Assembly: GCF_009914755.1 (NCBI RefSeq)
Contig: NC_060929.1
DNA: 64,000 nucleotides
Strand: one strand, 5' to 3'
DNA from: the human T2T-CHM13v2.0 reference genome, Homo sapiens
Shown: positions 1 through 64,000 of the stretch, piece after piece
Layout of the letters: each line of letters starts with the position of its first letter
How positions within the stretch are numbered: position 1 is the stretch's first letter
The notes under the pieces: generated by a model
Told to the model about the DNA's origin: nothing
The model's database searches: none
What the model saw: the letters and a program-made list of their open reading frames with translations, nothing else
Position numbers and translations under genes: made by a program

Positions 1-276
1 ATACAATTTGAATGATGACAGAAAAAGAAGCCTCAGCCGCTTTACTTTTTTAAGGCTGCCAAAGATGTAGACTTTTGCCAATGTCCTTGTGAGATATTGT
101 GGCAACAGAAGACATCAGACTCACCAACTGTGTATATTTTTTGCTATAGACACATTTAATTTTGAATGTCATTGTTTAATAAAACATGCATAATTCATCC
201 CAAAGTATTGTTTTATTTCTTCTCAGATGCCTCTTATTTTCCAAAGCTGCAAGTTAAACCTTCCATATTTTTTTAG

Positions 277-341
277 GGTTATAGAATTGAATCAATGGGC
301 CTCAAGTGAAAGGAAGATCATGAAGGCTGTGCCTAGAAAAG
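277..341 (+). other. candidate non-coding exon (splice signals only)
   Basis: T-rich tract ending TTTTAG at 276, then AAG|GTGAGT donor at 341/342; no partner exon or transcript evidence. Confidence 0.2.
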
Positions 342-1217
342 GTGAGTGTTCCGTTCTGTATCATGCCTGAACATGGTTTGTTTCTGTTAGGGTGTGCCAC
401 AGAGTACGTAGCAGTGAATGAGAAAGAGCACCACACACAACCATTCTATACCAGTTTTTGTGCTTTTCTGGAGAACAAGTAAATGTAGCACAATTCTTTC
501 CTTAGGAGGCAAATTGTCTGTTGCACAGTTAAAAAGTAGCTGATCTGGGAAAGTTGAATTGAGAGCAGTGGAACAAAAATAGAGTTTCTTTTTGAAGTGG
601 CTGTAAGCTATAATTTTTCACTTTGGATGCAGGTTTCTGAGACTGCTTAACTGGTGTCTGAGAGGAATATGTAAGAATAAAGTGGAATAGTGAGGTAATG
701 AAGAGTAGGCAAATATATTTTTTCAAGAAGTGAAGACTTTAAAGTATGAAAAGATACTTTTAAAGAAAAAGTGAAATTAGAGAAAAATTGAAATTTCATT
801 TAGTGACAACAATACTGACATTTTTCTTACTAATCTTCAACTACTGCCTCCTCCTCCTTTTTTAGTTCACAATCTCCCTTTTCATTGCAAAATTCCTTTC
901 TTTGAAAACTCTAAGGCCAGGACTGAATTCGGCTGTCTTGAATTACATGACTAAACTCTCAGCTACTGTCTGCTACGGTATTACATACAAGAGTGTTCTC
1001 TTGTTTACAGGATGGGATCTACCATATGAATTCTTAAAACAATTTTCTTTTCAAAATCCTTTGTGATTGATTATTTGATTGCTCAAATAATACATATCAA
1101 TGTCAAAAATATAGATAAGGAAAATGATCCATGATTTACCATCCAGTGGTAACCCATTTAATGATTTCATTATTTATCTCTCCAGGCTGGAGGGTGGCAT
1201 ATGGGGTGAGAAGCAAA

Positions 1218-1395
1218 GGGTGGTTCACAGACTATCATCTGCCTCCAAGTTACTACGGGTAATTTTTCAAAATGCACCTTCTTGGTTTCCTCTCAAATCC
1301 TGCAGAATCATAATTCCTGTAATATGAGTCTCAGGGATATGTGTTTTTAATAAGTATAGCAGGAATGATGTTCACTAAAGCTTGAGAATCACTGT
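1218..1395. mobile_element. MER5-like hAT-Charlie MITE
   Basis: degenerate TIRs GGGTGGTTCACAGACT ... AGCTTGAGAATCACTG, ~180 bp, MER5-type interior. Confidence 0.55.
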
Positions 1396-2560
1396 TGCAG
1401 ACTTTTCTTTGGTGGGGGGTAGGGGATATGAAAGAAACAAATCAATTTCAAACTGAAAATAACAGATTCTACACTGGATCTTAACTAAAAGGCTGAGGAG
1501 TGAAACAAATCAATTTTAAAAGAAAACTGATGTGGAACTCACTGTCTTGAGTTCTGGCCAGTTCTTTCTTGCAGTATTTTAGGGAACAAAGCACCATAGA
1601 CCACAGGAATATTAGATATACTGAGTCATGATCCTTTTTGGAAGGAACATTCTTTAAACTAGATCTGTGTTTGAAACGATGGAGAACTTCCACATGCCAA
1701 GTGCTTCTACTATCTGAAAGTGGGGAACACATTTCACCTAGCCTTCAGGGGTGAAATGACTCTTCCGAAGCACTCACCACTGGCCAGGGGCAGGGCCATT
1801 TCAGAACTGAGGTCTATGAGTGCCTGTTCCAGGCTCTCCCCTCTCCACCAGGCTGAGTGTCAGGCTCTTCCTGTATACGAACTTGTTTTACTGATAAGAG
1901 AAGTGGGCTACTGAACCTAAATGTCCAGGGGAAGAAAGAACAGAGTAATGTAGTATACCTTGTCAAAGGACAGAGTTCAATTATTCCCTCTTCTGTACAC
2001 ATTTCTACTGTTTTATTCTCAATTAGTTAGAGGCAAAGGTACTGTCTTTTGGTTACACTCACAACATGCATTTTATAGAAGTAGTTTCAAAAGAATTGTA
2101 TTGTCAAGTATATTTGCACATTATTTATTTTGCCAGGGGTATTCTGATCTGGGGTCAGGTAAAGTGGCTTTTGTTGTAACTGTTCTTGTTATATTAATTG
2201 TACTTCAAATACAGCACTCTTCCCATTCCTTTGAATAATTGGGTGGACTAGGAAAATCTCTCCTCTAATTTATTAAGTGTTTTTTTAGAGTGAGTATTCT
2301 ACAATAAATGCACACTCATTCTCATAAAATACTCCTTTTGTTCTTGGTAATCTGTTTGTTTTATACAAATATTGTGTGAATTTATGCTTAACTCATTGGA
2401 ATTTATTGTTATTGACCATTGTTTACCCATGTTTGCAAATTTGAAAAAAATCCCAAAGACGTGAGAACTTAGAATTTCCAACTGAAGAATTGCTATTTTA
2501 TAAAAGTTTAGTTTTATATGAAAGACTCCTGAGGAATAGTGTAAAATTTTTGGATTTTAG

Positions 2561-2928
<368 letters not shown>

Positions 2929-3547
2929 TAGCTAACTTTTAAGCATACAAGTGGAATTCATTAATATGAGAGATTTCCCCAGAGACAGCATGTGGCAGCA
3001 ATCTTTTATAATTTAATTTCTCTGAACATCACACTGGAAGTCCTGAGAAATATTTCAGGTTACATGAAATAAGCAATTGTATTTTTCTATAACTGTTTAA
3101 TAAATGAAAAGTAATCCTGAAGCATGCAAACTTGCATAATATTTCACAAATTTAACAAATACTGAGCAATTAAGAGAATAGTGCTTTACAGAAAGTCCAG
3201 TAATCAGAAAAGACTGGCACCCTAGTCAGTGTATCCAGGGCTTGAATCTTACCTTAGGGGAGGCTCCTCTTATAACCAAAGTGACCATGCAGGGTTACAC
3301 AGTGATTCTTCTGGGATTTTGCAGCTGTTTATGGAATGGATTCATTTTATTCTTCCCAATGGATTTATCTCGTCATGCTGCCTTTCAGAAAATGGAGACC
3401 AAATAAAACAAAAGCATGCAGCAATGAAAGACAGGCTCAGTTGTTCAAGGTTATTCAGAGGCAGGGAAAAAATAATCATTTAGAAGGCTAGGTATTTTTT
3501 TTAATTAGGATATAGCTCCCTAAAGAATAATAATATTAAAACATTTA

Positions 3548-4278
3548 TGTATTATATCAGGCTGCTATTACTGCAACAGTGCTATGGTAATTATCAACCA
3601 CAAAAATATTACTGGCACATGATAACAAACATTTATCCATTATGCACCTGCGGGTTGGTGTGGGCTCAGACAGTCTTGGCTGGCATAGCTGAGCTCAGCC
3701 TTTCTTTGTCATTTATTTGTCAAAAAGGACTCATTGTCCTTTCTTTGGAACTACTGGGCTATTCTTTCCTTGGCAGTAACAAAGAAACAAGGCAGCAAGC
3801 CCCAGTTCAGACCGCAATCTAGACCTCTGCTTGTGACATGCCTATTAAAAGTCTCATTGGCCAAAGCAAGTCACATGGTCAAACCCAACATCAATAGGGT
3901 GGGAGGCCGGGCTCAGTGGCTCACGCCTGTAATCCCAGCACTTTGGGAGGCCGAGGCGGGCAGATCACGAGGTCAGGAGATCGAGACCATCCTGGCTAAC
4001 ATGGTGAAAACCCATCTCTACTAAAAATACAAAAAAAAAAAAAAAAAAAATTAGCTGGGCCTGGTGGCAGGCACCTGTAGTCCCAGCTACTTGGGAGGCT
4101 GAGGTAGGAGAATGGCGTGAACCCGGGAGAGGCGGAGCTGGCAGTGAGCCGAGATCGCGCCACTGCACTCCAGCCTGGGCGACAGAGAGACTCCGTCTCA
4201 AAACAAACGAACAAAAGAAGTGAGGTGTGTGTGTGTATGTATGTGCCTGTGTACTGAACAATAACCTAATCATCTACA
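3548..4278 (-). mobile_element. old MaLR LTR (MLT1I/J-like), interrupted by AluY
   Basis: TG...CA ends; GGCCAAAGCAAGTCACATGG and CTGAACAATAA motifs typical of MLT1I-L. Confidence 0.6.
3905..4219 (+). mobile_element. AluY
   Basis: GGAGATCGAGACCATCCTGGCTAAC and GAATGGCGTGAACCCGGG diagnostics; expanded A20 middle tract. Confidence 0.95.
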
Positions 4279-4769
4279 TTTCTATTCTCAAAACTTGTTC
4301 AAGTCTCTTCCGATTTTGATTGAATTGTGCTCTGTGGAACAATTGAAAGGAGCAGACTTTTCCTAGCTGCATCTGATAATCGCAAACTTCCTTCAGTTAT
4401 TTGGGGCCATCTACTACTATAGATGTCTAAGGAGTTCTGAAACGTAAAGAGTGAGCTTCTAATGTGGCAGTAGTTGCAGAGTTAATAGTTCTGCAGAACA
4501 CCAGCCCTTGGGATTCATTCCCATGAAAGAATACTAGAAGAGGTCTCATAAATCTCAGCTACTAAGGTATACAGAGGTGGTGCATAATAGTTAAGCCTTT
4601 GATTTAGTTCTCAAATCTTCCCCAGGAATGCAGTACATGCATATGAATCCAGAAACTACTAGAGAAATCAACACTCTACTGAAATACTCTTGTTATAAAT
4701 ACAGATACGTGGGGGATGATTACCAAATGTGGTTGGGTTTTTAGTGGAACGTTTATGGAAATTACTTTA

Positions 4770-4902
4770 TTTGGGTTCAAATGCTTGTATTGCCACTGGC
4801 TAACAAGTTGTCTCATTTCCTGAGATTCAGTTTCCCCATCTATAAAATACAACCCTTAATGCCTGACTAATAGAATGTGATAAAAATAAGATAATGGATG
4901 TG
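4770..4902 (+). mobile_element. MIR fragment
   Basis: GGGTTCAAAT...CAGTTTCCCCATCTATAAAAT core. Confidence 0.55.
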
Positions 4903-5015
4903 ATTATGGAGACAGTACTTCATTGTAATTTATAGCATGAGCTCTGGAATCAGTCTGTTTGGGTCGAATCCTGTCTCTACTACCTATTAGACAGGTGACC
5001 TTATACTTGTCTCTC

Positions 5016-5475
5016 TGAATTAGTTTCCTAGGGCTGCCGTAACAAATTACCAAAACTGGATAGCTTAAAGCAACAGAAAAGTACTCTCTGATAGTTCTGG
5101 AAGCCAGAAGTCAAAAATCAATGTGTCGGCAATGCTGGTTGCCTCTCAGGGGGCTCTGAGAAAGAATCTGTTCCATGTTTTCCTCCTAGCTCTGGTGGTG
5201 ACCAGCAATCCTTGGGTTCCTTAGCATGAGACAGTGTAACAGCAATCTCTGTCTCCATCTTTACAGGGTATTCTTCCCTATGTCTCCTCTGTCTCTGTCC
5301 TCCTTTCTCATCAGGATGCCAGTTATACTGGGTTTAAGGTCCGCTTAATTCAATATGACCTCATCTTAACCAATTATATCTTTAGAGGCCCTATTTCCAA
5401 AAAAGGTCACATCCATAGATACTGGGGGTTGGGGCTTCAACATTTCTTTTTAGGTACACAATTCAATCCACAACA
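5016..5475 (-). mobile_element. MLT1C MaLR LTR
   Basis: TTAGTTTCCTAGGGCTGCCGTAACAAATTACC ... AAGGTCACAT ... ATTCAATCCACAACA; ~460 bp. Confidence 0.85.
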
Positions 5476-5645
5476 GTTTATTCTCTCTTCCACCCTAATA
5501 TTTCAACATTAGAACATAGTTCACCCATGTTTTCTGCCACTTTATAACAACGATCACCTTTCCTCCAGTGTCGAAAACATGTCCATTATTTCCTTTTAAA
5601 GGCTCACCAGAAGCACCTTTAACATCCATAGTTCCATGAAACAAA
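5476..5645 (-). mobile_element. MLT1-int fragment
   Basis: ATAACAACGATCACCTTTCCTCCAGT...CTCACCAGAAGCACCTTTAACATCCATA resembles MaLR internal sequence. Confidence 0.5.
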
Positions 5646-5800
5646 TGCATTTTCTAAAGTTAATGTTCTTGTCTGTAGCATGAGGATAACAATCACATTT
5701 TAGAACAATTGTGAAAATTAAATGCAATTGTCTATAAAGAATGTTTAGTCTAGGAAATGGCATATTGCAAATGCTTAATGAGACTTGGCTTTTATTTAAG

Positions 5801-5952
5801 TATTAGGTTGAACCATAAGAAGTTGATGTTTTGTAGGTTGCAAATAGTTAAAAATAAGCAAAGCCTTTTGATATACTTTGAACTGTGTGAAATTCCCATT
5901 TTCATAGATCAAAAAGTCAAATATCAGTAATTCTATGTGGCTTAGCCTAATA
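5801..5952. mobile_element. tandem pair of MADE2 (mariner MITE) copies
   Basis: TA-TTAGGTTGAACCATA start and TGTGGCTTAGCCTAA-TA end; the ~80-bp MADE2 body appears twice. Confidence 0.65.
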
Positions 5953-7270
5953 CTTTACAGTGAGTGAGACATTGACACACCAAGGTAAAGTATCCTTAGT
6001 GAGCCATGACATTTTCTTCTTAAAAAGCATCTCAGGACAATTATTTCAAGCTAAAACAAATACTGGATTGTTATATGAATTCTTTATTAAACTATTTTTA
6101 ATTACAAGTGAATTCAACTTTTTTGCTTATTGATAATCCAGTATTTAGTGAAGAAACATGAAGCATACATCCAGGTATTATTTCATTTTTATTAATACTA
6201 TCTGTCACTGAATCAGGGGCTTTCTAAATTAAACATATGTTTAAATTAGGATGAGATCACTGTCTTTACTTTTCTTCAGTTGGGTATATAGTAGCTTCAC
6301 ACCCTAGTCTTCATTTCTTCACTATTTTTTAAAAACTTCAATTCAGATAGTAAAAAATAGGTAACCAAAACATCTTTCACAATACTATTCTAGTGGTCAC
6401 CTGGGTATCTATTATACAGGGTTCTTACAAGGAGAGAGAAGAAATACCATTAATATAAAAATACAATGCCACTGGAATTTTCTATGGAGATAGTGATACA
6501 ATTGGAACAAATTAGTTGAGGATAACATTTATAAATTAAAGGGTTTTTCCCAGTGTCCCCAAGGCAGCAGTACAGGCAGGAAATAGGAAATTGAGGTGAA
6601 TATTAGAGTGTAAGAAAGTGGGAAATGAAGCTTATGTGAATAAGATGTGTATACATTAAAAGGCTTACTGAATAATCTGTCAGGAATGGTGACTAAATTG
6701 AGGCCAAGAATTGTAAGAGATTATTGATTTAATATAGAAAAATTGTAAATTCTAGGGCAAGATGGATGAAAGAAATGGAAGGCATCTCAGGTCCTATGAG
6801 GAGGACAATGAAGAAGCCAAGAAAATATTCGTCCTTTCAACAAAATTTCTAGTTATATTTTTGATGTGCTAGTTAACTAGTGCAGCTTCTGCATATAACT
6901 GATTCTCTAAAAATATTTGTTGAATGAATATGAATAATAAAATAGGATAATATTAATTTGATTTAGAACAAACTTCTCAAACAGAAATTTTAAATAATAA
7001 AGAAACTTGCCATCCTAGTTTCAACATAGGTAGCCAGAGCTAGAGGTAGGATTGTATAATAGAAAAGAGCTGTATTAAGACTGGGACAGATTTGAATTCC
7101 AATCCTGAATCCCTTTTCTAAAGCATGTATGATGTAGTACAGTCACTAGTTCCACTGCTGATAGCATCCCCAGTGAATTGGGTGGGCTGCATCTTTCAAA
7201 AACTTAAAAAAATATAATTCAAGACAACACATCTCTTTTAATTTTTAAAGTTTTTTTTTTCTTATGCTTT

Positions 7271-7763
7271 TGTGATGGTTGATTATGTGTTAAATTGACA
7301 GGGCTAAGGGATGCCCAGATAGCTGATAAAGCATCATTTTTCTGTGTGTCTATGGAAGTGTTTCTGGAAGAGATTAGCATTTGAATCAGTAGACAAAGAT
7401 CCACCCTCACCAATGTGGGCAGACATCATTCAAACCATTGAGGGCTCAGATAGAACAAAAAATTGGAGAAATAGTGAATTCTCTTGCTTCTTGAGCTGGG
7501 CTACCCATCTTAACCTGCCCTCAGATATCAGAGCTCCTGGGTCTTGGGCTTTGGGACTCTGGGACTTACACTAGTCATCTCCCTGGTTGTCAAGCCTTAG
7601 CACGTGGAGAGAATTACACCACTGGCCTTCCTGTTCTCCAGCTTGCAGACAGCATATCATAGTACTTAGCCTCCATAATCTTGTGGGTCAATTCCCATAA
7701 GTATAGGATATATATATATATATATATATATAAAATTCTATTTCTCCAGAGAATCCTAATACA
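7271..7763 (+). mobile_element. MLT2C1/B-type ERVL solo LTR
   Basis: TGTGATGGTT...GGGCTAAGGGATGCCCAGATAGCTG...TAATACA; 5-bp TSD GCTTT (7266-7270, 7764-7768); internal (TA)n. Confidence 0.9.
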
Positions 7764-8370
7764 GCTTTTCATACCGTCCTTTTTAATGGTTTCCATTTCT
7801 CTCAAAATTCACTTCTTATGATCATTTTTATTGAATCTCCACCAATTACCTTTTTCCAACTCCTGAACTGCTTCTTAGCTTCATCTTCTGCTGGTAACAT
7901 ACCCTAAAGTGTTGCTTAGACCTGAAATTTGGAGTGACACCAGTGGTCTCTATGTTCCAACAGGTGAGAAGAAACAGTGTGTGTGCAGTTGGGCTGTTAA
8001 TGGTGCCTAGTGTTACTGATCAATCCTGGGATTCTAGCATCTCAGAGGAAGGCCCTCCAGGGAATGTGATGATTAAGAAATTCAGGCAGGAAAAACAAGG
8101 GGGGATCCTTGTTGTATCTGAGAATCCAATGTCTTATACATGCAGGGAAATTTCACAGAAAAGTAAGCGTGGTAGGTCATAGAGAAGGAGCACAATACTA
8201 AACTGATCAATCAGCAACAGATTCGTAGGAGGAAGATTAGTTCTACTGGGGAACTTGTGGTCACAGGGAACTTCTGGAAGCACAAGGGGAGAGTCTGATC
8301 TGAGGTCTAATTAAGGCAGATACGAGTTAAGGTAGGAAAACATCTATTTAGATGCAGGATTCTAATATAA

Positions 8371-8566
8371 TTTCCTTCCTTCCTTGCTTCCTTCCTTGCT
8401 TCCTCCCCTCCCTCCCTCCCTCCCTCCCTCCTTCCTTCCTTCCTTCCTTTTTACAAGGTGAAGACAGTGAAGAATCCTTACTGTTCCTTCCTTCCTTGCT
8501 TCTTTCCTTCCTTCCATCCTTCCTACAAGGTGAAGACAGTGAAGATTACTTACTGTTACTTACTGT
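8371..8566 (+). repeat. (TTCC)n/(TCCC)n compound microsatellite with 72-bp period duplication
   Basis: TACAAGGTGAAGACAGTGAAGA at 8452-8473 and 8524-8545, separated by TTCC repeats. Confidence 0.9.
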
Positions 8567-8588
8567 ATCTGCCTATGGTGTCTTTCCA

Positions 8589-8892
8589 TTTTTTATTTTT
8601 ATTTTTTTGAGATGGAGCCTTGCTCTGTTGCCCTGGCTGGAGTACAGCAGAGTGATCACCGGCTCACTGCAAGCTCCGCCTTTCAGGTTCACGGCATTCT
8701 CCTGCCTCTCAGCCTCCCGAGTAGCTGGGACTACAGGCGCCCGCCACCATGCCCGGCTAATTTTTTGTATTTTTAGTAGAGATGGGGTTTCACCCTGTTA
8801 ACCAGGATGGTCTCGATCTCCTGACCTCGTGATCCGCCCACTTCGGCCTCCCAAAGTGCTGGGATTACAGGCGTGAGCCACTGCGCCCGGCC
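8589..8892 (-). mobile_element. AluY
   Basis: GCAAGCTCCGCC, GGTTCACG, CAGGATGGTCTCGATCTCCTGACCTCGTGAT; TSD-like TTCCAT(T/C)TT. Confidence 0.95.
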
Positions 8893-11800
8893 TTCCATCT
8901 TAAAAAGAAAAGTTTTAATGGTTTGATGTGTACCCAGCTCATGAGTTTATCTGGTTTAGTTCTTGGATTTGCCTTGGAAATCTATCTGCCAAATATTCTA
9001 ACCTGGTCTTTGAGGTGATTAAGAGGAATTAAATAGCTATCAAATTGAACTTTAAAATGCTTTCTAATAATAATGCCAGTTTAGCAATTGACTTGATGAA
9101 TATTAGTCAAAAGAATCAGTGTCAGTCATTTGGTGCCTAAAAAAAATCAGACAATCAACTGGGAATATTTGTGTATAAAATGTTGACATTAGTCAATTGT
9201 AGCGTGTTATAGTAACTTCTCTAGAGGCTTCAACCACATTAAAAGATCTATTTGTGCTTATGACACAACCTGCTCCTGAAGAAACCACTGGGGATGGCTG
9301 AGCTTATGCTTCTATGAAAGCTTCTAATTCAGCTGGTTAGGTTTCATTACATGATTCATGTAATCTCTGCTTCATTTTTCTTTAGGAGAGATAACTTAGT
9401 AATAAGCCTCCAAGTTAAGGGGCATTTAATAGGATATTATCAATTATAGGTTTTCCCAGAAAGTTCTATGGTCAAAGGGCCAACTACAGGGAAAATGGTC
9501 AAATTGTATTTACTGCAAATGTTACTGTAGTTGGGAATCTTTTTCCTACCTAAGAACTAAAATTTTCATGAGGCAGAGGAGAGGGTAGTGCCTCTCTTGG
9601 AGTACAGACATGATTTGTCCTTTTTTCAACATACCCCATATAATGAACTTGTGTCCTTTAATTGCATCTTCCCAGCCCCAAATGCCAATTCAAATTCAGA
9701 GTTTTTTCTCTCAAGGTTTAGGCTCTACCTTCTGTAAGATCAGTTAATTATTAACTAATTTGTGTAATCTTAGGCATGAGGCATGCCTGGATCCCCTTAG
9801 TAGTCCAGAGTGGTAGCATCCATGAGAATGGGGTGGATTTGGGGGGAAATGATTGCCTTGATGTCCTGCAGACATCAAAGAGGTTTAGCAGATGTGTGTC
9901 CAGAGGGGAAGAGTGAACATAGAAGTTATTGGTGAAGATGATGAACTCTGTCATCTCCTGGATAAAGTAATAAATTAGATTTTTTTCTTAAAGGAAAACT
10001 GCTAGATTATCAGTTATTTAGTTTGTCTATTGGGTACAAAAATTAATATAACTAACTTGTAATGTATTAAGCTAGAGCTATTTATACATTGTCATAGTGG
10101 TGGATTAAGTTCACCAAGATTAGGCCATGAAGTCTCATTAAATCCATTTATTTATTTGTAGTCAAGATAAAGAATCAAAGTGGTGTTTTATAATAATGTC
10201 TTTAATTGTGATGGGTAAAAAGACATACAAAGCATTGCCACATACTGGTCTACATACTGATTATGTAATGGCGTTACTATAATAAACTATACCAGAAATG
10301 CTGTTCAGTGGAAATGATTGATGAGTTAGCTTCTAATTATAGAACTGATAGGGAGGAACTTAAAATTCTACCAATACTTCAATATTACTTTATATGACTT
10401 CTCAAGTATAATATTTATGAATTATGGTGATATACATGTGTCATTTTAGAGTCTCCATTTATTTGCACACTATGATGTATTTGTCTTTTAACAGTACTTA
10501 AGTACAAGGACTTACTTTTCTTCTAAATATTTTTAAATGTCTTTTATGACAAACAAGAAAACAAACATGCTCATTCATGTGTAATTTTACAAAAGGGTGA
10601 ATGCAGTTGGAATTGTAATGAAAACCATATTTATAGAATAAGTAAATAAAGCGAGTTTGCTTTTTTTTTTTTTGATGAAGCAATATGAGGGACAACTCAG
10701 GGAATATGTTCTTACAAAGTGTCATGTCAGAGGACACCATAATCTCATTACTCTGCGTGGGGTTGGGTTGGGGGGACTCAGTAGAGATATGTGAGCACCT
10801 CCAAATTCTATCTCCTTCTAAGCCAGTATAAGGCTATTTGGCTGCGATTGGAATAGGAACCACATTTTAGGGAGGAGTGGAAGAGTTCATTTTGTCTTTT
10901 AACTATTGTTTGTTTTCTAGCCTGCAAAAATGGTGTCCCTCTAGATTTCTTTGGAGATGTGCTTGCATACCCTGGAAGGTGGATATTGTAAACCTTGCTC
11001 AGTTCTGCTGGGGCTTCTTTTCCAAACTGTTCTAGAAGGGCTCAGTTATTCACATCTCTAGACCTCCAGTGGAGCCCAGGTTTTAATTTCAAGACATGAC
11101 TAGAGATCACAAAATTAATTTTCTTTATTACTAAGTCCTAAAATGTTAAGTGAACATTGTCTCTGCTCTGAAGGATAACTGTAAACTGATAGTTCTCATC
11201 TTACACTTGTGGTTTTGTTTTAACGTAATATTTCTCTCCAAAAAAATCCAAGGCAACATCTTCTTGTACTATACACTTAAAAATTTATTTTCTACATCCA
11301 AAGGCTGAGGAAACCCCATTAATGAGTCAGGTTTAGATAGCTTGCTGGAAGAGAAGGATAGTCATTAAAGCCTTCCATGGGTGCTAATGTGCAAATAGGC
11401 CAGTAAATTATTCCTGTTCTCATCTCTGTAATTTAAATGAGCAGTAGTTTGAGTATTAGTGCTCAAATGTATTTATTTTAGTATTAAAAAACAGGAAATT
11501 TCCTAAGGGTTCACTGCATATATAAATCCTGTTGATTTGTGAATCTGAGGTTTTCACTGATTTTCTAAGCAGTGGTAACCCAGCTGACTTTAATTCTACT
11601 GTTTATTGCACTGCATTGTAAGCTAGAATGGAGTTAGCTGATTTTAATTTCATGCTTCTGATTGGAAGTTGCATCGTAGAAGTGAACTCAGCATAACAGG
11701 TAAATAAATTTGACCAAGAAATTAAGTGCACCTTTCCAATACGAATAAAGCAACGTGAGTGTCTTCTGTGCAGTGCATGGGCATCTGCGACAGCTAAAAA

Positions 11801-12816
11801 TGAGCCCTCTGTTTCTTAGTGCCCTAGCATCTAATTTTAACAAAACCTGAAAGAGAAGTTCAGAAAGCTGGTAGTGCTGCACTGCAAATCAGTAAGGACC
11901 AATCCATCTGGGCTTGCACTGCAGCGAGACCACTGAGAAGTTTCAAAAGAAATAGGAGGATCTTCTACAGAATGTTCTTTCCATAAAGGACTGGTAAAAA
12001 ATCACTATGCAACAACATCTGATGAATAATTCTAGAAGTAGCAATTTTTTGGAAGTTTGAAAGATGACCTTGTGTTTTTAAACTCATCTGTAACTGTCCT
12101 GCTCTTTCTACTTTTTTTCAGTCTTTGTATTTTTTTCTTTCTCCTCTTAACCCTTGATTTAGTCCTTTTTTTCCTTTCAGAGTTACTTTCTCTTTTGATG
12201 TAAAGGAGAGAGATCCTATCAAATGGGTCATAATCAGAGACTATAATTTAATGAGGAATAGTTTGAGTATTAAAGTATATTAAAGAAAATGGTGAAACCT
12301 GGTTTATGCAACAAAGCATATTTTCATTTATTTTGTGTTCTGGATTACCTTGAATGTTTTCATGCATTTCTTTTGAAAACCTGGCTATCTGACTTTTAAG
12401 TTTTCTCAATGTTTTCCCTGCCAAAGATCAGTAATTTACTTCAAATCAATGAATTGAAAATGTTTGTTTCTGGACTGAACTACCTTGTATATGTTAATGA
12501 TCTCTGCATTTTAATTGTAAGAGGTTTTTTTGTTTGTTTTGTCCTCAAGTAAGGAGGAAGGAGTTGGCTCTTTAAATCTATAACACAATTAATTAAGCCT
12601 ATAAACAAACAATTGTTTATAGGCTAAACAGAGAACTGGAGGCAAGGTATAAAGCCAAAGCCACAATGGAGTGTGAGTTGGGGAACCGGAAGAGATTTAG
12701 GCTTAGTGGATGGAAACATAGGAGGTGGCCTGGAAGAACTAAAGATAAGGTGCAAACATTTCTAGCATGTTTGAGAGAGTTGGATTCCTTTAAAGGTTCT
12801 AGAACAGGCTGGAAAC

Positions 12817-12995
12817 TAGAGTTTTCAAATCCTTTTTACTCACAAAACCCTTTCATTAAATAAAACCAACAGAATCTCAATGTGTTAAACAGGTGAAAAC
12901 AGTTGTGGTGAAGGAGAAAACTATTCTCTTGGTCTCATGTGGGGCAGGGTCTGAGTGAACCTCTGTCTTTGCAGAGCGCAATTTGAAAACCACTG
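12817..12995. mobile_element. MER103-like hAT-Charlie element
   Basis: GAGTTTTCAAAT...AAACCCTTTCATTAAATAAAA...ATTTGAAAACCACTG TIR pattern. Confidence 0.55.
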
Positions 12996-13329
12996 TGTTA
13001 GCCATATGTTCTGGATTTGTTTCAGAAAGCATAGTTAATATGACTAATTTTGTTTGTCACTTATTGGCAAGTCCTTTAGCCATGTGAGATTAAACACTAG
13101 GGGGAGGTCTTGATGCTACACTGGGGAGGGAATCTTAGTCGGAGAACATACCTGACTCAAAGTGCAGTGCGTGTTCCTGAATGGTACATCACGGTTAACA
13201 GAAGAGAAAGCTCAGGGAATGTGATCACATCTAAATCCATATAGCCTTCCTTTCTCAAGGCAATAGTTAAGGTCCATAATATTTTTGGAGGTAGAGCTCA
13301 CTAGCTATTCCCATTGCCTGGGATCGTCC

Positions 13330-13660
13330 CCCTCCTGTCCTTTGCAAGATTGCTGTTTCTTGTTATTTAAGTGTTGGTTCACAGATCACCTCAATAAATG
13401 GTCTTTCCTGATTGCTCTATCTACCTTAGGCCTTCTTCTTAATAGGTATCTCCTTAATACATTTTATTAATCTCCATCATAACACCCTGTTCAGTTTTAA
13501 AGACTTTAGGAAGAATTTTAGCTTGCTTAGTTTTGATGTTGCTCACTAGAAGGTAATCTCTGTGATAGCAGGAACCATTCTTATAACTTTAATATCTGGT
13601 AGGTACAGTACCTGGCACCCGATAGATATTCAATACATGTTTGTGTAGTGAATGAATGAT
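13330..13660 (+). mobile_element. L2 3' end
   Basis: CACTAGAAGGTAATCTCTGTGATAGCAGG...AGTACCTGGCAC...TGAATGAATGA terminus. Confidence 0.7.
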
Positions 13661-14778
13661 ATATATTATATAAGAGGTGTAAAACACAAGAGAGGCCACT
13701 AGAGGATTCAGTGGGAACATTTCTTTTAGGTAGTTTCCCAGAGCAGTGAATTTTAATATTTAAAAATTTTATTAAAGAAAATGGTGAAACCTGGTTTATG
13801 CAATAACACGTTAATGATAAATAAGTCAATACTAGTAAAGCAGAGTGTCCATATAGGTTTTAAATCAATAATCCATAGTAAAGGAGATAGAAAATATTAA
13901 GAAAAACAAGAAACAAGATAATAAGCCTAGGAGGTTGAGATTTAAGGATATATATTTTCCTTCTCTTGTTATTATAACCAAGTCACATTAAAATTTATGA
14001 CATATCTATTCACCCCGGAGGTAGTATTATTTTGTATTACTCATTTTCTGGCATGACACTTGATTATACTTGGTAGTAAATGAGGCCCTTCTAAATGATA
14101 ATACCTGGAGCCCTAGCAGTCTCCTGTGGATCCCCACAAGTCCTGACATGGAGGACTTTGTGAGTGGGACACAATGCTGTGTAGAGAGGGTACAGAGCAC
14201 CATGATGGTGACCCATAGATAACACAGGTGTTGAACCTAAGAAAAATGGTTTCTATAGGCACAGGACACTTAAAAGAAAGTGGTAAGTGCTGACCTACTT
14301 GTTTTATGGTGGTAGAGTTTGTTCATATTTCAAGCTCTAAAGACTTAAAGGAACAAGACTTAATTCCCACCAGGTGAATTCCTAAGGTTGCAAGGAGGAT
14401 GGGAAGAGAAACTAATAGCTGTGGAGTGCCTGCTAGGTCTGTGTTAAGCATTTTTATGCACATTAGCTTCTAAAAATTCCAGGTGGAGGCTTCAGTCTGG
14501 AAAAGATGATACTTGGTCCTCATATTCCTGGTGGTGAGGTACAGATTGTGGAAAAGATTCATTTTTCTGATTACCAGAACACCCTAGGTATAAATGATGT
14601 CCATGTATGACTTCTTACTAATAAAAAACAGGAATTAAAATTTTCGCTTAGCAAGATTTTGGTGTGAACCCTGAGTTAACATTTCAATTAGATGCTTTTT
14701 TCCATTATTGTGAAGAGTATTGGGAAAATGAATCATGACAACAAACTATATCTGCTCATGATTCTACTTTTTTCTTAC

Positions 14779-14900
14779 CTGATAAGTGCTGTAATTGTAT
14801 TTCCTCCAGTTTCATTTATTAGATGGCTATTGTTAAACTAGGTATGGGTTATTTACTTTGGTAAATATGAGTGTTCTGAGTAGTTTATCTCCATTGTGTA
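14779..14900 (-). other. candidate non-coding exon (splice signals only)
   Basis: minus-strand TTTTGTTTTCAG acceptor and CAG|GTAAGA donor; stops in all three frames. Confidence 0.2.
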
Positions 14901-16868
14901 CTGAAAACAAAATTAAGTATTATGTATATGTTTTAAATTATACTCATGCAAGCAAATTGTTAATGATTAAGTGATGTTTGAAAATGTCTAATTTACAATG
15001 AAAGAATCCAAATTATAGAATTTACAAAATGTGGTCTGGAATGCAGGCTTATAAAATCAGTCTCTAATAGCAAAGTTAATAAGGGTATTGTAAATGTAAC
15101 ATTGCATTTGATTGAATGACTATGGAATATTGGCATTTGAGTTATTTAAATGAAAATACTCAATATTTGGCTATCCTGTAAAGAACCAGTTTCTCCTAAT
15201 CTATTCTCCTTGAGAGTAAGGGGCCCATGGATATAGCCTTTTCCCTGTCTTCACTGCCCCCTTCTCTTCCAAAAATTCCTACAAGCCCCAAGTTCTTATA
15301 TGGGCTGTGTGAATGCTTAAAAGTGAATCAAATTTCCTGTTTTTCATATTCGAAATGCTGTGGCACCCCTTAAGTCCCTTGAATGTCACACCTGTTTTAT
15401 GACAGGAGACACAACAAGGAATCCTAGTACCAAGGCAATATCAGTCGTGCAGGCCCTTAGTGAGGTCCTACTGTCCCCTAGGACAGTGGGCCTAGTCCAG
15501 GCCAGGGGAGTATCTCTTATCCAGGAATCTGTTCCTATCTTTTATCAGTGCCTCATGACATTGGAAAAAAAGTATCTTTTTCTCCATAAAACCCTCCTCT
15601 CTGCATTCAATTTGCACAGGAATGTACTGAGACACAGAGGTCTAAGAAGTACCTTCCCTGGAATCATCTGTTAAGTCAAAATGACCCCACGGTCTCCTTT
15701 CCTGGCAAGCCAGGATATGCTCCATTTGGAAATGTTCCCTCTGGTGTTCTCTAGTACTCTTCTCTCCAGTTACACCTTCTTCTGCTATTTCTCCAAGATG
15801 CCAAATCTAGAATTCTCCCAAATTTTAGGCTTTTATGAACAATATATGCAAAGGAGTGAAAAACCAGGCTGATATTTTGAGCCAAATCTCTTTTCTGCTC
15901 TAATGTAGAATTTGGTTCATCCTAAAGCTGTCTTGAACTCTCATTTCTTGCTCACTGAGACTGCTTTGCCAGCTGTCTTTTTTCCTGACACTAGAATATC
16001 CTTGGCCTAGGAGGTGGGTAGGATAGACTCTTCCAATCTAATCCAGCTCTGCTGAGACCTAGGTTGGGTTGTATATTGTGCTGTGCAGCAGAGCAGGTTC
16101 CAGTGAAAAATCCATTAAGTTCAGCCTTGTGTATTGATTTTTTAAAAGCCTGTTCCATTTCTTTTAGATCCTGAGAATGTGAACAAGTGATTATATTCAG
16201 TGCTGCATTAACTTGCTTGTACTTGTTTTCAAATGAACCATTATGACACAAATTACCTTGAAATGTAATAGTACCAGGTCAGAATGTTAGTATCTTTTTG
16301 GAGGCTGTCATCAATTATATGTACGGATTACAGTCTGAATAAAGGTCATTCCTACTCACTAATTCTGCCAGATTTCCCAGTTGGGGAGGACCTGCTTTAA
16401 AATGCAGGTTAATTTAAGGAAAAAACACCCTCCTACAAACTCATCGTTGAGGTGGGAGCTATTTGCATGAATATATTTATTTGTTCATGAATTTTCTACA
16501 GCACAGGAAGAGTGATTGAAGTTTTCCTTCTCCTTAATGCATAAATTTAGCTTTATTAGCTGTTACATGCATCTTGGTTTTTAGTTGGAATAACTCAGAG
16601 GGTCTTGATTTCTCGATCTCAAAAATTGGGCCCCTTTGGTTAATCTGTCTAAAGCGATTATCTGCCTTTGGGGCATTCGGAGACTTTTTAGGTCAGCACA
16701 CTAAATCTCACCAGAGCACGCCTTTTACACCCCCATTAATGCTGTTTTATTTATAGTTTTTATAAATTAAGGTATTTGATAAAGTTAATTTAAAGGAGGA
16801 AGTCATTATCTAAGGAAGAAACATGGAAGGGGAAGATAACAAAAATAAAGAACTGGTTTAAATTAGAG

Positions 16869-18198
<1,330 letters not shown>

Positions 18199-19960
18199 TT
18201 GTAACTCTGCAGACATTCCTAAAAGGAAGGTCAGTGACTGTAATCTCTCTGACATCTTGTAGTTGAGTTTCTGAATTCCTTCTCACTTCCAGGGGAGCCA
18301 GTACCTAAGGGCTGGAAGGTTCAGCCCTTTCCTAGTGTGATATTGCAGACTGTGCAAATGCTTGTCCTGAACCTAAAATGTCACAGGTTTATATTCGTTA
18401 TGTGATTTGTTCAGCATGTTTCTGACGCAGAAGGTGCCTTGCTCATTCCGAAACTATTTTGTCATTGATGAAACTCGTAGTCAGATAAAAATCAATATAA
18501 AGATGAGATGTAGTATGTCTACCTCATTATTTTAAAAAGAGGGCAATTCTTGTTCAGGATATAGTTTCTGAGGTTGCCTGAAGGAATCTGAAGTTTAAGT
18601 TTAGTATTAATCACACTGTCTGCCAATGAGCCCAACTGGCCTTGTGTTTCAGTGCTGGAAACAAAGGCAAAAAAACGTCAGCTCTAGACTTGGAAGCAGA
18701 AGTTCCAAAAGAGTCCCATTACCGTTTTATTTTTTCCCTTGGAAAGAAATAGGTTTCCAAGGAGAGACAGCCCAAAAAATAGTATCTCAAAGTACGACTT
18801 CTCCAAACCTTCTTTGGGTTTCCAGTTTGGCATAGAAACCCTGGTACTGTTGCAGGCTGTGTAGGTTACACAAGTTCAGCCTGAACCTGTATTCTACAGC
18901 AGAAATCTCCAAACAGGTGCCAACTGGAGGTAGTTCCCATTTTCCAGAGGCCTCATGACCCCTGGAGTGCAGGGAGTGGGGGCTGGAGATACTGAGAGTG
19001 AAGACCCTGAATGGTCAGGCAGTATTGTTGAAAGGGCAGGAGCATTGAAGAGCCCAGAGGCAAGGAAGGCAGTGAGGGGTTCCTGGAGCCATTTAGAAGA
19101 GAGTTGATGAGAGTCTCACCTAGAAGAGGTTGAGTGGGGATGAGAAAGAGAAGGAATATTTGAGAAAGGTTTCAAAGGCAACTCTCTAGTGCAGCCATGT
19201 CTCTTGAATTTTGTAGTGTCACTCTCCCTATTGGGTGTTGTTGACTGTGATCTTCAAATGTGAGGGTGAGAAAGCTTAGGATGGAAGCCCAGAAAGTAGG
19301 CACAACCTCACTCTAGTCATACAGCCCCGACCACTGTGACCACAAGCACAGTTTATTTACAGCTCCAAACTTCTTAACATTCAGCTCTCTCCTGCGTTCT
19401 CTTCATTCTCCACATTCCCAAGGAAGCCGTGTGTTCTGGCTTGAACTACCAAAATGTATAAATAATTGTGATTAACTAGGCCATAGTTTGATTAATTTTT
19501 TGTTTTGCTTTTAAATCAACCCTCCTCCCCCTAGGAGATACAGCAATGATATGAAATAAATGAAACCTGTGCTTATTACAATTCACCCTACATAAATCAT
19601 CCTGCCTTTGGTGAATGGGTAAATAGCTACTTGGAGGCTGCAAATTGAATGTGTTCAAGTACATTAAGAAACAGAACCGAGTATGAAATGAAAGTATTCA
19701 AGCAAGAAATTTCAGGGTTTTTTTCTCCCTCTCCTGCTCTCAAATATTTTCTGTGCTAGGGACTTGCCTGGGAGTCAGGAGGAGCAGGTTCTATAGTGCA
19801 AGGCTGAGTGTGAATGTGCCAGGCATCAGAAGCTGGCCTGGGGACCTTAAGCATCGTCCTTAGGATAAGAGAAGATGTGATAATTATCACACAGGGCTGG
19901 GTCTGAGTGGAATAAGCAGTGGACCAAAGGTAGTAGGTCTCTAGGCAGAATCTTTTCCAA

Positions 19961-20110
19961 CAGTGGTTTCAAACCTGGCTACCTGGCCAAATTTTCCAAG
20001 AGTTTAATTATAGATCTATGAGCCAAACCTGAGATTTGAATCAGAATTTTTGAGACTGGGCCTTGGAAATTTACATTCTAAAAAAGCTCAAGTGACTGGG
20101 AGACATGATC
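19961..20110. mobile_element. MER5-like MITE
   Basis: CAGTGGTTTCAAACCTGGCT start; TGAATCAGAAT...GGGCCTTGGAAATTTACATT interior. Confidence 0.55.
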
Positions 20111-20169
20111 AGGTTCATATAGTTCACTTCTGGTAGCTGGGGCTTAGAATGAAAGAAACTAAGATACGA

Positions 20170-20487
<318 letters not shown>

Positions 20488-20767
20488 CTAAGGTACGAGG
20501 TCAAGTCTCCCAACAATTGCAACCTTAGAGAAGTACCTCCAGGTTTCATTTCTTTCTTATAAAATATGAGTCTCCCAGGTCCCTCTAGGCTCTAAAAAAT
20601 GTTATGTTTCAATAAAGGAGCATCTTGACATGGTTCCAACTGTTAGTTTTGTTTTGCGTGCCTTTGCATTTAGAAATTCTCTCACAAAGCTAACCTTTAT
20701 GTAGGTGGAGTTTGTGGCTGACTGTAGAGTTCATTGAAAGGATTCTGAGGAGGTTTTTCTTCCCCAG

Positions 20768-20830
20768 AACATCTTCCACACCAACCTGCTTTGAGTTTCA
20801 GAAATTTGTCCATTAGAGGAACGGATTAAG
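20768..20830 (+). other. candidate non-coding exon (splice signals only)
   Basis: TTTTTCTTCCCCAG acceptor and AAG|GTGAGG donor; 63 nt, stops in all frames. Confidence 0.2.
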
Positions 20831-21196
20831 GTGAGGTATCTTTATTAACTCATAGATCCCCTTTTTAACTGGTTATTACATTGCATTAGTGAGTTAATAA
20901 TGGCCTAATAGAAGATATTTTAGCATTTCTCAGCCACTTTTCCTTTTAGGATACCCATGGCTCAGGGTGTTTGCAGGTGCCTCACCCTCACAGAGACATA
21001 CTTAGGGCTCTGGGCAAAATCCAGCTGTAACCCTGCTGTTTCCTGCTACTTAGAAAGCATCTCAAAAGGCAGATCGCAAGAGTGGAATAGAATAACCTAA
21101 ATCTGCTGAAGTTTTACAAAAATGAAATTATAACTAACTCTCCGAATTTGATATGAGTAAAAAATTTACTCGTGATGCAGCTTTTCTGATTGTGAC

Positions 21197-21612
21197 TGTA
21201 TTAATTTGCTAGGGCTGCCATAACAAAGCACTGCAAATGGGCTGCTCACACAACAAACGTTGATTGTCTCAGAATTCTGGAAGCTAGAAAGTCCGAAATC
21301 AAGGTGTCGACAGGGTTGGTTTATTTCGAGGGCTATGAGGGAGGGATCTGTTCGTGTCCCCTCTTCTTGGCTTGTAGATGGCTGGCTTCTTCCTATGTTT
21401 CTTCACATTGTCTTCCCTCTAGGCATGTCTGTCTTTATCCAAATTTACTGTTTTTATGAGGACACCAATCATATTGCATTAGGGCCCACTCCATGGAACT
21501 CATTTTAACGTGGTCATCTGCAAAGACCTTTTTTCCAAATAAGGTCACATTCACAAGGTACTGGGGAGTAGAACCTCAACATCTTTTGTGGAGATGTAAT
21601 TCAACCCATAAC
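21197..21612 (-). mobile_element. MLT1B MaLR LTR
   Basis: TGTATTAATTTGCTAGGGCTGCCATAACAAAG...TTCAACCCATAAC; TSD GTGAC on both sides. Confidence 0.88.
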
Positions 21613-21849
21613 GTGACATTTTATTGTGGCACTGATGATGAAAAACTAATAATTTATGAGTAGAATTAAGATCCTTAGAAAATGAATAAAATTATAGACA
21701 AGTTTTTCTGGTGTGAACTGGAGAGACTAAAGATGGAGCAGGAACTGCCAGGGGTAGGACCAGTCCAGATTGAAAGGTCTTGACCTGCCAACAGAAAGTG
21801 ATTGGGACTGAATTATGATGGGAAGTGTTGCCATATCCGGGAAGACTAC

Positions 21850-22010
21850 TATTGCATTTGGAGATAGGGACTTTAAAAAGGTAATTAAATTAAAATGAGT
21901 TCATTAAATTGGGCCCTAATACAATATAACTGATCCTTATAAGAAGAAATTTGGGTACAGACACATACATACAAAGGAAATAAAATGTAAAAACATAAGA
22001 GGGACACCAA
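21850..22010 (+). mobile_element. MLT1B fragment
   Basis: ATTTGGAGATAGGGACTTTAAAAAGGTAATTAAATTAAAATGAG...GGGCCCTAAT...CCTTATAAGAAGA. Confidence 0.7.
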
Positions 22011-22369
22011 ATACAAACTGAGCCTTCTTAATGAAATAATGGAAGAATGCTCCTGCAGCTAAGTGTGGGCAGAATAAGCTTATTACAGTCAGTGTTGGAG
22101 TCAGCAGCTGTTTTGTATCTGTTCTCATGAATGTTTCATAAGCAAAAAAGAGTTGCATCAAATTTTTGATGAACAACCTTTTTACTGTTATAATAAAATA
22201 ATCACGTCATTAATAAAACCAATAATTTATCTCAAGCCTGTTTTACTTTGGTAAATATTTAGCTTGTACAGTTGTACAGCACATATATTGCATGCTGACA
22301 TATATTTTGAAATCAATACCAGAAATTGTCTGAAGAATGGGGGGTATTTGGTAGTATTTTGAGAATAAA

Positions 22370-22558
22370 TAATGGTGTGCTACAACCTACTTGCATTGCC
22401 AGGAGGCAATTGTGTTCATCTTTTCCTAGCTCCATGATCACGTTAGTATCTTGAAATTGGTTAAGGTGGGAAAATTTACACTATGGCAATTGGCAAATAA
22501 CAAAAATTCAAACCATTTTTTGGGAGCTGGTTGTTAGACATTCACCAGAACACCTTCA
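22370..22558. mobile_element. MER63-like hAT-Blackjack MITE
   Basis: TGGTGTGCT start; GGTGGGAAAATTTACACTATGGCAATTGGCAAAT; GAGCTGGTTGTTAGACATTCACCAGAACACC end. Confidence 0.7.
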
Positions 22559-23176
22559 GAAATAAACTGTATTTGTAAACAAATTAATGTACTCTGGTGT
22601 TGCGGGCATTTACAAGAAAATCTGTCTTTCCTGATGAAGAAAAATAGCTGATTCTTGTTACCAGGCTTTAGACTAATTTGTGAAGATAAATTTTAGAGCC
22701 AGTTTAGAAAACAGATGAAATGAATTTGAGCTGCAATTTAGTAATGGCTTCTAAAGCTGTTGAGCAAATTGCTGAAGTAATTTTGGTATGTGAAACATAT
22801 TCACTAAGGAGAGTGAAAATTCAAACTCCTTGCCTCCCTGACAGAAGGATGATTAATAGCAGAACTAGAAGGATCAGCATTTTCATGGAAAACTCTAGAA
22901 ATCAGAGAGTTCCAAAGCTGTCATTAGTTTAGTTTTAAGGTTTTATAAGGAAAAAAACCAATGGCGAATTAAACATTTGTTAATTCAACCTGTATTATTT
23001 TATGAGTAGCTGTGTTATATGTACTTAAGTGAAGACAAGTGAGCTTAGAACTTAGAACCTAGAGTGTTTCATGTATGGTGCCTTCTTTCTGTTGATTTGC
23101 ATTTCCACCCCTGGGAAATGCTAAAGAGGACTAAGGACACCATTGAAATGTCACTCTTTCTGAATGAGGGAGATGG

Positions 23177-23320
23177 CAGTGCTTCTCAAACTTTAATGTG
23201 TTTACAGAACCCCTGGGGAGACTTCCTGAAACTTAGATTCTCATGAAGTCTGGGGTTGGGGGGCTGGGTGGCACCTCTGCTGATGAGCAGTTGGTAGACC
23301 ACTCCCTGAGGAAGGAGCTA
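23177..23320. mobile_element. MER5A1-like MITE
   Basis: CAGTGCTTCTCAAACTTTAATGTG start. Confidence 0.6.
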
Positions 23321-23545
23321 GAATCCTTCTGAGGTGCAAGTGTGGAGATGCTCCTCAGCCAGTGTGATCCTCCCTCTCCCCAACCTTCCCCTCAGCAACA
23401 ACCAGCAACATGTGATTTAAAAGTTTCCCTACTTTTATTCTTTTATACTTCCTTTCAGTTTAGATTTCTTTAGTGGTTGGGGGTAACAGTATTCTCCCTT
23501 AAAAATTCCTATGTGGGTCATTTCTTCTTAACACTTAAAACCGTT

Positions 23546-23602
23546 TCTCTCTCTCTCTGTCTCTCTCTCTCTCTCACTCTGTCTCTCTGTCTGTCTCTGT
23601 CT
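23546..23602 (+). repeat. (TC)n/(TCTG)n microsatellite
   Basis: direct reading. Confidence 0.9.
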
Positions 23603-23932
23603 AGCTTGAGACTTACTGGGATTTCTGTAATTCTGCACTGCTTCCAGTAGAGGTCATTGCCTTGTTATAGAAATATTTCCTTTGTAAGAGATAGATCAAT
23701 GGCTGGGATGACTGCATTTTGTGGGGGAGTCAGTGAGTCAGCCCGAGGGACTAGTTATCTCCAAGGCCACTGGTTTGCCCATAATAGCACCTCCATTTAA
23801 AAGTTGGAGACCCTCCACCTTCTTGTTAGTTAATCTAAATACAAAAAATTGGCAGACTTTTCCAATTACCTGGAACAAATGAAGGAAAAACCTACTGAAG
23901 CATGGCCAAAGTGCTCAGATGCTTTAGTGCGG

Positions 23933-24345
23933 TATGTTAATTTGCTAGGGCTGCTGTAATAAGGTAGTACAGACTGGGGAGCTTAAACAACTGAAATGTA
24001 TTTGTTCACAGTTCTGGAGAATAGAAGTCCCAGGTTAAGGCATCAGCAGGGCTGGTTCCTTCTGAGGGCCATGAGGGAAAGATGCAGGCCTGTTCCTGTC
24101 CTCTCTTTTTGGCTTATAAATGGGTGTTTTCACATTGTCTTTCACTGGTATGAGTGTGTCTGTGCCCATATTTCCTTTTCTTAGAAGGATCAGTTATACT
24201 GGATTAAGGTCCAATTTAATCAACTCGTGTTAATTTAATTACCTCTTTAAAGTATCTATCTCCAAATGCAAGTACATTTTGAGGTTTTAGGGGTTAGAAC
24301 TTCAACAAATGAATTTTTTGGTGGGAGACACAATTCCATAAATAA
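23933..24345 (-). mobile_element. MLT1B MaLR LTR
   Basis: TTAATTTGCTAGGGCTGCTGTAA...CTTAAACAAC...GGGGTTAGAACTTCAACA...GACACAATTC. Confidence 0.85.
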
Positions 24346-27300
24346 GCAAACTGTCCTAAGAGAAGAGGACTTCTTGGATGCACATAGCTTTGTCTACAGC
24401 TATAATTCACTTGTAAAATTTAAGTCAAAGCTTTACCTTTTCCTTCCATAAACTGAGTACATCTGGAAAAACGGAAGTAAAATAAAAATCAGCTTGCTTT
24501 ACTTATCTTAAGTAATTGTTCATTTTCTTGTAGGTACTTCATATTGAAGGCTGGTCTAGGAGGAAAGACCTAGGGGAAGGAAACTCCAAAGTCAGAGATA
24601 GGTTGTAAAGCTTCTGGTTATATTTTCCAGATTCATTATCTTTCAGATTTCCTTTCCACCACTACTTCTTTCTGTCACAATTCCTTTGTTCTTTCAGGTC
24701 TGCTAAGTTGCTTTCTTGAAGTCTTTCCAGATCACATGAACTGAAAGTTAGTTTCTGTCCTCTGAATTCATTAATTTATTCTGAAAACTCACTCCAAAGC
24801 ACCCATTCTCTTTGGAATACTCCGGGAATATGAACTTGAGTATGTCAGTTCCTTGTCCCCATTAGCTTATTACAGTAGAATAGAAATGTTTGTAAGGAAT
24901 GTGTGGCTGGGCTTGGATAGAGACTTCTGGGAGAATCAGGAGATGTTTGATCTGTCATTCATTTGGAATGTATTTGTAAGCCTTAACAGTGCTCTCCTTA
25001 CCGACTCATGAATTGTTGAATTGTAATCTTTGTATTTCTTGTATGGCAGTGTACATTGTAGGTATTCAACTAATGCTTTTCAAAGCATGAATAAAATCAG
25101 GCCTAGTACTCTTACTCTAGAATAAATGTTAAGGTCCTGTTCTATAAGGTGGGACTACTTGCCTAATCTCCTCACAGTCTGTGTTCAACAGGGCCCACAC
25201 AGGCCTTATTACTATAAATCGTACTCCCAGGGGGGCTTTGTGAGAACAACAAAAAGATCTGTTGCAAATAATTGAACACAAGTTATAGGCTTAGAATTAT
25301 ATAAATATATTATATAGTTATTTTATAGATTCAACAACTGAAACATAGAGTGAGGTTTTGAGATTAGCATTTTACTTCCTCCTTTCTAAGGAAACACTGA
25401 AAGAAAACTTGAGCCAGCTTCTGGCTAAGACAACTGTCTGTCTTAGTCTGCTTCAAATTTTGGGGGTTCTTGCATGAACTTTCTTCCAACTCTTCTACCC
25501 TATTCTATTGGTGTTAGAATGGTGACATTTCCTCACAGTGGAGCCCTTTTAAAATTATAATGAAGACTCTAAATTTGCTTTGGGTCATTTTGAGTGCACT
25601 GACTTCATTAGTTGCAGCAGCAGAAGGATTCCTAATACTCCCATCTAGGAGCCATTGAAAATTTAATTTGGAAAAGTTTTTTTTCCTCATTTTGGCATCT
25701 TGCACTATTACATTTCCTGTTGAGTATTCTGATGGCTGCATTTAAAAATAATTTGGTTTGCTTTAGAGGTTGAAGAGTCTGTCAATTTGATCTAAAATGA
25801 AATACAACCGTCACAGCCAAGAACCATGAATATCAAAACATCCTGTCTGGTTTTAGCCACTTGAGGAAATTACTATTTAACCAAATATTGAAGCAGTTAA
25901 ACAGTAATTTACAAGGCCATTGTTCTCTGTTGCTGGAGACCTAAATTTTAAGGGCAGCTGCCACATCTTGAATGGAGACTGATGAACAGAAAAGAGTTCA
26001 AGAGACTTTCTCCAGTTCTGCTCTTCTGCTCGACTTCATGTCCCCTGGACTGTTTTCTTCCTCTTACTAACCCCCTACCACTGAAGAGAATGGGTTTGAG
26101 TATTCTTTTATTTTTCCTGATGTCTTTTTCACACGAATACTTTTAGCTTTGTGGTAACATGATGGAGTGAATTCTAGGTTTGAGAATTTTTTTTTCAGAG
26201 CCACATCAAAAATTCCCAGTAGAAAATGTGAGCAGCTGTGAAAGCCTCATAACTAGAATATCCAACTTGGACACAGGATGAGCTAAAACAGAATTGTCAA
26301 ATCATTCCTGGGTGCCCTTTTCTTATAAGATAGTTATCATCCTGTTCAATATTTGGGCAAACTGACTATTCTATAGGCTCCTGAAATCTAAAATAGAAAT
26401 TAGTTAGGTGTAGATGATTAAATGCGGTACTTTACTTTTCTGAGTAAAGATATTGCCCTAGTGCATTCTCTCTCTGCATGTTTGTGCTTGGGCTCCTTAT
26501 GTCCCAGCAATATTTTGGCACAGGTTAAAAGTTTGGATTAAAATGGGACATGGTATAGGAGGTAGTCATACAGTTTATTCGCCAGTTTAGCACCAACTGC
26601 ATCTGTCTCCCTGGTGAGAACACATTCTGTGTTTCCTTTAATCTCTTTTACAAGTGATGACAGCATATATTAACAGAGGGCTAGAATAAATCACTGGGTT
26701 TAAGTTAATGATCATCTAATAATAAGATGTGATAGGATTATATTAGAATTGCAGAATTGGGCTATTTATTAAGAGTGGCATGCTATCAAATTATAAGCCT
26801 CAGAGGACATAGAAGTAATTATAATCTTCTAGAAATGCAAAAAGTTAGCTTTTTGAAAGTCTATTTTATTATTTTGCTATAAATCATGGCCAGATAAGGT
26901 TAACTCTGAAAAATGTCGGATAAGTGAAAAAATAAATTTTATTAGCATTTAAATGAGACCTCATCTAATACTTTCTGGTAATTTTTAGAGGAATTCCACA
27001 TTTTTGATACCTTTCTTATGCATAAAAGTGTTAAAACCTGATAACATAGAAATTAAGATGCTTTTTAAAAGTTTGATTTAGTGGTATAAAATATTACTAG
27101 CTGCAATTGTATTACATTGTGTAATTGCTCATTACAAAGCTTGCTGTCAAATATATATTAGCTAGAGGAGTTATATTATCCATCTGTGATGACTTGGAAG
27201 AAATGGCAGAGTGATCAGAAAGCTGAACACAGGAACTTAGAACTTGGAATTTGAATCTCAACTGGACTCTTTATCTGAATACTTATAGAACTTCCTTTAC

Positions 27301-27379
27301 AGAATGAACCAAATCATTGCTTTTATACTGTTAAGTAACTTTTCTGAAAGTTCTTTGAGCCCCAGATGAAAGACCCTTA

Positions 27380-27637
27380 TCTACTTCATTGTCTTCCATC
27401 ATCTCCTACCTTGCTGCCCAGCATCTCATTTTTTGACTATCTGCAATTTTTATTTCTTGGCTTATTTATCAGAGCATCTAAATTTAGCTCCCATCAGTCT
27501 CCTTCCTTTCTCAAAAAATTCTGGAATGATGTTCTATCTTGATTACTTTCATTTATTTGTAATCTTTCAACCCATTGCATCTCAGCATCAACTCCTATCA
27601 TTTTACCCAAACTATTCCTAATTGCTGGATCTGGCAG

Positions 27638-27679
<42 letters not shown>

Positions 27680-28080
27680 CTTTTTTTTCTTGGTCATTGT
27701 CTTCTTAAACATGTGAACTTGATGCAATGAATCCTCCCTTTTTTTCTTGAATCTCTCTTGGCTTCTGCTCTTTAGTAATCTTGTTATTAGGGATATGCCA
27801 TTTGCTCACTTTAGATTGTAGGTTAAATAACACTTCCTCAGTTTTAGCCATAATTTTAGGACTACTGGAGAAACTCCCATCCTATATCTGCTTACCCAGA
27901 TATTTAAGTCTGGTAAATCTACAATTATTATGTGACTAGTCCAGTTCACCAGCCTTCCCAAATCCTATGTCTTAAATTGAATAAATACCTTCAGTGCTTA
28001 TGTAAGTCTGATATGATCACTCAGCAGTATAAAGAATCAAAGAATAATACCTTTGGTTCCCTCTTTTGGGCATAACATCA
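27380..28080 (+). mobile_element. L2 fragment containing an expanded T-run
   Basis: pyrimidine-rich L2-like text (CCTCCCTTTTTTCTTGAATCTCTCTTGGCTTC). Confidence 0.45.
27640..27691 (+). repeat. poly-T tract (T40 uninterrupted)
   Basis: direct reading. Confidence 0.95.
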
Positions 28081-28561
28081 TATTACTTAAATTAAAGATG
28101 TGGTTGGAGGCTGGCCTCGAATATAAAGTGCTGTCCTGGACCTGCAGACCAGCTTGTTGGAGGTCACCCCCTGCTCCAACAGCATCTGCGTCTATGAACC
28201 TTGGGAACTGAAAGATTTCAACACATTCCTAAGGACTCAAAGCATTAACTAGTTCCTCAAGGTGAAGGGACACAACTTACACATCAACTACTCTCTTTTA
28301 TGAAAGTGTAATTACTGTAATTATTAAACACTGACAAAATGCAGGAATCATTGCAATGTACTGACAGAGGATAATAAGCACTTGCTGCCACTCCCAGAGC
28401 TCAGCTTCAATTTTTGAACCCTTTGAAGTTAGTGTAGGGCTACACAATGCTAACTTTGCTTCCCTCTTAACCTTACAGGGGCCATTCAGGGTAAAGAGAC
28501 TGCAGCTAATGGTGTCCCAGGAATAGGAACTGAATAGGTTAAGAAAGATCCCACACATGAT

Positions 28562-28614
28562 ATGCAAATAATAAATTGCATCAATTGATGCAATTGAGTC
28601 AACATGAATAAACA
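28562..28614. promoter_or_regulatory. candidate enhancer core: octamer + palindromic double C/EBP-ATF site + AP-1 + forkhead
   Basis: ATGCAAAT 28562-28569; perfect palindrome AATTGCATCAATTGATGCAATT 28574-28595; TGAGTCA 28595-28601; ATAAACA 28608-28614. Confidence 0.4.
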
Positions 28615-29138
28615 GCTTTGCAGCCCAGGAAAATTTTTTAAAAAGATCTAGAGGAAGCAATAGTCATTGTAAACTTGGCCTCAGCCTACCTTTCATGATT
28701 AACATGACCAAGTAAGTTGAAGAATGAGGAATGTCATTCTGGGTTTCTTGCTAGATAAAATTAAAGCATATAATTTGTCCATTCTAATAGGGCATAGTCT
28801 CCTTATTACATAATTTTATCTAGAGATGGGCAGTAAGATCCTTCATGATTAAAAAGTTATACCAAAATAAGTGGGGAAGTAGAATTCTTGATACCTGCAA
28901 ATACAAATGAAATGGGCCTACTTTCCCTGCTTACCAATGGGACTCTGTGTCTCCCTCAAAGTATAACAACAGTACCTGGAAGCACTTTGAATTTTCTTAT
29001 CTGCTCTACTTACAGTGGTGGCCCAGAAGGCATTCCAAGAAACATTACACTAATCAGATTCAAAGAGAGTTATTTTTGCCTAAATGTATAACTAGCATAG
29101 ATGACTGACAAGATAGACTCATTTTCAAGGATCCCAGA

Positions 29139-29703
29139 TGTATTAGTTATTATTGCTATAAAATCATCTTTGGCCAAGTAGCATAAAACAACACTTTATT
29201 ACGCTCATGAATTCTGTGGGACAGGAATTCAGAAAGGGTGCTTTGGTGATAGTTTGTCTCTATTTCATGATATCTGGATCCTTAGTTGGGAATATTCAAA
29301 GATGTGGGGTGACTCAATAGCTGGGGGCTGAAATAATCTGAAGGCTCATTTATTCATATGTCTGGCACCTGGGCTGGGGAGATTCAGAGGCTATGATTGC
29401 TGACTGTATAACTCCATGTTGCCTCACCAAGTGGCCTGGCTTCCTCACAGCACAGCAGCTTCAGGGTAATCAGACTTCTTACATGGCAAGTATCCCAGCA
29501 AGGAAGGTGGAAGTGACATCACCTTTTATTACTGAGTCTCTGAAGTCACATGAGTCACTTCTACCACACTCTGAGTCACAGGAATACACAGATTCAAGAC
29601 TGAGGTTATAGACCCCCACCTCTTGATTAGAGACTATATTGTATGGAAATAGGTGAAATGGGATATGTTGCTGTGAACATCTTTGAAAAATGCAATTTGC
29701 AAT
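29139..29703 (-). mobile_element. MLT1H-like MaLR LTR
   Basis: TGTATTAGTT...ATTCTGTGGGACAGGAATTCAG...CATCTTTGAAAAATGCAAT. Confidence 0.75.
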
Positions 29704-31932
29704 GCTGGGACTAAGCTTATCTAAACTACCTACCCAGATGAGCTCAGGGGTTGGCCTATGCACAAAATTAAATTGATTCCCCAGTTAGCGCAGGGTTTAA
29801 GTACAAAGTCTCCTGGCAACAATCTCCAAGGGTAGTATCTTCAAGAATAGGCAAGAATTTCCAGTCTTTCCCGTGCACAGCAATAAATGAAGCACCCCAC
29901 ATTCTCTCCTCCAGTATTCGGGGCAGTCACCTCCCCTTTATTGTGATATGCTCATCAATCAGCCCCATCCTTCTTTCCTGGATGGAAATCCTGAAGAAGA
30001 TTTAGAGGAGAGAGATGAAAATTGGTTTTATGCTCTGCAAGGAGGGCCTATTTCCTTCCCTCATTGTAGAGTTGGGGAATGAAGTAATTTTCCATCTCTG
30101 AAGCAGCAGTGAGCAGGGCTGTAATAGAATCATGGTAAAAATGGATGTATCTGCAAGAAGGGGAGATGGACACCTTTCCTCCTGACTTGAATGCTTGCTA
30201 GGTTGCAGAACTTATAAGGCCACTTTTATGGCATTGCTGGAGGAAAGTGTTTTGAAAGCATTCTTGGGAGAGCCTTTTGGGACCTGAGAACATCTCTCAT
30301 TGTTAAAAGTAGGGGATTGCTTCACATGTATTCCCTGAATTTTTAGTATAGATGCGAATCTAGAAACTAATGTCAGATTTCTGCAGAGGCAAGGCTTTTG
30401 GAATAGTCCATGCCAAACAGTTCTGAAGGGAATATGGCAGTGAAGTCCTCGGTGGAATATGGGAGAATAATCACCACATCCTTGCTCTCTGCAGTCTTGA
30501 GAAAGACGTGAGAGGGAATCAACATTGCTGTGGCTCTCCGTGAAAGAGAACTGTGGTGGATCCTTAGGTTGATGTCCATCACGTGAGAAATATTTCCTTT
30601 CTGCCCTTGCTGGTGGTGGATGGGTTTGAAAGCCCAGAAAGGCCTAGAATAGCAAGAGAAGAGAAAGAGGAAGGAAATATGTAAACAGGAGAATGGGAAA
30701 TGTGTGAAATGAGACCCTACTCAAAAGCAACTTCACCCATAGGTAGGCCTTGTTGATCCCTAATGAGGGAAAGAACAGGTGTTGAAAAAAAATAGGAATG
30801 AAGTTTTGAAATAAACTGTACCAAATTTTTTCATATACAAGACTCTAGCATACTAAAATAAGGCTTTATAACCAAAAGTGACAGAAAAGTTAAGGAATCT
30901 GGCCAAGGAGCCATTAAAGAATCTACTATGTAATGGGAAAGGGATTTATCACAGCACAACTGGAAGTCAGTTATTGGAAAAATAATTATTACTTGTTTAA
31001 ACCCTAAAATACTGAGACTCCTCAATAAACTGGCTTCAAACTTCTTGACTCTTTAAAACTTCATATACATTTATTATTGGCAATAATACTATCTGCATAG
31101 CACACATTTCCCTGAACAAATGAAAATTATTTTAATCTTAGAGGATTTTGGCCTTAAATTTTAAGTAGTCTACAGGCCTAAAGCAATGTCAGTCCTAAAA
31201 CACTTAAGATTGATGTTCAAATGGAAGCCTGGGCTCCTGCGACTATCAGCCTGGGGATGCCAAGGTCTTATCAACCTTAGGGAAGTCCCAGACAGTTAAC
31301 AATTTAACTAATGCCACATATTAACAGCTGAGAACCTGAAAAAACAGCGGAGTTGAGCTTTTTTTAGAAGAGTAAAATATTTGGTCTACCTTCATTTTTC
31401 AGAGCTTCAGACACCTCTGTGGCCCTCCTCCTCTGAAGGAGGCAAAGGACAACAGCCTAAATTACTGGTATCTGCCATTTGCACCATCAGATGTCAGTCT
31501 CCATCCAGAACTTCCATATGTGCAATTCTCTGAGGTGGTACTTAGTGAGCCTCTTCCTTTCAGATGGTCTTAGATTTTGGTGTCCTGCTTACATGGTTAC
31601 TGATTTTGTTTAAGATCATATAATGCCCCTGCTCTTAATTACCACTCTCTTCGGGTAGAGAGAAAGGCCATCATTCATTTGCATTCAGAATGGCTGGGAA
31701 ATCTGTTAGAAAATGGAACTGCTCTTCTCCTCTCAGGTAGATATTTTTTCCTTTGGCTAGGAAAAAAAATGTAGTAGTTTTATGCCTATCTTGGCTGAGA
31801 TTCCCCACAACTGTATATGGGGTCTATAATGGACCTTCTCATAGAAAAATGAAAATAGGACTTATTAGATGTATCATTAGCACTCTACAAACTAGAAAGT
31901 ATTAAAAGATTGACTTTAGAATTGTGAGGGAA

Positions 31933-32113
31933 GTGTAGAGTTTAGTTAATAATATTGTACCAAGTCACTTTCTTTGTTTTGACAAATGTATCATGGTAAT
32001 GTAACATTAACAATGGAGGAAGCTGAAAAAGCGGGATATGATAACTCTCTGTTCTATTTTTGCAACTTTTCTGTAAATCTAAAATTATTCCAAAATAAAA
32101 AGATTGTTTAAAA
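31933..32113 (+). mobile_element. old L1 (L1MC/MD-type) 3' end with intact TSD
   Basis: CAACTTTTCTGTAAATCTAAAATTATTCCAAAATAAAA terminus; 13-bp TSD AATTGTGAGGGAA at 31920-31932 and 32114-32126. Confidence 0.8.
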
Positions 32114-32194
32114 AATTGTGAGGGAAAGTAATTTTTAACTAATATTCTGAGGTCAGCCAAACTGTCAAATAAGCATAAAGGCAAAATCAATATA

Positions 32195-32705
32195 TATTCA
32201 TGTATTCATTCATGCATTGAGCAAATATTCATTGAGTATCACTAAATGCCAGGTAATGTTTTAATTGTAAATACGCTGGTGAACAGACAAAAATCTCTGG
32301 CCTCACTGAGCTTAAATTCTAGTGGGGGAGCTGATCAACAAGAAAAACATACAGCATGATAGAAGATGCTATGGATGGAAACAAGGCAGGGTAGGAGATT
32401 TGGCAATGTTGGAGGATTGCAGTCATCATGAGGAAAGTCAGAGTTGGCTTTACTGAGCTGACATTTAACAAAGACATAAAAAAAACCAGAGAGTGAACTC
32501 TGTAGGTAGTTGGGAAAAGAGAATTCTAAGCAAAATGAGCAGCAAGTCAGCCCTGCATCTGTTTAAGAAGTTGCAAGGAGGCTGGAGAAGAGTGGTAAAG
32601 GGAAAAATCCACAGCAAAAATGAGGTCAGGAAGATAATCGTGAAGGGAACCTCATTTAGAGTCTCATAGGTCTTTGTAAGGACTTTGGTGCTAACACTAC
32701 ATGAG
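32195..32705 (-). mobile_element. L2 3' region
   Basis: ATTCATTCA...AAATATTCATTGAGTATC...GCCAGG...GAGCTTAAATTCTAGTGGGGGAG. Confidence 0.8.
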
Positions 32706-32709
32706 CTGT

Positions 32710-35030
32710 CCTTGATACAACACTCAAAGTATGAATCAGGAAAAAAATTGGACTTTATCAAAATTAAAAACTGGACTTTATCAAAATTAAAACTTCTTTT
32801 CAAAAGACAAGTTAAAAGAATGTCAAATCACAGACAGCGACAATAAATTTGCAAATCATGTATCTGATGATGGATTTGTATCTAGAATATGCAAAGAACT
32901 CTAAAATCTCAATAATAACAGGACAACTACCCATTGAAAACATGGCCAAAAGGTTTGAATAGACACTTTTACTAAAGACATAAACACAAGGCAAATACTC
33001 ACATGAAAAGATGTTAGACATCATATGCATCAGGCAATGCAATATAATAAATACCATTCTCTCTGTATGAGATACCACTATGTAACTATTAGAATGTCTA
33101 AAATTTAAAAATACCATGCAAAGTGTTGAGGGGATGTGGAGCAGCTGGAACTCTCACAGGCCACTGTGGGAAGATAAAGTGAGATATCACGCGTTGAAAC
33201 TTACTGGCAGTTATTAAAAATGTTAAACATTTTGCCAACCTTATGAAACAGCAATTCCACTGCCGGATGTTTACCCAAGAGAAATTAAAGCATATATCAA
33301 TGCAAAGACTTGCACATGAAGGTTCACAGCTGCTTATTTGCCATGCCAAAAACTGAAAACAATCAAAATGACCATTGATAGGGAACTATTGGGATATGTA
33401 AAACATAGATGAATATTAAAATAATTATGCTGAATAAAAGAATACAAACAAATGTACTGTATGTTATGGATTATATACTGTATCTTCCTGATATGTTTAA
33501 GTCCTAACCTGTAAACATGACTTTATTTAGAAGTAGGGCCTTTACAGATGTCATTAGTTAAAACAATCCCCCTTGATATATACAGAAGAGCCACAAAGAT
33601 TTTGAGAATGTTATGCCAACTGAAAACATTGCCAGCTTGAACCAAAGAGACAGAGATGGGATGAAATAATGGAGGGATGTCAGACTTGTGGGATTTTACG
33701 GGTAGGAAATAGGCCTATAAAGCCACTTGCCTGCAAATGTGTTATTCTTCAAGAAAAGGGAAGAATGCCTCTGAGGGTGGCTCAAAAGTTGGTAGGACTA
33801 ACAGGGCTCTGTGGATACAGAGGACAGGGCTAACAGTGGGCACAGAGGGAGGAGCATCAAGCCACAAAGGATTATTTTCATGCGTTGAAACCTACTGGAA
33901 TTTGCCTCACTGGGTTTGAGACATGTTTGGGAAGCACCATGACTCCTTTTAATCTCTTCCTTTTGGAATGGGAATGTCTATCCTATGCCTGTCCCATTAT
34001 TGTATTTTGGAAGCAGATAACTTATTCTCTAGTTTCACAGGTTCACAAATGAAGAATAATTTTTTTCCCAGAATGGGCCACACTCAGAATCTCACCATAC
34101 CTGATTTAGATAATTGAGAAGACGAGAATTGGGACTTCTTCAGTTGATATTTAGATGAGATTTTGAACTTAGAGTTGATGCTGAAATGGGTTAAGACTTT
34201 GGGAAATGTTGGGATAGGGTGAATGTATCTTGCTGTTGAGAGCAATATGAATTTCAAGGGGCCAGAGGGCAGAATATTGTGGATTAAATAGTGTCTTCCC
34301 CCAAAATATGTTAAGTCAAAGTCCCAACCCCTTTACCTCTGAATATGACTTTGTTTGGAGGTTTTGAAGATGTAATAGAAATAAAGTCATACTGGATTAC
34401 TCAGTGACTGGTATCCTTATAAAAAGGAGAGAGAGAAGACATTTAAAGACATCAAGGAGATACAGGGAAGAAGTCCATGTGAAGACAGAGACAGACATTG
34501 GAGTTATGCTGCCACAAGCCAAGCAATGCCAAAGACTGTCGGAAACCATCAGAAGCTAGAAAAGGCAAGGAGGAAGTCTTCCCTAGAGGCTTTGGAAGGA
34601 GACTGGTCTTGTTGACACCATGATTTCAGAATTCTAGACCTTAGAACTTTAAGTGAACACATTTCTGTTGTTTCAAGCCACCTGGCCTGTTGTAATTTGC
34701 TGTGACAGCCCCAGGAAACTAATACAATATAGGATTCCATTTCTATAAAATTCTAGAAAATACAAACTAATATCTAGTGACAGAAATTGGATCAGAAATT
34801 AGAAATTAGAATTTCTTGCTGGAAATTCGGGTGAGTGGTTGGAGACAGGAGGAAGGTGGAAAGGATTATGAAGGGACACTAGAGAACTTTTGGGGGTGAT
34901 GGATACATTCATTGTCTTGATTGTGGGTGATGGTTTTCTGGTATATAAATATATCAAAACTTGGCCAAGTGTACATTTTCAATGTGTGCATTTATTGTAT
35001 GTCAATTATACATCAATAAAGCTAGTAAGA
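32710..35030 (+). mobile_element. L1ME-type ORF2 3' part and 3'UTR, split by MLT1C provirus
   Basis: TGGACTTTATCAAAATTAAAA, CAGCAATTCCACT; resumes at 34727 GATTCCATTT...AATAAAGC. Confidence 0.8.
33462..34726 (+). mobile_element. MLT1C MaLR provirus remnant (truncated 5' LTR 33462-33560, internal, full 3' LTR 34275-34726)
   Basis: MaLR-int GAATGGGAATGTCTATCCTATGCCTGTCCC; PPT GGGGCCAGAGGGCAGAA before the 3' LTR, which ends GGAAACTAATACA. Confidence 0.85.
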
Positions 35031-35699
35031 AGTCATTTCTGGAGAGTAGAATTTGGTTTGGAATAAAGTGAGGGCTGCTGAAATAATTACATAGAATCTA
35101 CTTTCCTTTTTTTAAAAAAATCAATGTTGCACTTACTGTTTTCCTGAGAAATAGAAAACATACTTCATTAAATTCCTGGAAATATGCTCTTAAGTGGGCT
35201 TAAATGACATGGCATTAATCTCCCCTAGGCAATTTTGCCACTGTCAACTTTTGACACTTTAATCCCAACATGTTGTTTTAGGTTGGGTTCTACACTTTTT
35301 CTGTCAAGCTAAGTAATTGGAAGTCCATTCAGAATTGTATTTGCATTATTTGTTTCACTTTCTCTGAGAAACATTTTCCAATGTACAATTATATTCTTAG
35401 GTATAATTCAGTTAGTAGAAATTTTGTCCTTACAGATGTCTGCATAATGATAGCTGTTTTATTCTTCTGAAGGGCAGATGAAGTTCCTAGGTTTCTAAAA
35501 AGCTAGGAGGTGGGAATAAAAGTTTATTCCTTGATACAGGTCTGAGAATGCTGGATCACATATATTCATTAGTACCCTTTGTAAAAAATCTTATGTGATT
35601 TGATGAGTTAAGATTGGTGAAAGGGAGGGCAAAAGGAATTAAAGCTTTTGTAGTATTTTGCATTGTTGAACATTTTTTACTTAAAATCTTTAATGATGG

Positions 35700-36300
35700 A
35701 AGTTTTCCCTAGTTCTTCTCCTATTTCTCTGGCTGTTCATTTCTAGTTCCTTTTTGTGTTCTTCTTTGTGTTGTTTGGTTTTCTTTTAACCACTCCTCTG
35801 TATTTTCTTTTTGGATGACCTCATCCAAATCAATGGTTTCAAGCAGTCCAGTCTCTGTTGCCACTCACATTTAGGCAGATCTTCACATTTGTATGCCCCG
35901 CTGCCCAAAGGGTGCCTCCATTCCATGTCTTCCTCCATGTAATGAGATGTACCCTATCCTCCTAGTGTCCACTCCATAAACCTAAACATCTTCCATCTTT
36001 CTACTTCTCCTTTCTGTACGGGCAATACTTTCCAAGTCTTTTACCTTGCTCTACTTTAATACCTCTTGTATTTCTCCCTTTCTTTCCAGACGTACCAATT
36101 CCACTGTATTTTAATTATGCATCACAAATGTAGATTGCTACCTATAATCTAATTTTCCTCTACATATTTCATAAAAATATCTTTTCAAAGTATCTTTTCA
36201 AGAAATACAAACTCCTTGAAATATTCCTCATAATGTTCCTGAGACTGTTCAAAGTTGTTTTTTAGCTTAGCGCGTAAGATAAAGCCCCAACCACACATTT
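35700..36300 (+). mobile_element. L2 fragments
   Basis: TGGATGACCTCATCCAAATCAATGGTTTCAA and other L2-like pyrimidine-rich text. Confidence 0.5.
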
Positions 36301-36329
36301 AGCCATTTTTCTTTTTGTTATATATTTTT

Positions 36330-37560
36330 TAAAATACAATTTTATCAGGTTAAGATAGTTCTCTTCTTTTACTAGCTTGATAAGTATTTTCTGGTCTGTA
36401 CAATGAATTGTTTATCATAAAGGGGTGATAAATTTTATTGAATTATTTTTTCTTCATTAATAATGGGATTCTATTTTCTCTTTTAATGTTAATGTGGTAA
36501 ATTAAATTAATTGATTTTTTAAAAATGTTTAACTTGCAGTCCTGAGTAAAAAAACAACTTTTTTTTTGTTTATGATGTATTATATTTTGTTTATGATGTG
36601 TTTTTTGTGTAATGCCTATTTGGCTTGTTGATTTTTATTTATTTTGAGTATGTATTCATGAGTCTATTATCAGTCTATCAATCTGTTATTTTCACTTCTC
36701 ATAGTGTATTTATCTGGTTGTAAAATCCAGTCAGTTTCATAAATAACTGCATGATTTGGGGATCTTTTTTGTCCTCTCTGGAAAAGGCTTATAAATTTGA
36801 ATTATCTGTTGTTTGAAAGTTTGGTGGAGCTCACCTGTTAGACTGCCTAGGTCTGGAATTTTTTTTTATGGGAATATGTTTTTAACTTCGTATTCAAATT
36901 AGGAAATGATTACAGCAATAATAAAGCTTTCTATTTTTTCTTGAGCTGATTTTTAAAAGTTATCTCTTTTTTGGAGTTTGACACCTCATCTAATTTTCTG
37001 TGATTAATGGTTTATTACATTAATAGAATCCTCTTATATTAAAATTCTTGCTTTATCTGTAATTAGCCTTCTTCTAATTCCAAATGCTGTTGAATTTGTG
37101 CCTTCCTTTTTATCTTGATAACTCTCACCAGTTTTATCTTTTATTCATCGTTTTAATAGTTCCAATATACCTTTTAAAATCTATGTTTTATCTTTGTTTT
37201 ATATTCCATTAATACTAATTTTGTTCTTATCTTTGTTTTGTCTTTCTATTTATGTTGGCTTTCTTGTTATTTTCCTTATGATTGAAGTTCAATGCTTAGT
37301 TTTGTAATCTTACTCTGTTAATATTTATTTTTAAAGTTAACAAATTTGGGCTTATTTTTGTATTTTATTTTATTGTTTCTACTTTTCTTACTTTATTTTG
37401 GGTCTTGTTTTTCTCCTTTCTTGCTTTTTTAACTTGATTGTTTTTTCTTTTTTCCATTCTATTTATTTTTCCTTCTACAGGTTTGCAAATTATACATAAT
37501 ATTTCCATACTTTAGTGGTTTACACAGAAACCACTACACTAAGCTCAACTTAAGTACAAA
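36330..37560 (-). mobile_element. old L1M ORF2 fragment
   Basis: T-rich antisense L1 text (GTTTGGTGGAGCTCACCTGTTAGACTGCCTAGGTCTGG). Confidence 0.65.
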
Positions 37561-37569
37561 GTTATAAAA

Positions 37570-38320
37570 TAATAATAATGAAAAATAGAACTTGAGTCGT
37601 TGATTCATATGTAATGAGAGAACAATAGAAATAACTATGGCAATAAATTAATAACAGAAGAAAATGGAAAATATTCTAGAAAAATATAATTTATCAACTA
37701 TAAGTTAACATATTCTTCATATATTTATAAACATTAAAAATTAAACCATGATTAAAATTTACATATCAAAATATCAACAAGATCAGACAATTTTCTGAAA
37801 CCTCCATGTTTTCTGTCATATGCATACTATTCTTGAGAATTAAATATAGGAAAACTTTTCCAACATATTTTATTATGTTGGTATAATCTTAATATACAAA
37901 ATTAGATAAACGCAGTTAAAGAAAAGAAAATTGTAGGCTAATTTAGCTTATAAACATAGATGTTAATATTCTTAAAAACTGAGCACACATTAAAAGCAGC
38001 AATATATGAATAACATAAAACAATATGACCAAGTAAGATTTAACCCAGGAATATAAAAAAGATAAAAGGAGAAGGAACAGATAACAATAACAATAGGTGC
38101 AGAAAAAAACTTTTGCAATTTAGCAGCAATTCATGATGAAAAAATTCATAGTGCATTAGGGATAGAAAAGAATTTCTTTACCTGACAAAAGGTACCACCA
38201 ATAATCTATAGGGTACTTATATAATGAAGTAAAATATAAGCATTGCCTTTAAAATGAGGAACCAGACAATTCCCTCTGAGATAATGCTTTCTATTTTATG
38301 TTTTACTAAAGTTGTTAGAC
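37570..38320 (+). mobile_element. old L1M ORF2 fragment
   Basis: A-rich sense L1 text (ATAAACATAGATG, ATGACCAAGTAAGATTTAACCCAGGAAT, AGGTGCAGAAAAA). Confidence 0.7.
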
Positions 38321-39444
38321 ACTAGTTCTTTTTGGATCTTTCTCAGCTCATTTTTTGAGTGAAGTATGTTGAATTTGTCCTCTAATAGTTTTCTCAAGAA
38401 AGACTCATGAGAATAATATTCCTTGTTCTCTCAAAAGCTCAAAATGTTTAATCTGAAGCCTTTATAACTGGCCGTATAGAACTCGGATGGATGTAAGACT
38501 TTTATCTTTTCTTCCCCCTTGAGTACTATTTAGGTATTCTGTTGTCTTTTGGCGCAGCTTGCTGTAGTGAAGAAATATGATGCTGAAGTGATCTTAGTTT
38601 CTTTATAAATGATTCATTTTTTTTTGGTCTGGATATTTAACGATTCCTTCTTTATCTTTAAACTCCAATTATTTTTACTAGTGTGTTCATTGGTTGAGAC
38701 TATTTTGGCTTTTTTTTGTTTGTTTGTTTTTGTAAACGGAACGCTCTTTCAGTAACTTTTTTTTTTCCAGGATCACTTTCTTAAATTATATTTTTATACT
38801 TTTGTTCAGTTTCATTTTTTTCAAAGACACCAGCTATCTGCATATTGGATCTCCTTTGCTTATTTCCATCTTTCTCTAATTTTTAAGTTTATATAATTTC
38901 ATTTCTTTTTGCTTACTCTTATTCTGTCTTCTCTTGCTTATTATCTTTCCTGGGGCAATCTTTGTTACTTAGTCTTCTTTTCTAAAATGGTTTGGTATTT
39001 TCTATTTCAAAACAATTCCGCCAGTTCCCATCTTATATTCTGTAGTTGTCTTGTCCTCAGTCACCTGTTGTGTGCAGTATTTTTCGTAAGTTTACATATT
39101 TCTTCCTGCTGAAACTTTAGCTTATACATTTTTATATCTAAGTTCATTTTTTAATTTTAGAATCGTTTTACATTTACAGGAAAGTTGCAAAGAGAATACA
39201 GAGAGTTATTGTATATCCTGAACCCAATTCCCCCTATTGTTAGTATCTTATTATTATGGTATATAGATCACAGCTAATAAACAAATATTGATGCATTGTT
39301 ATTAAATAAACATGATACTTTATTCAGATTCATTAGTTTTTTTTCTACTATTTTTTTTTCTGTCTCAGGATCCTATCCAGGCTGTCATATTACATTTAGT
39401 GACCACATCTCTTTCAGCTCCTCTAGACTGTGACAGTTTCTCAT

Positions 39445-39830
39445 TGGGGTGGTTAGTTTTCTGTGTCAATTTTGGCTAGGTCCCCAGTTATTCTATTAAA
39501 CACTAATCTTTGTGTTGCTATGAAGGTATTTTGTAGATGTGGTTAACATATACAGTCACTTGGCTTTAAGTAAAGATTATACTTTCTGATATTGGTGGGC
39601 CTCATGCAACAAGTTGAAAGGCCTTAAGAGCAGAACTGAGGTTTTCCTGGGGAAGAAATTCCACCTGTGGACTGCACTGTCAGCTCCTGCTCAAGGAATT
39701 CCAGCTTGTTGGCCTGCCCTGCAGATTTCAGACTGTCCAGTCCCCAGAATCACATAAAACAGTTTCTTTAAATTTCTGTTTTTCTCTCTCCTATTGGTTC
39801 TGTTTCTGTAGTAGAACCCTGACTTATACA
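39445..39830 (+). mobile_element. MLT2D ERVL LTR
   Basis: GTGGTTAGTTTTCTGTGTCAA...GTGGGCCTCAT...CCTATTGGTTCTGTTTC...GAACCCTGACTTATACA. Confidence 0.85.
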
Positions 39831-39984
39831 CTTAGACTTTGTTTTCAATGGCATTGACAGTTTTGAGAGGTAATGATAAGGTATTCTGTAGACTATCTCT
39901 CAGTCAAGTTTTTCTGATGTTTGGACAGAAGTTAGGGGTTTTTGAGAGGAAGACCACTGAAAGGAAAGCTATTTTAAACATATA

Positions 39985-40436
39985 CAGAAGTCTCCCTTTA
40001 TCCACAGGGGGTACATTCCAAGACTCCCCCCAGTGGATGGCTGAAATTGCCAATAGTACTGAACCCTCTATATACACTATATTTTTTCCTATACATATCT
40101 CACTACTCTTGTGCTTTGGGGCCATTCGTAAGTAAAATAAGGGTGACTTGAACTCAAGCACTGTGATATTGCAACAATTGATCTGATAACCGAGCCAGTT
40201 ACTAAATGGTTAACAGGCAGGAAGGGTCTACTGCTTTGTTCTGCTGGATAAAGGGATGATTCACACCCTGAACAGGACAGTAGGATAAAATGAGATTTCA
40301 TCACACTACTCAGAATGGCGTGTAATTTAAAATTTATAAATTGTGTATTTGTGGAATTTTTCATTTAATGTTATTGGACTATCGTTGACTGCAGGTGACA
40401 TGTAAAGTGAAACTGCAGATAAGAGGGGGACTACTG
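39985..40436. mobile_element. MER44 (Tigger7-derived) DNA transposon
   Basis: TIRs CAGAAGTCTCCCTTTATCCACAG / CTGCAGATAAGAGGGGGACTACTG with TA target duplications. Confidence 0.85.
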
Positions 40437-43400
40437 TAATATCAAGAGTACATACCCTCAATGGTTAAGATGGTAAATGTTATATATATCTTATCAAAAT
40501 AAAAAATTGAAAACAAAATATGTGCTATCAGCATGACATATGACTTCCTATTTATGATCCTAACATTGATCACCTAGCTAGGATAATGCTTGCCAGTTTT
40601 CTCCACTGTAAAGTTACTTTTCCCATACTGCTCTTTGGAAGCAAGTCATCGAGTATAGCCCATTATCTAGGGGTAGGGAGTTATTCTCCACTTCCTTGAG
40701 TGGGGAATATCAGCTTACATTATTTGGCATGATGTTGAGCATCTTTTCATATACTTTGCCATTTGTATGTTTCTTTGGTGAGGTATCTGTTCAGATCTTT
40801 TGCCCATTTTGGAGAATTGTTCCTTATCTTATTGTTGAGTTTTAAGAGTTTGTTGTATATCTGGATATACATTCTTTATAAGATACATGATTTGCAAATG
40901 TTAAGTAGGTGGCTTATCTTCTAATTCTCTCAACAGTGTTTTCTGCAGAGCAAAAGTTTTTAATAAAGCCCAACTGATTATTTTTTTTCTGTCATGGATC
41001 ATGTTTTTGATATGTGATATGTGAAAACTTATCACCAAATCCAAGGTCCTTCAGATTTTCTCCTTTCTTCTAGATGTTTATAGTTTTGCCTTTGTCATTT
41101 AAATATATGATCCATTTTGAGTTAATTTTTATGTAAAGTGTGAGGTCTGTGTTAAGGTTCATTTTTTTTGGTAGTGAATGTCCAATTTTTCCACCACCAT
41201 ATGCTGAAAAGTTTATCCTGTTTCCATTAAATTACTTCTGCATCTTTGTCAAAAATCAGTTGACTCTATTAGCATGGGTGATATATGGGCTTGCTATTCT
41301 ATCTCATTAATATGTGTGCTTATTCTTTTGCCAATACCAAGCTACCTTGATTATTATAGCTTTACATTAAATCTTGAAAATAGGTAATGTGAATCTTTCA
41401 GCTTTTATCTTTTTTTCCAGAATTGTGCTGGTTATTCTAGTACTTTTGCCTTTCCATATAAATTCTAGAATCTGTTTGTTAATATCTACAAAAAGAGCTA
41501 GCCTGGATTTTGATTGGGATTGCATTGTATCTATAGACCAAATTGGAAATAATTAACATTTTAACAATATTAAGTCTTCCAATTAATGGATATTGACTGA
41601 TTATCTTTACATTTATTTAGATCTTTGATTTCTTTTATCATGTTATAGTTTTCCACATGCAGACTCTGTAAAAATTTTGCTGGATTTATATTAAATTACT
41701 TCATAAAAAATGAAATTCTTTCAAGATATTTATTAATAACACATTCTTCCACTCTTTAACAGTCTTCATCATTTTGTTTTAAAGATTAAACTTATTTCAA
41801 AAGTAGTCATGTAAACCAATTATACTTAAATAACGCTTTTATAAAGAATCTCTTAAATCTTATGTGTCTTCTTTCTTGGGAAAAGAGTAGCATTGCTATA
41901 ATAGCATTGTTTTCTTATTCTTTCTAAAATTAGCTGTTTTCAGGATTAATAGTTATTTTAAAATCTTGATTTTTACAAGTTTGTTAAGATAGAAATATGA
42001 GACTTTAAAATTTGTTTTCAGTTTCAAATGGATTATTTTATACCAAAAATCATTTGTTAACAAGTGTTCTTATAATAAAGATTCTAAAAGTAATCTTTAG
42101 CTCACAAATGAACTTTGTACTTAAAGATTTTAAAAAATTTTAATGACATTTATATAATAAATATTAACTTTAATCCCTAAGTTTTCTATCACTGAAATAT
42201 ATGCTTTCTTTATTCTTGGACATCTTAGATCATCTGATGTTGAAAGCTCCCCTGAACTGGATTTCCTGGAGGAAAAGCCTGTGACCATGGGCACGTAGGG
42301 AGTGTCCTCCTATGGCTGTGGGCCCCAACACCCCTCACTTTCAAGCTTGTCCATACCCAGTCTCCAGCAATTTGTCAAAAACACCTTTTGGTTTTCATAC
42401 CAGCTTATGACATCTAGCAGCTTCTGTTTCAAATAAATGTATATCGGGAGCTATATTCCTCTGGCTGTACCCAGCTCTCCACATTTCAGGGTGGTGATTT
42501 GCTCTGCAACCTTGGTTCTCTGACGGGTTCAAGAAAAGTCCTTGATTTTTAAGTTTCTCCAGTTTTTTGTTCTTCTTGTAAATACAGAGTAACGTATTAA
42601 AAGCTCTTAACATCTCAGAGCTGAAACTACAAGCCTGGTTTATACTTTTTAACTGCTTTGCAGTTCCATTTTTCCAGTGAGTTTTCATCATCTGTTAAAT
42701 GGTTGTACTGTTCATTTCCCTTTTTATTCTGACGATATCGAGCACAATCTATTTTTGTTGTTACTCAAAGTTGATTGACTTGACTTTTCTTAGACTATTA
42801 GCATGAAGTTCCCGTGGGAGATGGTGGCGGGAGAAGCCTGGGTAGTTTTACAAACCTCTTAGCTCAGAGTTCCTTTAGTTGCTGTAACTATAGTCTATTT
42901 CCACAGAATATGGTTCTCCTGTATGTTGGGGCTTCTCTGAATCTCAGAATATCATCTGGTTCAGGAGAAGTTCCAGGGTCACTCCTGGGACTGCCAAGTT
43001 TCTTCACAGGCTGGCTGAGAGACAACTATCATCCAGGGACTTCTGCTTGCCAGGCGGCTGAGTCATTTTTAAGAGTATTTTCTGAGATCTGCTCCATTGT
43101 GGTTGCCCTGGGTACTTGCTGGAACTTTTTTCTTTACTTTCCACAAAAAAGTAGAGTTGCATCTCAGCCCCCTCAAGTCAGTTTGGTCACTGGGGCCTTT
43201 TTTTTTGCCCCGGAAAGTGAGTATTTGCTAAATCACTGTTATAATAGGAATGCCCTAGACATCCTGTCTCCCCCTGTTGCACCGTCACAGCTTCTTATGG
43301 CCTGGCTTGGATTTTGGTATCATTACATATATTTTAGAGATTGCTGATTTTTTCTGAGTCTAGTTTCCCTGAAAACGAGAGAATGAGAGAGTGAGAAAGA

Positions 43401-43734
43401 GAGAAATAGGAAATGCACTTTATTCTTTTTGGTTTCCTGAAGCAGAAACCAAAAGATTCAGAATAAAGCTACTTCCATATTTCTATCAATATGTTTATTT
43501 AAAACCCCTTCAAATCAGACATTATTTTAAGTTTGATAAAATAAGTATTTGTTTACATTTACCAATGTATATACTTATTGTTCCTTCTTTCATCTTAGAC
43601 TCTTTTTTGGACTCATTTTGCTTAAAGTATTGGCTTTATAATTTTCTTTACTTAGTTTCTATTGGAAGTAAATTCTCAGAAATTATGAAAGATAATTTTC
43701 TTAATATAAAAAATTTACAAAAATTCTTAAAGTA

Positions 43735-45767
43735 AACTCTACACTTAGTGTTGAAATATTGAACACATGTGCTCTGAGTTTTGGAACATAACAAGAGGTT
43801 ACCTCATTGTTTCACCAGTTCCATTCAACATTGTTCTTCGATGTCTTAGAGAAATAGGGCAATAAAATTAAATATATACAAGATGCAAGCCTTAAAAAGA
43901 GAAGAGTAAAGCTGTTATTATTCATAGATCATACAGTGCTGTACACGGAAAATTCAAAGGAATCTATAAACAGAACTGATAAGCAAAATTTGCAAGGCAG
44001 CTGGATAAAAGTAAATATACAAAAATCAATTTTGTTTGTATATACTAGCATCAAATACCAGAAAATGAAGTTTATGATATTATAAAGAATTAAATAGCTC
44101 AGAATAAGTCAAAGGAAGATTATACAAGACCTCAATATGAAAAACTACAAAACTTTGCTGAGAGAAATTAATAAGACTTAAATAAATAGACAAGTTCTCT
44201 GTGTTCATGGATCATAGTACTCAACATTGCTGACAGTTTGATTTTATATAAATTGTCCCACAGGCTCAGTGCAATCTCAATCTAAATTCAAGGTTACATT
44301 TTGTTGGAAATTGACAAGTTGGTACTATCCTTTACATGAAAATGAAAAGGACCTCAAATAGCCAATAACATCTTGAAGATGAACAAAGTGGGAAGACTCA
44401 AACTATGAGGTATTAAGACTTACTATAAAGCTATAGTATTAAGACAGTGTGATACTGGTGAAAGAATAGAAAAATGCAACAATGGAAAAAAAGTAGTCTA
44501 GAAACAGTCACATCCAAATGGTTTAACAGATTTACAATGAAGGCATTACTGCTATTGAGTGGGGGTAACATGGTATTTTCAATAAATTATACTAAGTCAA
44601 TTGAATATATATGATAAAAATGAACCATGACTCTTCATGCCACACACAAAAATTTATTTAGAATGGCAATAACTTAGAGATCTCATTGTGACAGATAAAA
44701 CAACAAAGATTTTAGAATATAACATGAGAGGAGATTTTAATCACTTTGGGACAGACAAATATCTCAACAGAGCAAAATACAAAACCATAAAAAGATTGGT
44801 ATCGAACTATACTGAAATTAAAAACTTTTGTACACCAAATAATACCATTAGGAGAATGAAAAGGCAACCTACACAGTGGGAGAAGATATTTTCAGAATAT
44901 GAATCCAACAAATAATTCTTATATCTAGAATTTGTAAAGAACTTATACAAGCCATCAAAAAGAAAAGAGATGATCTGATACAACAAAAAAGATAGCAGGA
45001 GCTATCTTTTATTTAAATATGAATAAACATGAAAATATAAGCAAATTCATCGACCAATAGCAGAATAATAATCAAAACCAGAATGAGATATCACAACAAC
45101 CAAGTTTGCTTAAATAAAAAAGATAAAAAATACTAAGTTTTGACTAGGATGGGGAGAAATTGGAATTCTCCTATACTGTTGATGGGAGTATAAATCAGTG
45201 TAACCATTTTGTAAGACTGGCAGTGTTTACTAAAACTGATATATGCATTCCTATGATACTGCAATTACACTTATAGATATATACCCTATAGAAATAGGTG
45301 GATATTTTCATCAAAAGACATGCACAAGAAATTTCAGAGCAGAACTTTTTGTGGAGGCTGAAAAATGGGAACTACCCAAATGCCCTTTGAGTATAGAATG
45401 AATAAATAAATAGTGGTATGGAATGGATACATTTTGGAATTCTATACCACATTGAGGTTCAATCATCAACAATAAAAAAAGCTATATAGCAAAGATGTAC
45501 CCTATGACTAATTTATATCGATACAAAACTAGGCAAAACTAATCTGTGCTATTTTAAGTCAGATGGTGCTTATCCTGGGATGAATTGGGTTCGAGTAGTG
45601 ACAGGAAGAGAGCATAAGGATGGCTTCTGGAATGTGTGTAATATTCTGTATCTTGTTCTGTGTGCTATTTACATGAGTTTGTTCAGTTTGTAAAAATTCA
45701 TTGAGCTGATGCTTATGATTTGTATACTTTACTATATTTATTATTCTCCATATAATTTCCAAAAAAT
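43735..45767 (+). mobile_element. L1ME-type ORF2 3' half and 3'UTR
   Basis: ORF2 remnant IKNFCT..RMKRQPTQWEKIF (44688-44915); 3'UTR GGCAAAACTAATCT...AAAATTCATTGAGCTG. Confidence 0.85.
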
Positions 45768-45918
45768 CCCTTTGTGATAATCTACAAAATGTCTGTGTTG
45801 TTTGAAGGGCTTTTCAACCTACCTCCTCTGATGTGTCACAAAAAGCTGTAACAATCTTTGGGCTTCTTTCTCTATGTATTGCTTATTCTAGCTCTTTGGG
45901 ACAAAGAACAAAATAAAC

Positions 45919-46065
45919 TAGTGGTTTCTAAACTTGACTGTGCATCAGAAAGACCTTGGAGAGCTTTAGCAAAATTTAGATTTGCACTCTTGGGTAGAAC
46001 TAGGGAATCTATAACTAAAAAAAAATTCTCCAAGTAAATTTCATGCACAGACAGGTTTGGAACCT
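45919..46065. mobile_element. MER5B-like MITE
   Basis: TAGTGGTTTCTAAACTTGACTGTGCATCAGAA...GGTTTGGAACC. Confidence 0.55.
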
Positions 46066-46278
46066 TAAAGTTAAACTACTTTAAAGAGTCTCAGAGGAAT
46101 TCAGGCATAATGTTAGTTTATAATTCCACGGGTACAAGTCATTTTGATAAAATTCTGACCTTGGTTATTTCATGCCTGTGTACTGATTGGACTCTATGGA
46201 ATCCATATTAAATAGATAAAACTTAACTTGTTTTGATAGCACCACCCTAACAACTCAGAACCTTCTTTTAGAAAAAAA

Positions 46279-46383
46279 TTCAAATTATAATTAAATTAAA
46301 TTGCATAATTATAATTTCAAATTATAATTAAATTAAATTGCATAATTATAATTTCAAATTATAATTAAATTGCATAATTAAAT
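46279..46383 (+). repeat. 37-bp AT-rich minisatellite, ~2.8 copies
   Basis: unit CAAATTATAATTAAATTAAATTGCATAATTATAATTT starting at 46281, 46318, 46355. Confidence 0.95.
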
Positions 46384-46510
46384 TTCTCTAAGTCATGGTT
46401 TCTATATCTGTAATTGGAGGATAATACCTATCTCATATAGTTGTTATACAGATTAAATGGATATTAAAGCATTTAGCATAGCATAATGTCTGGCATATAA
46501 TAAATTTTTG
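46384..46510 (+). mobile_element. MIR 3' half
   Basis: GTTTCTATATCTGTAATTGGAGGATAATACCTATCTCATATAGTTGTT...GATTAAATG. Confidence 0.65.
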
Positions 46511-46599
46511 AATGAATTTTAAGGATCTCCATAAAAGTAAAAATGACATTTCTTAGTTAATTTGGAATTCTGCTTTTTTCATAGTAGTTAAATTGAAAT

Positions 46600-47460
46600 A
46601 CCAAGTTGATACAACTGCCCACTGGCATTAGGCATATTTTAGAGCTGTTTGTTTCAGCTCTGGTAATGAATTTGCACTCATCAGCCATGATCTCTTCAAG
46701 CTCCTAGTTTCCATTATCTTCATCCTTTTGTAAAATTACTGGCCAGTGTTAGGAGAGAATCCAGAGTACATGACCATGAGCAAACCAGCTTCTTCAAGTG
46801 CAAAATTAAATCTTCCCACTTTTTCTTAGCATCATGATTTAACCAATGAGCCAACCAGCCACAGGGAATTTAACAACCATGTAATTGGTATGAAATGCTC
46901 CACTAACTCAGAAGACCATTTTGGTCACATCTCCTTAATTTTTCAATTAATCACTTCAGTACCCAACTTTCTTATTTATCAGGAAACCAAGAATCTCCCT
47001 CTTGGGGTTTCCCTTTGCCTTTATTTTGTACAGAACTTCAGCATTGGACAGAGCAACAAAGCAGCTCATAGTTTTGCTCCAGTAAGAGAGAATCCTGGGG
47101 CCTTACCAGTCCCCTGCCATGATGTCTATTGCCACATAGTGTGAGTTTTGAGTTTTGTCCTGTTCCGTCAGAGAATTAGTATGGAATCACTGATGTCAAG
47201 AGTTCTATGTGACCCAGATTCCTGCAGAGGCTACTGTGGTTCTTTGATGTTGGACAATCCTTTAGTGCTGAGCTTGACTAAGAATACCCCAAATTGTCTG
47301 ATTTTTAGTGTCAATATATTTCAGCCCATTGTAAGCTATTTACCATTGTTCCAGGTAGTTAGCTCCAGAAGTTCTGAGACAGAATCACTTGTGGTATGTC
47401 TGTCACTATATAGAACCCAAACCACTATTCTGTTTTCCTACGTAAGTATCAACTCTTAAC
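46600..47460 (-). mobile_element. very old non-LTR (L3/CR1-like) endonuclease-region remnant
   Basis: frameshifted antisense peptides in APE order: GLGFYI, MVNSL.W, IMAGD, ETPRG, LINK, CDQ. Confidence 0.35.
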
Positions 47461-47879
47461 TCCAAAACACCTAATGTCTCTTTTTCACAGAGTATGGTGC
47501 TACTTGTTCAGCCTTCTAAAAAAGACTAACTTCCATGACTTTAGTCTTGGAAGGGTTTCATCTCTATACTTCTTGTATTCAACCTTCAAGAGCCATGGAA
47601 CTCAAGGAGAAGAAATGTTCCTCTGAGTCATCTGACTTCATGCTCTAAGGCTTGCCTTCCACATGCTAATTTTCTGCTTCTGCATCTATCTCTTCTCACT
47701 ATGATAGACAGTGGAGATAGTCTCTTCCTCCCAAGTAAACCACATTATCTACCCAGAGGATAATGTCTTTGTTCTTTGCATGGTACACGTAGAATGTAAT
47801 TCTCTATTACCAGTACAGTGTTATTTGGAATTTTTGGTTTAAATTACACAATCTATGGGAGAGCCTCTACACTACAGTT

Positions 47880-48066
47880 AGGTTGAGCATTGCTTGGTTT
47901 AGATACTTGATCTTTGGATTATGCTGTATTAATTTTTTAGAAATATAAATTCTTAGGTCCCATCCCAGATCTACTGAATTAGAAACTTTGAGTGTATATT
48001 CCAGTAATGTATTTCAACAAGCCCTCTGGGTGATCGTGATTAAAGCTACAGTTTGGGAACAACTAG
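47880..48066. mobile_element. MER5A MITE
   Basis: GGTCCCATCCCAGATCTACTGAATTAGAAACT...ACAAGCCCTCTGGGTGAT...AGTTTGGGAACAACT. Confidence 0.7.
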
Positions 48067-48239
48067 TCTAGACAGAAACATACTTTATAATTGTTTCTCC
48101 AGTGGGAGGTAAAGAGCTGACTCTATGTATTTGCTGTTGTCTTCTGACTGTCAGCAATTCTTCAAACGCAAATATACATATATGTTGCCTTTGGAATAAA
48201 CAATAGCTCATAGAAAACAGTGTAGTATAAACAGGGCTT

Positions 48240-48513
48240 TGGAGCTTTTTAAAAATCTGTACCTATTGGTGGTTCTGAGTTGGAGGGTCTTGCGATGCCC
48301 TATCTGAAATATACAGGAGGCAGTAAAAAGGCTTGGGGAGCTGACTGCTCTGTTGTTCCTTAGATCCTGACATCTCTAGGCAGTCTGATTTTTTTCTTTT
48401 TGGTTTTCAGCATCTTTCTATGTTTATTTGTTTTGCTATGTCCAGGGTTTTTTGTTGTAAGAGGACAGACCTGGGAGGAATGAACTTACTTCATCTTGGC
48501 AGAACTGGGAGTG
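48240..48513 (-). mobile_element. old L1M 5'UTR fragment
   Basis: CCAGGGTTTTTTGTTGTA...GGGAGGAAT...TCATCTTGGCAGAACTGGGAGT. Confidence 0.5.
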
Positions 48514-49147
48514 CTGTGATGCTTTTTATAATCAAATCATCATAGACTTGTGGTAGTGTTTCATATCTTTTCTTATTTTAGATTTATTTTTGTTACATAT
48601 TTGAAGAAAAATGTTGGATTAGAAATGGATATTTTGACCTATATTGAGATAATCTGAATTCAGATATAGTATGTAGTATTAATAGGCAATGAAATGGTTA
48701 AACTTTTTTTTTTTTCCCCAAGACTTTGTTACTTTTACTCCATGGTCTGTTGTCATGTCGCACCTGGGGAAGTGTATCATGAGAGCAGAACAAGAAGAGC
48801 ATCATAAAAAAAATAGTGATAGCAGCATTTCCTTTCATCTGGATGACAAACTCATGGCAAGGCTACACACCTTATGTACCTATAGAACTCATAAACAGGA
48901 AAATAAAATTTTTAAAATTCTTGGAAACACAATTTGGCAATGCAGGATGCCCTTGCCACTTTCACCATTCTGATGAATGAGAAAGATCTTGGTGAGCACT
49001 TTCATACTCTCAGGTCTTGGTTTCTACCTTAGTTGCAATACCTAGCATTCAGAAAGGAAGAGATTTTACCTGCATCTGATCAGTGCTAAAAAGGAACAGA
49101 TATCACAGTTCAGTTAGTGTGTAGTAGTTTCATGAGAAGCTATTTAA

Positions 49148-49715
49148 ATTCATAGAAAAATAGCTTCACCTGGTCTCCAAGACCATTCAGTCATTTGCTA
49201 GAAGGACTCACAGACTCAAAAAAGCTGTTATGCTCATGATTTATTAAAGTCATGACTTACTAGAGTGAAAGGATACTTATTAAAATAAGCAACAGAAAAA
49301 AGCACATAAGGCAAAGTCCAGGGAACACCAAATACCACCTGCTGATTGACTTTTTCAGTGAAGTCATATGGACAAATTTAATTTTTCAGCAATGTTGACT
49401 GACAACATGCACAGACTATTACCAACCTGGGAGGCTCACCTGAGCTTTGGTGTCCAGGGTTTTGGTTGCGGCTCAGTCACACAGGCAAAGTTGAGCGTCT
49501 GCATGGCTGACCTTAGTCTTTAGCCCCTTCCGAGGTCAAGTTGGTGTTGCATGGCCCAAGGCCTCACCATAAGCCACATCATTAGTATACATTATCTGGA
49601 GTGGCTCAAGGCCTCCAGGAAAACAGAGACACCCTTACCAGGCAAAATATTCCAAGGGCATAGAGGTTACCTTCCAGGAGATGGGTGAGGGACAAACTTT
49701 TCTTTGTTATGTAGA
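49148..49715 (-). mobile_element. MER77/MER21-family ERVL LTR
   Basis: CCAAGACC...GCTAGAAGGACTCACAG...GTGAAAGGATAC...GCTCACCTGAGCTTTGGTGTCCAGGG. Confidence 0.75.
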
Positions 49716-50377
49716 TGTACTTCTAATAAATTTAAAAAAATGGCTATAACAAATCCTTTAGCAAGTCATTTGGTTTCCAATTCTTTTCTTTTGAATAATT
49801 GTGAACTGATAAATCATTAAAACTGTTTCGGATGACAGATTAGTGTGTAATTTGCAGTATAAAATTCCTCTGATTTACTTTAATTTTTAGGTACATAAAG
49901 TTTTTCAGCACTTTTCTACCAAAAAAATAGAATAGAACTGATCTTGAAACTGTTTTGTCCTGGTAGTAGATGATACTCACCAATGGATAGAATACATAAG
50001 CTAAATTTTAAAGGCTCATTTATCACATAAAAATGCATTTCCAATACAATTTTAATTTTAAATGCATTAAATTTTAACCCTTAGAATTTTATAGTAACAT
50101 AACAAAATAAATTTTAATTATAAATAAACATTATAGAATCATTAATAAAATATTTTCAGGTATAAAATGATAGGGATTAAATGATGTGTTGAAAGTGGAA
50201 TGGAAATATAAATTCAAGTAGAAAAAATAATTAAAATCTCTGAAAGTTTGTTTATATAATTTTTAAATGAATAATAGTGAGTATTGTGATGCTATTTACA
50301 TTCTATTTGTACAGTTAAAAGAGGTACATAGCAATTTTATTTAAAAATATAAATATTTATAATATGCTATAAAGGAC

Positions 50378-50915
50378 TGTTGGGAGACCATTCTCCATAA
50401 ATCTCTCAAATTTCTACATGTCTAGGCACTATTAGCCAAATGTTCCAAGACTCTCTTTTTAGGAAGGCTCACATAAATAGATTGCCTTGGAAAGATAGAG
50501 AAGCGACTCCCTCTGGAGCAAATTTACTTATATTCCTAACATTAAAGATAGAGATACTTCCTTCCTTTTCACAGAAAGATTTGCTTGTATTTCAGGGAAA
50601 AAGGAATAATGCATCTCTCCAGTGGAGAGGATAGGCACATTTTCTAAAAGCCCCTATCTAACATCAGCCTCTCAGTCTCAGGGTTCTCCTATAATGTATC
50701 CCCACCATGTGTGCAGGCAATATCTGACCTCATGACACCACCCCGTGGAAAATGGAGCTTGGGGAAAAATGGTGCCAAGATGTTATTACTGCTGAAAGTA
50801 ATAACTGTCTAAATCCATCTGGACTCATTGCTTTCCTATCAACTGAATCTGTGGAAGTGTGGAAGACAACTTTGCAGCTGCCACCATGGTACTACTGCTT
50901 AGGTACTGCTTGACA
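50378..50915 (+). mobile_element. LTR40-family ERVL LTR
   Basis: TGTTGGGAGACCATTCTCCAT start; GCCTTGGAAAGATAGAGA..CTCCCTCTGGAGCAAA; TTGACA end. Confidence 0.75.
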
Positions 50916-51207
50916 GTAAATGACACATTTCTCAAATATTTAAACATATAAAACAATTTAAATGTGAACTTAAAAATCAAATGCAAAACAAAGACTGTTT
51001 TCTATATCTTTAGCCCCTATAATTGTGCCTGGCAGATATTGGGCACTAAAATATTTGTTAAAAGAATAAATAGAAGAATAAATGATTAAATCAGTGGCTA
51101 TAGGATTTTCTGATTCATTTTTGCCTCCAAAATGCCATGGACTGGGTAGCATATTAAATATCTCGATTATATCTAAGTGGAAGAGGATATTTAAGAATTA
51201 AATTTCA

Positions 51208-51500
51208 GATTTTTATTCATTCCTTTAACAATGTTTTTTGAATACCTGCTCTGTGTTGATTATTTACTAGGTACTGGAAAGCAAAAGTGATTAAGAAACA
51301 GTTATTTCCTTCAAGGAAGCCTAGTGGAAAATGCACAAATATAATGCAACATTATAATTGTTAAAATGGAGTCATATGCAAAATGTCAGGTGACTCCAAA
51401 GGTTATAATGCCTAATTTGCCTGAGGGACTAGGGAGACTTTCCAAAGGAAGTGAGGTTTCCAGCTCACTCTTGAATTGTAGGTAGAAGTTTGTTAGGGGG
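51208..51500 (-). mobile_element. L2 3' region
   Basis: TTATTCATTCCTTTAACAATG...GAATACCTGCTCTGTG...CCTTCAAGGAAGCC. Confidence 0.6.
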
Positions 51501-52267
51501 TGTGTGCTGGTTAGAGGGAGCAAAGGAGTGAGACATTTGGGGACATTAGTAAAGATGGGGCCTAGGTTTTAGTATAGTTTACTTTTAAATAAATAATCTT
51601 CAATATATTAGAAATATTTATGACTACAGCAATAATAATAACAATATGATAAGGATTGACTTAAAACCTGCAACTTTCAAAATAATCATTGTCCTTGTTT
51701 TTTTGATAATTCAGTTTTGATAAACCATTGAAGAGATCAACCTTCAAGACTTGGGTTTGAAAGCTCATATTTCACAAACTGGGTGTGTTAATGGCATTCC
51801 CAATGTCACTTTTTGCCTCTTGAGAATTCCTGCAGGGGAATTCCGGCTTCTTTGGAAGCAGCTTAGAGTTAACAAGCAGCCACCCAAGAGAAATAGATTA
51901 TAAGTCAAAGGCAGACACTTTGGTAAAGCCAAAATGAATGAGTAGCTGTAAGCTAAAGACTGTCATCCCTGTAATTCCACCTCGATTGTTATATCTGGCT
52001 TTTTGAGCTGCTGTTTACCTAAAACAGTCAGCTAAGTGAGACTTTATAACTCAAAAGTAAATTCTTTGAAAATTGAAGAACCTGAGGCCAAGAAATCTTA
52101 CCTTAGCAAACTTCTGGGTGGGGGCTGGGTTTTGTTAGAATAGCATTTTTTATAACATTTTTCAAGGGCTCAGTAATGTAATTCTACCTAGCATTTAACT
52201 TTGATTTTCTGCAAATACTTTAAGGTTGCTGATTTGTTTTAAAATAAGAGTTTAACATAACAGTCAC

Positions 52268-53091
52268 TCTGATGGCTAATACTGAGTGTCAACTCGATTA
52301 GATTGAAGGTTGTGAAGTATTGATCCTGGGTGTGTCTGTGAGAATGTTGCCAAAGGAGATTAACATTTGAGTCAGTGGACTGGGGAAGGCAGACCGGCCC
52401 TTAATCTGGTGGGAACAATCTAATCAGCTGCCAGCGAATATAAAGCAGGCAGAAAAACGTGAAGAGGTGAGACTGGCCTATCCTCCCAGCCTACATCTTT
52501 CTCCTGTGCTAGAGGCTTCCTGCCCTCAAACATCGGACTCCCAAGTTCTTCAGTTTTGAAACTCGGACTGGCTCTCCTTGCTCCAAGCTTGCAGACAGCC
52601 TACTGTGGGACCTTGTGATCATGTAAGTTAATATTTAATAAACTCCTCTCTCTATATATATTACATCAGTCAAGAGACATTTTAGGGAGCTGTAACAAAG
52701 GAACAAAATTAAACAAGATCCGAATTATCTTTTCTTGTACCCTAAGTGGTGTATTTTTGCCTCTCTCCTGTATGACAGTATGTATAATTTTGTCGGGTGC
52801 CAGGAACTAGAAAATCTCCCCTCTGTTGACAGATATAGTTTACCTGGAAAAGAGAATGTCAGTGATTCAAAGGGCATGAGCTCTCGCTGGCTCTCGTCTT
52901 CATTATGAGTTCTCCCTTGGGCAAAAGGTATAAAAGAGCACATCACTTACATACCTGAACCATAATGAAATTGCATGTTTTGAAAAGGTCAGAATGCATA
53001 TATCAGAAACCTATATTAGTCAGGGTTCCCTCAAGTGACAGAACTATATATCCTATTAGTTTTGTCCCTCTAGGGAACCCTGACTAATATA
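52268..53091 (+). mobile_element. MLT2A1 (HERV-L) solo LTR interrupted by ~385-bp inverted insertion
   Basis: GATGGCTAATACTGAGTGTCAAC start; GAACCCTGACTAATATA end; 5-bp TSD GTCAC at 52263-52267 and 53092-53096; ~438 bp after removing the insert. Confidence 0.93.
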
Positions 53092-53441
53092 GTCACACAT
53101 TCTGTCATTCTGACGTTTCAAAACATGCAATGTCATTATGGTTCAGGTATGTAAGTGATGTGCTCTTTTATACCTTTTGCCCAAGGGAGAACTCATAATG
53201 AAGACGAGAGCCAGCTAGAGCTCATGCCTTTTGAATCACTGACATTCTCTTTTCCAGGTAAACTATACCTGTCAGCAGAGGGGAGATTTTCTAGTTCCTG
53301 GCACCTGACAAAATTACACATAATGTCATACAGGATAGAGGCAAAAACACACCACTTAGGGTATAAGAAAAGATAATTAGGATCTTGTTTAATTTTGTTC
53401 CTTTGCTACAGCTCCCTAAAATCTCTCTTGACAGATGTAAT
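52660..53441. repeat. long palindrome: arms 52660-53046 and 53057-53441, 10-bp spacer
   Basis: about 17 differences over the outer ~336 bp (~95%); 14/13-nt unpaired bubble; mirror 73-aa ORFs in the ORF track. Confidence 0.97.
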
Positions 53442-53585
53442 TGACACTGCTCATCAAGGCCCATCTTTTGACATTTAATCATGCACTGTCCTGTAACAGT
53501 TCATACATATTTTATGGTTGTGTATCTTGTCTCTATAATTAAGTCATAAGCCTTATGAGGAAAAGGACTCTGCCTTCTACCTCTT

Positions 53586-53965
<380 letters not shown>

Positions 53966-55696
53966 TAATGTATTAGCAGTTTTCAGCATAATATAGGTAT
54001 TCCATACATTTTTATTTGATGAAGCTCACTTGAATTGTCTCCTCCTCTGTAAGGATGCATGGGAGCAGCAGCACTGTGGGAGTGTTCTAACCAGAGGATG
54101 CTAATAACTGGCCATGCCTAGGAAACCATTTGAATTCCCTCTCCATTTCTTCCTCCTTCTCTGCCCTCCACCTTTCAGTGTAGCTACACACTATGCTATG
54201 TTTCTTTATTTATCTTACCGTGTAAGCCAGGGACATAATCTGGGTCAGGAGGAGATGTCTTCAAGTTATCAAGTGTGAGTTGTACTAATAAGATGTCACC
54301 ATATTCAGCTAAAGATGCATGTTTTATGAGAAACACACATGCATACTCTCCTTTCAGTTCCCATTTAGCTTTTACCTTGAGTTCTCCTCCCTGAATGGGG
54401 TTTGACATTTGGGAAACGAGGTTGGAAAAATTAGGCTTCAGAAGAACAATGGACACAGAGAAATGATCTGCCCAGTTTCCAGGGAAAAAGAGTTGGGATG
54501 TCTGCAAACAATTCCAAATGTATTTTGGGAGGAATGATATTAAAGAGGTGTTACCCTCCTCTCGTCTGGCCCTCTAGCCTTTGCAGCACCAACTCACCCA
54601 GTGCTCTTGGGCTTAACTGCTGCCCACAGGGAAGTCCTACAAAGTCATAGCCTCTTTGGCAAGGAATTCACTTCAGAATTTACTCTATCAAATATTTCAG
54701 AAAATGACTACCTCTGCTCAGGCTAGCAGGACCTACTAGAGGTCTGTTACTAGGCTCCACTTAACTTTGAAACCAGTGAGAACAAAATATTACAGGGTAT
54801 TATGGGCTTTATTTTTACCCCCACCAGAGTGTGGTCTAGAATGTCCGGAAAACATCCAGTGGAGGAGCAGAGCCCTAGCAGGTGATGAGCCTGGATCTAT
54901 AGTCTCCATTCCCCTTGCATGTGATGGACATGCTTCCAGAGCCATGCAACTAGCTTCTACTCTAGGTCTTAGCTAATGGGACTTGATCATGTCCTTAGAA
55001 CTCCAGTCTGTAGGATTAGAGCCCCCAACTCCTTTGCCTTTCCCAGTAGGGCTCTCCTTGAATGGAGCTTGATTTCTGGTCTCCACCTGACTTGACCACC
55101 TTTGTCATTAAGATGTCTATGTCCCCATACAATGCCTGATACATGATTCTACCACTTGTTTATCAATATTTAGCTCAGTCTCAGTTTTCTTGTACTATCT
55201 GAGACTTTATAACTTGGACTAGTGTCTTCTCTCTCCAGTTATTTCATCCTTAGCCTCAATCTTACACTTGCTTCTGCTTTCTCCCACCTCTTTGACAGGA
55301 TGTCACAGCACTCTTTGTGCCCAAGCCTGCTTCATATATGATTGTTGTACAAGAAATGTTTTGCATTCAACTCATATTCCTACCCAGATCTAGGAAAGTA
55401 AGTCAATGGTCTTTAGAGTGAAGTGGTTTGTTGATGTGCTGAAGGACACTTGAAAATGCAGGAGAACCAAGGGTAAGCCATGTATCCTCAGAGTCCTACT
55501 GGATTTTAAAAAATTTATAAAATGTAAATATACTCAGTTTTGACCTTATGAGCAAATCTAAATCAGCTTCCTGAGAAAAGTTTTGTCTTGACTTATGCCT
55601 CATTATTTGACTCATGTAGCTTATTTCCTTGTAGGCATAGGATGGCTTCCACTTGGGCAAGAAGTCAAGTCGTATTCTTCATTTGTTGTTAAAATA

Positions 55697-57682
55697 ATTT
55701 TGCTTTCTTTTTTAGAGTAATTTCAGGTTTACAGAAAAATCGAACAGAAATTTTCCCCACACTCTCTCCCTCCCACCTATTTTGACATCTTGCGTTAGTG
55801 TGGCATATTTGTTACAGTTGATGAATCATTATTGATACATTATTTTAAACAAAGGCCATTGTTTACATTAGGGTTCACTGTGTTGTACAGTGCCATGGAT
55901 TTTAATAAGTGCATAATGTTGCATATCCATCATTACAGTATCATACATAATAGTTTTACTACCCTAAAAATCCCCTGTGCTTCACTTATCCATTCTTCCA
56001 GTCCTTCTGCCAAGCCCCTGGCAACCACTAACCTTTTTTACTCTCTCTGAAATTTTTTCTTTTCCATATCATATAGTTAGATTTGTACAGTATGAACCCT
56101 TTCAGACTGGCATCTTTAACTTAGAAATATGCATTTAAGATTCCTCCACGTCTTTTCATGGAGTCATAATTCATTTCTTTTTATTGCTGAATAATATTCC
56201 ACTGTATTGCTATAACACAATTTGTTTATGCATTCACCTTTTGAAGGAAATCTTAGTTGCTTCCAAGTTTTGGCAGTTACAAATAAAGCTGCTATAAACA
56301 TCCAGTGCAAGTTTTTGTGTTGTCATACATTCTTAACTCAACTGGCTAAACACCAGGGAACACGATTGCTAGACTGTATGGTGAAACTACATATAACTTT
56401 GTAGAAACTGCCAGACATTCTTCCAAAGTGGCTGTGCCATTTTGCATTCTGTTCAATAATGAATGAGAGTTACTGTTGTTCCACATCCTCATCAGCATTT
56501 AGTGTTGTCTGTGATCTAGATTTTGGCCATACTAATAGGTGTGTAGTGATAACTCATTGTGATTTTAATTTGCACTTCTCTAATGACATATGATGTTGGG
56601 CATCTTTTCATATGCTTATTTGCCATCTGTATGTCTTCTTTGGTGAGATGTCTGTTCAGATCTTTTGCCCATTTTTAAAACTGGATTGTTTGTTTTTCTT
56701 ACTGTTGAGTTTTAATAGTTTTTATATTCTGAATTAAGTCCTTTATTAGATATGTGTTTTGCGAGTATCTTTTCCCAGCCTGCTACCTGTCTTTTAAATT
56801 TTTTAACACTGTCTTTCACAGAGTAAAAAAAATAAATAAATAAAGTTCAACTCGTCATTTTTTTTTCATAGATGATATTTTTGGTGTTGTATCTGGAAAA
56901 CTCATTGTCAAACCACAGGTCATCTAGATTTTCTCATATTTAATCTTCTACAAGTTTTATAGTTTTGTGTTTTACATTTAGGTCTATGATCCATTTTGAA
57001 TTTTCATGAAAGGTGTAAGTTTTGTGTTTAGATTCATTTTTTTTTTTTTTTGGCAATAGGATGTTCAATTGTTCTAGCACCACCTGTTGAAAAGACAGTC
57101 CTTTGTCCATTGAATTGTCTTTGCTACTTTGTCAAAGATCAGTTGACTATATTTGTTTGGGTCTATTCCTAGGCCGTCTATTTTGTTCATGACCCATTTG
57201 TCTATTCTTTTACCCTACCACACTGTCTTGATTACTGTAGCTTTACAGTAAGTCTTGTAGTCAGTCCTATGAGTCAGTCCTATGACCTTGTTCTTCTCTT
57301 TCAATATTGTGTTAGCCTCTCTGGGTCTTTTGCCTTTCACAAAAGCTTTAGAATCAGTTTGTTGATATCTACAAAATGACTTTATAGCATTTTTATTGGG
57401 ATTGTGTTTATAGATCAAGTTGGGAAGATCTGACATCTTAAACAATATTGAGTCTTCTTATTATCCATGAACATGCAATGTGTCTATAATTATATAGACT
57501 TTTTTTAATTTCTTCATCAAAGTTTTATAGTTTTATAGTTTATATAGTTTCTCATGTATATCTTGTACATAATTTTTTAAAAGATTTATGCCTAACCACT
57601 TTTTTGGTGCTAATGTAAATGATGTTTTTAATAACAAATTACTATTATTGATTGATGGTATATAGGAGAGTAATTAACTTAG
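55697..57682 (-). mobile_element. L1MC1/2-type 3'UTR and ORF2 3' part
   Basis: AGGTTTACAGAAAAAT...ACATTAGGGTTCAC...CCCTAAAAATCCCCTGTGC; ORF2 remnant YKTYCKATVIKTVW. Confidence 0.88.
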
Positions 57683-57789
57683 ATTTTTCACTTTTTATAA
57701 TATGCTAGCTTTATTACTTATACATCTGATTTCCAAGGCAATGTTGCTCTCCTATAATCAAAGCATGAAAATTTGTTATTCAAGGACTC

Positions 57790-58700
57790 AATGAGGACTA
57801 AACCTTAATTTGATTACTTATGAGCGTCTTAAAAATTCTAGCTTAGGCAACTTGGGAAGGAGTAAAATCATCTCTAGATTCTCTGCTCTGAGAATGAAAA
57901 CTTTCTATATTCTAAACTCAAAAAAGGAAAAGATTTGCTGGGTTTTTTTGGCTTTAATCTATTCTAATCAATCCCTGATAACTTGCTTTTATAACCATGC
58001 TTCTGAAAACTACCCAGTTGGTGACAGTGCCACATTTCTGAAGGTCAGCCAATCAGCAATAGTGAGTGACTTTTAGAGACACTTGTGCGTCTAAAGAGAT
58101 ACTTCTACTTTTAGAGACACTTCCATGGATAAAGATCAACCAACTCCAAATCACTCCCTCTTCTGAAAGTCCATCAATTCCTGAACCCCAGTTTCCCCAA
58201 AACCCTGTAAAAAAATCAGCAATTTGTATTGATTGGTGATGACATGCTGTCTTTGTCCACTCAGGTTGCTATAACAAACGACAGTAAACTGGGTGGCTTT
58301 TAAACAATAGATATTTATTTCTCATAGTTCTACAGGCTGCAAGTCTAAGATCAAGGTACCTGGAGACGTGGTATCTGGTGAGGGCTGCTCTCTGGTTCAT
58401 AGGTGGCGCATTCTCACCATGTCCTCACATGGTAAAAGGAGCAAACAAGCTTCTGTGGGCCTCTTTTATGAGGGCCCTAATCTCATTTGTGAGAACTCCA
58501 CTCTCATGACCTAGTCACCCCCAAAGGTCCCACTTACTAGCATCACACTGGAGATTATGTTTCAATAAATGGATTTGGTGGAAATGGGGGGATAAACATT
58601 CAGCCCATAGCACATGCCTACTCATAAAGAGTTCTGTTGCTTACCAATCATCCATAGAGCAATTTGTTCCAAACATCAAGAGGTGGACTTTTCCTTTCAG
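57790..58700 (+). mobile_element. possible old ERV1-type LTR split by MLT1A0
   Basis: TGAGGACTAAAC start, CCAATCAGC box, TTCA end; family not identified. Confidence 0.3.
58248..58612 (-). mobile_element. MLT1A0 MaLR LTR
   Basis: TGTCTT...GCTATAACAAA...AACATTCAGCCCATAGCA; 365 bp; TSD CATGC on both sides. Confidence 0.9.
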
Positions 58701-58787
58701 AGGTTTTATTCCTGTTATCAGTTAGGCCCCCAAATATAGCATTGGTGAAATGCAACATTTTAGAGCCAAGTAGAAACTCCCAACAGA

Positions 58788-59014
58788 TGAGAACTCACGA
58801 ACACAAAAAAGGGAGCTGCAGACACTGGCGTCTTCTTGAAAGCGGAGGATGGGAGGCAGGAAAGGAGCAGAAAAAATAACTTTGGAGGACTAGGCTTAGT
58901 ACCGGGGTGACGAAATAATTTTCACAACAAACCCCTGTGACACGAGTTGACCTATATAACAAACCTGCACATGTACCCCTGAACCTAAAATAAAACTAAA
59001 AAAAAAAAAAAAAA
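58788..59014 (+). mobile_element. L1PA (about PA13-15) 3' end
   Basis: ACAAACCTGCACATGTACCCCTGAACCTAAAATAAA + A-tail; TSD AGAAACTC..ACAGA at 58772-58787 and 59015-59030. Confidence 0.9.
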
Positions 59015-59722
59015 AGAAACTCTTCACAGAACTATGATTTTATTATTCTCTTGGAATTTTTTGTGACTGTTCTTACAGATATGTATAGAACCTAATCACA
59101 TAAATTTGGTTTATGTATGGTAAAACAGCTACTTAATTCATTGTTCAATAACTAGTTAATGTTATTTGTCTAATGTAACTTTTATAAATTCCCCTTAGAG
59201 TTTGGTGCTAAGTAAAACTGTCCCTCCTGAGCAAATAAGTTTTTTTCCTATAGATGTCATGAATCTGAGTGCCACACTTTATATTCTGTTTTAATACTTA
59301 TTTCTAACCTTAAGATTATGTTCTTAACCACAAATGGTACAGGGCTTTCATTTATTTTTCAGTTTTTTTGTCATTATAATCCTTGTCATAAAGGTTTTAT
59401 TGCATATGACTTTTGCTTAACCTGCCTTAAAAATCCATTTTGGGGGAATAAGTATGGAAAAAATTTGTAATACACTTTTCCTGAGAAACATTATAATAAT
59501 GCTGTAATATTTGCACAGTTATCACTGTAAGAACTTTCACCTTTAAGAATTATACTTCTTCACTTTGTTTCTCTAATCTCTAGAATCTGGCAGCTATATG
59601 TTTTGGCATTTATATTTTAATGAGGTCAGTCAGCTGAAGTTATATTTTCACAAATAATTTGAAACATTGATATTCCTTGGGGCAAAACAGTATGTAATAG
59701 TTATTAATTTTCAGCATAAATG

Positions 59723-59736
59723 AAAGGTCAAGGTCA
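59723..59736 (+). promoter_or_regulatory. nuclear-receptor composite site (NBRE + DR0 + ERR/SF1)
   Basis: AAAGGTCAAGGTCA in apparently non-repeat DNA; motif match only. Confidence 0.3.
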
Positions 59737-60616
59737 CCACAATAGTTAATTGGCCAACTACACAATCGTTTTTGGAAATAATTTAACTTTAATAGCAATA
59801 TTGTGCTACAATGAAAGGCAACATCTTAATATTGTTGCTGACAATGAGAATCAAATTATTTATAAATATTTACTTCCCTTCTCTATTCAGCAAAGTAACG
59901 TATTAGTAAGTCAAAGCATTCTATCCAGAAGATTAGTTTTTACAATGTATATAACAATGAATCCATCACAAATATCAGACAGATTTTGAGTGTGATATAA
60001 AATAAACTTTCCTCCCTTCCATTGCAAGCTGTCCCACTATTCACACATCCAGCAACTTGCATCAGGGAAGTGGAAACTAATTTATGTGGACAGTTGTTAC
60101 TGTTATTATGGATGATTTTTTTGCTTTCCTATAACCAGTGCTGGTCCTATTAAGAGATAAAATAAGTCATGGTACCCATGGTGTGGCTTAAGGAGGTGAT
60201 AAGAAGGGCAAATTCAATTTATATTTCTCCCCCTCTTCCTTAGATGCAATTGCTTGAAATTCCGTCCTTATAGTGGTTGTGGAGAGGGGTACAGTAGAAG
60301 GGAGATGTGGGCAAATTCCTCCAAATTCAAATGAAGTGGAATAAAAGATGGGACAAAGCCTACATCATTAAGATCAATTATTCTTTTACCCAGGGAGATT
60401 AGTAGATACTCCTGGGAGAGATAACACAATACATTCTTATTTCCTGAGGATGATTAAATTACTAGGTCTTCTCTGAGGAATGGGATAAGTAACCTTAGGT
60501 GCTTGGGAGTGGGGAGGACACTCTGGGGGGATTGAGAAACTGAATTTAGGAACAGCATGCAGAAACACAGCAGTGTTAAGAAGCAGGAACTAATTGAAAG
60601 AATACAGGATGTAATC

Positions 60617-61181
60617 ATTTTTTTTCAGATCACCTGTCATATTTTTTTTTAACTTTTAAGTTCTGGGGTAAATTTGCAGGTTCGTTATATAGGTAAACGT
60701 GTATCATGAGGGATTGTTGTACAGATTATTTCATCACCCAGGTATCAACCTAGTACCCATTAGTTATTTTTCCTGATCCTTTCCCTCCTCCCACGTTCCA
60801 CCCTCCAATGGGCCCCAGTGTGTTTTGTTCCCCTCTATGTGTCCATGTGTTCTCATCATTTAGCTCCTACTTATAAGTGAGGCCATGCAGTATTTGGTTT
60901 TCTGTTTCTGCATTAGTTTGCTAAGGATAATGGCTTCCAGCTTCATCCATGTTCCTGCAAAGGACATGATCTCATTCTTTTTTATGGATGCATAGTGTTC
61001 CATGCTGTATATGTACCACATTTTCCTTATCCAGTTTATCTTTGATGGGCATTTAGGTTGATTCCATGTCCTTGCTATTGTGAATTGTGCTGGAATGAAC
61101 ATATGCATGCATGTGTCTTCATAAGAGAATGATTTATATTCCCTTGTTTATAATCCCAGTAATGGGATTTCTGGGTTGACC
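60617..61181 (-). mobile_element. L1PA (about PA13-15) 3' end with probable 16-bp 3' transduction
   Basis: ORF2 C-terminus MFI...WNQPKCPS...(60860-61108); TSD CAGG(A/C)TGTAATC at 60605-60616 and 61182-61193. Confidence 0.9.
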
Positions 61182-62039
61182 CAGGCTGTAATCTTGAAAC
61201 TGTATTCTATCCCTGACTTGGTTCCTGGTTCGTAGTGACTTTAGGTTATTTCTAGTTTCAGCAACCTGTAATCATGGGAAGGAAGGAGAAAGGGAGTCCC
61301 ATTTTTTGGCCTACTTCCTGATTCTATTCCTGAATGACCTTGTCTTTTAGGAATATATGGTTAAGCTATTTTAAAATGCCAACATGGCTACAGATAACAT
61401 ACTGGAGGAGAAGCCATCTTTTTTTTAAGGAAAGAGAGGAAAATTTTTATAAAGTAAAGTAGTTCTGATTTTCACTGAAAGTGCTACCTGTTCCTGAAAC
61501 CACTGGACTGGAAGCTAGGGGCCATCTATTTTTGTCTTGTCTTCTCTGCTGATTATCCTAGTGGCTGAAGATATCACTGACATTCTTCTCATTGCATATT
61601 CAGAGGTTTTCCTAGGCTAAGGCCAAGAGAGGCCAATGTCCCTGGGCCTGCTTCTAAGACTCTTTCCATGAGCATCAGGAGAACTACCACTGGGGTTGAA
61701 GGAATTGGCTCTATAATAGGGCAACTAAAAATAATTTCATGTTTTTATTTTATTTTAGTATTTTTATGTCCAGACAATTTATTAGACTTTCTTTATCTAA
61801 ACCAAAGCAAAGCAGGTAAAATTGTCCTTTTATCTCTCCAAGGCTGTTTTTGGCTCTTTATTTTCCTATTTAAAATAACCTCTCACGTCTATTGTAACCA
61901 CCTATATTACACAGGACCTACTTACCGTGATATCCCTACTTATACTCTCCATATTTAAATTTACATTTATTAGGGCTTTGTAATTACTAATCTCCAAATT
62001 ATCACATCATTAGCAGCAGCAGTACCACTAGCAGCATAA

Positions 62040-62370
62040 CAACTGTCATTTATTTAGTAATAACCGTGTGTCAGACCCAAGGCTAAAGACTTTCATTTTA
62101 TATCATTTAACAGTGACATGTCCTATGATAGGTAATATTATCCTCATTTCACAGATGGGAAAACTGAAGCTGAAAGTCTCAGTATTTTGCACTAGGTCAC
62201 ACAGATAACAAGTGACAAGAGTGCAACCTCATGACACTATGCTTTGCAAATAAGGGCACTGAGGTGAAGAGAGACCAGAATCAATGTTCTGGACACAGTA
62301 AGTGACAAATTTGAAATCAGGTCTGTCTGACTAGTTAAAGAACATGTTCTTTCTGTTATATATTTTCCAT
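62040..62370 (-). mobile_element. MIR
   Basis: TATTATCCTCATTTCACAGATGGGAAAACTGAAGCT...AGGTCACACAG...TTTGAAATCAGGTCTGTCTGACT. Confidence 0.8.
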
Positions 62371-63084
62371 GCAATTTTTTTTCCTCACACCTTCTGAGGT
62401 TTAGGAAAAGGAAATAAAATTTGTGAATTAATGTGTTTTGAATTATTATGGAAGATTCCCATTATAGGAATAGGCATAATTCTATCTCCAAGTCCCCATT
62501 TTTAGAAGAGACATCTCAGATATGTGCTGCTGGCTTGGCAGTGGTCTCAGGCATGTGTGGCCTGGTGATTTCTTTGCAGAACTGTCCACTTAAAAATCTC
62601 TGTTGCAAACATGGGCATATGAGATAATGCAAAGGTACTCTTACTTCGGACAGAAGCAGCTAATCACAGCTTGTTCCAGAAATCAATGTTATTGACAGAT
62701 TGAGAAATTGTGAAATGAGTTTTACTGGAAAGTGTTGCAAGATCTTTATTTGACCAACTCCTAAACTCACATTTGGCTGAGTCCTGGTGGCTCAGGGAAG
62801 GAAGACAAAGAGAAAAGGGCAGACAACAGAAAGCGGCTTTTCTTTCACTGCTTTCAGCTGGAAACGTGTTAGTGCCCACGCCTGCGGTCTTGCAGGTTTG
62901 CACTCTCTTCTTTCAATGACTTTCCTGTCAAAGCTGCTTTGTTTTCAACTTAACATAATGGAACGCCAACCTAATACTTTGCCAAGCTCTCATTGATCCT
63001 TAGTGTGGAATAAATGTGAATACTGCCTCATTAATCCTCTCTCTGGTCCTTGGGGAGAAGTGGCAAGCAATATCCCATCCATTT

Positions 63085-64000
63085 TGCAGTGGAAGAAAGA
63101 AAGGCAAAGTAAATTGCTCACTTTACATCTGTTCCCCAGCCTTCTGGACATTTCCATCTGGATATCTTGCGGGCTTGTCAAACCCAACTTACTCCAAATT
63201 GAATGCATTCTATTCCTTCTTACAAAATATATTCCTTTCTGAGAATTGTGTCTTGGCTAATGGCACTGCCATCCACACAACTATCCTGGTAGAAGCCTCT
63301 GAGTCATCTTTGATTTCTCTCACTTTCCATATTCATTCAGTCAGGAAGTTTGTTTCCTTTTCCTCTGAAAGAGTACTCAAATCCATCCTTTGTCTCCACC
63401 TCTCCACACCATCTCTCTCGGTTCATTGTCTCATCAGCCCTCATCCAGATTAGTGGAAAAAGATTCTTACTTATATCTCCAATTCTGGTTCTGTAATTTG
63501 TCCTGTATATTGTCTTCAAATTAATCTTCCTATAAAACTGAGGTGCATTATTTCCTTCCCTGCTCAAAAAGCATTGATGTCCCCACAAGGCCAAAAAACT
63601 AGAGTCCTGATTCTTCTCAAAACAATGAGATCTTTTACAACTGGGCAGAATGCCCCTCTAAGAACTCTCTCCTGACTAGCCGCAAGGGCCAACTTGTTAT
63701 TTCCCAAGTGTTTGTCCAGTGTTCATGCAGGGCTTGCCTTTATTACAGCTTATTTGTTACACAAATTTCTAGTCATTCTTTAAGACCCAGTTCTTATGCC
63801 ACACCTTATTTGTTATCTTTCGGCTCATTTGTCTGCCTACTTTCTTAATTAATCATTCTTTTCGGCTTTTATAACAATTTGTTATCATTATCACAACCTG
63901 TTTTGTAGTTAGGTATCAATATTTCCCCCAAATAATTAATAAGTTCCTTAAGGAAAAATTCTGTATTTATCTATGAATTGTTAGCATGGTGCTGGGTACT
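63085..64000 (+). mobile_element. L2 fragments
   Basis: CTGGACATTTCCATCTGGATATC...AATGGCACTGCCATCCAC...CCCTGCTCAAAA...AAGTTCCTTAAGG. Confidence 0.75.

What the first reader, a model, noticed from the sequence alone, without database searches (positions are those of the whole stretch)
52660..53441. ~780-bp fold-back palindrome made by an inverted self-copy inserted into the (TA)n tract of an MLT2A1 LTR
Seen: the LTR reads ...AATAAACTCCTCTCTCTATATATA [~385-bp insert] TATATCCTATTAG...GACTAATATA-GTCAC(TSD). The insert is the reverse complement of the LTR's own last ~36 bp plus ~340 bp of downstream flank that matches no repeat I recognise. The arms are ~95% identical with a 10-nt spacer and one 14/13-nt bubble exactly over the TSD. 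The TSD is intact outside, so the copy arose after LTR integration. Established: (TA)n tracts extrude cruciforms and break, and long, closely spaced inverted repeats are fragile and under-represented. Inference: a break in the TA tract was repaired by template switching onto the opposite strand of adjacent DNA, and the palindrome persisted long enough to diverge ~5%.
Basis: partly seen in the sequence, partly recalled or inferred. Interest (0 to 1): 0.8.

Follow-up and report, generated by a model that had tools for sequence, protein, structure and literature searches.

The report
Long palindrome grown from LTR TA-tract
A 782-base near-perfect DNA palindrome on human chromosome 5 arose when an old retroviral LTR's short TA repeat took in a backwards copy of the neighbouring DNA, and smaller scars of the same kind sit at the same spot in other copies of this LTR family.

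Summary
Window 52660-53441 is a 782-nt fold-back. The left arm is 52660-53046, the spacer 53047-53056 and the right arm 53057-53441. The outer 323 nt are 95.4% complementary, and there is one 14/13-nt bubble. The DNA fold has z = -45.

The left arm interrupts an ERVL-type solo LTR with an intact GTCAC target-site duplication. In 14 of 29 other family copies the LTR head runs straight into the tail. The arm sequence occurs only twice in the 3.1-Gb genome, namely as the two arms, so it is not a transposon.

Best reading: after integration, the self-complementary TA tract seeded snap-back or template-switch synthesis. This copied 35 nt of LTR tail plus 350 nt of flank and rejoined with no more than 2 nt of microhomology.

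New here: the event is not unique. Inverted copies of tail plus host flank lie across the same TA tract at other LTRs, with arms of 65-171 nt at 86-93% (L014, L033, L035, L061). One of them also captured mitochondrial COX1 DNA. Direct duplications occur there too.

This is a known kind of repair scar, unusually long and old. Its age and polymorphism could not be tested here.

The parts
52263..52267 (+). 5' copy of the 5-bp target-site duplication (GTCAC) of the solo LTR
   Evidence: Family copies place the LTR start 2 nt upstream of the common TGATGG word and show matching 5-bp duplications (e.g. L004, L005, L012, L020, L021, L023, L024, L025, L028). Read the same way, this copy gives GTCAC on both sides.
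52268..52659 (+). LTR head (ERVL / MLT2A-type solo LTR) up to its internal TA run; the polyadenylation-like AATAAA lies at 52638-52643
   Evidence: A 260-nt query from this part found 3523 first-look candidates in the genome; all 40 that were scored are 89-92% identical. blastn against 29 fetched copies aligns about 52270-52660 at 85-90.5%.
52653..52661 (.). TA run and outer junction; AT at 52660-52661 can belong either to the tract or to the copy (2-nt microhomology)
   Evidence: Sequence read; start of the alignment.
52660..53046 (-). Left arm: the inserted inverted copy. 52660-52996 is the reverse complement of flank 53107-53441; 52997-53010 is the bubble; 53011-53046 is the reverse complement of 53057-53092 (LTR tail plus first flank base)
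   Evidence: It is absent at this position in the 14 of 29 family copies whose head abuts the tail.
52997..53010 (.). Bubble, left side (14 nt): no homology to the right arm and no local template found
   Evidence: alignment; within 50000-56000 on both strands, the only other match at up to 2 mismatches is a chance-level 14-mer at 51766.
53047..53056 (+). 10-nt spacer (TATATCCTAT); this is ordinary LTR sequence (end of the TA run plus start of the tail), not filler
   Evidence: Family copies read TA run then CCTATTAG.
53047..53091 (+). LTR tail (original); bases 53057-53091 form the inner part of the right arm
   Evidence: blastn to family tails, 79-96% identity. 20 of 22 family tails are closer to this arm than to the copy, 0 of 22 the reverse, 2 equal.
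53092..53096 (+). 3' copy of the target-site duplication (GTCAC), intact in the right arm only
53092..53441 (+). Unique downstream flank that served as template (outer part of the right arm); it includes the right side of the bubble at 53093-53105
   Evidence: Whole-genome search with 53093-53441 gave 2 matches, itself and the left arm at 95%.

Best explanation
This is a scar of DNA repair, not a gene or a mobile element.

Shown. An ERVL-type solo LTR integrated and made a GTCAC duplication. Much later, 385-387 nt were inserted into its short internal TA run. The insert is the reverse complement of the DNA lying 11 to 395 nt to the right: 35 nt of LTR tail plus 350 nt of unique host flank. No LTR bases were lost. 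Both junctions carry at most 2 nt (AT/TA) of microhomology.

Inferred. The TA run broke, or a fork collapsed in it. The 3' end of the right-hand fragment ends in TA-type, self-complementary sequence. It snapped back on its own strand with a loop of about 10 nt and was extended for about 385 nt along that strand. The new strand was then unwound and joined to the left-hand end inside the TA run, by end joining or microhomology-mediated end joining. The result is head - TA - reverse complement of (flank + tail) - 10-nt loop - tail - flank.

Bubble and age. The 14/13-nt bubble and a cluster of three substitutions, all within about 60 nt of the inner junction and all on the copied arm, are most simply errors of that low-fidelity synthesis. 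Since then the arms have diverged to 4.6% (K2P 0.048). The central spacer, bubble and mismatches now make cruciform extrusion unlikely, which would explain why the palindrome survives.

Recurrence. The same process has acted repeatedly at the homologous TA tract of other copies of this LTR family. This is the longest example I found.
For: Anatomy.

Insert rather than ancestral state: the head abuts the tail in 14 of 29 family copies.

Self-copy made after integration: the copy includes 350 nt of host flank that occurs only twice in the genome. Both arms share T at 53090, where 18 of 22 family tails have C.

Which arm is the copy: the right arm keeps the target-site duplication. It has the family state at 3 of the 4 tail sites where the arms differ, each state shared by 20-22 of 22 copies. 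The left arm has the family state at 1 site.

Recurrence with host flank included, so independent post-integration events:
- L014: arms 171 nt, 89%.
- L033: arms 108 nt, 86%, with 57 nt of flank, plus a second 36-nt copy.
- L061: arms 149 nt, 93%, with about 92 nt of flank.
- L035: arms 65 nt, 91%.
- L012: a 140-nt insert in the TA tract that is a 90% inverted copy of DNA 1.5 kb upstream; 16 other genomic matches reach only 74-80%.

Break repair at this site: the L014 insert also holds about 230 bp that translate under the mitochondrial code to a COX1 domain (PF00115, E = 5e-12, above the curated cut-off).

Instability of the tract: 8 of the 22 sampled copies with both parts have at least 100 nt inserted there.

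Literature (passages or abstracts seen):
- TA repeats are break hotspots repaired by MMEJ/Pol theta, with templated insertions (PMC13645644, passages).
- Foldback inverted insertions at breaks run from 2 to about 150 bp, with median 2-bp microhomology at the capture junction (PMC11724301, passages).
- Pol theta performs stem-loop extension from only two terminal base pairs, with a slippage-prone mode (PMC11292364, abstract and outline).
Against: - The insert (385-387 nt) is longer than the foldback insertions reported experimentally (up to about 150 bp; PMC11724301). It is also longer than short-range template-switch events, which were sought with templates within 100 nt (PMC7954356).
- The TA run remaining at this locus is only about 6-8 units. 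From recall, that is far below the lengths at which TA repeats are known to be fragile. A longer tract before the event is an assumption.
- The TA tract is not specifically an inverted-copy hotspot. A scan for direct tail-tail pairs found about 6 LTR loci with tandem tail duplications, among 27 hits against 16 control hits.
- The motif scans give modest excess over their controls: 8 distinct loci against 3 control hits for inverted tails over gaps of 30-304 nt, and one of the 8 (L037) has no extended arms.
- Short tail-only or head-only palindromes could be inherited from a source element rather than being independent events.
- The product does not tell a two-ended break from a replication-fork template switch.
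- No outgroup was available, so I could not assign the 15 outer mismatches to one arm or the other.
Confidence: 0.6

Rival explanations
1. Replication-fork template switch without a two-ended break. The nascent strand stalls in the TA run, jumps to the opposite strand about 395 nt ahead, copies back towards the tract and returns. This is a four-point template-switch mutation, or FoSTeS/MMBIR-type event, and it gives the same product.
For: The topology fits the four-point model exactly: pure insertion, reverse-complement copy, return to the point of departure. Template-switch events that create whole hairpins in one step are documented in primates (PMC10710096, abstract) and are enriched near AT-rich tracts (PMC7954356, passages). 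L044 shows several nested head-end copies, including 70 nt at 100% and 60 nt at 98%, as expected from repeated switching.
Against: It needs about 400 nt of exposed template ahead of the stall. Documented short-range events use templates within 100 nt (PMC7954356). The mitochondrial DNA captured at the homologous site in L014 points to free ends. The cluster of errors lies at the inner junction, which in this model is the end of the copied stretch rather than its start.
Confidence: 0.25
2. Two-step palindrome growth. A short tail-only palindrome formed first across the TA run, as seen in L022 and L038. A later break let the 36-bp hairpin prime synthesis into the flank, and the bubble is the scar at the priming point.
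For: The bubble starts 1 nt past the LTR terminus, which is where the tail-only copy ends in L022 (44 nt, 100%, ends at the terminus). L033 carries both a tail-only copy and a tail-plus-flank copy. In this palindrome the inner 36 nt are more diverged (4 of 36 mismatches) than the outer block (15 of 323). A 36-bp stem is a far better primer than 2 nt.
Against: The difference in divergence is not significant (Fisher P = 0.11). The motif scans can only see copies that reach to within about 10 nt of the terminus, so the clustering of copy ends near the terminus is biased by how the copies were found. Three of the four inner differences sit on the copied arm as one tight cluster, which is equally explained by one-step error-prone copying.
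Confidence: 0.12
3. The palindrome is a mobile element (a MITE or DNA transposon with long inverted ends), two independent insertions of a repeat in opposite orientation, or an assembly artefact.
For: It sits in a TA run, which is the target of Tc1/mariner-type elements (recall). Fold-back chimeras do occur in long-read data (recall).
Against: The arm has no other copy in the 3.1-Gb genome. The centre of the palindrome is the LTR's own tail in continuity with its own flank and target-site duplication. The right end is not flanked by TA. The arms differ at 4.6% plus indels, which a chimeric read could not produce. Rfam gave nothing above any gathering score for the palindrome: the best match was 28.6 bits against a threshold of 211.
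Confidence: 0.02

Closest known systems
Foldback / snap-back templated inverted insertions at double-strand breaks (SD-MMEJ, Pol theta-mediated end joining; Pol delta + NHEJ hybrid in yeast, PMC11724301; Pol theta stem-loop extension, PMC11292364)
   Same: The insert is the reverse complement of DNA right next to the junction, with a short loop (10 nt). Microhomology at the junctions is 0-2 nt and the donor is kept. Direct duplications occur at the same hotspot, as expected if loop-out and snap-back repair both act there.
   Different: The length is 385-387 nt, against mostly under 35 nt and at most about 150 nt in the experiments. This event was fixed in the germ line and is old. The enzymes involved are unknown.
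Short-range template-switch mutations (four-point model; PMC5453318 search listing only, PMC7954356 passages, PMC10710096 abstract)
   Same: A single event writes a reverse-complement copy of nearby sequence and creates a complete hairpin. Such events are associated with AT-rich sequence.
   Different: Those events are tens of bases long, with templates within about 100 nt. Here the template reaches 395 nt away and the hairpin stem is about 385 bp.
Palindromic AT-rich repeats (PATRR11, PATRR22, PATRR8, PATRR17; review PMC7999016, passages)
   Same: It is a near-palindrome several hundred bp long with an AT-rich centre, in non-coding human DNA.
   Different: PATRRs are described as more than 90% AT; these arms are 61% AT. 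The centre here has a 10-nt spacer, mismatches and a bubble. No translocations or polymorphism are known for it.
Closely spaced inverted Alu pairs and engineered long palindromes (Lobachev and colleagues, as summarised in PMC7999016)
   Same: The arms are of Alu-like length (about 300-400 bp) and the spacer is about 10-12 nt, the geometry shown to stall forks and break in yeast.
   Different: The arms here are copies of unique DNA made in place, not two transposon insertions. At 4.6% divergence with a central bubble they should be much more stable.
Large fold-back inverted duplications of human chromosomes (PMC3907307, search listing and abstract start only)
   Same: Fold-back priming next to a break, leaving a short spacer between the inverted copies.
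   Different: Those span kilobases to megabases and end in a dicentric chromosome or a terminal deletion. Here synthesis stopped after about 385 nt and the end was rejoined locally.

Membership tests
Locally templated foldback (snap-back) insertion at a break | The insert is the reverse complement of sequence adjacent to the junction on the same chromosome, and the donor is retained | tested here: met
   left arm 52660-53046 is the reverse complement of 53057-53441, and both are present.
Locally templated foldback (snap-back) insertion at a break | Short loop between template and copy, and 0-5 nt of microhomology at the junctions | tested here: met
   10-nt spacer. AT at the outer junction and TA at the inner junction are each ambiguous between tract and copy.
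Locally templated foldback (snap-back) insertion at a break | Size within the reported range (2 to about 150 bp; PMC11724301) | tested here: not met
   385-387 nt.
Locally templated foldback (snap-back) insertion at a break | Dependence on Pol theta or Pol delta plus end joining | not testable with these tools
   Needs genetics or biochemistry.
Short-range template-switch mutation (four-point model) | Reverse-oriented high-identity template close to the mutation (within 100 nt in PMC7954356) | tested here: inconclusive
   The template starts 11 nt away but runs to 395 nt away.
Short-range template-switch mutation (four-point model) | Ancestral state without the copy, shown by outgroup species | not testable with these tools
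   No primate genomes were available. Family copies of the LTR stand in for the ancestral state of the LTR part only.
PATRR | Near-perfect palindrome of several hundred bp | tested here: met
   782 nt, outer arms 95%.
PATRR | More than 90% A+T (PMC7999016) | tested here: not met
   Arms are 38.8% and 39.0% G+C; the central 60 nt are 43% G+C.
PATRR | Size polymorphism and translocation breakpoints in people | not testable with these tools
   Only one human assembly was available.
DNA transposon / MITE with long terminal inverted repeats | Multiple copies in the genome | tested here: not met
   2 matches, which are the two arms.
DNA transposon / MITE with long terminal inverted repeats | Target-site duplication flanking the whole palindrome | tested here: not met
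   The left side lies in the TA run; the right side reads TGACAC.
ERVL-type (MLT2A-like) solo LTR | Member of a multicopy LTR family with shared ends | tested here: met
   3523 candidates, 40 of 40 scored at 89-92%. Shared start and end words in 29 copies.
ERVL-type (MLT2A-like) solo LTR | 5-bp target-site duplication | tested here: met
   GTCAC at 52263-52267 and 53092-53096. Matching 5-bp duplications in at least 9 family copies.
ERVL-type (MLT2A-like) solo LTR | Assignment to subfamily MLT2A1 by a repeat library | not testable with these tools
No Dfam or RepeatMasker library was available.

The most novel reading that the evidence does not exclude
The short TA run carried by every ERVL/MLT2-type LTR acts as a standing palindrome nursery. 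Because a broken or stalled 3' end inside (TA)n is its own complement, it repeatedly primes backwards synthesis. This writes inverted copies of the neighbouring LTR and host DNA, from about 24 nt to at least 385 nt, in either direction. The process runs from tens of millions of years ago (arms 86-89% identical) to very recently (arms 100% identical in L022 and L044, which may be polymorphic in people). Thousands of dated LTR copies with a known starting sequence would then form a natural mutation-accumulation experiment. It could measure how long palindromes, including possible forerunners of PATRR-like fragile sites, are born, grow stepwise and are stabilised by central scars in the human germ line.
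Probability: 0.45. Interest if true: 0.7.

Novelty: new member of a known kind. Interest (0 to 1): 0.55.

Why it matters
Long, closely spaced inverted repeats are among the most break-prone sequences known, yet how they arise in the human germ line is mostly inferred from tumours and yeast. This locus shows a complete before-and-after picture. The LTR family supplies the starting sequence, both junctions can be read to the base, the template is unique DNA, and the product has survived for a long time with a spacer, a bubble and mismatches at its centre.

Smaller scars of the same design sit at the homologous TA tract of other LTR copies, one of them with captured mitochondrial DNA. This suggests a recurrent, sequence-driven route from a harmless dinucleotide run to a palindrome hundreds of bases long. 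It also offers a simple genome-wide test, using dated transposon copies as controls. If the 100%-identical examples are polymorphic, they could be followed in pangenomes.

For this single locus I see no gene, no RNA family and no evidence of function.

Tried and rejected
- RNA gene: Rfam over 52000-54000 at E up to 1 gave 8 matches, none above its gathering score. The palindrome drew only plant-miRNA hairpin look-alikes (best 28.6 bits against 211). The other matches lie in the Alu at 53634-53934, apart from one weak PVT1_3 match (14.5 bits) at 53251-53336 in the right arm.
- Transposon or independent insertions: rejected by the whole-genome search.
- Assembly artefact: rejected on arm divergence. 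It could not be checked against reads.
- Gene conversion between the arms: the longest mismatch-free run is 84 nt, with P = 0.16 by permutation. A post-hoc split (14 of 225 distal against 1 of 98 proximal) gives Fisher P = 0.045. I treat this as not established.
- Template for the bubble: none within 50000-56000 on either strand at up to 2 mismatches (14-mer) or 4 mismatches (20-mer).
- In-place inversion of the bubble: looked at by eye, only a weak 5-of-7 match, dropped.
- Other TA runs in the window: one run of at least 6 units (7709-7732, 12 units), with no inverted flanks.
I replaced it with five scans of about 30-60 nt each, covering gaps of 30-304 nt.
- Genome-wide counts of long palindromes with short spacers: the passages read in PMC4057610 and PMC7999016 gave none, so I make no rarity claim beyond this window and these scans.
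- A literature search for this LTR family with TA repeats or palindromes (25 papers held at least 2 of 3 terms, 12 listed) showed nothing on this phenomenon. That search, is the only basis for saying I did not find it in print.

Full report
**What is there**

Window 52660-53441 is a 782-nt fold-back. The repeat finder reports two arm pairs: 52660-52985 / 53116-53441 (326 nt, 95% complementary) and 53011-53046 / 53057-53092 (36 nt, 89%, 10 nt apart). A gapped alignment joins them into a left arm 52660-53046, a spacer 53047-53056 and a right arm 53057-53441.

The outer ungapped block has 15 mismatches in 323 nt: 8 transitions, 7 transversions, 3 at CpG. Between the two blocks lies a 14/13-nt bubble, left 52997-53010 against right 53093-53105.

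As single-stranded DNA the region folds at -391.8 kcal/mol, against -78.4 +/- 6.9 for 20 shuffles (z = -45). No other inverted repeat in the window comes close: of 6 pairs with arms of at least 60 nt within 3 kb, the next is 121 nt at 82%. The arms are 39% G+C.

**The LTR and the direction of copying**

A 260-nt query from 52400-52659 found 3523 first-look candidates in the window's own 3.1-Gb genome. The 40 that were scored are 89-92% identical. I fetched 30 loci, one of which is this locus, and compared the other 29 by blastn:
- In 14 of 29 the LTR head is followed directly by the 45-nt tail.
- In 8 of 29 at least 100 nt lie between head and tail.
- In 7 of 29 no same-strand tail was found.

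The 387 nt between head (ending at 52659) and tail (starting at 53047) are therefore an insert in the LTR's TA run.

The ends and 5-bp duplications of family copies place this LTR at 52268-52659 plus 53047-53091, with GTCAC at 52263-52267 and 53092-53096. The right arm is the original. It keeps the tail in continuity with the duplication and the flank. 20 of 22 family tails are closer to it than to the left copy, and none is closer to the left copy.

Both arms carry T at 53090, where 18 of 22 family tails have C (listing). The copy was therefore made from this LTR after it had already mutated in place.

The 349 nt of flank in the arm (53093-53441) have two matches in the whole genome, the two arms.

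**Junctions**

At the outer junction, AT at 52660-52661 can be read as the end of the TA run or as the start of the copy. At the inner junction, the TA at 53045-53046 is ambiguous in the same way.

The 10-nt spacer is plain LTR sequence. No LTR base is missing, and about 12-16 nt of TA run remain in total. The event is a pure insertion with at most 2 nt of microhomology at each end.

**The bubble and the inner cluster**

The right arm holds the intact duplication, so the left (copied) arm is the altered one. The bubble can be read as two nearby indels of about -5 and +6 nt, anchored on two TTCTG words. This is my reading of the alignment. No template for the left-hand 14 nt exists within 50000-56000.

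In the tail the arms differ at four sites. At three clustered sites (53067, 53070, 53071) the right arm has the state of 20-22 of 22 family copies. At one site (53062) the left arm has the state of 21 of 22.

The copied arm thus carries three substitutions and two indels within about 60 nt of the inner junction. Either low-fidelity synthesis or a two-step origin would explain this. The data do not decide between them: inner against outer mismatch density gives Fisher P = 0.11.

**The event is not unique**

The two searches used different evidence.

From the 29-copy sample:
- L014 (C2:166.87 Mb) has head - long TA-rich tract - reverse complement of (about 110 nt flank + tail) - about 230 nt of foreign DNA - TA-rich tract - tail - flank. 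The arms are 171 nt at 89%. Read with the vertebrate mitochondrial code, the foreign DNA matches Pfam COX1 (E = 5e-12, 45.9 bits against a cut-off of 34.8). It is a captured mitochondrial fragment.
- L022 (C13:22.52 Mb) has a 44-nt, 100% identical inverted tail copy that stops at the LTR terminus.
- L012 (C10:66.13 Mb) has a 140-nt insert in the TA run. It is a 90% inverted copy of DNA 1.5 kb upstream, while 16 other genomic matches reach only 74-80%.
- The other five inserts (L010, L021, L024, L026, L028) are TA/CA-rich expansions.

From exact-motif scans of the genome for an inverted tail facing a tail, over gaps of 30-304 nt, there were 9 hits at 8 distinct loci, against 3 hits for the reversed-pattern control. 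Besides this locus they are:
- L033 (C2:6.163 Mb): arms 108 nt at 86% including 57 nt of flank, plus a 36-nt tail-only copy.
- L035 (C5:103.05 Mb): 65 nt at 91%, in a different MLT2-type LTR.
- L038 (C15:56.01 Mb): 43 nt at 93% and 39 nt at 97%.
- L060 (C5:53.96 Mb): 101 nt at 79%, largely microsatellite-like.
- L061 (C5:29.72 Mb): 149 nt at 93% including about 92 nt of flank.
- L022 again, which serves as a positive control.
- L037, which has no extended arms and looks like chance.

A mirror scan for the head end facing its own inverse gave 11 loci against 5 control hits. Extended arms were found in L040 (38 nt, 95%), L044 (70 nt, 100%, with further nested copies) and L043, L045, L046 and L048 (24-33 nt).

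**Results against a special 'inverted' process**

- A scan for direct tail-tail pairs (27 hits, 16 control, mostly unrelated minisatellites) includes about six LTR loci with tandem tail duplications. The site therefore makes both orientations.
- Short tail-only or head-only palindromes could be inherited from a source element. Only the copies that include host DNA (this locus, L014, L033, L061, L012, and marginally L035) are certainly independent.
- The sample of 29 is the top of a similarity ranking, not a random draw.

**Mechanism**

The product needs a 3' end in the TA run to be extended on the opposite strand of the DNA just to its right, and then joined back inside the TA run.

I favour a break with snap-back priming and end joining (0.6), for these reasons:
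- A 3' end of TA-type sequence pairs with itself.
- Mitochondrial DNA was captured at the homologous site in L014.
- Both orientations of duplication occur there.
- Published work shows breaks at TA repeats repaired by MMEJ with templated insertions (PMC13645644, passages), foldback inverted insertions with median 2-bp capture microhomology (PMC11724301, passages) and Pol theta stem-loop extension from two base pairs with a slippage-prone mode (PMC11292364, abstract).

A fork-based template switch gives the same sequence and cannot be excluded (0.25). A two-step growth from a tail-only palindrome is a third option (0.12).

What does not fit any of these comfortably is the length. At 385 nt it is more than twice the longest foldback insertion in the yeast study, and well beyond the short-range template-switch class (PMC7954356, passages).

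The tract here is short now, and I only infer that it may once have been longer, from the expansions seen in 5 of 29 sister copies.

**Age and persistence**

K2P distance between the outer arms is 0.048. With recalled neutral rates of 0.5-1.2e-9 per site per year, this gives about 20-48 My. Errors made at birth would make it younger, and arm-to-arm conversion would make it older. No outgroup or population data were available, so this is a prediction, not a result.

By the principles summarised in PMC7999016, longer, more similar arms and shorter spacers are more dangerous. The present 10-nt spacer, the 89% inner stem and the bubble should therefore damp hairpin and cruciform formation, which is consistent with survival. 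That link is inference.

**Comparison and verdict**

The palindrome works like a foldback templated insertion and has the topology of a template-switch mutation. It meets their structural criteria but not their size range.
- It is not a PATRR: 61% A+T against more than 90%.
- It is not a transposon.
- It matches no Rfam family above threshold.
- There is no annotated gene in the window (hub note).

I file it as a new, unusually long member of a known kind of repair scar. The added observation is that the TA run of this LTR family is a recurrent site of such scars, and that is the part most worth following up.

Noticed in passing
L014:2296-2525 (G000 C2, about 166.871 Mb): About 230 bp of mitochondrial COX1-like DNA (Pfam PF00115, E = 5e-12 under the mitochondrial code) is captured inside the expanded TA tract of another LTR copy, next to an inverted copy of that LTR's tail and flank.
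   Followed up: partly
L044:1197-1631 (G000 C7:106148665-106148736 and surroundings): There are several nested copies of the LTR head end around the TA tract, including inverted arms of 70 nt at 100% and 60 nt at 98%. It looks recent and iterative, so it is a candidate for polymorphism in people.
   Followed up: partly
L012:1760-1899 and L012:94-233 (G000 C10, about 66.13 Mb): A 140-nt insert in the TA tract is a 90% inverted copy of DNA 1.5 kb upstream of the LTR. Sixteen other genomic matches reach only 74-80% over about 60-95 nt, so the donor was local.
   Followed up: partly
L050, L052, L053, L056/L057, and G000 C19:15838162-15838246: There are direct (tandem) duplications of the LTR tail, some with a few tens of bases of flank, at the same TA-tract region in other copies. 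The hotspot makes both orientations.
   Followed up: no
L022:1873-1916; L033:1546-1590; L035:1482-1552: Short inverted tail copies end 0, about 4 and about 6 nt past the LTR terminus, that is, within the length of the 5-bp target-site duplication. The bubble in the window's palindrome starts at +1. The motif scan can only see copies that reach near the terminus, so this may be ascertainment.
   Followed up: partly
window 21852-21945 and 24178-24271: A 94-nt inverted repeat (88% complementary, 2232 nt between the arms) brackets the annotated RefSeq enhancer at 22898-23448.
   Followed up: no
window 17161-17281 / 17611-17731 and 16863-16943 / 18124-18204: Two nested inverted-repeat pairs (121 nt at 82% and 81 nt at 78%) surround a masked repeat at 17729-18084. 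They are probably inverted copies of a common repeat.
   Followed up: no
window 53577-53940: An Alu (weak SRP, mir-1268 and mir-3135 look-alike hits in Rfam) follows a (TTA)n run at about 53605-53635. It carries an internal tandem duplication of about 25 nt near 53768-53820.
   Followed up: no
L006, L008, L013, L016, L017, L031, L032 (5' side); L007, L015 (3' side): Several family copies are preceded by the same ...GGGGTGGACTTG word or followed by the same GATTTTGGTACCAGG word. These are LTRs still attached to internal proviral sequence rather than solo LTRs.
   Followed up: no
window 7709-7732: This is the only other (TA) run of at least 6 units in the window (12 units). Its flanks show no inverted relation.
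   Followed up: yes
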